From Sphyrna mokarran (Eukaryota): a stretch of DNA of 64,000 nt. The translations under genes were made by a program, and so were the position numbers. Shown here piece by piece: positions 1-64,000 of the stretch. Location of the stretch: assembly GCA_024679065.1 (NCBI GenBank), contig JAGIQG010000012.1, positions 55,242,001 through 55,306,000 of the forward strand. The letters run 5' to 3'. Position 1 is the first letter of the stretch, and every line of letters begins with the position of its first letter. The notes under the pieces were generated by a model that was not told the origin of the DNA, made no database searches, and was given only the letters and a program-made list of their open reading frames with translations.

Positions 1-1529
1 CTCAACTCTGCAAAACCACAGCAGTGAGTTGAGGAGCATCTATTAAGTGAATTCTCTAGTTTCAGTATCAAAGAGGTCTCTTATATCTAGAGGCTCAGAA
101 TATTCCTGGAATTCATCTTCTTTCTTTAGGAAGTCTATCTTCTTTCTTCAATGGTGGGTCAGTGATTTTTGATGCTTTTTAAATATGGCACTCATATATG
201 ATAATGGGATGCATGCAATAAAGTTGCTTCACCATTGAATGGGGTGCTAAATCCCTGGATAGATAATTAATGAGGTTAGAGTTGGAAGGAATGGTGGTTC
301 CCCATTGGTCTCAGTAACAAAAAACACTCTCTGTCCTCACCCTGTGACTTAGTCCCAGGTTAGAGAATTCTGTTTTAAGTATTGAAATTTACAAGTTTAA
401 GAAAAAAGAAAGAGAAGTAGGATCATTGCAAAGAGTGGCAGATGAACTGATGCAGTGATACAAAAGCAACAGTATGAATGGCCTCCTTCCGTGTTGTGAT
501 TTTTATAGCTCTATGATGCACTATTTGGAAGCATCATGAATGTGCCAGCAGGTCCAAGGCCACAATATTTCAAAAGGTATTTCACAGGACACAAGTCCCA
601 ATAACGAAATTAGCAGTCGTAGACAACCAAAAAGAAATACATTAATCCACTAATAGGAAATACTTTGGATAGATGATGGTACCATTCAGGGAAGACATAC
701 ATACAGTAAAGTTAGAATTAGCAGAAGCCAGGAGGACGGACAACCAGATACACAGAGTATCTTTAAAGAGAAACAATGATGTAATTGGCAGCCATTTTGT
801 GGAAACAGAAAAGCAATATCCATCCAGCAGACCAGAAACCAGCGTGCAAAGTATCTTTCGTGTCGGTGGTTAAAAACCATATCTCCGCTGAATCAAGAAG
901 AGATGTAACTCAGAATAACTACTCAATCATAAATAGTGTGGTAACTATAAGCTGGCCTTTATTTATATAGATCTATTGGATTGGAGTTTGTTCGGGCAGA
1001 GGGAAGTCCTGAAAGAATTCAAATCTTATAAATGTATTTTGGATTAAAGGGTAATTTCTATTTGAACTGTACGGGTGTGTTTAGAATTCTTGTATGTAAT
1101 TGTCTTACATCTGTTTGTGTATATATATCCTTTCTTTACAGTAAAGTGTTTTACTATGACTGGGCTTGTTATCGTGCTCACTGAGTATCGCATGAGGCTG
1201 CTCACACCATTCCTAGAAACAAAACCGTACCCCACCATGAACCGGTGTTTCAGGTCGGGACATCCTCGCCGTTAACATCAGCCGGGTTCACGACAGAAGT
1301 ATATGTATGCATGTCAAGCAGAATAGAAATTGATTGATCATCACACAAAAATGCCAGACTCATTCACTGTCTATGACATCTGACAAAGAATAGCTAATGG
1401 CTTAATGTACAAAGGGTCACTGCCCAGGACAAGCTGCAACTCAAACAGAAATAACAAATAGTTAAGGAGAATAAAACATCACTTCATGAATTCTTCCTTA
1501 ATACTTCCCTTCATTGTCATGAGGAAACC

Positions 1530-1795
1530 TCCACCCTCAAAAGGACCAGGGCACCACGTGCATGGGAACAGCATCACCTGCAAGTTCCTCTTCAAGACAC
1601 TTACCATCTTGATTTAGAACTACGTTGCTGTCCCTTCACTGTCACTGGGCCAAAATCCTCAATACCCCTCCTAACAGTATTGTGTACCTGCACCACATGG
1701 ACTGCACCAATCATGAAGGTGGTTCAACACCACCTTCCCAAGGACAATTAGGGATGTGCAATAAATGACACCCACATCCAATGAAAAATGAACAA
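1530..1795 (+). mobile_element. 3' end fragment of the tRNA-headed LINE family ('LINE-A', CR1-superfamily-like)
   Basis: catgggaacagcatcacctgcaagttcctc...ttcactgtcactgggccaaaatcct...caattagggatgtgcaataaatg is homologous to 29690-29800 and 30640-30856. Confidence 0.8.
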
Positions 1796-1814
1796 AGCAA
1801 TTTGTAATACTCCA

Positions 1815-2400
1815 TGAATCATAAGAACAAATAGCAGGAGCAGGCCATTTAGCACCTTTTATTCCATAGCAGATATGCAACCTAATTTCCTACATCCATC
1901 TTTGCCCCAAACACCGTTAAAACATAATATATAAAATTGACCAGTTGACAAAAATCTAAACAACTGATTTCACATCAACTGCCATTTGTAGAGGAGTTCC
2001 AAACTCTTACCTCCTTTTGTGTGCAGAAGCGTTTCCTAATTTAACTTCTGTTATAGTTTCCAGACTAAACCAATTGGCCCAGACTGTCCAGCCTGAAGAA
2101 ACAGTTCCTCTCTATCTATGTAGTGTTCCCTCCGAGGCCACTTCTTCTTTCCAAAGATGTGGTAACTAGACCTCCTCAAAGTACTTCAGGAATGGTCTAT
2201 GCAAGGTTTTGTCTAGATGAAGCATGGGTTCTATTCTCTTGTATTCTAGCCCTCTGAATATAACGGTCAGCATTCCATTAGTCTTCAGCTCGGTTCCTGT
2301 ATCTTTTCATAGCATTTTAATGACTTATGTCTCCAACCCCAAAATCTCTTTCTAGCTGTTTCTAGCTTTTCAATACTTAGAAAGTATCCTGCTCTATCTA
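1815..2400 (-). mobile_element. Decayed CR1 LINE 3' portion
   Basis: Begins with the inverted CR1 3' terminus ataagaacaaatagcaggagcaggccatttagc, followed by degenerate RT C-terminal sequence. Confidence 0.65.
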
Positions 2401-2439
2401 TTCTCTGCCTATGCTACCCTCAGTACCTCTTTGAAGTAT

Positions 2440-3035
2440 TGTTCAGAAATACAAATTCATCAGCTGAGGAAGGGTTGTAGTTGGTGATCAGCAGAAGACT
2501 TCCTTGCCCCTGTTCAACCTGATGCCATGGGACTTCATGTGAACTGTAGAAAATGTTGTGGAGTGGTAGGACAGCTCACTTAAGACTATACCAGTGCTTT
2601 GCCATGTCTAATGGGTCTGGTTTACTGGTGAGACAAGATGTGCTCATAGACGGAAACAGAGGTGCTAAGACATTGGCCATAAAGCATGATTCAAGTTGTT
2701 CCTCAAATAGTCTGTTGGATAGCACTCCCAGTTTTTTCACAAGACCTGGATTTTAGGAAGGAGAACTTTGCAGGGTCAACTGGGCAGGGGGTGCCAACAT
2801 CATTTTGGTGTTTAGGTCGATACCAGCAATCAGCCCCAGTTTCATTCCTTGTCAATATTTCTAAGTAGTTTAGTAGAATCTAGTGGTAAGTCATTTCAAT
2901 GAACAGTTAAGAGTCAACCACTTTGTGTGGATCTGGAATCACACCAGGTAATTACAGCAAATTTATTTCCAAAAGAATATTAGTAAACCAAGTGCATTTT
3001 TAAAACAATCCAATAAATTCACGGTTACCATTACT
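2440..3035 (-). mobile_element. 5' part of LINE-A: endonuclease region joined to SINE-like head sequence
   Basis: Colinear with 16350-16925 (catcagctgagga..., cctgatgccatgggacttcatg, gttaagagtcaaccac, ggaatcacac). Confidence 0.75.
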
Positions 3036-3969
3036 TTGGAAGTATCCTTTTTTTTGGTTAACGACATCCATTCATGGGAAGGAAAAGATACTTGTAAGAG
3101 GGAAGCCTAGCATCTTAAAAATTAATTAAATGCAGATTTATCCCTCACAAACTAAAAACATTTGCAAAACAGGGAAATCAGAGGGTAGTGTCTGATCAAA
3201 CATTTTGCTCAAAGTAGCTTTAAAGATCCTGCCCTGTTTCCACAGTACAACAATTGCAGACAAGTTCTGGATGCTTTTTGATTGAGGCATCATTCAAAGA
3301 CAACAGTACTAACATACTGTAATTTTTTTTTTACAAAATTCCCAACAGGTCAGAGAATGGATGGATTGGAAGAGTTAAACTGAGCAGGAAAAGCTTCATC
3401 CATGATCGAGAATGTCTAATTTGAAGGCAACGTAATAATTTCCCAGAAATTGGTTACACTTTTTAGATATATACCAAAGGTGAAAGCTTGTCTCAAGAAA
3501 GGTGTATCAAATAATCTACTTGCAAAAAAATGAAAAGGCTTTCAAATAGAATTCATCAAGTTCTTCTGATTTGACCCATGAGATGACTTGGTATGGGCTT
3601 TGAGTTTTCACTTGGGTTATTAATTGATAATAAATTCATAGGGATGACAAAGAGAAAAGTAGCTATTAGATTTTTGTTGAGTATGTATTTCACAATTTAA
3701 TTTCTCTGATAATTCTGGTGATTTCTTGGCAATCTTATGTAAACTCACTTGCCTCACGTAGTAGGTACATTTTTAACTGCCGAGTTGTAAATTTGTGTGC
3801 CAGTAATTTTAACTTAATTATTTTTAATGTATCCAAAGTTTGACTGGTCTGAATACAAGTAAAATTAAAGTACAACAATCCCATAAATCAGGGAATATGT
3901 TTTGGCAGAAAGCTTTTATAACCAAGAACAAGTCTGCATTTAGAAACTTATCTTTTCAAAGGACAAAAA

Positions 3970-4021
3970 GCAAATAAAAATCTAATATGTTGTAGGGCAA
4001 ATAAAAATCTTATATGTTGTA
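3970..4021. repeat. 27-bp-period tandem duplication (2 copies)
   Basis: gcaaataaaaatctaatatgttgta-gg-gcaaataaaaatcttatatgttgta. Confidence 0.9.
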
Positions 4022-4069
4022 CCTGGATAAATGAGAAAAAGGTTTCTCCAAGATTGATGCAGATGTCCT

Positions 4070-4650
4070 ATAGACATAGAAATTAGGAGCAGGAGTCAGC
4101 ATTTCAGGCCTTTTGAGTCTATTCCACTATTTTGTTTACTTCTATACTGTTTGATTCCCTTACCGATTAAGGATCCATCCAACTTGGCCTTTTATTTCAA
4201 AACAACCTGTCTCCACTGCCCTCTGGGAAAGAGAATTCCTCAGACCACTGATCATCGGAGAGAAAAAAAACCTCTCATCTCTTAGATGGAATATTCTTAT
4301 TTTTAAACTGAATTCCCTAGTTCTAGTTCCTCTCACGAAGTGGAACATCCTCTTGGCATCCATCCCATCAAGTCCCCTCAAGATTTATGTTTCAACAAGA
4401 TCACCTCATTCTTCTCAAACCCAATTGAAAGAGGTCCAACCTCTCTAAGCTTTCCTCAAGATAATGCCTTTATCCCAGGAATTAGTTGAGTGAACCTTTG
4501 CTGAACTGCTTCCAATGCCATTATATCCTTTCTAAACTAAGGACACCAAAATTATCCATAGCACTCCAAATATGGTTTTACCAACATATACAACTATAGC
4601 AAAGCTTTCCTTTCTCCTTGCAATAAATGACTTTCCATTTGCCTTCCTAT
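4070..4650 (-). mobile_element. CR1 LINE 3' fragment
   Basis: catagaaattaggagcaggagt terminus. ORF 4160-4381 (MRGLDGMDAKRMFHFVRGTRTREFSLKIR) is a typical CR1 ORF2 C-terminus. Confidence 0.85.
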
Positions 4651-7600
4651 TCTAATTACAGTAAGTTTCTGCTGTCTCAACCAAGCTTAGCTCAAAGCAA
4701 AAATATTCAGAATTCAGTAAAAATATACAATCTGACTTAAATTGGTGATTAATAATAACTGCAAAGCCAGCAAAGCTCAATGTTTGATTAGTCATAAGAC
4801 CTGTAGTGATATCATCAGAAATATTTGTGGGTTTTTCCCTCTCTTTTGTCCTAGACTGTAAGCAAGCGACACCCTGTCTAACAGAGCTTGACTAACTGGT
4901 TAAGTAACCCACCATATAGCAACCTTTTCATCCTTTTATTTTGCTGTACCAGCGAGCTGACCACATTAACATATAATACATACACTGGAGTTTAACAATT
5001 GCATTCTGTAACTGGAGTATCATATAATAATGGTAAATTTGGGATTTTTATTCCTGTCTAATTTCCACATTTGTAGGTCCTATACCCACTCCTAATCTTG
5101 ACACAAGATCCATCAAGAGAGTATTACAGAAAGTAGGCATTCTTTGACTTTTTTTGTGATGTGAAATCACTATATCAGTTTAAGGAATACAATTGTTTTA
5201 CATAGTAGCAAGGTTCTATTTCAGTTTTATTCCCTGACTGTTTACTGCCACAGCAAACACAAGAACCCAGGCAACATTAGATGAGTAAATAACTTCAACA
5301 TATACTAATCAAGGAAAGTGGCATTGATATGAAATCTATTAATCAGCAGAAAAACCTTCCATCAAATGCAATAATTAAAGGATGGAGAAATAAAAAAAAG
5401 GAATGATGGAATTAAAGACAGCAGCAAAAATAGAAAATTGTCATAAAGAAAGAAAAGAAACCAAAACAGAAACAAGAAGTAAACCATGCTTTGGTGTATG
5501 AGGAAATATCCACTTACCAAAATTATCAACATTTTCTCCAAAGTTGATAGTTTTTAGGTGCTGTAAAAAACAGATGGTTCTGCCTCCAACAGCATCCCTT
5601 GGAACCTGATTTAGCTCAGCAAACAGGAGGGTGTAGCACTCTATTATGGAGGCACATCAAGCAGGCAAAGGGAAGTTGGACAAACATCAACAGGACAGAA
5701 TAAGAAAACATTTCAGCAAGCGGCTACATATACTATAGGTCTGCAATTGAATCTTGATACTTACTGTCAAGTCTTGTATTGTATCACTTCCAGTGTCACA
5801 TAAAACACTACAATATCAAAGTGAATTACTAATGTTAATACGTAAGAGCAGATAAAGCAAAAATACAACCAGACCTGCAAGTTACCAAAAGTCTGAGAGG
5901 AACAAATTAGGACTTAATAAATGTTTGTAGATAAATGCATCCCTACAGCAAGTGAACCAGTGGCATCTAGTGACAGAAAGTAGATTCTGCATTTTAAATG
6001 CAACAGTTAATGAAACCTAAGACAACTGTTAAGTGTAGTCTTAATAGAAATAAATGTTTTCTTTGGTAACAAAGATTGACTGAAGAAAGCTCCATTGAAT
6101 TAGTTTGCCTTAGCCTTATTTTCACAGTATTTCAGATATTTCTACAAATCAAAGATAACTGCACGTAAAATACAGCCCATAAGTTTCCATTTATATAGGA
6201 TCATACTTAAGTTAACAGAGTATTAATAATGTTTTCTCAAATTGTATTAACATCATGTTTACAGCATAATTGATTAGAACAAATATTTTTTTCAAACTCT
6301 AAAAAGAGCCTTGATTGAATGTAAACACATTAAACCATCTAAATCATTTAGAAAAGCTGAAGTTTTGAATGATCTACGGTTATCAACTGACTTAAGTTGG
6401 CGATATGAAAATAAAATGTGCTCATCTTCAAAGTGCTTTTGCCAAAAATAAACAGCTCCCCACCTCATCCCCATTGAGAAAGATTACCTATCCTACTTAA
6501 TACACAATGTTTAATTTTAAGAATTGAGCTAGGACTCTAACGTCCAAGCATTTTACTTTAGCAAGCAAATGGAAAAATCTACAAAAGAATGGCTTCAGAA
6601 ATAGGAAAAAAAGAGAAGCGAAATACTACTGTGTGAATTTAACCACACACTGATGAAGTCAAGCCACACTGGCAGATCCTTATTAGTTATTGGAAAAATT
6701 GTTGGAGTTAATATTGACACAGCAATGTGTAAATCAATATATCTAGAAGGGGCAATACATTTTAATTTAAGAAATGTTCAAACTGTAGCAGCAAATCCAT
6801 GCACTTAGCACATATGCACCATCAAAAGGTTTGCTAGCAGAGACATTAATTCTGCATAGATCAGAGGATGGTAGCTAGGGCCTATTCAGAAATGTGTGGC
6901 ATGCAGCATTTGCTCAGATTCTCATTTTACAAAGAAAGCATCATAAATCACAAGTGAAGCTTATAATAATCTATTTTCAGTTATTTTATGAAGCATTTTT
7001 ACCCTTGATGCAAAGCGCTTGCATTTCAGTACCATCAGTGGCAATAGTTTATTTTTCTATTGCTGCAAATACTGTAGCTAAGATGGTTTATACAAATGTG
7101 TTTATAAAATTTTATGATTCAATTTAATAAAAAGGAAATGCAAAAGAATGCAATACCAAGGAAAACTGCATTTTTATATTGCAGTTTTTTTTGCTTTTTT
7201 AATTTTATAAATAAATCAATATATTATATTTTGTTTATAAATGCTTAACTCAAACCACTTTGAAACTACTCCCATAATTAAATCAATGTCTCTGTAGGAG
7301 CACATTAATATTGAGGCACAATTTCAGTAATTTTATACTAAACCCATTTTAGGCCAAACATTAAGGAAGGAGTAAAGCATAAGATTGAAAATTATATTGC
7401 TTTACATTTCCAAAATGCTAAAATAAATAAATTGAGCACCTTACGAATGTGTTGATTGCTTCTGGATAGTGAAACATATTCTGAACTAATCTTGAAAGAC
7501 AACTCTGTATTTTTAGGACACATTAAGAAAATGGTTTGAATTACACTTGTCTATTTGACGGTCAATATACATCTAATTTAGTTTAATTATGGATTCCTTA

Positions 7601-9179
7601 AATGCAAAAGCAACATGACAAAAATGACTATAGCACTGAGGGGATTGGCAAAAACATTCCTCTCAGCAAGGGATTCACTTTATTGAGGTTGAACTCTTCA
7701 TGAGCTCTAATAGAACTTGCTCCGAACTCAGGAGAGGGTATTCGGGAAAGTTTGTTGTAATGAGAGGTTTGTAATAATGAGATTCCACTGGATTCGCAGC
7801 ACCTGTCAAAGCTAAAGCCTTTGGTATTGATTTCATTAAAGGAAACTCCTTGGATCTTTGTAAGATGATTATCAAGATAGATTGGGAGACAATTTTAACT
7901 CCTTCATTGTCAAAGGTTACTTTGATTAAACAGTGACTGTGTGAATAAAGTTCCTTCCCTGATTTAGGGACAAGGTTAATAATTCTGAAGTAAACTACGC
8001 CCACAAAAAATACCTTTCCAAATTCACACGTGCTTCTTTCATTTGCCTCTTTTCAGAAATGCAATACTAATGTACATGATATCACCATTTCAAACAACAT
8101 AGCACTCTTTCTCAAGAAGCATGCACCAAAGTGTTGTTTCAGAAAAGGAATTCAAAATACTAATGTACATTTTTCCAGAAATAACTTGATCATGCTAATT
8201 GAAGATGTTAAAATTAGGAGAAACTACATACTATGGCATCTTGGTTGTATAAATAGATGCTGGATCAGTGACTGAACTGTGATGTCCATGTGCTTTCATT
8301 CAGCAATAAATCACTTTTGAAAATCAAAGTGTTTAAGTGAAGAGAAAAATGATCCGAAAGATCTGGCCTCAGCGTGCAAACAGGAAGTTTATCTGTTAGG
8401 AGGTAATTTTAGCTGCATCGTAATAAAATGAAACAATGTCTGCTGACCCTCAGATGCCATTCCCATGTGGTTACTTGAATTCTTGCCATGCTACATAGAG
8501 AGCCAGCTCTGAAAGCTGATATGTCATGGCACAGTGACAGTTGAGTCTCATGAAAAAAAAGTTTCCACTACCTCAATCCTCACAAAGCAGCTGTCAAATT
8601 AATTCTTTCACATTACAGTTCTGCTAAAGATTGTGAATGCTGCATTTTTTAATGTACAGAAACATTGTATATTTTATTCACTCAATGGACTCAAACTTTT
8701 ATGTGAATGCAAACCTAACCAAAGTGCTTAGTTCCAATGTATCAATCCTATTGTGTTGTACAAAAATCGTGATCCAAGCAATAACATTTTCTGTTCGTCC
8801 TTTTCACTATTTTATTGAAGTCAGATAATGCAATATTCTATTGTGTTACTACAAACACAGTTTGATGAATAATTTTATGGTAAAATACATTTTCCTAATT
8901 CTATATTTATTACCAGAGTGAAATATAAAAAGACAAGTGGAGAGTCATAGATTCTACGGAACAGGAGGTCACTCAGTCTATCTTTCATGTGCCGGCTCTT
9001 TGAAAAAAACTATCACATTAGTCTCATTCCAGTATTCTTTCCCTTCAGTCATGCAACATTTTTTCTTTCAACTGGTGAGAATAAAATCTCTACAATGCAA
9101 AAGAAAGCCATTCAGCTCCTCGATTCTATACTGACCCTCTGAAAAAGAAAATTATCCAGGCCCATCCTGGCTCCACTCA

Positions 9180-9440
9180 CCCTAAACTCATATTCCAGTG
9201 CTTTTACCATGGTTAATCCACCTAACCTTCACATCTTTGGATACCGAATTGTAATTTAGCATGACCAATTCACCTAACCTGAACACCTTTAGAATGTGAA
9301 AGGAAACTGGAACACCTAGAGGAAGCCCACACAGTTATGAGAAGAACGTGCAAACTCCACACAGCCACCCAAGGCAGGAATCAAACCCAGGTCCCTGGTG
9401 CTGTGAGGTAGCAGTGCTAACCACTCTACCACCTGGCACC
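9180..9440 (-). mobile_element. HE1-like tRNA-derived V-SINE
   Basis: Reverse complement reads gtggttagcactgctacctcacagcaccagggacctgggtttgattcc...gtggagtttgcacgttcttc...gtgggcttcctctaggtgttccagtttcct. Confidence 0.85.
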
Positions 9441-11184
9441 CCAAAGTTCTCCCTCCAAGAGCTTACATACCATTCTCATTCTCAGAGATAACAGACAAGC
9501 CAAAATTCAATTATATTTGATAGAACTGACAGCAAAATGAACTGTCCTTCCAGTAGTATGAGCAGGATTGGATTTTGAAAGCTTTGTCCATTTACCAAAC
9601 TTTCTAATAGCTGCAAGGTGCATTGAAAAACAAATAGATCAATTTCTAGATTGTAATAACTTGCTGCACTAAAAAGTTCTCCTTATCTTGCCTCCAACTC
9701 TACAGTGCAATCGTAATTGCATTGAATTTAAGAAGGGTGGTTACTGACTCTTGCACTAGCGCAGAAAAGATTTCTCCTTATTTACTCTCTAAAACTCTTT
9801 ACGATTATCAATGACTTTTACATTTTTCCTTAACTTACTCTGTTTTCAGCGAAGAACTCTGCCTTCTCTCCAGGTAACTGAATAACAAAATATCCACAGA
9901 CTATATACTGACAGTTTCCTGCATCAGGTATGCTTAAATTTTAATCTCCCAGTAATATTGCTGCTGCCTCAATCATATGCAGCTAATGGTTCTATTTTAT
10001 GGTCAGTAGTGAATGAAGGATGCTAGCTATTTATATTTACACTTTCCTACAACTTTCTATAGGCTTTTGCATTGCAACTTGTCGTTGATATAGTTAGGTG
10101 ATCTTGAGAGGAGAACCAGTGTGAACAGGGTGCATCTCCATAACTAGGCTGAGGAATTCTGAACACGACTGCAGAGTCTAAAACAGGGACATATCAGTGT
10201 ATTGAATTCATGTCTTACAAGCTACAGAAAACAAAATAAAAAAGAGTAAGAAAGATGGGAAGTCTCCAATCATAATTAAAATCTGAAGGAATAAGACTCC
10301 ACTTTTAAAAGGATAATTCTCAGTGCTAGAGAGATTGTTTGGTAGCAATTAAGGCTCATCACACCATTAAAAATTCACTTACATTTGAGTGAGAAAACTC
10401 TAATGGTTTCTGGCATGCCTAGTAAATAATTATTACATTAAGTATGACAAATCTACACCTTCCCACATATTTGAATTCACTGTCCATTTTTGAGGCAGAA
10501 GGGCAGCAAATTTTCTGGAGGAGCAGGGCAACTGAGGCACCAATTTCAGAATTTCAACATTTAACTACGCACACGCAGATATAAAATACGGGCCACTATA
10601 TTGAGTATAGAGCTAAATTGAGTTGTGGGTAAAAACCCAATTAACAATTAAGTTATCGTACAACAAATACACCTCATTTAAGAATAGTAACAAGTTATGA
10701 GAGAGACAGCAAGAGGATAACAAAAAGCGGTGCTATACAAATGGGCTACAACTGAACGCAGCTCACAAAGATGAAAAGGACAGCTGTGATTTTAATATTT
10801 TGAAAAAATATTTAAAAAAATAGACAAAGTACTTGCATTCCACACTGTACAAAATCCCCTCTTGGTTTTATATTTCCACTCGAGGACAGAGCTGGATCTT
10901 TTTCATTACTAGTCATAAAATTAGCCAGTCAGAAAATTTATTAGCCAGATTTGAAGTTCATCAGTCAACCCATTAAATACAATGATGCTGTGACATAGTA
11001 CTTTTTCACCAGGTTATTAGCCAAATGAAAATATATTTCACCACATAAAGCCTGCATTAGTAACTAGAAAATTGGCAGGGGGCCAAAACGATCCCTGCTA
11101 ATTTTTTCTTCCCGATGAGATAGCTTTTTATGAGCATATTCAACACCTGCGATTCAAAACAAAAATAGGAGATTTCAAGTTTAA

Positions 11185-11960
11185 AAGTACTTGCATTTAC
11201 ATGGCATCTTTTATAATCTCAGCATGGCCCAAAGCACTTTATTTTTGAAGTTCTTTTGAAGTGTAGTCATTATTGTAATGTATGAACATTCATATATGGG
11301 AGACATTGGCGGAGTGATAATGTCACTGGACTAGTAATCCAGAAGCCTAGGCTAATGTGCTGGGGACATGGGTTCAAATTACACTATGGCAACTGCTGGA
11401 ATTTAAATTCAATTAATAAATCTGGAATTATAATACTAGAGTCAGTAATGGTGACCATGAAACTAACGTCAATTGTTATAAAAATCCATCTGGTTCACAA
11501 ATGTCCTTTAAGGAAGGAAAATTCAGACCCACAGCAACATGGTTGACTGTCCTCTGAAATGATCTAGCAATCACTCATTTAAAGTGCAACCAGGGATGGC
11601 AATATTCATATCCCATGGAAGAACTAAAGAAAACAAAATTGCAGCTGCCAATTTGCAAACTCTCCCAAACAGAAATGAGATAAATAGTCAGATCATCTAT
11701 TTTGAATGGCTGAGGGATAAACAGTAATAGAAGCACAGTAAGAACTCCCCTGTTTTTTTGAATGGAGAGAATAAATGGAGGCATAAATTTAACATTGCAT
11801 CTGAAACTTGGCATCTCCAATAACACAGCACAGCTTCACTTCTGCACTAAAGTGCCAGCCTGGGTTATGTGCTCAAGCCTCTTACACAGGACTGAAACTA
11901 CCAAACATTCTGACTCAGTGAGGGATACTGCTGCTATCACTGAACCAAAGCTGGCACAAC
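11185..11960 (-). mobile_element. Deu-domain SINE (SacSINE1-like), interrupted by a tRNA-headed SINE
   Basis: L2-like tail acttgcatttacatggcatc at 11189 and head tgtgccagctttggttcagtgatagcagc on the minus strand near 11960. Homologous to 37993-38615. Confidence 0.65.
11298..11633 (+). mobile_element. tRNA-derived SINE composed of the LINE-A head and the LINE-A 3' tail
   Basis: A-box-like tggcggagtga, stem-loop ctgga-ctagtaa-tccag (11326-11342), B box ggttcaaat (11371), and tail caaccagggatggcaata...catatcccatg. Confidence 0.8.
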
Positions 11961-12967
11961 AACACATAGTCACCTATGAATCAGAAGTACAAAACTTATC
12001 TGTCGGTGACTAAATTTTGCCATCTGTAATATACCTTGCTTAAAAATTTGTTCATGGATACTAGCAACACTGGAAAGGCCAGCAACTCTAATTGTGTGTT
12101 GACAAGACAGTGGTAAATTGCCTTTCTGAATTGCTGCAATCCATCTGGTGTAGGGACACTCAAGTGATGTTATAGTTTCAGGATTTTTCTCCGCCATTAG
12201 GGGGTCCATGACAAGATGGTATGTGACTTGGAGGAGAACTTGCAAATGATTGTGTTCTCTTTACGTGTTGATTTTGCACATCTAGGTGGTAGAGATGAAA
12301 GGTTTCGAAAGTGTTGTTGAAGGAGCCTTGGGTGTGAGTTGCTACAAATGCATCTTGTAAACAGTACCAACAACTGCCACTATGTGCTGGTGGTGAGGGC
12401 TGAAGACAGCGAATAGGGCTTCTTTGTCCTGGAAGGTGAATTTGATCCAGGCAAGTCATTTCCATCATACTTTTAATTTGTGCCTTGTAGATGGTGGGCA
12501 AACCTAGGGAAGTCAAGAGGTGAGTTACTTGCCTAAAAAGTCTGAGCCTCTGAACTGCTTTTGTTGCCACAATATTTACATGGTTAGTCCAGTTAACTTT
12601 CTAGTCAATGGTTGGAACGTTAATGCTTGGGGATTCAGCAATGGTGAAGTCATCAAACATCAATGGGATTCTCTCTATATGGAGATGGTCATTGCCTGGT
12701 ACTTGTGTGTTACTTGCTATTTATTAGCCCAAGCCTGAATGTTATCCATGTCTTGCTGCATGCAGACATGAACTGCTCAGTATTTGAGTCATGAACAGTA
12801 CTGCACATTGTAATCAGCGAACATTCCCATCCTTGAACTCCTGATGGACGAAAGACAATTCATGCAGTACATCTGAACATGCTTTGGCCTGGGATACCAA
12901 ATTAAGCAACTCCTACAACTATGTTCTAGGGCTGAGATGATTAGGCTCCAATAAGCACAGCTATCTT

Positions 12968-13160
12968 GTATAGAAGATTGGAAGAGTAGGTCATTGAGCC
13001 TTCAAGTTTTGCCAATTGATATGTTATAGTGTCTATCTCAACACTATACTCCTGCTCTTCCCATACTCATTGGCGCCATTAAAGTTTAGAAATCTATTTC
13101 CTTGTTGAGTATCTTCAATGACTTGGCTCCACAGTCTTTTGTGGTAGAAAATTCCTTTCT
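12968..13160 (-). mobile_element. Short CR1 3' end inserted in LINE-A
   Basis: atagaagattggaagagtaggtcattgagcc...ctccacagtcttttgtggtagaaaattcc. Confidence 0.6.
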
Positions 13161-13914
13161 GTTAGGTATGATTCCAAGCAGTGAGGAGTTTACACCCCAC
13201 CTGTAACTCCCACTGATTTCAATTTTGCTTGTGTTCCATGATGCTATTCTTGGTTAAATGCTGTATTGATGTCAAGAGCAGCCACTCTAATCTTACTTAA
13301 GGGATTCAGCTCATTGGTACATATTTGGGCAATGGATGTCATGAGGTCTGGAGTCAAGTGGCTCTGATGGAATCAAAATGAGCATGTTATTGCTTAGCAC
13401 CTATTAACAGTAAATGACAATTTCCATCACCATTGATCATTGAAAGTAGACTGATGATAACTGAATAATTGGGTTTGCCTTTATTTTATGTACAGGAAAT
13501 ACTTAGACAATTTTCCATATTGTCAGGTAGATGCTAGCGTTGCAGCTCTACTGAAACAGCTTGGCTACTGGTGTGGCTCGATCTGGAGCACTAGTCTTCA
13601 GCATTACAATTGGGATGCTGTCAGGGCCCTTAATCTTTGCTGTATCTTTTACTTTGAACCTTTTCTTGATATCACATGGAATAAATTAAATTGGCTCAGG
13701 ACTCACATCATTACACAGAAGACTTCAGAAACAGACAAAAAGCTGGATCATCAGCTTGACACTTGTAGCTGAAAATAGTTACAATTGCAGCAATCCTTGT
13801 TGTTTGCACTGATGAGCTGGGCTCACTCACCATTTTTAATAGGGATATTTTCACAGCATTCTTCTCCAGTTAGTTATTTAATTGTCTATCACCAATTCAT
13901 GATTAATAATGTAC

Positions 13915-13990
13915 AATATTGGATTTTAACTTAGTGTTGAGACTGCTTACTGTGCCTACTCCAGTCCATTGCCGGCATCTCCACATCATT
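13915..13990 (+). mobile_element. Penelope pLTR tail fragment inserted in LINE-A
   Basis: ggattttaacttagtgttgagactgcttactgtgcctactccagtccattgccggcatctccacatcat is near-colinear with 45950-46020. Confidence 0.75.
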
Positions 13991-14454
13991 CACAATTAGA
14001 CATAGTAGCACTAGAGAGCTGATCCTTTTATTGTGGGAGCACTTTGTTCTGCCAATAGTATGTTGCTTCAACATTTACCATGCATGTAAGTCTAGTACTG
14101 TACCTTCACTAGGTTGGCATCTCATTTTTAGGTATGCCTGGTGCTGCTGTTGACATGCTTTTCTTTACTTCTTATTAAACCAGAGTTAGTCACCTGGCTT
14201 AATGGTAATGGAGTGAGATATATGCTAGATCATGAGTTTACAGATTGTGGCTAAATACAATTCTGCTACTGTGGATGGTTTAGTCATAACCTCAGATTTT
14301 TAGTTGCAAGATCTGTTCTGAATCTATCCCACTTAGCATGGAAGTGTGGTGATAGTGCAATATAGTAAAGAGTGATGATGCGATTTGTCTTTACAAAAAG
14401 TGTGGTCACACCTACCAGTATTGTGATGAATAGATGCATCTAGATTGGTGAGGA

Positions 14455-16156
14455 AAAGGCACCAGAAGGTGCATCCAAGGATACGAAGGGAGGTGAGAAT
14501 GGAAATTGTAGAGACACTGGGGATAACCTTCAAGTTTTCCTTAGGCACAAGGTGGTGTCAGAAAACTGGAGAATTGTTCAAAAAGGGTACATGGATAATG
14601 CTGGCAATTGCAGACTAGTCAGTTTAATTTCAGTGGTAGGGAAACCTCTGAAAATATAGTTTGGGACAAAATCAATAGTGACTTAAACAAGTTCAGGATA
14701 ATTTAAGGAAAGCCAGTCTGAATTCATTAAGGGAAAATCATTTTTAACAAATCATTTTTTTTTGAGGAGGTTACTGAAAAGGTTGATAAAGGCAATGCTG
14801 TTGACATGATGTATATAGATTTTTAAAAAGACATTTGATACAGTCCCATGCAACAGATTTATGAGCAAATTTCTTGGTCATGGAATTAAAGGGAAAGTAG
14901 GTACTTGAATGAGAAATTAGCTGAGTGACAAGAAACAGAGAGTTGTGATAAATAATTATTTTTCAGATAGGAGGGAAGTTTGTAGTGGAGTTCTCCAGGA
15001 GTCAAGGTTAGGGTCCTTGCTCTTCCTGATGTATATTACTGACCTAGGCTGGCATGTTCAGGGCATGATTTCAAAATTTTCAGAGATTGGAAGCGCTGTC
15101 AACTGTGATGAGGATAATCTTGAACTTCAAAAAGGACACAAACACACTGGTAGATTGGGCAGACAAGTGGCAGATGAAGATCAATGCAGAGAAGAGCGAT
15201 GGCAGGAATATAGAGAGGCACTATAAAGTAAAGGTAGAAACTTTAAACCAACTGCAGAAATAAAGGTAATTTGCTGTATATAAACACAAGTCACTGAAGG
15301 TGGCAGGCCCAGATCATGTAGAGAGAGCAGTTATTAAAGCATATAGGATCCTAGGTTTGACTAATCAGGGAACTGAGTATAAAAGTAAGGAGGTCATGTT
15401 GAACTTGTTTAACACATTGATTAGGCCTCATCTGGAGCACTTCATCCAGTTCTGGGCACTATTAGTGAGAAAGGATGGGAAGGCATTGGAGAGAGTACAG
15501 AGGAGACTCACAAGAATTCTTTCAGGGATAAATAACTGAGGATTGATTGGAGAGGTTAGCTGTTGGACAAAAGAAAATGGAGAGGAAACTTGATACAGTA
15601 TGAGTATGGACATGGTAAACTGTTCCCTCTTGGGACTACTACTACACAGGTTCAAAAGAATGGGTAAAAAGAGTGATGGGAAGCAAACTTTTATCACCCA
15701 GAGGGTGGTTGGTATTTGGAATGCATTTCCTGAGACAGTGATGGAGGCAAGTTCAATTGAGATATTCCAAACAGAGCCTTTGCTCTTCCTGATATATATT
15801 AATGACCTAGGCTGGCATGTTCAGGGCATGATTTCAAAATTTTCAGAGATGGGAAGCACTGTCAACTGTGAGGAGGATAATCTTGAACTTCAAAAAGGAC
15901 ACAGACACACTGGTGGATTGGGCAGACAAGTGGCAGATGAAGATCAATGCAGAGAAGAGTGATGGCAGGAATATAGAGAGGCAGTATAAAATAAAGGGAG
16001 AAACTTCAATTGGATTGCTACTTGAAAAGAAATAATGTGCAAGGTTATGGGGATAAGGCAGGGAAGAAGGATGAGGATAGAATATTCTTTCAGAGAGGTA
16101 GTGCATAATTGATGGGCCGAATGGCCACCTTCTGCACTGTAAAGATTCTACAATTC
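14455..16156 (+). mobile_element. 5'-truncated CR1 LINE (RT to 3' UTR) nested in LINE-A
   Basis: Peptides SGVLQESRLGSLLFLMYITDL and YKSKEVMLNLFNTLIRPHLEHFIQFW...LERVQRRLTRI. 3' end gatgggccgaatggccaccttctgcactgtaaagattctacaattc. Confidence 0.9.
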
Positions 16157-17067
16157 TGAGGTCAAGAGAATCTTTCCCTCTGACTGGGTCTTTCACCATT
16201 TGCTGCAGGACCAGTCTGGTAGATAAGTCATTCAAGCCTGTTTGGTCAATAGTGATATTATCTAGCCATTCTTGGTGAGGGACGTGGAAGCTCTCCAGAG
16301 TAGATTCTGTGTTCTTGCTTTTTCCAAGTGTCCTCGATCTGGAATCTATGAATCCATCAGCTGAAGGAGAATGGAAGAGGTAATCAGCATGAGATTATTT
16401 TGCTTATTTTTGACCTGATGCCATGAGACTTCATGGGATCTGGAGTCAATTGCAACACCCAGGGGCACTCCATACTAACTGTAACCACTGCATGGTCACC
16501 TCTGATGGGTCCACTCTGCGAGCTGACAAGATATACCCAAGTGTGGTGATGTAGGTGATAGAGACGTTGGCTGGAAGGTAAGATTCAAGAGTTATGTTAG
16601 GTAAGTTGCTTGACAAGTCCACATGATGACTCTCTCAATCTTGGTACAAGTGTCCAGATGTTAGTGAAGAGGACTGTTCGGGGTATGCCTTTGTTGTTTC
16701 TGGTGTCTAGATCAATATATGGTAGTCAATCTGGTCTTATTCAATGGTTCTATTGCAGTCTGATACAACGCAGTGGCCTTCAAAGGACAGGTAAGAGTCA
16801 ACTATATTATTGTGAGTTCAGAATCACATGTAGGCCAGGCCAGGTAAAGACATCAGATTTCACATTTGTGGACCAGATCGAATTTTACAAAAATCTAAAC
16901 AGTTTCATGATCATTATTACTGAGACTGAATTTTAATTCCAGACTTATTAATTAATTGAATTTAAATTCCTTTAGCTACATGGTAGGATGTAAATTAGTT
17001 CCTTCAGAGCATTCACCAAGGCTCTGGATTACAAGTCCAGAAACATTACACTATGCTATCATTTCTC
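16157..17067 (-). mobile_element. LINE-A 5' part: APE endonuclease region plus tRNA-like 5' head
   Basis: Minus-strand peptide LSTRLVLQQMVKDPVRGKDSLDL continues as LTNL..ASIH below 14454. 16780-17067 is the reverse complement of the 11298 and 26826 heads. Confidence 0.82.
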
Positions 17068-18457
17068 TTGAAGAAAAAGGTAATAAAAGCATATTTCAGA
17101 TCTGAATTTTGCAACATAATTTATTTTTATAAGTGAATACTATGGCTTATTTCTCCCTCAAAAAATGATCTCTAATCTTCAAACCTGGGATTTTTCATTA
17201 TTTTCATCAATTTAACTAATAGATTTTCCCATCAACTGGAGCTTGTTCCAAATCACAGCTTCAGAGGGTTGCAGCCAGAACAAATGATTGTTATACCTTT
17301 AAGCTAAACACTGGTCACTAATTTTAAATGTAGAAAAATAACATAATATTTATCACATTTCAAAATCATAGTATTATTGTTAAATGCATTCTAAAAAGCA
17401 TCACAGGGGTTAATCTCAGGCAGCCCATCCAATCTGTCTTTAATAAGCAGTGGACACAGGAATCTTTATTACTTAGATTTAACAATATACGGCTTATGAT
17501 GTATAAATAGCTGCCACATGGTCAATGGATCTGTTCACAGCCAAAGCCTGCAAATGGAGAAGTTGTAGCTGCTGGATTAAGTCATATCATATCAAAGAAA
17601 GGCAAGAACTGACAGCTGAAGAGGGAACTTCACAGCATGAGTATTGGGGCTTTTTTAATGCTCAGCCAGTAGGCTCCGTAGTCATGAGATATGAAGCCAG
17701 TGAATAGCTGGCTTTGGATCCTGCATGTACTGCAGTATGCTAACACCAAACACAAGTCTACAATAGCACATGTTAAAACCACAACTAATGATTGGCTTTG
17801 CTGGGTTCCAAGATGGAGATACGCCAGTACAAAAGAGATGTAGTTACAACAAAGGATGTACGCTCCAGGCTTCTGAGACCAACATTCTACTGTCAATAAA
17901 TAAAGCAGTGACCTCAACAGCTTGCCAAGCTGTGCTTAGAACCCATTGCCCTACTTTTACTATCACTGGTTATTCAGATATTATGCAGGTATTTTTCAAA
18001 ATATACAAAAGATGGTTGATTTTTTTGCCAATATAATAATAGAATTTGAAAATTGGCTTTTAAATATCCTGATACAATGTATGAAAAAGAACAAAAGCTA
18101 GTAAGAACCTGGTTGCACTTTTTCACCCTCATTAACTCCCTTCTCTCTTTGACTCCAAATACCATTCTGAACAGTGGGTAGGCATACTCCTCCCAACACA
18201 ATTGCACAACACACCTGCACTGTCTTAGCCAACAGCCTGTAGAACATACCAAACAACTTGTACAACATACCGTACTGACATAAAATTATCCCATGGAAGA
18301 AAACTGCAAGAATTCCACATTGATTCACTTCACAGAGCTGGATTTCCAAACTTTTCTGCAGTAAATTCAAATTGAACATTATATTGAAATTGAAGATTTA
18401 TTCCTAACTTTTCCAGAATGTCTTCAGTCAGAAATCAGTAACTGTTATACAACTAAA

Positions 18458-18742
18458 TCATAGAATTCCACAGTCAAGAGAAGGCCATTCGGCACATTGA
18501 ACCTGCACTGACAACAATCCTACCCAAGTACTAACCTGTAACTCCACATATTTACCCAGCTAATCCTCCTGTAACTAAGGGGCAATTTAGCATGGCCAAT
18601 CAACCTAACCTGAACATCTTTTGACAGTGAGAGAAAACCAGAGCACCCAAGTGAAACCTCATGCAGACATTCACCCAAGGCCAGAATTGAACCTGGGTCC
18701 CTAGTGTTGTGATGCAGGAGTGCTAACTACTGTGCCACCATA
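18458..18742 (-). mobile_element. HE1-like V-SINE with CR1-type tail
   Basis: aaggccattcggcacattga tail, gcaatttagcatggccaatcaacctaacctg, and the head end ctgtgccacc. Confidence 0.85.
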
Positions 18743-20114
18743 TGCCTGCATTATTTTCAATGATTACAGTGTGCAAACATGTGCACGTATTAATTTTATG
18801 TGGAATTTCCCAATTAATTAAATTCCAAGATTCAAGTGCAACCTCCTGCAAAATATGAAAGGTGCATAGACCACACACTCTCAAGTAATGAACAAAAATG
18901 TGCTATCTGTAAAGTTACCTTTTTAATCTAAACAATCATAGATTTTAATTTAGCAGAATTCCACAATCTATACGCCAACGTTACCATTCACTACATTTGC
19001 ATGCCAGAATTTAAATGTCTTAGAGAACATTGTATAAATATAAAATCAGTTAGGTTTCCTCAATCATTTTTCTGCTTTTGTTTCTGTTTGATTTCATCCT
19101 TTCTCCATTCCATACATCTGCTTGTGTGCCTATGGCTAACTAGTGTCTCTCTCCAATTCTTGGCCTGCCAGAGCTATTTCATATGGTGCATCTATTCTTA
19201 ATATAATTTGATGTTAATGCCAAAAATCAGGGCTGCTTTCATTAGCATTGACAGAAAGACGGGGATTGATAAAAGAAAGAAGATTGTCTCAGAATCTACA
19301 TGAATAAGATATGCCACTGCAATATATATGTTTTGCTTGAAATAAGAGTGCTATAGATGGTCAGACTTCTTATCACCTCTCACAAGGAAGGGAATGATGT
19401 TGAAACTTGATGCCAACATTAAGTAGCCAATTAATTAACTAAATGAGGGACTCCTCAAGAAATAGGACAATAGGGTGCAGAAGAGAATTGGATCAGTTAA
19501 AGTATCAACATTTCTAGGACTCCCAAAAATGGTCGGGTGTGGGTGCAAGATGGAATGAGAGAGGGAAAATGGGAAACATTCATGACACTTATAAGCTTTC
19601 CAACATTTTATGATCAATCAAATTGATATGTACAGAATCGCTGATCTGTCTGATCTTTAGCAAACGTGAACTTCCCCTTCCACAACTAAATGTCGAGGTC
19701 AGTGGCTCTCCAGATATTGGGTTCCGGGTCTCATTTCATGCTGCTAGTGAAGTGCAAGAAGGGAAGGGTTGCAAGATCAAAGATCTGGAAAGGATGCTTG
19801 GGGGTGGAATTTTTGCAGGCAGGAGAGGTTAAAGGAGGAGTTTTATAATTAGGCCAGTTACATTTCCTTGTTGTTGCAATCATGACGGCCACATTGCTTG
19901 AAAGTCTTATTCTCAATGGCACCAATTGCCTCAAATCAAAGAAATCTTAGGGAAATGATCTCAAATGGGCATTAAATCCCTTATTTACCTATTCAAAGGG
20001 TCAAATGCCTGCTTCAGGCATGAGTGGAGGACAACTTTTGTTTAATCTCATATAATGTGGCAGGTAGAAACTTTTGGCCAGAAATGTATACAAGGGTTTC
20101 ATAATGGCGTGATA

Positions 20115-20250
20115 GCTTGGGTGGCACAGTGATTAGCACTGCTGCCCACAGCGCCAGGGACTCCGGTTCATTTCTGACCTCAGGTGATTCTCCCTGGGTC
20201 TGGATGGATTTCCTCCAGGTGCTCTGGTTTCTTCCCACGCTCCAAGAAGT
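20115..20250 (+). mobile_element. HE1-like V-SINE fragment
   Basis: ggtggcacagtgattagcactgctgcccacagcgccagggactccggttca...ttcctccaggtgctctggtttcttcccac. Confidence 0.85.
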
Positions 20251-20422
20251 TTGAGTTTGGGTAACGCTTCCTTTGGGCTTGTTTAAATGTGAACATGGTT
20301 ATATGTTTTTATGCACAAAATCAATAAACTGTTGAGGAGCTCTCCATTTATCAAGCATGCCGGAGCTGTCTAGGAAGTGTCAGGGTTGTTTGGGAGGCGC
20401 CGGGGCAGTCTGGGAGACACTG

Positions 20423-20515
20423 GGCCTGTCGAGGAACTGCACAGGAGGTGTCAGGCCTGTCAAGAAACTGTCCAGGAGGCCTCAGGCCTGTTGAGGAACT
20501 GTCCAGACGGCATCA
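20423..20515. repeat. 31-bp minisatellite, 3 copies
   Basis: Units of ggcctgtcgaggaactgcacaggaggtgtca start at 20423, 20454 and 20485. Confidence 0.85.
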
Positions 20516-23500
20516 GACCAATCCAATGGTTTTTTGTTATAAGCCCAAAGAAAGCATTAACTCTCCTAAAGGTTTCCCAAGGCTCTAGCCCAAAGAGTAC
20601 CTTACCTCTCCAAATACATACACCATTCAGACCTTCTCTTATTTATTCTATTCTACAAATTTTGGATTCCAGATTCCTGTTCTTGCAAGATTCAGTGGAA
20701 GTACCTGGTGATTTAAACAGCCAGCTGCTTTTGCGAATTGCATATGTGCAAATTCCACCCTGATTCCATTTCCACTGCTATAAAAATGGGAAACGCCGGG
20801 CTCATGTGCAGGACTTCAGAATTTCTGTCCGGTTTTGGGATTTTCACCACTACCTCCAATGCTGCTATCTGTAACTTGGGTAACGCAAGGAGGGAGGTCC
20901 AGACTTCAGTCCAGCCACAATAGGGTTCAAATCCCATGTTACTGGCACCAATATGACCAACATTGGCCATCCAGTGAAATGAGCTAACCGGTCCCTAAGA
21001 AGTCCAAGTTGCTGCAGCAATACACACTTCTACATGCATGTTGTAGCCTGGAGTTATGGGTAGTGATTATACAAACTCTAATTTCTTTCCATCATATGGT
21101 GGCAGGAACCTCTCCTGCTCTTACTGCCTGCTAGCGGCAAATGTTGGAAGGACTCACAATTTGTACTCAACTTTCTTTGGCCGAGTTATGAATGCATTTT
21201 CCTTGGCCTTCAAGTCCTACCATGGATCTTGAATCCAACGGTGAGAGGCAGGGACACTATCAGCTATTCCAGAAGATCTCTATTGCAGAAACGAATATTA
21301 GACAAAATTGCTGGCAAATAGATTGATTATTTCTAGGTTTTTCTTTCTCCAAATAACACAGAATGCAAAACATTCCAAGTATTGCAATGTAAGAAAATAT
21401 GGTATAAAGATTGGCCTAAGCTTTCTATCTCTTCCCTGTTGTGGTGATAACTATGCAGATCTACATATGGTTGGAAGCAAAGTAAAGATATATAAATTAA
21501 GAAAAGACACCCTCCCATCTGTTAACAAACATTTCCACAATTTCATTCTTGAAATGATGGATGCAAGTATTATCTGCTAGATCAGCATTCAGAGATTGTC
21601 AGGATGGGCTGTGAGGCTGAAGCTGAAATAGGATCAGTGCAAAAAAGGTTTCAGTTATTTCATGTAAAGGCTCCCTTTTTAAATATGGAATTTTTCTAAT
21701 GAAAAGAAAATATTTTATTCTGGCAGTTGCTGGACATTACTTTCTCAGCTTGCATCAGGCTTGCACAGATGGAAGCCTTGGTCATTAAATCTAAGTAAAT
21801 GTGTCAAACAATTAAAAAAAGACTGCTAAGAACATGATCTACAGAATAGGTTTAAGTGGCTTTCCAAAGCAATTTTGGAATATGTTGTAAACCAAGTTTA
21901 TACATGATACATACATGATGCTTAATTTTTCCATTTTCTTTTAAATAAATAAATTTGTACTTGAGTTTTACAAATGAACAAATCCACAAATAAAAATAAA
22001 ACAGTGCATAAAAATTTACAGCATGCGTGTTCTGATAAACATCTGCTGAAGAACAACATCCTATGTCAATCTAGAAAAAACTTTATATGTATCATTTATT
22101 TTTAAATTTCTGATTGAATTCTTAATACTTATATATTTCTGGGCTGAAAGGCATGATAACAGCTCTATAAAGCTATTTAGCAATTAGTGGACAGAATCCA
22201 TATGAAGTATGCACTTAATACCTTAAAACTAGTCGTTAGGGAGTAAGTGTCCATTTTTCAATTAACATTTCAACAAGCAGTCCAGGAGATTGACCCAACA
22301 TAGCAAGCACAATCTAGTTCTAGTACTAAAATATCCAAGTGATCTCCCATACTATACAAGACATAGAGCAATTAAGTTTTTCAAATTTGTTTCATCCCTT
22401 TGCGATTTATGTTACATTAATGAAAATACTATAGGTTGTGAACAAGATGACTGACAAATCAGATTTTAAAAATGATGGAAAAACTTGAGAAATCAATATT
22501 CTGGTCATTAAAACTTAACCTTAAACCATCCTTAATGTTACATTGGTAAAACACTGCTTCTATAAAAAGTGCTTGTGGATTATATGGCATGTTCTGTAGA
22601 TTCATTACAGCTTGTTTCATTTACGAAAACAACAGTTTTAAAAATGCTGAAGTAACTCTATACCTATTTCATCAAAAGTGGTAATTCTTCTCATTATGAT
22701 ACAAACATACTAGGAATAACCAAAATAACTTGGTAATTGCATCATAATCAAATGTTTTGAAGTAGACATATACAAAAAACTCCCAAAAGCTAACAGACAT
22801 TAAACGGTTTCAATATATTTTTATGGATCTTAATATTGCTTTTTAAAAATTTGTTCATATCTAAGATTCATATTTTTCTGTTAACTGAATTGTCTCTTTG
22901 TCTATATTCGCATGATTTCTTCTTACCATCAAACTTAAGTAGATTTAGATGCACTGAATACATCAAAAAGCAGTGAATTCAATATCTAAAATGTGTTTCT
23001 GCTAATGAAGAGGTTAAGTTGAACTGAGAGGATATTATTCAAATCTTCATCCTGGAATCCTTGTTTAGCCAGGGCAAAGTATAAACTATTTCTATCTACT
23101 ATATATTAGGTTATTGCTAAGTTTAAATATTGCTTGAACCTCAATTCCTTTCTCCCTTTGAGCCAGTTAGGATAAAATGTATTTGTCATGACAAAGCTGT
23201 ATGGTAAGTCTACAAATAAACCGGTGGGCATCCTGAAGGCTGAAAGATACATCTATGTTTTCTCCATGGGTGTGAAAGATCTTGTTGTCATGATTCAATG
23301 TGTTGTGGCCACAATGGTGCAGAAGGTTGGTTTATTTTATTGTTTGCATTCCTACTTGCACAAACCTTTACCAGGCAGACCTGCACGACACCTTTTCTAC
23401 TTGTGCAGGATCATGACACATAATCTTCTTTGCAACTGATATGAAGGTAAACAACAATATCTGGGCACTTACAAATTTTTTAAAAAAGAGGGTTTGTGTT

Positions 23501-24884
23501 AAAGGTGTACTTGATCCTGCAAGCTGCCCTTGACTCCTGATCAGACTCACATATACAGCTGCCTCTGCATTGTGATGAGTTGCTAATAACAGACAGGGTG
23601 CTATCCAAAGGTGGTGCAGTGATGGAAAGCCCAATGCTGTCTTCTTAATTAGTTTAAGTTAATGATTTTTTTGATTCACATACCAATCATGGAATGTTTA
23701 TCATCATAAATAATTCTCCTATGCTCAGATTAATGTATTTTACTTTTAGTCCTACTATTTAATAGAAACTACATCATGAACGCATTGTTTTGCTGTTTCA
23801 TAAAAATATCTTCTGTGCACAGAGGACAGGACCTTCCGAATGGTGAGGTTTCCTGCCCCTCCACCTGTAGGGTCTGCAGGCCCCACATCCCTACTGATCA
23901 CAGCAGCACCAAAGCCATTTAAGCCACTAAGGAAGTTTTGCCTCAGAGGGCTGCCAGCTTTGGCCAGTAGTAGGCCTAACAGCACCAACGGCAGCCAGGG
24001 CCAGAACAAGGTTAATGCAATCCCCAGATTCTAAGTCATGGAGTCCAGGAATAGGAAAGAGCAGGGACAGGGAACTGAAAGAAGCAGACCTGGAAGAGGC
24101 CTGCTGGGCTTCTTCCTGCCGCTGAACTTCTCCTGCCAGCCTCAAAATTGAAACCTGCTTGACAGGGAACATGGAGATTCTGCCTACAGTTCATGACAAC
24201 AGGGTTTGGTATTTGTTTTTATAAAGAAGGAAACTAAAACAACTTTGGAAAATATAGTTCAATCTGTCTAATTTTACAAAATTAATCACCATCAAATTTG
24301 CTAGAAAATGTAATACTAGGTGCATATCATTAAGATACATAGGATATAGTTCATGCTTTACAAAGTAGATTGCACATATGATTTACAAGTGACTTATGAT
24401 TAGCACTAAGCATTGGATATAAATTGATTCAACTGATTGCACTGTGCAGTTTATACCATGTGTTATAAAAATTAAAGTTTTAAATGTGCACTCTTGGTTG
24501 GTTTCAGTGTTTGTGACCCATTTGTCATATATTATCATTTGTTAGCAATTATAATTCTACAGTCATCAGTTATGAAATATAACAATTATTTCATAAATAA
24601 AAATAATCATGTTGATATATTACTGTTATTATTTTGGTATATTTATTGAAAACTGGGAGCTTCTATCTCATGTTTGTTCATGTATATTTAGCATTTAAAT
24701 TCATAAGTGTTTTATTTTTCGTGCATCAACTGTTCAACGCAGCAATCAAAATCCAGCTCCATACTTCAGGTTTAAAACTGAGTTTCCACCTATATTTTTA
24801 CTTCTAAACATTCGCAATTTCAGTTCAAGTTTTTTTTTAAATGCTACGTAGTAATCACCAAACCTTGCAATAACTTCTGCACAA

Positions 24885-25345
24885 GCTGAGCTCCTGGAGT
24901 GTTGTGCGCAGCTCTGGTCCCCTCACTTGAGGGAAGATGTAGTTACATTGGATTCCAGAGATGAAGGGTTTGTCTTATGAAGACAAGTTTAGACCTATAC
25001 TCTCTAGAGTTTAGATGAATATGGGGAGATCTAAATGAGGTATATAAGGTGCTAAAGGGGATTGATAGGATAGAATATAGGGAGGATGTTTCTTTTGTGG
25101 GGCAATCTTAGGGTAGCAGATTTAAAAGAGATGAGGAGAAATTACTATGGAGTTCACTATCTCAGAGTGGGGTGAATGTCAGGATATTGAATAAAGGAAG
25201 TGATAGACAGATGTTAATTAGTAATGGGTTGAAGGGTCATGAAGAATAGGCAGAAAACGGAGTTAAGGGTGAGACAAGGTCAGCCATGATCATACTAAAT
25301 GACAGAGCAGGCTCAAGGGGCTGGATTGCCCACTTCTACTCTTAG
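24885..25345 (+). mobile_element. CR1 3' fragment
   Basis: ctggagtgttgtgcgcagctctggtcccc...ggggagatctaaatgaggtatataagg...caggctcaaggggctggattgcccacttctact. Confidence 0.8.
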
Positions 25346-25354
25346 TTCTTACGC

Positions 25355-25625
25355 TATGTTCTCTGAGCTCGCCACTGAATTTTGTCAGGGGGCAGTCTTC
25401 AATGATGTGAATCATTGATTGGGATGCACCACAGTTCAGTCTGGGCTCTCTGTAAGGCCCACTTATGCCGATTTGCTGCACAGGGACCAGTGCAGAAACA
25501 GTTGCACAGTGTTTAATGTTAGCTTGGCAAGTTGATGCCGAGTGGGTCAGCTGATGAGAAGAACCACGTCCTCCCATAGGTCACCAAATCAAACTGAAGC
25601 ATCAATGTATTCTGCCACTCTCACT
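25355..25625 (-). mobile_element. Vingi/Ingi-like LINE C-terminal fragment
   Basis: Peptide CGASQSMIHIIEDCPLTKFSGELREH resembles the C-terminal Cys/His motif (CG..QTM.HI...CP...F.G.L..LH) of Ingi/Vingi elements as recalled. Confidence 0.6.
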
Positions 25626-26825
25626 TAGTCAAATAAAATTGACTACATACAAACAAAAAAAATAAACAGAATTATGCCCTCATTTGAAAACCATTTTACA
25701 CATGCAAAGCAGGGAAAAGCAAACTGCTTCTCTTGATATATTGCATCCAATATTTTTGACTTTATTGCATTGACTATGGCAACATTCAACATTTAGGAGA
25801 TCTGTCACACACTCAAGATCAACCAGAGCCTCAGGTATGCACCTTTCAAAATGGATCTGCTTTCAGACTCCAATTGCAGGCGTTTACATGTCCTTTCCAA
25901 AGACACATTTTTTAAATATACATTTTGGGATTCAATTCAGGTTCATGTTTCATTCCATTTAACACAGGTACGAAAATATTACCATTTAATCTTCTTTAAT
26001 GATTATTCTTTTCTGTGAATAGTTTAGATAATCTTAGTTACAGAAACTGTCTTTTTGGAAAACCAAGGTCTAAAATATAAAAACATATTCTACAATCCAT
26101 CCCTTCTAAAATAAGTATTAGATACACACGCTCATATTGTGAGCCCAGATGCAGAAGAAAAAAAAGTGTCCCATTTATCAAATTGATTTCCAGCAATGTG
26201 GCTAGATAGCTGGCCAAGTAGTATTTCTCCCGTTTCATATTGTGAAGTAATTGCTGCATTTCAAATTATCATAAACTCAAAAACATAACTATGTTTCCAA
26301 TTTCAAATATTTCAAAAAGTAACACAATAATATAGAATGTTGCTATTTTTAGTTAAATAAATAGGACCTGTAATTTATTTCTGGTCTTAGCTCTATAAAA
26401 CATCTGTTTTCTCACTATATAATTAGCATAATTAATGAATACTAATCAATCCAAACAAATGATTTTTTAACTCCTAAAATAAATCATTTTGATATCACAG
26501 TAGCTATTGACTCAATAATTTACTTATAGGCAATATATCACTCGTCCATTTACCACATGCTGAAAACTGCTATAACTCTTTTCTACAACTTCACTTCAGT
26601 GCAATGTGTCCATTCTCAACAGAAAAGCACTCATACATTTGTTTACAAGACATCGACAAATTTGTGATGTGTGGGTATCCCTTAGGGTAGGATAAATTTA
26701 GCAGGCTTGTCCATTCAATTGTTTACAATAAAATCACACATTTTTGCATCTTGCTAACAGATATAAATTGAGTTAAACACGATTACACTTCAGTTGTCTC
26801 TAATAAGTCTACTGAGATGATATAT

Positions 26826-27135
26826 GGGAAGGTGATGGTGTAATGGTAATGTTACTGAATTAGTAATCTAGGGCCCAGGCTAATACTCTGGTTCTCTACT
26901 CATGGCAGCTGGTGGAATTTGAATTCAAAATTAATATATTCGGAATTGAAAGTTAGTTTCAGTAATGGTAACAATGAAACCATTGTTAACTGTTGTAAAA
27001 ACTCTTCTCATTCCCTAATTTGCTGTTCTGACCTGATCTGGTTTGCATTTGACTCCAGATACACAGCAATGTGGTTGATTCTTAAATGCCTTCTGAAATA
27101 GCCGAGCAAACCATTCAGTTCTATCAAACCATTCG
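26826..27135 (+). mobile_element. LINE-A head / tRNA-derived SINE copy
   Basis: gatggtgtaatggtaatgttactgaattagtaatctagggcccaggctaat...gactccagatacacagcaatgtggttgattcttaa is homologous to 11298-11580. Confidence 0.8.
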
Positions 27136-27733
27136 GGTAAATGAAATGAGATGGACACAAGGGGAGATGGTGGCATAATGGTAATGTCACTGAACAAGTA
27201 ATCCAGAAGCTCAAGCTAATGTCCTAGGGATATGGGTTCAAATTTCACTATGGCAGCGAGTGGAATTTACCCCTAGGCATTGCTGGAGTTGCTCAAAATT
27301 GTGTCCTAGGCCCAACCATCTTTAGCTACTTCATCAATGACCTTCCCTCCATCATAATGTCAAAAACGGGGGTGTTTCTGAATAACTGCACAACGTTTAG
27401 CATTCGCAACTCTCAGACACTGAGATTGTCTGTGTCCATATGGAGAAAAACCTTGACAATATTTGAGCTTGGCTGACAAATAACATTCATACCATTTACA
27501 CCACTCAAATGCCAGGCAATGACCATCTCCAACAAGAAAGAATCTAACTATTTATTTTCAAAGCATTACAATTGCTGAATCCCCCATCAAACATCATGGG
27601 GAATTATCACTGACCAGAAATTGAACTGGCCCAGACATATAAATACCATGGCTACAAGCACAGGTCAGAGGCTGGGAATTCTCAGGTGAGTAACTCACCT
27701 CTTGATTCTCAAAGCTTATCTATCATCTGCAAG

Positions 27734-29421
27734 AAAGGAAAGGAAAGGATTAAGAAAGGAAACAGGGATAATCAAGGAAATTATAGACTGGTAAGCCTCA
27801 CGTCAGTGGTGGGGAAGCTTTTGGAGAAGATACTAAGGGACAGAACATATGCACATTTAGAAAACTATGGACTATTTAGTGACAAGCAGCATGGATTGTA
27901 TGGGGAAGGTTATGTCTCACCAACTTGATTGAGTCTTTTGAAGAGGTGATAAGATAATTGATGAGGAAAGGTGGGCGGATCTAATTTATATAGACTTTAG
28001 TAAAGCGCTTGACATGGTCCCACACGGCTCTCTGGTACAAAAACTAAAATCACATGGGATTCCAGGGATAGGCTGGTTAAATACACAAAAAGCTGGCTTA
28101 GTAATAGAAGACAGAGATAGTGGTGGAAGGGTGTTTTTCAGAAAGGAGATCTGTAGCTAGTAGTGCTCTGCAGGGATCAGTGCTGGGACCACCGTTTGAA
28201 GTATATATATATGATCTGGAGGAAAATGTGAGTGATCTGACTAGCAAGTTTACGGATGGCACAGAAAGTGGTGGAATTGCTGATAGTGCTGGGGATTGTC
28301 AGTGGATACAACATGATATAGATAGATTGGAGACTTCAGCACAGAAATGGCAGATGGAGTTTAATTCAGACAAATGCGAGGTGATGCATATTGGAGGATC
28401 AAATTTAGTTTTGAATTATACTGTAAATGGCAGACCCCTCAGGAACATTACCATACTAAAGGATACAGGTGTTCCCTAAAAATGCAACAAAGAGTTGGCC
28501 AAGCTGATTAAGGCAGCATATGGCAAATACAATGAGTGCAAGAGTTGGGAAATCATGTTGCATCTATACAAAATCTTGGTTAGACTGCACATGAAGTAAT
28601 GTGTGCACCACACTGCCAGAAGGGTGTGGAAGCTTTGGAGAGAGTGCAAAGAAGATTCATTGGGACATTGCCTGGTTTCAAGGGTGTTGAGGTGAGGTTG
28701 AATAAACTAGACTTGTTTTTGCTAGAAAGACAGAGGCTGAGGGGAGACCTGATAAGAGATCTACAAAATTATGAGAGGCATAGACAATGTGGATAGTCAG
28801 AAGCTTTTTACAAGGGTGGAATTGTCAATTGCAAGAGGACAGAGGTTCAAGGTAAGGGGTGGGGGGGGGAGAGTTAAAGGGAGATGTTGGGAGTGTTGGG
28901 GGGATTTTTCACTCAGAGTGGTGGATGCGTGGAATAGCATGGTGGCACAATGGTTGGCACTGCTGCCTCACAGTAGCAGGGACCCAGATTCGATTCCCAG
29001 CTTCGGTCACTGTGTGTGTGGAGTCTGCACATTCTCCCAATGTCTGTGTGGGTTTCTTCCCAGTGCCCTGATTTCCTCCCACAGTCAAAGATGTGTGGGT
29101 TAGGTGGATTGGCCATGCTAAATTGGCAATTAGTGTCAGAAGGACTGGCTAGGCTAAACACATGGGATTACAGGGATAAGGCCTGAGTGGGTTTGTGGTC
29201 GGTGCAGACAATGAACCGAATGGCCTCCTTCTGCAGCGTAAAAGGAGGTGGCAAAAGGAGGCACATTAGCAATATTTAAGAGGCATCTGGATGGGTACAT
29301 TAATAAGGAGAGAATAGAGAGATACAGACCAAGTAAAGGCAGAAGACTTTTCTTGAGTTAGAACATCATGATCGGCACAAACCGATTCTTGTTCTTGTGC
29401 TGTACTTTCCTCTGTTCTTTG
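27734..29421 (+). mobile_element. 5'-truncated CR1 LINE
   Basis: Peptides GNYRLVSLTSVVGKLLEKILRD, QGSVLGP...KFTDGT, WQMEFNSDKCEVMH and LERVQRRF. Confidence 0.92.
28936..29240 (+). mobile_element. HE1-like V-SINE nested in CR1
   Basis: ggtggcacaatggttggcactgctgcctcacagtagcagggacccagattcgattccc...ccgaatggcctccttctgca. Confidence 0.92.
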
Positions 29422-30550
29422 TACAAGGCACAAGTCAGAAGTCTGATTGCATAGTCTCCGTGTGTCTGAGTGAGCACAGCTCCAACAACAATCAAGAAGC
29501 TTAACACCATTTAGGACAAAACAACCTATTTAACTGGTACCCAGACTTCTGCAATGTTCACTCCCTCCACCCCGATGCACATTGGCAGCATTGTATATCA
29601 CCTACAAGGTGCACTGTGGCAACTCACCAAGACTCTAGACAGCACTTACTAATCAGTTGATTTCTACTATCCAGAAAGACATGGGTAGAAAATGCATGGG
29701 ATCATTACTACCTTCGAATTCCTCTTCAACTCGCATACCAACCTCCTTGGAATTATATCACTGTTCTTTCACTTTCGCTGAATCAAAATTTTGAACCCTC
29801 CCCCAACCTTTTTAACTGCATTATGGTTCAGCAGCTATGTCCGCAACACATGAACAAATAGATGTTAAAAATTATGTCAGAATCAGTTGTTTTACTGGGA
29901 GCAACAACTAAAGTTGAAATCTCAAACATTAAGCTCGTAGTTTGTTTCATTTTAATTCAAAACTTACTTCATAATATTTAGGTGTGAAGTGCTGAATATG
30001 CACGCTAGATGGTTATTTACATCATTTGCTCCAATTAGTTACACTATTATTTAAACATCTTATCTGTTGCAACTTGGGAGACAGTATTCAGAGGCATCAA
30101 AAGGTCAAATCACAGTTAATTCAGGAAAAAGAGGCTATGTCAGGAATTAATTTGTAAAAATACCATTCAACCAATGAAGCCTACTGTCTTGGGATTTACA
30201 ATTTCTGTGCATTATTAAGGTAATAATTCTAGTCTATTAAAAAGGACTATCAGCTAAACAATGTGCAGGAGGTGATTAGTTGCATTTAGTACTTTATTAT
30301 TAATAAAGGTACAACAAAGCTCACAGAAATAAGTGGATACTCTAAGGTAGAGATTCAAACAATCAGTAATTCAACAAGTTACTACTCTCCTTACCCAAGA
30401 ACGTTTCATATCATTTGACGTAATTTGCTTTCAATAGCTTTCATTGACGTCAACTGCACTCAATGGCAATCATCTTGCCATCATTTGACGGCAATTGTTC
30501 TCAAATGCTATCATTTGATGTCACTTTGACTCGCAATGATCTGGCTATCA

Positions 30551-30856
30551 CTCTATTTCAACTCCACTCAGGATTCATCAAAGTTCTTCTGGCAGCACCT
30601 TCAAAATCCACAACCATCAAGAAGGACAAAAGAGTCCCTAACTGTCCTGACTTGGAAATTTATTGCTGTTCTTTCACTGTCTCTGGTTTAAAATCCTGGT
30701 GCTTCCTCCCTAACAGTACTGTGGATGTACCTATATCTGGGGGACTACAGCAGTTCAAGAAGACAGCTCACCACCACTTGCTCTAGGGAAACTAGGCATA
30801 GACAATAAATGCTGGCGTAGCAAGTGACACCCATATCCAGTAGATGAATTAAAAAA
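30551..30856 (+). mobile_element. LINE-A 3' end with A tail and ctatca target-site duplication
   Basis: gctgttctttcactgtctctgg...cagttcaagaagacagctcaccaccac...aataaatgctggc...aaaaaaa, with ctatca at 30545-30550 and at about 30858. Confidence 0.8.
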
Positions 30857-32949
30857 ACTATCATTTTTAAAGAGCCATGTGAAGATAGATAAATGACAGT
30901 TATCAACTGACATCATTGTCCTCAATTGCCATCCTGCAGTGTACAGTTAAAATACAACCTAAATACCAGCTGTTTATGTATGCAGTGTGTAGAATCACAC
31001 ATCCCTATATCCCCACCCAATCTCTCCATCTGTCTCCCTGCTTGCCCTCCTGCCACATCCCTATCCCCTTCCCGAAATCTTCTTTCCTTACCCCAATCCC
31101 CCACTTCTTTTCCTTTACCCAACTGAGGTAAACTGTGACAAATTACAATACAAACAAACTTGCAGAGTGGGCTTGTTGTTCGTCAATGAATTTCCACATT
31201 GATCAGTATTATATTGTGGTAACAACATAATTTGAATACATTATGAATATGACTTCTTAATGGAGTTTTCAAACTTGATTTTAAAACTTCCACTGAAAAT
31301 TTCCTTCAAATTAAATATTTCAGAAACAAAACCTGATTCATGGCAACCATAGCCTCCACTTTTAGAAGATAAAACATTGTCAGATTTGAATGATCACAAT
31401 TATGTTCTTCATAGGTTAACTGCTAGGTCCCAAGATATGTAAAACCAGTTAAAAAAACAGTTAATGCATTCCAGAAGTGGGAGTGAAAGAATGATTCAGA
31501 AAACTGAGCGTGTTTGGAGAAAGAGACACGAGAAAGTTTGAAGGGAGTGGCATAGAGATGGGAGGTAGTGGGCTGGTGGCGTGCGCGGCAGGTGCGAGGG
31601 GGCGCGAAGGGGAAGAGGGTGGAGGGTGCGAGGCGGGAGAGGGCGGACGGAGTGGGAAGATGAGTGTAAGGAAACAGGGAGGAAATGTTGTGATGGGAGC
31701 AGATGGTCAGTGGAGGAAGGGGGTGCGGTTGGTGGATAGAGTTTTGACTCCAGGGACTTGGTAAGTGAATGGGTATAGACCCCGAAAAAAAATTGAGGAT
31801 TGATAGGGATCAGATTGCGGTGCCATACATGTACTATATAGCAGAACAATTTTTTTGGACTAAATGAAAAAGTTAGATATTATTTAATTAAATAATTTCC
31901 TTGTATTTTTCAGTGCAGTTTGGTGGATGCATTTGATATCTTGGAGCACCACACTATTGATATCAAATTCTTTCCATATTAGAACTATTGATGTCATATT
32001 GATGTCAAATTGTTTCTGAGAGCACTGTATACATACGAAAGCAAAAACGATGTCCCAAACTTTCAGTTGGGGCTCTTCTCAATCAAGATGAGAGACTCTT
32101 TTACACAATCCATAATTTATGATTTTCAATTATGCTTTGGAATACTGATTCTTCTCTTGCTTTCAAAGTTGGGCATGTATGTTTATTAATTCTGTCAATA
32201 TCAAAATGAATCAGAAACTGTGTTTCCAGAATTATCAAACACTATTCAGTTCGTTCAAATTCTTCTACATGTGCAGGTTCATTAGATGCCTTCATTAAGT
32301 GCTATCAAATTTGTAATCTTCAAAATATCATCACTTAATATTTAACACAGCTTATTTTGCATAATGACAGACCAATAATTTTGCTAATGCTGCTTTTGAT
32401 TTGGTCCATATTAGTAAACTTTAATTACTGTAACATAGGTTAGGTTAGGATAATAATATAACTAGTCAATTAGAAAAAAGGGGAAGGGATTCTTATGATG
32501 TGGACCAAACACTTTCTTGATCAGAGGAAAGATAATATTGGATGAGTTATGAGGAATGAAATTGGGCAAGTGGAAATGTTTTAGTTTGTAGACATCAGGG
32601 AACAGGGATCATAATATCAGGTTGCAAATAGTTAATAAAAAGACAATGAACATATCAATCATAATACTTAACTGGAGTAGTGTTTGTTTTAATAAATTAG
32701 AAAGGGATCAGGCTGGTAAACTGGAATCAAAAATTGGTAGGAAAAACAGTGAACAAGCAACGGCAAGTCTTCAAAGAGGAAATAGCTTGTTGTTAAGTAT
32801 ATGCACTCCCACGAAGGGAAAATGGTCATCCAAAACTTCCTGCATGACTAAACGCAAACAGAATAAAGTGAAACAAAAAACTAAAAACAAATGTAAAGTT
32901 GCTAATGTAGCAGTGAAGCAAAATGATTCCAAAAAGTGCATAAAAGTTC

Positions 32950-34615
32950 TAAAAAAGGGCATAGAAAAAATCCAAAAATAGACTATATACTAATATAAAA
33001 GAAAACTCAAATGTCATTAAAGAAAGGGTGAGGTCAATTAGGGACCAAAAAGCATGACTGAGGTACTAAATAAGTCATTTGCTTACATCTTCATCAGGAG
33101 GGAGGATGCTGTTTAACAGCCCTGAAAGGAAGACAGGTTTGTAATTTTAGATCAGATGAAACTACCTGGAAGGAAATACTCAAAAGATTGACATTACATT
33201 GACATTGGCATCCTAGTAAGCAAAGGTGAAAATTATGATCAGAGTCTTCCATCTCTCATGGCATGGCGCCAAAGAATTCCTGGATTGCAAATGTTTCCTG
33301 TTCAAAGGGGAGAGAAATGAACTTTGCTCTGTGAGTCAGTCAGCCCAACAACAGTGGGAAGATTTTGAGACATAATTAATTGGCACTTAGAAAAATTTGG
33401 GCCAATTAATGAAAGTCAGCATGGATTTGTTAAACATAAATTGTGTTTAACTATCATGATCTAGTTCTTTGATGAAATGAATAAGAGGATTCATGAGGAT
33501 AGTGCATCTCATACTTTGTGAACAAGCTTTCAAAAAGTGTTTGTAAGATTATCATATAATAGACTTGCTATTAAATTAAATGTCATAGGTTTAAACAGAC
33601 AGCGGCAGTATAGATACAAAATTGGTTAATGTATAAAAAGCTGAGTGTAGTGTTAAATGGTTGTTTTCTACATTTGAGTCAATTGTATAGCAATACTCTC
33701 TCGGTGTCTGTATCAGGACTAGTGCTTCTTTTGATAGATATCAGTGACCCATTCTTGGGTATACAGAGCATAATTTCAAAGTCTGCACCTGACAAAATTC
33801 AGAAATGTAGTAAATAATAAGTAAGGTTATAAGTCTCTTCATGAAGACATGCAGACTGATAAAAAGGACTGACATGCAGTAGATAAAATTTTAATAGAGA
33901 AAAGGGTGAAGTGATACATTTTGGAAGAATGAGGAAAAGTACTATAAACTAAATGTACAACTTTAAAAAGGGGGCTAGAACAGAAAGAAATTATAGGTGT
34001 ACATACAAAATCTTTGAATTGGCAAATCAAGTTGCAATGGATGTTAAGAAACATGTGAAAACAAGGACTTGATTAACAAAATCTTTATGAAATACTGGTC
34101 GATTCAGCTGGAGTATTTTGTTTGAATTCTGGGCACCAGACTTTAAGAAGGATGTCAAAGCCTTCAATAAAATGCAGGTGATTTACTAGAATAGTAGCAG
34201 GGATAAGGGCATTCAGTTCTGCAGAGAAATTAGGTAAAACTGGGTTGATCCTAGATTAGGGAAGGTTAGAGATGTTTAAAATGATGAATGGATTTGATAG
34301 TACAAATAAGGAGAAACAAATACCAATGGCAAAAGAATTGGTAATGCATATTTATCATGATCCACAAAGGAACTACTGGTGAGATGAAGAGAAAAAAAGC
34401 CGTTTTGGTGCCCTGGAAACCATAGCCTGTAAGGAAGGTAGAGATACGTGCAAAGATAATTTTCAAAAGAAAACAGGATGAATATTTGAATGGAAAATAC
34501 TTACAATGCTATGGAGATAGAGCCAGGGATTAGGACCAATTGGATAGCTTTATCAAAGAGCCAGCAATGGTGCAACGAACCTGCATTTATGCTGCATGTG
34601 ATTCTATGCTTCATA
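32950..34615 (+). mobile_element. Old CR1 LINE (RT region to 3' end)
   Basis: Degenerate CR1 landmarks: gaaagtcagcatggatttgttaa, gatacaaaattggttaa, gtgatacattttgg, cagctggagtattttgtttgaattctgggcacca, and the end gtgattctatg. Confidence 0.75.
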
Positions 34616-37411
34616 AAATTAGATAACACTGCAAGCCATTCTGTCCATCATGTATATGTCAATACTTTGTAAGAGATATCCAATTCATGTCATTCCTTGC
34701 TCATTCCCCGTGGTCCTCCAATATTTTTATTTTCAAACCCTATATATAATTTTCTTTCGAAAGTTACTATTGAATCTGCCCTGGCAATCTTCTAGGAAGT
34801 GAATTCCAGCTCATGGTAACATACTGTGTGAAGAAAATTCTTTAGCTCCATCTGGTTCTTTTACCAATTATCTTAAAATCTGTATTGTCTGGTTACTGAT
34901 CCTCTGCCAATGATAACAACATGTTTCCCCATATCTACACTGCCAAAATCTCTCATAATTTTATAAATAGTTGAGCTTTGATTTACAGAAAATAAATATT
35001 ACAATTGACTTGCAGATAAACTGGGCATTCAGAATTTGAAATCTAATCTCACTCAATTTGGACTATAGTGCAATTCACAGAAAATAAATTTAAATCTCTT
35101 CAGAATCACTTCAAAAGAAAGAAATACATTAACAATATAAGGAAACAAGATAAAAAAGAATGATCACATCTGTGAAAAAAGTAGAAAACGCAGAAGAAGA
35201 GCATAATGAAGGTGTAAAAACTGAACTTTAGCAGCTTGGCAACTCAAGTTTAACAGGATCTGCATGCCAACGAAGTAGTTACAGTACTGAGTCAGGTTCT
35301 GTGCTGTAACTTGGAAGTAATTTTGGTCAATAAGCTAATAACTGTTAACTGTTATAGTCATCTCAAATCACTATAGACCAGTCATTTATTGACCAATGAA
35401 ACAATGACAACAGTTATATACAGCACAGTTAATCTCACTGTCTTGACCATAGTATGACAGAAAGTTCCTGTGGGAATAGATCCAGGTAAGGAAAAAAATA
35501 AAGAAAAGCTAGATTGAAAGGCAAAAGGAAATCACAGGAAGATGCTAGAAGGAAAAAAAAATTGGAAACAAAAACAAATAGAAAAGGAGAAAAATAATGT
35601 AGAAGGACAGACACAAAGAGATAAAAAACAGAAATAAAAAAGACACAAACAAGGCAAATAAGGGAAATTAAATGTCAAATATTCCCAGACTTGCAAACTA
35701 ACATTAGCTTCTCAAGGATGGGGGGGATAAAAAAAAACAAGACTTCTATCTATTTCCATAGACTTAAAATGCAGGTTTGCAGGCTTGAAAATAAACTGTT
35801 GGAGATGTATCAAAAAAATGGATCAAACATTAGGTGAAGATTTATTGCAAGTAGTTTCATCTAATGCAAGAAAGATGAATTGATTTTGGTTAAATTAGAT
35901 ATAACTGACAATTCATTGGTAGGGAAGATGCATTATTTTCCAATTGTTATCCTCCTATGGTTTAAGTGATTTGTGCTCTATTGTATTTTACGAAAAGAAC
36001 AGAGGAACTTTCAATGATTTAGATTGTATGTATTAATCATACCCAGTAGCTGTGAACCATATATCTAAAACTGAAGAAGATTTTTGACATCTAATTCTGT
36101 GACAAGACTTTGGCGCTATATACCCTACTCATACCCATAATCTCAAATCCATTTACTGATACAGTTGAACAATTTTTGTTTTAATTCTATGAGGCTTAAG
36201 GTGTCACTGCATTTCTGCAACCAAATAAAGCAAGAGGAGAATATTTAGGCTTTTGTTTTTCTAATTTAACGTAAATAGAATTGAAACTAAATTAGCTAAA
36301 TTTAGATTCAAATAGTTTTCTTAAATTGGTGTATCATTATTTCCCTCATGTCTAAATGTGCTCAAAAATTAAAACATTCAAAATAAAATTGAAAACACTA
36401 GGACAAAGGAAAAAGAGATAATTGAGAAAGATTACATGACATGAAAAATGGAAGGATATCTAGCAGCCCATATTATGTGAATTTTTCAGTAAAAATACTG
36501 TAATTAATTGAAACTATTAACGCATCCACTGTTTCCCAGCATATTCCTACTTAAGTACTCACAATGCATACTGCTTTAGTGTGCATGACCATGAAAGCAC
36601 ACCAAAATAACAAACAAATATTTAATCCATTTTAATTCCTGAAACATTCAATAAAAGACAATAGTTTCTAATTTGCTAATTTACTTTTGGATTTTGCTAG
36701 TATCACACAAAGACAAAAAAAAAGACAATACAGATGAATTAAAATCCATGCTTCCTTTAACCCTATTATTTTGCTCTTAATTTAAACAAAATTTATACCT
36801 TAAGTCAAGAATACTAAACAATTCAGAGTTAAATACATCTGATGTTAGTTCAATCATAGCATAGTAGCTAGCTATCTCTCTCACAAACAAAAGTACGCAA
36901 TAGGAGGTAGTTTCTCTGTCTCTTGGCACAATTTTCGAATACATTGCCAGTGACCAAGAATAAAGAAAAATTTAGCAGTATGTTAATGCACACCTTTCAC
37001 AACATGATTTAAAGCTCAACATCTTTCAGGTTTTGGAGGAGGAATCAGTAGTATTTTTTTCCCTTTTTTCATGCCCTTTGCTGGTAACACCGTGGGTACG
37101 TCATATGTCATAAATACCATGAGAACTAATCCATCAGTTGTAATGGCTCCAATAAAACACCACTGTGAGATTGCAATAAGACTGGAAAATAGGCTACAAA
37201 TCCCAGCTATGCTCAGGCTCGCAATGAAGCGAGACAGAAAGGAGGTGGGAAAGGGATCAAGAGATAGATGGCCACCTGAACCATGACCAGAAAGGGCAGA
37301 GGTCATAGGCCAAGGTCTTCATAATATCTCCAGCACCTAACTTCAGTAAGGTAGTAGTCTAAGCTTTCATAACAGTTATACAGGACAAAGAGAAAGAATA
37401 AATGTGCTTAC

Positions 37412-37491
37412 TTTTGTGGAAATCTTCCTGGGTCCCTTTCTGCCATTTCTATTTGCCACTCCAGACAGTCGGGTGAGTCTTGCTTGAAACC
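37412..37491 (-). CDS. GPATCH2: GPATCH2 exon 5 (80 nt), GFQARLTRLSGVANRNGRKGPRKISTK
   Basis: Not in the ORF track; read manually. Acceptor gtttgatag and donor AAA|gtaagc, phase 1 in and 0 out. Matches human GFQARLSRLHG... Confidence 0.93.
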
Positions 37492-37992
37492 CTATCAAAC
37501 AAACAGTAGTTTAAGAGATTTTGATACAACCTATTTGACAGCTATTTCAGTTAAAAGGGGCAGGGACTGGACTTTGATCTCAGCCCTTTAAAACATTGCC
37601 AATCAAGCAAAAAGTAACTGGCAAATATAACTGTTAATTTTAATGGACAATGGTAATATCTTGATTTGGTAGGAGAAAGAAACATATTAACCCTTTGAGA
37701 ATTGCATTCATATCTTGGCATCAAAATCAAAGGCATCAGAAGTAATTAAAAAATGTATTCAGGGAAAGCCAAATTGGTAAGTGTTGAGTATTCATAGCCC
37801 ACAAATTTGAACATAAAAGATTCAGAATTATTTTTATAGGTCTCAATTTGCTCTTCACCTCAGACTCCATTTTCCAAGACCTAAATATTACTACTGCTTT
37901 GTGCATTTTATTTCTCAAATTTTCTCAATTTGAAAATTTGTACATCATATAACTTATTGTCCGTAATAAATGCAAATCTAACTGTACATAAT

Positions 37993-38615
37993 GTGTCAGC
38001 TGTGGGTCAGTGGGGACCACAATCACTTCAAAGGCAACAGACTGTAGATTCAAGGCACTCAAGAGACTTGAGCATGAGATTCTAGGTTGGCACTTCAATA
38101 CAGTATTGAGAATGTGCTGCATGGTTGGAGGATCCATCTTTCAGATTAACCTTTTCTCAAGTGGACATCAAAGTCCCCATGGCAGGAAGGAGGAAATGGG
38201 GGCAGGCTTTCTTCTTCGTGTTCCGGTCAGTATTTGTCAGCAATTAGATTATCTGGTCATTATCACAATGCCATTTATGAGACCTGGCTGCGCAAATATT
38301 GGCTGTTACAATTCTGAAATTATAAAAACATAAGAAATAGGAGCAGTGGTAGATCATTTTACTCTTTGGTCCTGCTTTGCCATTTAGTATAATCATGTTG
38401 ATTGGCCATCTCAACTCCACCTTCCCACATTATCCCCATATCCATCAATTTCTTTAGTATCCAAAAACCTCCACCTTTAATATTATCGATTATTGAGCAT
38501 TCAGCGCTCCGATTAATGGGTATTGGAACAAATGGTTACACTTCCAAACTTCTTCATTAAAGCATTTGAGATATCTTGAAGTCATGAAAGGCATTACATT
38601 AAGCAAGTTCTCTCT
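37993..38615 (+). mobile_element. Deu-domain SINE (SacSINE1-like) interrupted by an inverted CR1 3' end (about 38325-38510)
   Basis: tgtcagctgtgggtcagtgg...gagacttgagcatgagattctaggttggcacttc...gtggacatcaaagtccccatggca...gattatctggtcattatcaca, with tail gtcatgaaaggcattacattaagcaagttc. Confidence 0.7.
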
Positions 38616-39229
38616 TATGTCAATCTTGTCACAGCAATTTTATTCATTCATCCTATTACATGCAGAAGGAGGAAATGGGGATAGGCTTTCCTCTTGATCC
38701 ATTAAAGGTCTAAAGCTACGAAAAGTTTATGTCAAAAGGCTAATTGTTATGCAGAAAGTGTAAGGACTTCTGAAAAAAATGCTGTTTAAAATGAAAATGT
38801 TCTGAAAAATTAAATGCATTTGTTAACAATAAAACATCAAGTACTTTAACAAAAAATAATTATAGTATTTAACAATAATATGCAAAGTTTGAAATATAGC
38901 AAGAAAATATTTTCTTTTTCTCTTTGTACATAAATGACTTTTTCTCATTTCTATCTATTGATTCTAGCAAATCTATTCAATCTGGTTTTTTTAAAGAAAT
39001 TATACATTTGGCAAAGACACGAAAAGGAAAAGAAAAAGGTCCAAAATTGAACCATTTCCAATATACTAAAATTGACACTCTAAAGCATCATAGTTCAGAA
39101 TCACTGGCAATTCTCCTGTCAAGCAAACAAGTCAAATTATTAAAGATTTCCAGCATCCACAGTATTTTGCTTTTATTTAAGTAACATTATTTAATTACTT
39201 CACAACTGATATTGGAAGCAAGAATGTTA

Positions 39230-39436
<207 letters not shown>

Positions 39437-39614
39437 TTAAAAAAGGTACATTTATATGCAAGAAATATTGTACAATTAATCTCTGCTAAACAAATAAGCA
39501 ACATAACTTGGCATATGCCTGGTATCTAAAATGTTCAAAATATCCATGGATTACTTTTAATATGCTGTTAGGAACAAAATTATGCTATTTAAATCTCAAA
39601 ATGCAAACCTATAA

Positions 39615-41530
39615 AAAGTGAAAAGGACAGGGCTCAGTAGGCCAGGCAGCATCCATGAAGAGAAGTATAATTAACTTTTCAGTTTGATAACACTTTGTCA
39701 GGAAAAATAGATTCAGAATAAGCTTCAAAAAAAGTGAGAGGGGAATAAAGAACAAAGAGGAAGGTCTATGATAGAATGATGATGTGGAAGATGTGGTAAA
39801 TGGAACCATTGGTTCTGGGAGGATTTGGAGTAGAGAGCAGAAAGAAGGAGAGCAGACATGTGTCAAATAGATTGGACACAGCTGAAGGCTCTGTCAATCA
39901 CTCCGGCAGGGGAAATCTTCACATGAGGAAAGAGGACAATCAAAAGTGTTAGTGGGAAGGTTGCATCGTGTGAATAGATGCAGAGGAGATGGGAAACTAG
40001 AAGAACAAAAATAAGAATCCTTACAGAAGCGGGATGAGAGTCCATGGATCTGTCGTGATGTCAGTTGATAGCCTATCACCAGAAATTAAGTCAGAAAAGT
40101 TAAGAATGGGATGGAAAGATTCAGAGATGGACCAGGTGCAGATAACAGAAGGGTGGAAATTGAAAACAAAGTAACTTATATTTTCCAATTCAGTACAAGA
40201 GCCAGAAACAATTCTGACATTCATCAATGTACTGGGAAAAAAAGAGTTGCGGGAAATGCTGGAATTGGACTGGAAGAACAAATATTCCATCTACCCCAAA
40301 AAAGGGAGCGATAGCTGGAATCCATGTAGGTTCCCACAGCAGCCACTTTGGACAAGGTGGACATAAAGAATAAATTGTTCATTACAAGAATAAGGTCAGC
40401 CAGGTAATGGAGAATGGTGGTGGATGGAAGGGAGAATAGATGGGAGGATTTTCACAATGAAAGCAAGCACCCAGATATTAATTAGTCTTAAAGGAACAGA
40501 TTCAGGTGTTCCAATGTCACCAGTAGTACACAGTATAGATGAGCAACAAGCAATATGCTGTTATCTGTTAGATAGCAAAATAATAGACCGCTCTGATATA
40601 TGGCACTATTACAGATTCTGGAAACTTGAGGGAGTTCATGTGACATAGCTCCCACTTCATTTCCTGGATTTTGATGAAAGGATATATTTTTCCAGGTCTT
40701 GAATTTTGACAGGTTTACCAGAGGAGCTGGTGCTCTTTTGCTCCTTGCAGACATACCATCTCTATGACCACAGTATTGCCTTAGAAATGTAAATGGTATC
40801 GGTGCATTTCAGTCACAGGGGCATAAGTGCTCCTTTAAAGATAACACAGTCCCCACTGGTTTCTGAAGAGTAAATATTCCTCTGGTACAATTCATGCTTA
40901 GTCACACATTGTCCATTTGAAAAAAAGTAGTCAGTTTGATACAGATATATATTTCCCTTTCTGTCTTCTAGACAGGACACTTGTCATTTCAATTCCCGAT
41001 CATGATTCTACTCCGACCTGCTAGAATGTACAAATGAAACTTAAAATATGCTTGAGGAAAAACACTTCATATTTGACTCAACAGTCATCTGGATTCAAAA
41101 TTGAGTTCATAATCTCCAACTCCATTTTGCTTTTTTTTATTGCTGGTTCATTTTTTTCTCCCCCCCCAAGTGTCTTTCTTTATTCCCTTACTTTGCAATT
41201 GGATAACTGGCATCAAGCCATTCACACCTCAGCTAGACAAATTCCACCCCCTTTGGGTTTTGTATTATGAAGTCTTATGTTATTTAATCTCTCCTCCCTC
41301 CATGTTGTCATACATATTCCTTTTTGTTCTTCCTTTTCCCCCAAAAGCACCCATTTCACTTGCCCAATATTGATTACATATCTATTTTTCCTGAGTTCTG
41401 AGATCAAGTCATCCACAAAAACATTAACTGTAACCCTCCACTGGTGCTATCTGACCTATTGAGTATTTTCAGCATTTTGATTTTTCTCCCCCCAGATTTC
41501 AAGCATCTGCTGTATTTTGTGTTTGAATTA
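39615..41530 (-). mobile_element. Decayed Penelope-like element with terminal parts in opposite orientation
   Basis: ctcagtaggccaggcagcatcc at about 39633 versus tgctatctgacctattgagtattttcagcatttt at about 41445. A minus-strand YIDE (YIDD-like) motif lies at about 40220-40235. Confidence 0.55.
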
Positions 41531-43069
41531 ATTGATAGAGTCTTATCAGTTCACATTTCAAAGGAATTATAATCAACATCATCCTCTTTTTCTGTCTGAT
41601 TTAACTGATTGCTCAACACTGATGAGATATTTGGGAAACTATACAAGTTTCCAAGTTTGAATCTATGAGGGAAGTGGATTACTATCAATGTTCATTGACA
41701 TGTTTGCAGTCAGCATTTCAAGTATCCTTTGTAGCTTCCTTCGAATATTGAGTCCAATCAATTCTCCCAACTACCATCATTTCCTCCAATGATGCTGTCA
41801 AGTCACTGTTTAAAAAATTCAAAATCCATCCCTACTTGCAGTTGATACTCCGTTAAAGCTACAAAAATAGTCGGAGTTTCAAAGAACAGGACAGCATCTG
41901 TAACTATTTTCTAGCAACGGACAGTGTGAGGAGTGAAGGAATGCAAATGTTAAGAGAAAAGGAGTTACAGAAAGTTCAACTAGTTCAATCTTGGAATTTC
42001 ACTGAACAAATTTATCTAAATGTCTAATACCAATATTTCCTTTGTCTAATAGTGATATTACCTTTATCTGAGAAAGATTTATCATATGCCTTGAAATTGC
42101 ACTGTACACAAGTTGGCAGAACTTAGTTACCTATTTTATTGAAGGTGTTATTAACCTATTTATTTTAATGTGCCTGTTTGATATATCCATTTTACCTGCC
42201 AAGTAATGAACAAATATCATCCTTTTTGCAATTAAAGCCACATTTCAAATATGAACTCCAATGATCTAATTGGTTTACGAAGCAACTGAGCTATAAAATT
42301 AGGCTTGCACTGCACTGAGCTTGCTACTCTTAGGCACTGCAGCAAATAGTTATTTACTTGTTCCCTCACAGATGCTGACTGACCTGCTATATTTCTGGGA
42401 TCTTGAGTTTTTGTTTCAGATTTTCAGTACCTGCTTTTTGCCACTTGTGTTGCCACAATGAGCCTCAGCATCCTGAGATAGGAAGAGAAATATTATCCTT
42501 TTCATAACAGCTCTAGTTAGAAATGCTTGTGTGCGAATATCAAAAGTGGTCAGAATCAATGAGTTGAATTTTGTGGACTTAGACTCTACAGAAATTGAAA
42601 GTTCATTTGTGAGCTGGGAGCCCAATTTTATGATCAATAAGCTTATCCATTGCTCTTTCCACAGTGACTCTGTCAAGTTGGGAAACAGGTGCCCTGATTG
42701 GGGGAGGGTTAAGAGAAAATATTTCTTAATTGTCTTTTAATTAATCAGTTACTGAATTGACAGATTAAAGGTGTTATTCCCTGTTACCTTCAAAGAAGAG
42801 GGCATCTGTAATTATTTTCCAGCAACGGAAGTTCAATTAGTTCAATCATGGAATTTCACTGAACAAATTTATCTAATCAAACCTTCCTTACAATTTTGTC
42901 CTGCACTTTTTCCTTTTTTCAATTTTTTTCTGACCTCCAAGTTTCCAGTCTTCCCTCACGTATGCCACGTTCCCCTAGTTGGTTTCTCGTGTTGTGCAAA
43001 GCGAGCAAGATGTTTACCTTGGAGCATATGGTTAATGCTTGTGTGTGGAGTCTTTTAACGTGGGGAGAC

Positions 43070-43280
43070 TGTTGCATTGCAGCTACCACATAGTTCTAGC
43101 TGACCAAGAAACTCTTTCACTCTCACCTGCCACAGCTGTGTTAAAAGGATTTACAGGTTATCAAACAACTTACTTGGCCATACTTAAAATGTACCTTCCA
43201 TGATCACCAAGTCATGGAGTGGGGCTCAAACCTGGAAATTCTAGTTCAGACGTAGGTGCACTACTCATTGTACCATCTAC
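43070..43280 (-). mobile_element. tRNA-derived SINE fragment (related copy at about 21100-21280)
   Basis: Minus strand reads gtacaatgagtagtgcacctacgtctgaactagaatttccaggtttgagccccactccatgacttgg, with A/B box-like motifs. Confidence 0.55.
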
Positions 43281-43513
43281 CCTTCTGGTGTATAGGCTTG
43301 TTCTGATGCACATCTTTTCAGAGTGTTTCTAATTCTCCTCTGGTCTAATGTATTTGGATTTTGTTTCCTGTTCTGTGTGCAATAAAATCTCTAAACCAGC
43401 TGTAATGGCGACTAGATACCATAGTGAATTAGAGATCAGGAATACCACCTACAGATCTTGGGGATGGGTAGAAGTAATGGTTAATGTTATGGGCCTCTAC
43501 CAGGTATGGCTAA

Positions 43514-43596
43514 GGTGGGGGGTGGGGGTGGGGTGGGGGGGTGGGGGGGTGGGGGTGGGAATTAGAGAACGATCTGGGGGGCGGGAGGGTGGGTGT
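43514..43596 (+). repeat. G-run (GnT) low-complexity tract, G-quadruplex-forming motif
   Basis: ggtgggggtgggggtggggtgggggggtgggggggtgggggtggga...ggggggcgggagggtggg. Confidence 0.9.
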
Positions 43597-45124
43597 GTGG
43601 ACAACATGGACTGTCAGCCCAATGCCTTCTTAGTCATCATTGATGAAAAATAACACATTAGCCAATTCACTCACCGTTGAACCTACTGAAACACCTAACT
43701 AGCTAGTTAACACATATTTGAGGGTCTATTTCCCTCCATAAAATGCCACCATAATAAGGAATGGGATGAAAAGTGGAACAAAACATCCAGCCCATATATT
43801 TACCATTTGAAGTGAAAAGGTAGGAAGCAGGAGATGATTATCTACTTTTAGGAAGTGCCCTGAGGATACTCCCTCCCCTTGTGTCTTCCCCAGCTGTCAA
43901 AATCCAAATCACACTCCAGACTTGAAAAACTTATGGTGAGTTCATGATCCCTCCTCTCCCAAAACCCTAGGACTTGCCTTCAAGTCTGGTCACCATGATC
44001 TCCTTCTTGGGACTGTGTGTAGTCTCAGCAGCACTCACTACAAGGTTTTTGCACTGCCAGTCAATCTGATTGGCTGATAGCTTTGAGGGGCAGCAGCTCT
44101 TTTCCTTGAACAGCAGAAATCCCACCCTTCCCTTGTTAAAGCCAGCCCCAGCACATTGGTGCTGCAGCACAGCTTTTGTAAAATTGGTCAGCATACGACT
44201 GGCTTTTCTACGAAGGATGTCGAGCAATATATGCCATCCCCATTAAATTCAGCCCATCGACTCAATTGGATGCAAAACTTCATGTGAATTGCATTTATGA
44301 AATAACAACAGCACAAATTTGTCCATAATTCAGTCCAACCTAGCATTCTAATTTGAGAGAGGTTACGAAAAATTGAAAAATTTAGGCTGGTGTGACTTGT
44401 ACTGTCATGAGGTTATCAATAAAACACATCTTTGTGACAATGCCGAGTCAACTTTACTCTGCATTTGATTATGTTATACCTTGCTTGGAAGTGCTTTCTA
44501 GAACATGTCCAAAGTAGGAACATGCTCTGAACCCCCTGTTAATTCTTGTGGTCATTGTTACTGCTGGGAGAACATCTGGAGCAGAGGGTAGGTCATAATG
44601 CAATTTTGAAAGTGTTTATTTCTAAGGGGAAGAAAGTCTATTCACTATCAGAACACCATACAGCATGTTGATACTGTAATATAGGCTCTCCTGCAACATT
44701 TTCCTCTAACCTTTTCAAGTCAGAACTGAAGCTTATTGATTTAATAGAACATATAATAGAGAAGGTATATAGTAAATTGGTTGGAAGGAAGTATAACTTA
44801 TGAACAGTTAATTGCAAAGGTGAGTTAGTCCATCAATTGTTCAAAAGCTGTTCTAGTTGTTCCACATTAGAAAACTCAATAAAGCTTCCAATCCTGAATT
44901 AAAATTGTATATTCTTTTCAGATCTAGATCTGGTGGCATTTTAAAATTGCTACACAACCACAGCACCTGAACTGTAAAAATATAGTTCCAAAGATAATTG
45001 TGGCATGTACAAGGTATTAAATTAACCGATATTTTACAGAAAAATACTGAAACAAATCAACCTCAGAGAAATAAAACCTCTTGCATATTACTCTTGACTC
45101 AATATGCCATCAGAATTGTTGTAT

Positions 45125-46020
45125 AACTGTAGTTAACTAGGTTAAAGTCCACAAGGTATTATTTGGTAGCACAAGCTTTTGGAGTGTTACGCCTTCATTA
45201 GGTGACTGAAGAGTTCAGTTCAATAACAGGGCATATATAGACATAAACTCAATTGTAAGATAATGGTTGGAATGTGAGTTTTAATAGGTAATCAAGTTCT
45301 TTATAGGTGCAGACAGTGTGAATGACAGAGGATTAAGTACAGGTTAAAGAGATGTGAATTGTCTCCAGCCAGGACAGTTTATGAAATTTTGCAAATCCAG
45401 GCAAGTTGTGGGGTTACAGATAGTGTGACATGAACCCAAGATCCGGGTTGAGACCATCCTCATGTGTGCGGAACTTGACGATCAGTTTCTGCTCAGTAAT
45501 TTTGCGTTGTTGTGTGTCATGAAGGCCGCTTTGGAGAACGCTTACGCGAAGCTCAGAGACTGAATGCCCTTGACTGCTGAAGTGTTCCCTACAGGAAGGG
45601 AAGATTTTAGCCTAGTAGTTATCGAGCAGTATCCATTCATATAATGTCAGAGCATCTGCATGGTCTTGCCAACGTACTATGCCTCAGTACATGCTTTTCC
45701 GCAGCGTATCAGGTTTATTATGTTGGCCGAGTCACAAGAGTATGTACGGTGTACCTGGTGAATGGTGTTCTCATGTGAGGTGATGGCATTCTGTCATTGA
45801 TCCGGCATGTCTTACAGAGATTGCTGTGGCAGGGGTGTGTGATGTTGTGGTCAGTGTTCTTCAGAATGGTGGATAGTTTGCTCTGAACTCTTCACTCACT
45901 TGATGAAGGGACAACACTCTGAAAGCTTGTGCTATCAAACAAACCTGTTGGACTTTAACCTTGTGTTGTGAGACTATTTACTGTACCTACCCCAATCCAA
46001 CACCGGCAACTCCACGTCAT
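45125..46020 (-). mobile_element. Penelope-like element: GIY-YIG endonuclease remnant with inverted pLTR
   Basis: Minus strand about 45415-45745 translates to approximately CDSANIINLIRC...YVGKT...VGEHFSSQGHS...EQKLIVKFRTHEDGLNPD. Inverted repeat at 45140-45218 and 45883-45960. Confidence 0.85.
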
Positions 46021-49000
46021 GCTGCATTCAAGTTTAAGACAAAGTATCCACAGTTTTCAAGACCAGAACTACAACTTCAGTTAGTAACTCTCAAAGTAAA
46101 TAGCTTATGTGAGATTCAATGGAAATCATCTTATTTTTCAAAACTTAAAAACAAAGTGATCAGTAATCAAGGGAAGTTTACTGATCTCATAATCCCAATA
46201 GAGAGGAGTACTCAAAAGTAATGCAGATTGAAGACACAGCAAGGTACAATTGTGTCATATGTTGACTCATCTCTTCTAAGAATCCAAAATTAGGGATTTA
46301 CTCAAGAAGGATTGATGTTTAAATTTCAGGCATTTCAGATAGCGACAACAATTACCAAACTTTTGTTTCATAGTTCTATCATTTTAACTGTAAAATTCAA
46401 AGGAAAACTGCAGAACCAAATATTTTGAACCAAAAACAAAAGCTAGGTGATCTCTCATGGCATCACTCAGGCAAAACTAAAAGTGCTACTTCCTTGCTAT
46501 AATTGTTTCTTTGTCTCCTATTCTTTAAAACTTTCAACCTCCTCTATTTTTTTCACTCTCCATATGTGCGTCATTTGGTTGATTGTTGCCTCCACCTCTG
46601 GAAGTGGGTGCAGGTAATGTTTTGTTTTTAGTCTGTTTGTAAACAATACATTTCAGAGACTAATGGACTGATTTCAATGAGACATGGCACATCCATGCGG
46701 TACAGCCCAAGGGAGAACTGATTAATTTTGATGAAGGTGCTAATTCGGATCAAGATCCTGGATTTTTTTTAAAGGATCCTTTATCCTTGCGCGATGAGGC
46801 AAATTTATTTTTTTAAACAAATCCAGTGCATTGTTTTATTTAGAATATTGTTGATTGTTTTAGAATGTCTCAGTTGCTGCAATGCAATTCGTCACATCTG
46901 TCAAAATGTGAGCAGAGTTTTCAAAGCAAATTATTGGAGAATTAAACCGAAGTCTCCCCAGTGAAATAGAAATTCTTTATAAAAAATTTTTTTTTCAGCT
47001 TTGTAGTTAAATTGTGGTGAAAGTTGACCCAAAAATAAGGCATTAAGGAACATTTGTAATTTTTTAAAAATGTCTGTAGATTCTGTAATTAGTTTTGATT
47101 AAGTTTGAACAGGACTTTTAAGAGTTTGCTTCAATTGTGAAGGGACAAATTGTGATTTTCTTGAACAATAAAGAAATCATGATCCATGTGACCAGGCCAC
47201 TCCGGGAGAAAAACCAACAGGAAGTTAACATATGAAAGCTGTGTAGCTGGCTAACACAAAGGGGAGATGCATCTAAAGAAGAACTGAAACAGGGGAAGAA
47301 CAGAGAAGGCACATTCACATGGAGCTATGTGTAATACTTTAAAAAGGATAAAACAGTGAAGGCTTAGTTAGAACACAGGTATTGATTTGGACAATTCTAT
47401 AACTATGCTTCAGTTTTACAAGTGCTGGCAGGATCATTTAACAATGTCTCTGCAGAATCTTTGCTTTCTGATCACAGCAATGGAATTCTGCAGGTGTATT
47501 CCACTTGGTTGGCAACAATCTCTAAGGAATTTCAATCGAGTGGAGTTACCACAGTGACTTGAGGGCCAAATCCATTAAATAAGAAGTGAGATCCTCATTT
47601 CTAAGGCTGAGTTGGAAAAATCAAGAGACTGAACATGGTGTCATGAACATTTGTAATCTCGTTAGTCTTTGTTGCATTGGTTTTCCATGTGTAATTTATG
47701 ATTCACAGCAATATTAATTTGCCTGCTAAACCATGTTTAATTTATGTAGGTTTTGTAGTAAAAGCTACGTTTTCTTCATGGGAGGGGACCGGTTTGGTGG
47801 TGGTGGTGTCATTCAGTAAATTTGGTTATTTTGGTTTACTGGCAATCACAATACAAATCATCAACCACCCAGGAAAAAGTCTCAAGGGAAAGCTGTGTAA
47901 TAGTAATAACGATAACAGTGTGTTCTACTGAGTATGGTCTTCATTCACTGGACAATTTTTAATGCAGAAGATAGGGTTCCCATCTGTCTGTTACAGACCA
48001 GCAAAACTCCTGCACTTCCTCTTTCAGGGAAGGTTACCAGAGGTCAGCAGTTCTTATGAATAGCAGGTAGCTACTGAGAGTACAACACCTATACGTGGCC
48101 TAGTATTGTTGTTCGAGCTCAGACCACACGATAATAGGGTGGAAGTCATGGGGTGGGGAGTCTGGTCAGTTGCAAAAGCAGCGAGCCCCTCCTCTCCCCT
48201 CCCAATGCTGGGGTCCCTTGATCAAGCTATGACAGATTGTTGCACTGTGAGCCTACAAGCAAGCCCACACAGGTTGCTTGTCATGGCCCTGTTCATCCCT
48301 CAATTAATACCACTGCCAGCAGGATAAGGTGGGCATTAATTGTCCATTCAAAGGCAGTGACAGGATGGGTATGTAGGCCTCAGACTTAATTGGGGTGGGA
48401 TGAGTAAAGGCATTAGTTAAGCAAGGGGTTATGTTTTGATAAAAATTAAATGAATTGTTCACTTCCCTTAACTGACTTCTTGATGTGGTTGCAATGAGTT
48501 GTTCTTTCTGTGAGCTCTTTTGTCAGTTTATTTGGACAAGATTAAGAGGTCTGAAGTGAGGCCTCTGTTATTGATCTTTAATGGTTTGCCTGATTGATAT
48601 TTTTATAGCGTTTCAGGAACAGCAATTTATTTTCAAAATAAGATTTGTGAATGGGAGTTTTATTCCTGTCTCTCAGATGTTCCACAATAGCCATTGTTAT
48701 TATATGGTCCGTATAATGCATAACTGAGCATGGAAGGGGCATAAGTTAGCACTGACAATCTGATAAACCTCGGGGAGTGGTTTGGGGACAAAAGCTGGCA
48801 TTCATTGACATAGAAGGTACAAGGGCCATGGGGATGAGTGGCAGGATGGAGCTAGAGAACTCAGAATATGACACTACTGACACCATGTCCCATAGAATGA
48901 AGGGTGCCTTCTAACCAACCTGCCTTAGCACTTGCCAGTCCACAGCCACCAACACTCTGCTTCTAGGGTCAATGGGCCCAACTGCATCCCATACTCAACT

Positions 49001-49109
49001 TCAGAGCAAAATGTGTGTGCAGTAGGGTAGCTTTTAACTAGACAGTCTGACGAATCAAAAAAATTCTTAACTCAAGTTACCTGTCATGGTAGCTTTTACT
49101 AGCCCCTAC

Positions 49110-49462
49110 CTTCAACAACTTTTGTTTTTATGGAAAGAGGATAAGGTAAAGAGAGTTCCAAAGTTCCACTACCTTTCATGTGGGGAAGTGCTTCCTGACA
49201 TCAAAAATAACGTAGCTCTAATTTTAAGCAATGCCCTTCTTGTTCTGCAGTTCACCACCATAGTATCTTTATACCTGCCGTGTAAACTCCATTCATCATT
49301 TTAAATGCCTCAACTAAAGAATTGAAGAACAAGAAGAGCATTGCTTAAAATTAGAGCTATGTTATTTTTGATGTCAGAAAGCACTTCCCCACATGAAAGG
49401 TAGTGGAACTTTGGAACTCTCTTTACTTTATCCTCTTTCCATAAAAACAAAAGTTGTTGAAG
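49110..49462. repeat. 144-bp inverted repeat with 65-bp spacer (CR1 3'-derived sequence)
   Basis: Arms at 49110-49253 and 49319-49462 with about 6 mismatches. The ORF track shows the same peptide on both strands. Confidence 0.95.
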
Positions 49463-49874
49463 AAAATATGCAAGTCTAGCTGTTTCGAAAGAGTAAGGTA
49501 CCTGAGCAACCAGACAAAATTTGAAAAAAAAGTGCATTGTTGGCTCTCTATTTTATTAATTTCATAAATGTTTATTTACACAAGATAAAGAGGTTTCACT
49601 GCCTGTAATATTGGCTATTGATACTTTAAAGGGTTTGGATGATAAACATTTTTATAAAGCAATTTTTATGAATGGACAACAGTTTACTAAAGCCTTTTCA
49701 CACACGCTCATCATAGGGTTCAGTGGTCTTGCAGTTCCGTGCCATAGGTTGCCATGGAGGGTATGAGGGAACACAAAGTGTCAGCAGAAGGGTATAGTTC
49801 GGCATAGTGATAATGAGGGTCCATGGTGGGTTGCAAGGAGACATCAGTACAATCTTTTGAATTTGCTTTTGGGA

Positions 49875-50123
49875 CTGCATAGTAGCACTGCTGCTTCACA
49901 GCACCAGGGACCTGGGTTCGATTCCTGGCCTGGGTTACCGTCTGGGTGAAGTCTGCACATTCTTCCCATGTTTGCATAGGCTTCCTCCAGGTGCTCTAGT
50001 TTCCTCCCATATTCTGAAAGATGTGCTGATTAAGTGCATTGACCCAAACAGGCACCAGACTATAGCAACTAGGGGAATTTCACAGTAACTTCATTGCAGT
50101 GTTAATGTAAGCCTTACTTGTGA
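49875..50123 (+). mobile_element. V-SINE with a non-CR1 3' tail
   Basis: HE1-type head and core followed by ggggaatttcacagtaacttcattgcagtgttaatgtaagccttacttgtga. Confidence 0.8.
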
Positions 50124-52222
50124 TGGATGACTGAACTTTACTTTTTTGAAATCTTCTCGTCCAGGCTTTGGTTCACAATACCCCTGAGGGTCCATGAATC
50201 ACAAGTCGTTGAAAAGTTGGTCCAACACCATGAAAAACAGAGAACTATGAGATCTGTCACCCACAATGGAGCCAGACAGGTCAGAATTGCAGGGTGCAGG
50301 CTTATGACCTGCAATAACTGGCATCCTTATTCCATGCAAGCAAAAATCAGGGGCATCGGGAACAAGGCCAGAACTCCCAGAATTTGCTGTCATTCCTTAA
50401 GTCTGCCAAGCATCCCCAACTCGGTGTAAATCCAGTCTGATATGTATCTGAAATGCCCTCCTGAAAGTAAGGCATTGAATTGCACAGCAGATTCCATCAG
50501 TCTATTGAACATAAAATTTAGTTAATATGTTATCACATAAAAATGGTTGGTTAACATTTTGTCATTGAAATTATATACCTGTTAATGAAAGATTATCTTA
50601 TTCTTCACAAGATAGAAAATCTTGTAGGAAGATCCATAAAGGCCTGAATTGGGGACAGCACAAAGCTCATGGAGTCCAACAACATGATTATCTGGAATTA
50701 GAACCTAACATTGGTTCATGCCAACTCTGACATTGTGGATCATTTCATAGCATACAGAGTGCTAATGCTATCGTTACACAATGTCACAGAAACAGTACCT
50801 ACACAATGTAATTAAAATGAGAAAGTGGTTTAAAGATGCAGTTATGCTCTAGTATGTAACTTGGAAACATGTAGTTCAATTACAACATTTACACTTGGAA
50901 GGGAACTAGAATTACAGGTAGTTTTCAGCACAGAAACAGTCCAATCAATATAACAAGTCTATGCCAATGTTTATGTTCCATACAAGACACTAACAACATC
51001 ACTTCATCTCACATACATCTTTCTAAAGTAGCCAACCGTATTCAAAGGGAATGCAGGTTGGAAAACTGAGATTACAATGTGATCATCCACCTGAAACCCA
51101 CATTCTAACCCCCCACCCCCGCCCCGTCCCCAACTACAGCTTTCCCACTGAAAGAATAGGATTACACAACATATCCTATGGTTCCATATCCATGAGCAAA
51201 TCATCAAAGTATTCTCACCTTTTCCTGGTCACTTGCTATTTATTTTATATGGAGTATTTTTTTGAAAAGGGAAGGGACATTTGTCAAATTCATTTTCCCC
51301 TTCTGGAAGGTTTTCACAATGAACACCTACCCCAATCATTGTTGCCAAATGGTGTTGAGGTGTGCCAAGAATGGCCTGGCTGGCTGGCCCTCCGATTTCC
51401 CCTCTCCTAGAAAACAGTGGACTTCAATTAGTCCAGCCTTGCTCCGTTCCCTCCCACGCCCTTCCCTTAACAACTTACTTATACTTATTTAAAACCAGTC
51501 TTAAAATAATCATCAACAATTTTTCACAATTGTGAAATTAAGAGAGGGAAACCAATACTGCGTGAAACTTTCCGACTTAAATTAATCAGGACCTAAACAC
51601 TACTAATTGGATGTAGAGATTCTTTTTGACTGGATCATTAGATCTAGATATTTTGCTTGTCCAATCTCTGACAGAGTATTTCATTGCACAAGTGGAAGTC
51701 TGTGCCATATATGAATATATTAATTAGGAGCAAATTTTCCAGTGATGAGATTTTCAATTTAGTAAAGATGAAAGAGAGCGTTGCAACGCTATTTTCACTG
51801 TGTGGCGGGAAGAACAGCATTGAGAATGGGAGCAGTGAAGAAATAGAATATCTTACCATTACATTTCTATGTTGAAGACTTGTATTTTTATTACAACCAG
51901 CTGTTGCAAATCGCTGTGCAGAGTATTGTACAACCAAAAGATACTTTCTCACTACAGTATTTGTTTGCAAGTTTTCCTTTCAGTGAAAAAAAAACAATAA
52001 AGTAACATTTAATCAGGGCAACTACACTGAATTCCACCACATCATTCTGTTCCTCCCCCAACCAAAAATCTGCTAAAAAAAACTTCTCAGAGGTTGTTAA
52101 TGTATTATTGGAAATGAAAGTCTTTTTTTAAAGAAAAAAGTACTGACTAGATATCATGTTATGAAATACAAAATTGTAATTTAATGCAGTTTCAATAAAA
52201 AAGGAACTAAAAGTACCAGTAC

Positions 52223-52284
52223 CTTGTCTTCCTTCATCATTGGTAAACAAGCCAGCATCACTACTGCTGAGGCTGCTGGATTCA
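52223..52284 (-). CDS. GPATCH2: GPATCH2 exon 3 (62 nt), (S)[20 protein letters not shown](G)
   Basis: Acceptor ctttttcttattacag and donor CAAG|gtactg. Phase 2 in and phase 1 out fit the neighbouring exons. Peptide is near-identical to human [22 protein letters not shown]. Confidence 0.96.
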
Positions 52285-55200
52285 CTGTAATAAGAAAAAG
52301 AATAGATCAAAAGAACAATTGATCTCTGAATCGTAAAATTTTAAAGAGACAAGGCAACAGTCAGATAGAAGTTAAGCCTGACAAAGATCTGAGCAAAATA
52401 AGATGATTTTTTTGAATCAAACTGCAAATATCATGATTCCATTAACTACAGAGCATATTATTTTTGCTACATAAAACCACAGGAATCTAATGGGACACTG
52501 ACAGTAAGCCAGATGTGGCTGCAGTTAGGTGCTGACACAATTGATGCATTTCATTATTTGCCTCCATCAAATGTTTCCCTCTTCTTTCTTATGCCATGCT
52601 ATTTGGCTTGATCCAGGTACAGTGCTGCTCAATCAGGTCAAAATAAAATGCAAATTCTCATCAAAAGCATTGTAAGCCTTTCTTCAAGACTTGAAATAGA
52701 ATTACCACAAGATGTTATTACTTTTGGCAGCACTATTTGAAAATGATAAAAGGAAATGCATTTCATTGCAGAAAAAAATTAAAGTTCCCAGAAATTAGGA
52801 TTAATAGTCCAAATTTTAAAATAATTCTCTTTAACACTGCCTTTAGTGATTCCACATAAACCACCTTATTTTGTGTTGATTACTAAGGCAGCGAAACAAT
52901 GAAAGATGTCAGATTGTTATAGTAGGAACTTACTGTTTGTTACGTGACTGTAATCTACATCAACAAAATTCAGAGAGTAAAATACAGGATAATGGGCAAC
53001 TCAATTTATGAGTACATGTTTAATAAACACATTCAAACTAAGATTTATACCAATAACATTAGGGCTCCCAGCGTCACCCAAAGTTAATTCAAATATGCAA
53101 TTTTAGCAAATATATTGTGTTTCATTAAAAAAGCTTAAATCAGCAAGAGACATTACTTCAGCCAAGGAGCATCAGTATATATAATATGTTCAATCTACCT
53201 AGTATTGCATAAAATAACGTGGATTTTTATTATAACTCTATCATGGAGGCATTTTATCCAGATTTAGTCCCAAGATAAAATAATTTTTTTAGAATTGCAG
53301 ATTAAAAATAATCACTAATTATCCTTGGGTCTGCAATTCACTTAACAACATTTTAAAAAGTAGCTAATCAGTACAGATGCAAATTATACTGTACCACATA
53401 CGATAGGACCAAGTCAAAATGCTGCCTCAACTGCACATCATACTTTTTTCCCCTAAAGGGTTTTACTGGAATCTACAAACAGCAACCCACCAACTATCCA
53501 AAAATCAAAATTACCCACAGAGATAGCTATAACTGTTGGTTCTTAGCTAGGGGGGGAAGATGTGTGGGCCACCGCGAACGTGAAAGTATTTAAAAAATAC
53601 ACAAATATAAACTGCATTTAGTGCAACTGATTTCTTATTCATGAATATTCTGTTTCCCTAAATCTCACTTCCATAACAAATGCAATCCTTTTTGAGCACT
53701 GAATTTAATTAACCCAGTTGGAATGCCCATGAATCCATATCAACTTGCACTCTTGTATACAAGAATTTGAAAATGGTCAATTGCAATTTACTGATTGGAA
53801 ATTTTGGCAAACTTTATTGCATAAGTCATTTATCCAATTTTAAACATCGCTGCTTTCAAAACACTTCTTGTAGTGATAAGGGTTAAAGATAAAATAGGAT
53901 GTCTTTTTACAGCCTCATTTTATTAACAACTAAATATAAATAAAAAGTTTCTGGCCTTCTCTGTCTTAGAACATGTATTTACATTTTAGTCTCAAAGTAT
54001 CTTTAAATAATTGTATCTAATACAATTTAGGCAATTTTTAAAAAAAGTCAGGAATATTTTAAGCATTCATTGGGCTGAATGGGATTATGGGATTGCATTT
54101 CATGCAAAGGAACATCATACAAATAAAGCGTGCAAAACTAAACTTAGGAACATTCCAGAGTACTGGCACTTGTCTCTGAAAAGGTTAAGAATTATGTCAT
54201 GTATTTGACATGCTTCTGTATTTCCCAACTGTCACATCTAACATAGCAATAAAGTTCTCACTCTAGTTTTGAAATGTTGTCTGCTTGCCTAAAACTTAAT
54301 GAAAAATCCTGCTGACTTCTGTGTTCTAAATCAAACCAGAATTAGGTCACATGCTGAACTGTAAACATGATCATACTCCTCAGCCCTCCAGGTGACATCT
54401 CATCTGTGTGGGGGGAAAATGATTACTTACACATATCTGTGTTGTCAAAATAGTACTTCCAAGGCAATTACCATTGTGGTATGCCTCCTGCCTGGACTGG
54501 ATGGATGAGGCCTGCTGCCAAAGGGTCACTATTCCCCCCATATTTCTAACCACAAGCTCAGGTGTTTCAGCACTGTAAATTGGTCCAAGCATGTCAGCAG
54601 TTATCTGTATTCCAAGCAACCTGCAGCCATCTTATGCCATACCACACACAGAATATTTGACTGGTGCATAACAGAAGCTGATAACTTTTTGATGAAGAAC
54701 GATAACCACTGAGCATTACGGACTGGAAGTTGCTGAATGGTAACTAATCAATTTCTAAATAAGTTAACTGTATATGGCTCTGTCAACAATTCAAATCTGC
54801 CAAGCCTATTATAAGAGCTTATAATTTCAGACAACAAACCCTAATTAGTTTTGTTTTTATAGATAGTTTAAATTTAACATGCACCTTTTGAAAGGTCTGT
54901 TAAAATAGTCATAAATTCAAAAATCTCTCCCCTACTTGGCAATGATGTTTGTATCAGAATTATTATTATTTCAAATCAAATATAAGACAAATGCTCTGTG
55001 GCTTTTAAGAAGGTGAAGTGATTGAGTACCACTTCTCTTTGCCAAGTTCATCACTAGAATGCACTCCATAAGGGCGAAAAAAATTTTTTTTTGCCTCACT
55101 ACAAGCTGTTTCTTCTCCTATCTACCCATGCAAAAGCACTACACAAAAATCAACATAGAAACATGATAAGTTTATATGATCTTTATACCAGAAAACCCTC

Positions 55201-55302
55201 TCAGAGGCCCAGAACGTGCAAACACACTTTTTTGTTTATTTGAAAAGAAAATGAACAGCTGATATTTTGGGTCAATTGGTAAACTATTCAATATAGTGGA
55301 TA

Positions 55303-55633
55303 AGGATAGAACATAACAGCGCAGTACAGGCCCTTCGGCCCTCAATGTTGCACCGACCAATGGAACCACTTTTATGACCCTCTATCCTAAACTATTCCAA
55401 TGCTATCCATATGCCTATCCACTGACCATTTGAATGTCCTTAAACTTGATGAGTCCACAACTGCTGCAGGCAGGGCATTCCACGCCCTTACTACCCTCTC
55501 AGTAAAGAGCCCACCTCTAGCATCTGTCCTATAACTACCACCTCTTAATTTAAAGCTATGTCCCCTCGTGTTATCCATCTCCATCTGAGGAAAAAGGCTC
55601 TCACTATCTACCCTATCTAACCCTCTGATCATC
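55303..55633 (-). mobile_element. Relatively young CR1 3' end
   Basis: ORF 55387-55659 IRGLDRVDSESLFPQMEMDNTRGHSFKLRGGSYRTDARGGLFTERVVRAWNALP. Terminus atagaacataacagcgcagtacaggcccttcggccc. Confidence 0.92.
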
Positions 55634-55757
55634 AGCAGACCAGGAAGATCCATGATCAATATTTAGGCTGCAAAATGAAATGTGTGTGTCTGTTGTCTAT
55701 TAACATATAGGCCTAAACATTAAGATGGTCCATGAAGGCAGGTCCTATCTTTGACAA

Positions 55758-58090
55758 TTTCAACAGCAACTTGCATTTACATTAGAACAGTTAGCACAGC
55801 AAAACACAACGAAGTGCTTCACAGGAATTTAATCAGCCAAAAACTGATACAAACCCAAAGGAGGAAACATTAAGGCAGATGGACAAAAACTTGGTTAAGA
55901 GATAAGTCATAAAGGAGCAAAGATGAAAACTTTAAAGATTCAAGAAACAAATAATTTTGACTCAAGATACAGATACCTATGTGGGATGAAGGAAATGGGA
56001 ATTAAGAGGCAAAATTAGAAAAAACATAGGGTTCTCAAAGGGTTGTAGTACTGAAAGCAGTTACAGATAAAAGGCATTCACGAATTGGTAGATCAGTAAA
56101 TGCAAGATGACAGGTGAATAGCAGTTGGTGCAAACTAAGATATGGGCAGCAAAGTTTAGGGTTAACGTACAGTTATAAAGATTAGGAGCAAGAAGGGAGG
56201 TTAGCCAGCTATGCATTGAAATTATTGGGTGTGGAAATAACAATTATAGGGACAAAGGTTTCAGCAGCTGATAGGCAGGGTGCAGCTGAGTGATAGGATA
56301 TGGAGTCAAAAGCTTAGATCAAGGTCAAATAGAATACTAATGTTGGGAACAGTCTACTTCAGCTTGAGACAGCAGCCAGGGAAAGTAGATGGAATCAGTA
56401 GTTTGAGGTGGAGGACAAAGACATTTGCTTTGGTCATTATAATGTTCAATTGAAAGGAATTCTGGTTCGTCCAGGATAGTTAGATGGGTGATACAGAAGC
56501 ACAGGATAGGCTGAGTAAAATGGAATTGCATATTGTATTTTAGGGTGATGTTCAAGCTCCCTGAAAGAAAATACATGTTGGATTTGGGGCAGTAGTTCAC
56601 AGAGCCAAAGGTACCCTGGGAGGACTTTTTGAGGAGATAAGTGGTGATGGCAAATTTGAAGTGGAGGGAGATAGTGCCCAAGGAGGTGGAATGTTTATAG
56701 TATAGGGGCCAGAAGGGAAAGCTGGGTCAGTTGTTTAATGGGTCGACTGTGCATGAAGCAGGTCTTTTGGACAAAATTATGTTGTAGGGCACCAGGGAAG
56801 ATAGGAGAGAAACTAAAGATACAAATTCAGGGCTAGGGTGGGGAGCTTTAGGAAAAACGTGGCTTGATGAACAAGGAGAATGGACGGGTGCAACTAGAAG
56901 TATGGTCTCAGCCTTAATCACAAAAGCTCCATGAGCTTATCACATATGATAGGGATGCAGAGTTAAAGAGACTACTGGAGGCAGAGAAGAAGCTGGAGGA
57001 TAAAATTGCACTGTGGTTAGTATGGCTGCCTCACAGTACCAGGAACCTAGGTTCAATTCCAGCCTTGAGTAACTCTGTGGAGATTGCACATTCTCCCAGT
57101 GTTTGTAATGGGTTTCCTCTGTGTGCTCTGGTTTTCTTCCACAGTCCAAAGATAATGGATTTATTATAGTAAAATGGTATGGGGTTACAGGGATAAAGGC
57201 CCAGGTAAAATGTTCGGTGCAGATTTGATGGGTTGAATGGCTTCCTTTTGCATTGTAATCTTAAGGATTTTTTAAAATCCCGGCATAGAAAACAACTTTG
57301 GCAGAGGAGAGCAACCCCAAATATACTAGATGCAGTTTAAAGAAGTTTGGCAAAAAAAATCAAATCTTCATCCCTTGAACTTAAAATAGGGGCTGTACCA
57401 AAGGAGACAACCAGGGTGGGAGAGAGTAAGGGTTTCATTAGCATCAAAAGGTTAGATTGAGCAGATCAGTAGCTGCAGAAACGTTGTGGTGAACGGAGAA
57501 CCAACGAATGGTTAGATAGTCGGCAATTTGAAAGTGCTGTTGGAACTGACTTGGACAAAATATTTTTTTCCAGGGTTGACGAAGAAAGAAATGGCAAATA
57601 AGTGGTGACTTTACAATAAATTATCACAAATGCCCTTATCTGTGATTGAGATGATGGGAATTGGGAATAGTAAACCATACAAGGTTAAGAGAAGCCATGA
57701 ATATGGATAGGAGAGTTTATATGGAAGGAGCGATGTAGTGACCTCAAAGACAGGAATAGATGAGATAGAGTTTAACATCACTGAAGATGAGAAGTCGTTT
57801 GGTGCAGAGGCTGAGACAGCAAAGTGGTTTACATCTGAAGAAAAGTAGTATCGGGCTTAGGTGAGCAGTAGAGAACGAGGATTTTGAGCCAGAGCTGAGA
57901 GATGGAACAAGGTGATAGGCTCAAAGGCGTAGAAGGTTCCAGCAAAGTAAGGGGATAGATCAAAGTGAAATTCAGTGACAAGGACCACACTGCCATTCCA
58001 GCAATTTAAGCAGGGTGAATGATAAAAAATATAGCCTGTTGGGGAGGTTTCAATAAGGGATTGTGATCATCTAACAGCTAAGTTTCCATC
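55758..58090 (-). mobile_element. Old L2-like LINE, interrupted by a V-SINE
   Basis: L2-type terminus caacagcaacttgcatttac...aagtgcttcacagg, followed by a long purine-rich tract (C-rich on the minus strand) typical of L2 ORF2. Confidence 0.55.
57003..57262 (+). mobile_element. HE1-like V-SINE
   Basis: gtggttagtatggctgcctcacagtaccaggaacctaggttcaattcc...tgcacattctcccagtg...gatgggttgaatggcttcctt. Confidence 0.88.
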
Positions 58091-60015
58091 AAGGCCATGA
58101 TGCCAATATAAATCAGTACAGACACGAAGTATAGCAAAGTCGGTTTTTATAGAGATAAAAAAAGGCAGGACTCTTTTACCAACTCTGACATATTCCATCA
58201 ACTAGCTACAAAGCAATACTGGGAGATTTCTTACCAAGTAAATTGTATATTGTGAATCCATTTCCAAGATAACTGATTACATTGGCCCAGATTTCACTCT
58301 CACCTCTGACCTGATAGCTGTCTGCAAAGATCTAGCAATCTTTTTGGCACAGATTTCCCCTTTCCCAATGTCAGTCTGAATCTGGCATCAATTCAAGGGA
58401 ATATCCAAGTGTCCAACAACAATGATGGCACCAAGCAGAGGAAGCAGCCAATTGCACTCAAATATTTTCATCAACAGCAAACCAGGAAGTAAAATGCACT
58501 GAATTTTCAAACTTTCAATTAAGATTTTAAGAGCACAAAATAAATGACTGGGACATGTAGATGTTATTAAGGCTAAAGCTGACATATAGAAAACCGACTT
58601 CTTAAAAAATTATTTTTAAGATGTGAATTTTTCATATGTGGAGAAATTTGACATTCCACAAATATATGGTCATTTTCCAAAGCCAATTTGGCTATTCAGC
58701 AGTAATTATGAACTTAATAAGCTGCTCCATTTACACTTCATTCAAAGTGCAACAATTCCAAGGGTTGTTCCAATGAGACTAATTGTGTAATTGTGCAACA
58801 TATTGTCAGGCCAGTGATTTTACTTGACTGCAATAGCACATGGAATGAGTGGCATAGAATCACTCACAACAACCTCATTACAACTCCAAAATCTGAGCTA
58901 TTCAACAGTGCAACATAATTACTCCTCCTCATTCCTGAATAATTACTGCCTCAAGATTAAAAACTATGGCCTATTTACACAGTCATGAAACGATTGTGTA
59001 ATTCTTTCTGGGAGAACAGATCATCTTCTCTCCTTTGAATGGAAGCCCCACTTTGCATCTTTAAAGTCATAATGCATAGCTACTGTACTAATGGAGTTTG
59101 TTTTAACTCATGCATTTTCCTACAAACCATTAAAAAGCATGTTGAAAATGAATAAGTTGCAACCCATCAATGCACCATAATAATGGAACATGTATGACTT
59201 TGAACTATAGGAAGATTAGTATTCTGCCATTGCAGGTGTCCTTGCCTTCATTTAACATGACTGGTTACCACTCTGCCATTTACAGAAGTAGTACACGTAT
59301 AATTTTTAAAAATTAAAGTGTTGCTGTTTACTCAATTTTATAAATTATACTATTACATTTGTAAATTTGTAATTCTCTGTTCAGCAAAGTAGATCAGGTG
59401 TGAAATATTATCAATCCATAGCTAAGCACGATGTATTTTCTTCCTATAATTTAAAGCGAAAAACAATATTCATATTGATCAGGAAATCAAGATTCACGCC
59501 CAAATCCGTATCAGAATATTATGCCTTGCTTTGATAATTTGAAATAATGATGAAAGTAATTCTACAAAGGTTCCCCCATTATCACTAAAAAGAGAACATT
59601 GAGATTAGTATAGCTATTGAATTACTGCTCCAGTAGTTTTGCATTAACACACAAAATAACCTGTACAGGGATTGAAATACTTTATCCATGCAGTTATAAT
59701 TCTGCGTACAACAGTCATGGACATTTATGTCTATTTATTGCAAGTAGATGAGTAGATCTGAAAAATACAAGTTAATATCAAAATCACTATGGCCTAGTGC
59801 AAAGATAAACATAACAATTATTCTACAGTGGCTGGTCAGAAATTATTTGTAGCTCTACAGTTTTATTGCAACTTGAGTGCTCCCTGGTGTGCAGATTTGA
59901 AATTCAATGTGAACAAGTACCAGCACTTCTGCTGAAAGTATTTCAAACCCTGAAGTTATATTTAAATACAACAACTTGTCTCAGGATAGATAACCTGGGA
60001 CTTAATCTTAATAAC

Positions 60016-60720
60016 CTGTCACTCATGTTATCATCCGAGCCTTTCTGTTCCTCGTACTCCATTTTGTTCTTATTTGTATTGCACATTTCTTCACTTTCCA
60101 CTACAACTCCATCATCTGGGACTTCTAGTCGCTTTCTCTTTATGATCTTGTCCTTGCTGATCTCCTGAACCTGGAGATGGAAGTGGAGCTGGTTTGGTTG
60201 TATCGAGTGTCCTTCTAAGCCCATGACTGGAGTTTTGCCCTGGGTCAGTGGGTGAAGTGCATTACTGACCTCTGCTGGTGGATCTATAGCCATACGTTTG
60301 ACCTTCCTTCTCCTTCGCAAAGATCTACCACCTAAGTTACTGTCAGTAACAGAATCAGACTCATGCCACGAGTGTCTTTTTCCCCTAACTGCTGTTACAT
60401 TCAGGGAGGATAGACGTTTGGCAACTATCAAGTGATCATCTGAGTCACTGTATGTATTATTTTCCCTGTAGTCCCGAATTGCTTCATCCATGCTAGATTC
60501 AGAGCCCTCACTCATGCAGTGGCCATGCTCCCAGATGTGATGTCCAGCATCTGAACGCCTCTTCCTGCCTCTTCTTTTCCGAGCCTGCCGCTTTAGAAGG
60601 CAAGCAGCTGAACTACGGGTGGCATCATCTCCAAACTCTGGACACCCCCGTGTATGTTCAGAGGTCTCCTCTAGAGCAGAGACCAAATCATGAACCAGTT
60701 CCTCCATTGCTCTGCAGGGC
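60016..60720 (-). CDS. GPATCH2: G patch domain-containing protein 2, exon equivalent to human exon 2 (705 nt; internal ATG of MEELVHDLV at 60707)
   Basis: Translation MEELVHDLVSALEETSEH...LKRQARKRRGRKRRS...WHESD...LRRRRKVKRMAID...DDGVVVESEE...KMEYEEQKGSDDNMSD matches the recalled vertebrate GPATCH2. Acceptor ttttctctatttttaag ends at 60721. Donor AG|gttatt has GT at 60015-60014 (phase 2). Confidence 0.95.
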
Positions 60721-60986
60721 CTTAAAAATAGAGAAAACAAAAAATAATAGTTAAACATTAGAAATATTTGGCATCACTGCTTTAACTACAGATAAAATAT
60801 TAAATATAGACCATAAGACCTCTTGGAGCCTATTATTATAGATGCAAATATACTGATAAAAATACAAATGGACTTTACTTGTATGAATAATGTATGAACT
60901 GCCTTCTTTGTGCAACAAAAACTTAAGGATATCAAATCATTTTGAAGGGATTCTCTGGCAGTCTTAAGGCAAATAAAACAGTTATG

Positions 60987-60987
<1 letters not shown>

Positions 60988-61021
<34 letters not shown>
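60988..61021. repeat. (CA)n microsatellite, about 16 units
   Basis: Pure CA run about 270 bp upstream of the exon 2 acceptor; reads (UG)n in the pre-mRNA. Confidence 0.98.
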
Positions 61022-61022
<1 letters not shown>

Positions 61023-62234
61023 AGAACAGCATGTTTCTGGCTACCCGATTAATAAAGTCATAAAACCCATGTTATAAAGCATATTTCACTAACAGTTTTG
61101 ATATTGCTCCCAGAGGAGGTATATAACAAGGGGCGTATTTTGCAGAGCTTTGATTTCCATTAAAGACCACCACACTTAAAATTCTCTTTCACAGTTTAGT
61201 CCCTCTCTTATCTTTCTTTTCATAAATAGATTGTTCAACCCACAGATCTATGCTGGTGTTTATGAACGATACAGCCCATTTACATTACTTAATCTCAATC
61301 ATATCCTCCAAAGACAGAAAGATGAATTTCACAATTACATGATCAACAGCCAACCAAACTCAAAGGGAAGTAAGATTGGAGAAATGGGATTACAAAGATA
61401 ATAGCCCCATCTCTGACACACATCTTCAAGTACAGCTTTCTTGCTGCGAGTGCAGGACCTTGCTTTATCCTGTGAATCCAGAAAGTCAATAGCCTTCCAT
61501 TATTCAAATGGTCAGACTTTACAGAAAGCTATTTGACTGTGGAGGACATTGTAGCCAAGCTGGAATTTATTCTGACACAAGATCTACACTAATCAATGTT
61601 CCAGTGCTGATTTTTCCCTCCCGAGCCTAGAGGGATGAAACTAACTGTTGCACTCCAATCTAAAAATAATTAAATCATTCCACAACCCATCATTGTTTAT
61701 AAAATCAAAACCTTCGATTGAAATTGGATCCAACTGCCCCCATTTTACTCCCATAAAATTGGGACAAGATCCAATATCAATGTTCAATGTAATGCACTCC
61801 AAAGATGCCTAATAAACATTAAACAAGGGTATGTATTGAGCTAAATATTTTTTGGAATACCTCTCACTATGTGTCTGTTTGCCAGTTAACAGCTCAATTC
61901 ACTGTCACACATTCAGTTTCTATCTTATTCCTTTCAGGCACTCTGGAGTTATTTAAGAGATACTTAGATGGGCACATGAACTGAATGGGAATGGAGGGAT
62001 ATAGAAAACTGATTTAAAATAGGGATCATGAGTTTTGGGAGTCCCTGGGAAGTGTGTAAATAGTCAGTGATATTGATGTATTTGTTTTTATCCTACAGGT
62101 ACTTTGGTCCACCTTGTTGTCTAACAACGGGCATACACGCAATGGGTCGTGAGAGGGCTGCTCTTGGATTTTTTTTTCCAAGAGTATCCTAGTGCTTCAC
62201 GTCGTTAGTGTACGCCTGACCTGGACCATTTGAT

Positions 62235-62545
62235 GGGCAACACGACAGCTCAGTGACTATCGCTGTGCTGTGTCGATACATAGATTTGGGCCTGTGTCTG
62301 TTGGAGTTTGCACATTCTCCCCGTGCTTGCGTGGGTTTTCTCCAGGTGCTCCGGTTTCCTCCTACATCCCAAAGATGTGCTCTTAGGCTGATTGGCAGAA
62401 CAAATTCTCCCTAAATTGTCTCAAATTTGGTTTCAATCTATAGATCTATAGACAGCGATGACGGGTAGAAGTGGGAACATCGAGGTGGCGGCACGGGCTT
62501 GTTGGGCCGAAGGACCTGTTTCCCGTGCTGTTTTGTTCTTTGCTC
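62235..62545 (+). mobile_element. V-SINE variant with CR1-type tail
   Basis: ggagtttgcacattctccccgtgcttgcgtgggttttctccaggtgctccggtttcctcc...gggccgaaggacctgtttcccgtgctg. Confidence 0.85.
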
Positions 62546-62639
62546 TAAGTCAACCTTACTTCAGTTTGCAACTAACTTTGTGTGTAATTTTACTGCTGGT
62601 TAAACTTCCTGTCAAACTCTTATCATCTTATTTCTTTAA

Positions 62640-63000
62640 TTTGATTTATTATTGTTATACGTATTAGTATACAGTGAAAAATATTGTTTCTTGTGTGCTA
62701 TACAGACAAAGCAGACCATACGTAGGGAAGGAAAGAAGTGCAGAATGTAGTGTTACAGTCATAGCTAGGGTGTAGAGAAAGATCAACTTAATGCGGGGAA
62801 GGTTCATGCAAAAGTTTGATAGTAGCAGGGAAAAAGCTGTTCTTGAGTTCGTTGATAAGTGATCTCAAACTTCTTTTTCCTGACGGAAGACATTACATCT
62901 GGGATACATGGGGTCCTTGATTATGCTGGTTGATTTTCCAAGACAGTGGGAAGTGTGGACAGAGTTAACAGATGGGAAGCTGGTTTGCTTAATGAACTGA
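62640..63000 (-). mobile_element. Rex1/Babar-type LINE 3' end
   Basis: Peptide SFPSVNSVHTSHCLGKSTSIIKDPMYP resembles the Rex1 C-terminus (CLRKA.SIIKDP.HP). Terminus region tttattattgttatacgtattagtatacagtgaaaa. Confidence 0.75.
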
Positions 63001-64000
63001 TTGCAAGAGGGCATCTTGTAAATAGTAATCAGATTATTGGTTAAATATTGTTCATTGTGAAATAAAGTATGGTTTGTTGTTAAACATTTTGGATCTAATT
63101 TTAAGGGAGTTGAAGGGTGAGTACTGTGCACATGTACTCTTAAGTAGGTGGTTAAACCAGAGACCCCAAAAGCAGGGAAGCTGTCAATCTTAATTTTTCT
63201 CCACTTTTGCCCAAATCTGGACAATCAGTGAAAGCTGCAAATTCAGATATCAGGAGAACAGATGAAGCCGAAGTTCTGCTGGACAAATTATGAGCAGTCC
63301 AACAAATGGTGCAGTGAGGTTCTGGACATTATTGGAGAGAGAGGTTTGATTCAGTTGGATTGGGGGTGGGTGCTTCTACAATCAATTTGGGGTGGGGGCA
63401 GACGGCAGTGGCAAGGAAGACCATCTACATTTTACTGAAACATGCAGTGCACTCCTGCTCTTCCTAATTCATTGAAGCTGTCCTGGCCTGCCAGCCCTTT
63501 CTCAATGGGTTTGTCTTGACAATGAATCAGACCTGGAACTAAAATAGCAGATTGAAGCTTGATGACAATTTAAAGAACAAAACAACCCTGCCTTCATGGG
63601 GCGGGTTTCCTTTTTGCCTGCTCAAAGCAAATCAACAACAGTACACATTGGGAAGTCAGCGGATAAATCATTGTTTGCATTTTAAATACTCCCAGTCAGG
63701 TTTCCAATAGGCAGGAGTAAAAAATTAGGATTGTGATTTTCTGAAGCAATCTTGAATGCAAACTAGAAATGCATTACCTTTACAACTTGAGCTAATTCGT
63801 AATGTCTCTGTAAAAGCTAAAATCTCATTATTGTCACCTTTACAACATGCCTTCCTGATCATCAAAATTATACATCCTGTTACAGTATCATGATTATTAG
63901 AAGTTCTTTAGACAACTCTCACCATAGAATTGCATCCATTGCTTTTTTAAAATATAATTCTAACCAAAATTACATTAGACTCCTCACGTACACTAAAGAG

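Follow-up and report, generated by a model that had tools for sequence, protein, structure and literature searches.

A tRNA-like head at the 5' end of the single-ORF LINE Zenon in sharks and rays and its likely role as an internal promoter

A stretch of 64,000 nucleotides of the Sphyrna mokarran genome (GenBank assembly GCA_024679065.1, contig JAGIQG010000012.1, positions 55,242,001 to 55,306,000, hereafter the window) carries on its minus strand, at 12045-17067, an old, decayed, full-length elasmobranch Zenon LINE, here called copy 1. Judged by sequence comparison, elasmobranch Zenon is a single-ORF endonuclease-reverse transcriptase (RT) element, whose tRNA-like 5' head was probably captured once and likely serves as an internal promoter. 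The features are listed in Table 1 in window coordinates.

Results

Organization of copy 1

After removal of three nested insertions, copy 1 is a LINE of about 3.05 kb (3040 nt counted, plus about 20 nt omitted at one junction) with one ORF for endonuclease and RT. The order of head, endonuclease, RT and A-rich tail on the minus strand, as proposed in a previous sequence-only reading, agrees with the matches of a profile built from 11 Zenon-like proteins, which lie in order at 16292-16146, 14284-14018, 13694-13479, 13381-13151 and 12836-12451. The endonuclease stretch reached only 9 bits with the profile and matched P0146 by BLASTP with an E value of 2e-5. The element does not end at 12105 as first proposed, since the decayed A-rich tail reaches about 12045; A-rich ends are found in 4/4 aligned tails, including A7 at 30850. 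Relative to the family about 14 nt are missing near 16861, where loose contig ends occur in 4/4 runs, and the CR1-type insertion contains an internal duplicate with 94% identity (15010-15246 and 15773-16009).

The absence of an ORF1 was confirmed: the endonuclease begins roughly 400 nt into the element, and the DNA beyond 17103 is single-copy, the contig depth falling from 203-2389 to 0.8-19 across the bin edge 17103/17104 in 4/4 sequencing runs. One contig from another organism covers 16346-17250. Pfam gave no match on three frames of 17068-18600 or on the decayed ORF frames, and no real match on 15 single frames of the window. No target site duplication (TSD) above chance was found in the four flank pairs searched (best 5-6, null mode 6).

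Table 1. Zenon-derived features and nested insertions in the window
Feature	Position	Strand	Remark
Copy 1, tRNA-like head part (A box and decayed B box, anticodon-like arm, additional hairpin)	16965..17067	-	matches published Zenon 5' ends
Copy 1, remaining 5' UTR and basic N-terminal extension	16701..16964	-	loose contig ends at 16861
Copy 1, apurinic-type endonuclease, part 1, frameshifted	16151..16700	-	profile and BLASTP
Nested insertions: CR1-type RT fragment and SINE/LINE 3' tail near 16075-16150	14456..16150	+	
Copy 1, endonuclease end and linker	13990..14455	-	
Small high-copy nested insertion	13906..13989	.	loose ends 13938, 13989
Copy 1, RT, part 1	13152..13905	-	
Nested insertion, ~185 nt	12968..13151	.	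gap at profile positions 559-576
Copy 1, RT remainder, C-terminal region, 3' UTR, decayed A-rich tail	12045..12967	-	
Copy 2, 5' UTR without tRNA part and endonuclease start	2450..3039	-	
Short derivative, complete head with both boxes intact, followed by last ~70 nt of LINE tail	11298..11635	+	
Head A, 5' UTR complete, B-box region lost by deletion, tail absent	26825..27135	+	
Copy 3, fusion of RT second half with initial 110 nt of head, both boxes intact	27161..27745	+	
Copy 3, continuation past nested CR1 and SINE insertions	29410..29835	+	
3' fragment of same LINE with tail	1520..1790	+	
3' fragment of same LINE, A7 tail	30633..30855	+	

The head belongs to the elasmobranch Zenon consensus

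Whether the family was already catalogued had been left open. The head matches the 5' ends of the Zenon consensus sequences published from five elasmobranch species (Stuart et al. 2026, PMC13343379), so by this likeness the family is the one catalogued as Zenon (CR1 group). All seven consensus rows (Zenon-1 of CarCar, ScyCan, RhiTyp and HypSab; Zenon-1, 2 and 3 of SquAca) begin with the same tRNA-like head with A and B boxes, and their starts agree within a few bases, which places the head constantly at the 5' end in these species. Four motifs taken from the window heads match only these seven among about 1,000 rows, over the first 400 nt of each. Inspected by eye, the A box is intact in 7/7 rows, and the B box is perfect in three, near-perfect in three and one base short in one. 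Six of the seven families rest on 59-2313 copies each, and in three of them an intact ORF2 is reported. The absence of ORF1 is a published trait of Zenon in general, and the consensus rows, being only 2886-3314 nt long and beginning at the head, leave no space for it. In hagfish and coelacanth the head is missing from 3/3 Zenon rows, which may be incomplete at the 5' end, and it is absent from butterfly Zenon too.

Among 10 protein matches looked up, the top five come from Heptranchias, Heterodontus and Rhincodon, followed by amphioxus and then a moth protein. In an RT tree of 37 rows, the frameshifted window row sits on a long branch with no supported grouping. Word-index protein searches gave no match with the decayed frame, and with P0003 gave seven longer proteins, none of them an intact shark ORF2. 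The head motif was found at eight loci in metagenome contigs, none resembling the window outside the motif, and matched nothing in viral contigs, where related loci were also missing. An A/B-box pattern was not found upstream of 41 invertebrate LINE ORFs, 19 of which have <300 nt of upstream DNA, and the sole tRNA near such LINEs (at L047) is 3 kb away from the match. The word tRNA occurs 0 times in the main text of PMC13343379, which there leaves the tRNA-like head unmentioned; no mention of it was found in the literature searched, and of the 13 full texts listed with the head motifs none is on retroelements, as judged by title.

Other copies and the junction of head and ORF

The same junction of head and endonuclease had been claimed for copy 2, and only part of this claim stands. 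The junction of 5' UTR and endonuclease is common to both copies, but copy 2 can be aligned to copy 1 only from about 16925 onward, and comparison of the 142 nt upstream of it with the tRNA part gives a score of 47, beside a null mean of 40.7 and a 95th percentile of 53, so the tRNA part is absent. An origin of copies 1 and 2 by segmental duplication is excluded by their identity of 61-68% and their unrelated flanks. The head-plus-tail derivative at 11298-11635 and the fusion of head and RT at 27161 are new observations of this study. The first had been taken for a preserved LINE head; the head is indeed intact, but it lies on the plus strand as part of a short element. As in SINE2 elements, A and B boxes are present in the head, and only this 338-nt element is also short and non-coding, which copy 1 (about 3.05 kb, with its ORF remaining) is not.

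These copies bear on the possibility that head and LINE became neighbours by accident, by a SINE landing before an ORF1-less LINE or as an artefact of consensus building. The complete junction from tRNA part to endonuclease is present in only one window copy, the TSD search was negative and short headed elements exist, all of which would fit such a one-off chimera. However, the junction is common to seven consensus rows from five genomes, the continuity of UTR and endonuclease is seen independently in copies 1 and 2, and the head is joined to RT in copy 3. Chance adjacency is thus largely refuted already, and we consider it very improbable. What stands of the original proposal is a single-ORF LINE with a tRNA-like head, likely captured, as in 7/7 consensus rows, without the tRNA-Thr identity and the tRNA junction of the second copy.

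The head resembles a tRNA in its boxes rather than in its fold

The A and B boxes described for the heads at 11298 and 27161 are both intact, and a combined A-box and B-box pattern, composed after the heads had been seen, matches the 64 kb only twice (11307 and 27171), both times in these heads, with 0.01 matches expected. The perfect stem-loop described in the 11298 head is present, and the heads repeatedly show the anticodon-like arm and another hairpin; in copy 1 the A box and the arm are kept and the B box is destroyed. As tRNA genes, defined by a cloverleaf above the covariance-model cut-off, the heads fail: ARAGORN found 0 tRNAs, and the Rfam tRNA model gave 17.5 bits on the copy 1 head (16957-17065; cut-off 29, E 8 over all families), marked its acceptor-stem pairs as broken and was not listed for the three other heads. 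Head folding was no better than that of shuffles (z -0.95 to 1.9), and phage tRNAs gave no match with the head. The Rfam score points only weakly to a tRNA origin, and the suggested assignment to tRNA-Thr is unproven. There may be a likeness to a salmonid tRNA-Leu SINE (SlmI), for which a different tail donor (RSg-1) is listed. MetaSINE, suggested by its tRNA-Thr-like head, was rejected, as the 66-bp Meta domain does not follow the shark head when compared by eye with bivalve MetaSINE rows. V-SINE (V domain, CR1/HER1 tail) was rejected too, the heads being unlike the other SINE family of the window (at 9253, 18584, 28941, 49883, 57008 and 62273), which does not match them and which we take to be HE1.

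The fold could also act in the RNA, as a signal for processing or translation such as a cut on the 5' side that frees the element from a host transcript. For this speak the recurrence of the arm and second hairpin, the 5' ribozymes reported in R2, RTE and Ingi and known from six LINE clades, and the first conserved ATG, which by eye seems to lie in another frame than the endonuclease. But there is no cloverleaf, by ARAGORN, by the broken acceptor pairs and by folding no better than shuffles, and the best-kept letters are those of the DNA boxes, so that we regard a processing or translation signal as improbable.

Terminators and the promoter reading

TTTT terminators were counted as an indirect test of transcription by Pol III, with a mixed outcome, overlapping copies being non-independent in these counts. 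TTTT occurs 3 times in the heads against 8.1 expected (P 0.025) and 12 times over all pieces against 23.7 expected (P 0.0015), with weak depletion in the ORF of copy 1 (5 vs 9.3 expected, P 0.09), which has a T-run at 14397, and in all ORF pieces (9 vs 15.5 expected, P 0.046). The seven Zenon rows contain none in their first 400 nt. No TTTT sits at a shared ancestral place in eight copy pairs, compared with three shared by two CR1 copies, and the CR1 control has 15 vs 8.6 expected. The ORF shows no depletion of the weaker terminators T(A/C/G)TTT (19 vs 15.2 expected). The median TTTT ratio of 35 invertebrate LINE ORFs is 1.11; since 3/35, including the closest relative L009 (1 vs 3.8), are equally depleted, the scarcity of TTTT may be characteristic of the lineage.

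The head might be a mere remnant, or else a promoter region for Pol II, retained as part of the 5' UTR, the boxes serving short SINE-like forms only and the coding RNA coming from Pol II, by internal initiation or host read-through. This would agree with the sharper TTTT depletion in heads than in the ORF, with the description of non-LTR elements as Pol II-transcribed and with the lack of a B box in copy 1 and head A. On the other hand, consensus rows made from long copies retain the boxes in five orders, and in all seven rows the A box follows the element's start by a few bases, as expected of a type-2 promoter; we therefore hold the relic or Pol II reading to be rather unlikely.

For the head as an internal promoter, we assume that it was captured once, likely in the ancestor of sharks and rays. 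TFIIIC would bind the A and B boxes and transcription would set in at the very start of the head, so that each new copy would bring its own promoter along. The single protein would use target-primed reverse transcription, starting at the A-rich tail, to copy the RNA, and deletion of the middle could give a ready-made SINE, such as that at 11298, in one step. The short forms are very likely transcribed by Pol III. Read-through of the whole element by Pol III, making a 3.3-kb coding RNA, is conceivable but doubtful; Pol III products lack a cap and are as a rule short, with SINEs of 100-700 bp according to a review, and such an origin of the mRNA fits poorly for that reason. Failing that, Pol II transcription of these headed copies would supply the protein. 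We offer only tentatively the broader reading of an autonomous LINE with a TTTT-purged 3.3-kb mRNA made by Pol III from a captured tRNA promoter, with cap-free translation and SINEs arising by internal deletion, by which LINE and SINE would be one element in two lengths.

Discussion

Similar combinations are known in part. The BovB lineages are reportedly coding LINEs (RTE clade) with SINE-derived terminal pieces as lineage-restricted add-ons. Published elasmobranch Zenon has the same head and UTR, one endonuclease-RT ORF, no ORF1, an A-rich tail and a length of about 3.2-3.3 kb, whereas the identity of the head, the promoter type and short derivatives are undiscussed in the relevant passages (PMC13343379). 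In Lepidoptera, Persaeus is likewise a short derivative with the 5' and 3' ends of a Zenon LINE, formed by internal deletion, but it lacks a Pol III promoter and shows no homology to tRNA, 5S or 7SL (PMC6740152), whereas the shark LINE and its derivative both have A and B boxes. CoeSINE4, SINE2-1_ACar and the hagfish SINE2 also combine a tRNA head, a LINE 5' UTR and a LINE tail (PMC5786205, PMC7245038); there, however, it is a deleted LINE that acquired the head, and the LINE partner is headless, whereas the shark coding LINE is itself headed. Helenus, Ajax and Cassandra share a Pol III-type promoter derived from small RNA in a retrotransposon other than a SINE, but they are non-autonomous, ORF-less LTR elements of 311-1263 bp (PMC10886601).

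In reviews, LINEs are set apart as coding and transcribed by Pol II, and SINEs as transcribed by Pol III and provided with a small-RNA head, and a conflict between the two promoter types has been argued to be possible. The structural half of this rule is broken by an abundant coding LINE with a tRNA-type head kept in five orders of sharks and rays, which also opens the functional half to a direct test. In practice, annotation will label the 5' ends of Zenon as tRNA pseudogenes or SINEs. Moreover, a headed LINE offers a one-step route to a SINE, by deletion, in which template switching is not needed, and if Pol III makes the Zenon mRNA, the family would be a natural example of a long translated Pol III transcript.

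Structure of the Zenon element and its relatives in the window

Copy 1, a decayed Zenon LINE, runs in minus-strand order from the head at 17067 through endonuclease and reverse transcriptase (RT) to an A-rich tail, and measures about 3.05 kb once the nested insertions are removed. A profile of 11 fetched single-ORF LINE proteins matches its pieces in collinear order, which bears out the minus-strand LINE proposed in the sequence-only reading, with the tail reaching about 12045. The endonuclease scores a weak 9 bits in the profile, yet aligns to that of protein P0146 (E 2e-5), and Pfam gave no match on single frames of copy 1 because of frameshifts. A CR1 nested in copy 1 contains a 237-nt duplicate (15010-15246 and 15773-16009, 94% identical) that looks much younger than the repeats around it. 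Six further Zenon family pieces are found in the 64-kb window.

Zenon family pieces and nested insertions
Feature	Position	Strand
Copy 1 (decayed Zenon LINE)	12045-17067	-
Nested insertion in copy 1	14456-16150	
Nested insertion in copy 1	13906-13989	
Nested insertion in copy 1	12968-13151	
3' end piece	1520-1790	
Copy 2 (UTR and endonuclease)	2450-3039	-
Whole head joined to last ~70 nt of LINE tail	11298-11635	+
Head A	26825-27135	+
Copy 3 (first 110 nt of head fused to second half of RT)	27161-29835	+
3' end piece	30633-30855	

The head-to-endonuclease junction had also been claimed for copy 2. Its UTR is indeed continuous with the endonuclease; it does not bear on the junction with the tRNA part, since copy 2 starts about 140 nt into the head and the DNA upstream scores 47 against the tRNA part, as random sequence does (null 40.7, 95th percentile 53). 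A segmental duplication as the source of copies 1 and 2 is excluded by their 61–68% identity and unrelated flanks. No target site duplication above chance was found in four flank pairs of the window copies. Beyond 17103 contig depth falls to the single-copy level in all four sequencing runs, one of which (X1) may be the source sample, and one contig from another organism covers 16346-17250; therefore, the insertion of copy 1 is old and shared between organisms, and is no assembly error. At 26825-27269 (+) two tandem heads are separated by 25 nt, the second being fused to RT; this is either a copy inserted in the 5' UTR of another or a 5' repeat, as noted for ORF1-less elements in the accessible part of PMC13343379.

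An open frame of 276 codons (59943-60773, minus strand) has no Pfam match; it resembles the initial coding exon of a vertebrate gene of the G-patch domain protein 2 type, and the window repeats are probably in or adjoining this host gene. A separate SINE family, presumably HE1-type and unrelated to the Zenon head, has at least six copies (9253, 18584, 28941, 49883, 57008 and 62273). In-frame Zenon ORF pieces also occur within otherwise ordinary annotated shark proteins (P0174, P0013, P0175, P0177, P0179 and P0080), as either gene-model artefacts or exonised copies. The 41 contigs L009-L049, which carry animal-type LINE ORFs in bacterial genome bins, many of them within a small number of symbiont bins, represent contaminating host DNA; among them, L009 is a single-ORF Zenon-like element that ends in poly-A.

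Distribution of the head among Zenon families

Source species were looked up for 10 of 150 protein matches: the top five come from Heptranchias, Heterodontus and Rhincodon, and lower ones include amphioxus and a moth. In its accessible part, Stuart et al. 2026 (PMC13343379) reports Zenon elements in sharks and rays, with ORF1 universally absent and a poly-A tail present, and states that those of elasmobranchs are absent from repeat repositories. Within the first 400 nt of each of the ten Zenon consensus rows in its table, the head stands at the start of all seven elasmobranch rows (five species, 2886–3314 nt) and is absent from two hagfish rows and one coelacanth row; the endonuclease start falls within this stretch in the stingray row and one dogfish row. 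Across the first 400 nt of about 1,000 rows, four motifs of the window head match only the seven elasmobranch Zenon rows. The Zenon-derived butterfly Persaeus is described, in the part seen of PMC6740152, as without tRNA homology. This distribution argues that the head is a fixed feature of the elasmobranch Zenon lineage, and probably a derived one. Of the autonomous ORF1-less LINE with a tRNA-type head proposed earlier, the head thus proves family-wide, and the absence of ORF1 is an already known Zenon trait.

The elasmobranch rows begin a few bases 5' of the A box. The head probably acts as an internal A/B-box promoter. Because the A and B boxes would be internal to the RNA, such a promoter would be recopied at every insertion, as a LINE requires. 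No Zenon rows other than those of headed families are listed for those elasmobranch genomes, and three of these families include copies with intact ORF2, which suggests that the Zenon protein is most likely encoded by headed copies. Internal deletions at differing points would yield derivatives that are short or retain part of the coding region, as at 11298 and 27161. In the stingray row a conserved ATG lies some 27 codons upstream of the endonuclease and seems, by eye, one base out of frame with it; in copy 2 (2760-2860, minus strand) the ATG and endonuclease readings are in different frames, and the endonuclease frame remains open upstream across an Arg-rich stretch. A non-AUG start or a frameshift is possible.

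Resemblance of the head to tRNA

The A-plus-B box pattern, composed after the heads had been seen, has two matches in 64 kb (0.01 expected), both inside heads, namely those at 11298 and 27161, for which both boxes had been claimed. By eye, A boxes are intact in all seven elasmobranch rows and B boxes perfect or near-perfect in six; copy 1 has lost its B box. The Rfam tRNA model gives 17.5 bits on 16957-17065, under the cut-off of 29 (E 8 over 4227 families; by our arithmetic, about 0.002 if only the tRNA model is counted), and is not listed for the remaining window heads. ARAGORN found no tRNA, and the head folds no better than shuffles. Since the anticodon-like loop differs among the rows and about 20 extra nt including a hairpin precede the B box, the tRNA-Thr(AGT) suggested earlier is reduced to one candidate source; a long-arm tRNA is presumably another.

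Terminators and possible Pol III read-through

Pol III transcripts end at TTTT and partly at T(A/C/G)TTT, according to the part seen of PMC8466645. The 5774 nt of Zenon family pieces contain 12 TTTT runs versus 23.7 expected (P 0.0015), with no depletion of T5 runs (5 versus 6.5); two CR1 copies contain 15 versus about 8.7, and the ratio never fell below 0.85 in 300 random draws. No TTTT run is shared by ancestral position in any of eight copy pairs; one pair carries neighbouring runs at a site that lacks them in other copies. The two CR1 copies have three in common. Judged by copy 3, by residues of relatives or by contigs, four of the five runs in the copy 1 ORF look later-gained and one is ambiguous. 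The heads alone have 3 versus 8.1 expected. The counts for the ORF pieces (9 versus 15.5, P 0.046) and the copy 1 ORF (5 versus 9.3, P 0.09), together with weak terminators that are not depleted in the ORF (19 versus 15.2), count against Pol III read-through. Among 35 control invertebrate LINE ORFs of at least 1200 nt (41 fetched, six shorter ones dropped), the median ratio is 1.11 and three have a ratio of 0.55 or less; one of these is L009, the nearest relative, whose contig does not reach the 5' end of the element. The TTTT counts agree with use of the head by Pol III; that Pol III makes the coding Zenon RNA would be a tentative and rather doubtful extension.

Precedents and implications

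A coding LINE with a tRNA-like head was not found in the literature covered, which left subscription journals mostly, and Repbase, Dfam and SINEBase entirely, outside. SINE pieces at the ends of BovB elements would be a partial precedent. The accessible text of the Zenon paper (PMC13343379) and of a whale shark preprint, with Zenodo files and bioRxiv supplements outside the scope, has no match to 'tRNA'. As far as the parts seen go, ORF1 absence and short deleted derivatives are already known for Zenon (PMC13343379, PMC6740152), and so are tRNA heads on bipartite LINE remnants (PMC5786205, PMC7245038), whereas in elasmobranch Zenon the head is on a coding LINE. The tRNA-like head is a real, family-wide trait of an already catalogued LINE. 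Salmonid genomes may hold a repeat resembling the body and tail of the short element 11298-11635 (+); if true, this likeness would suggest horizontal transfer or an older origin.
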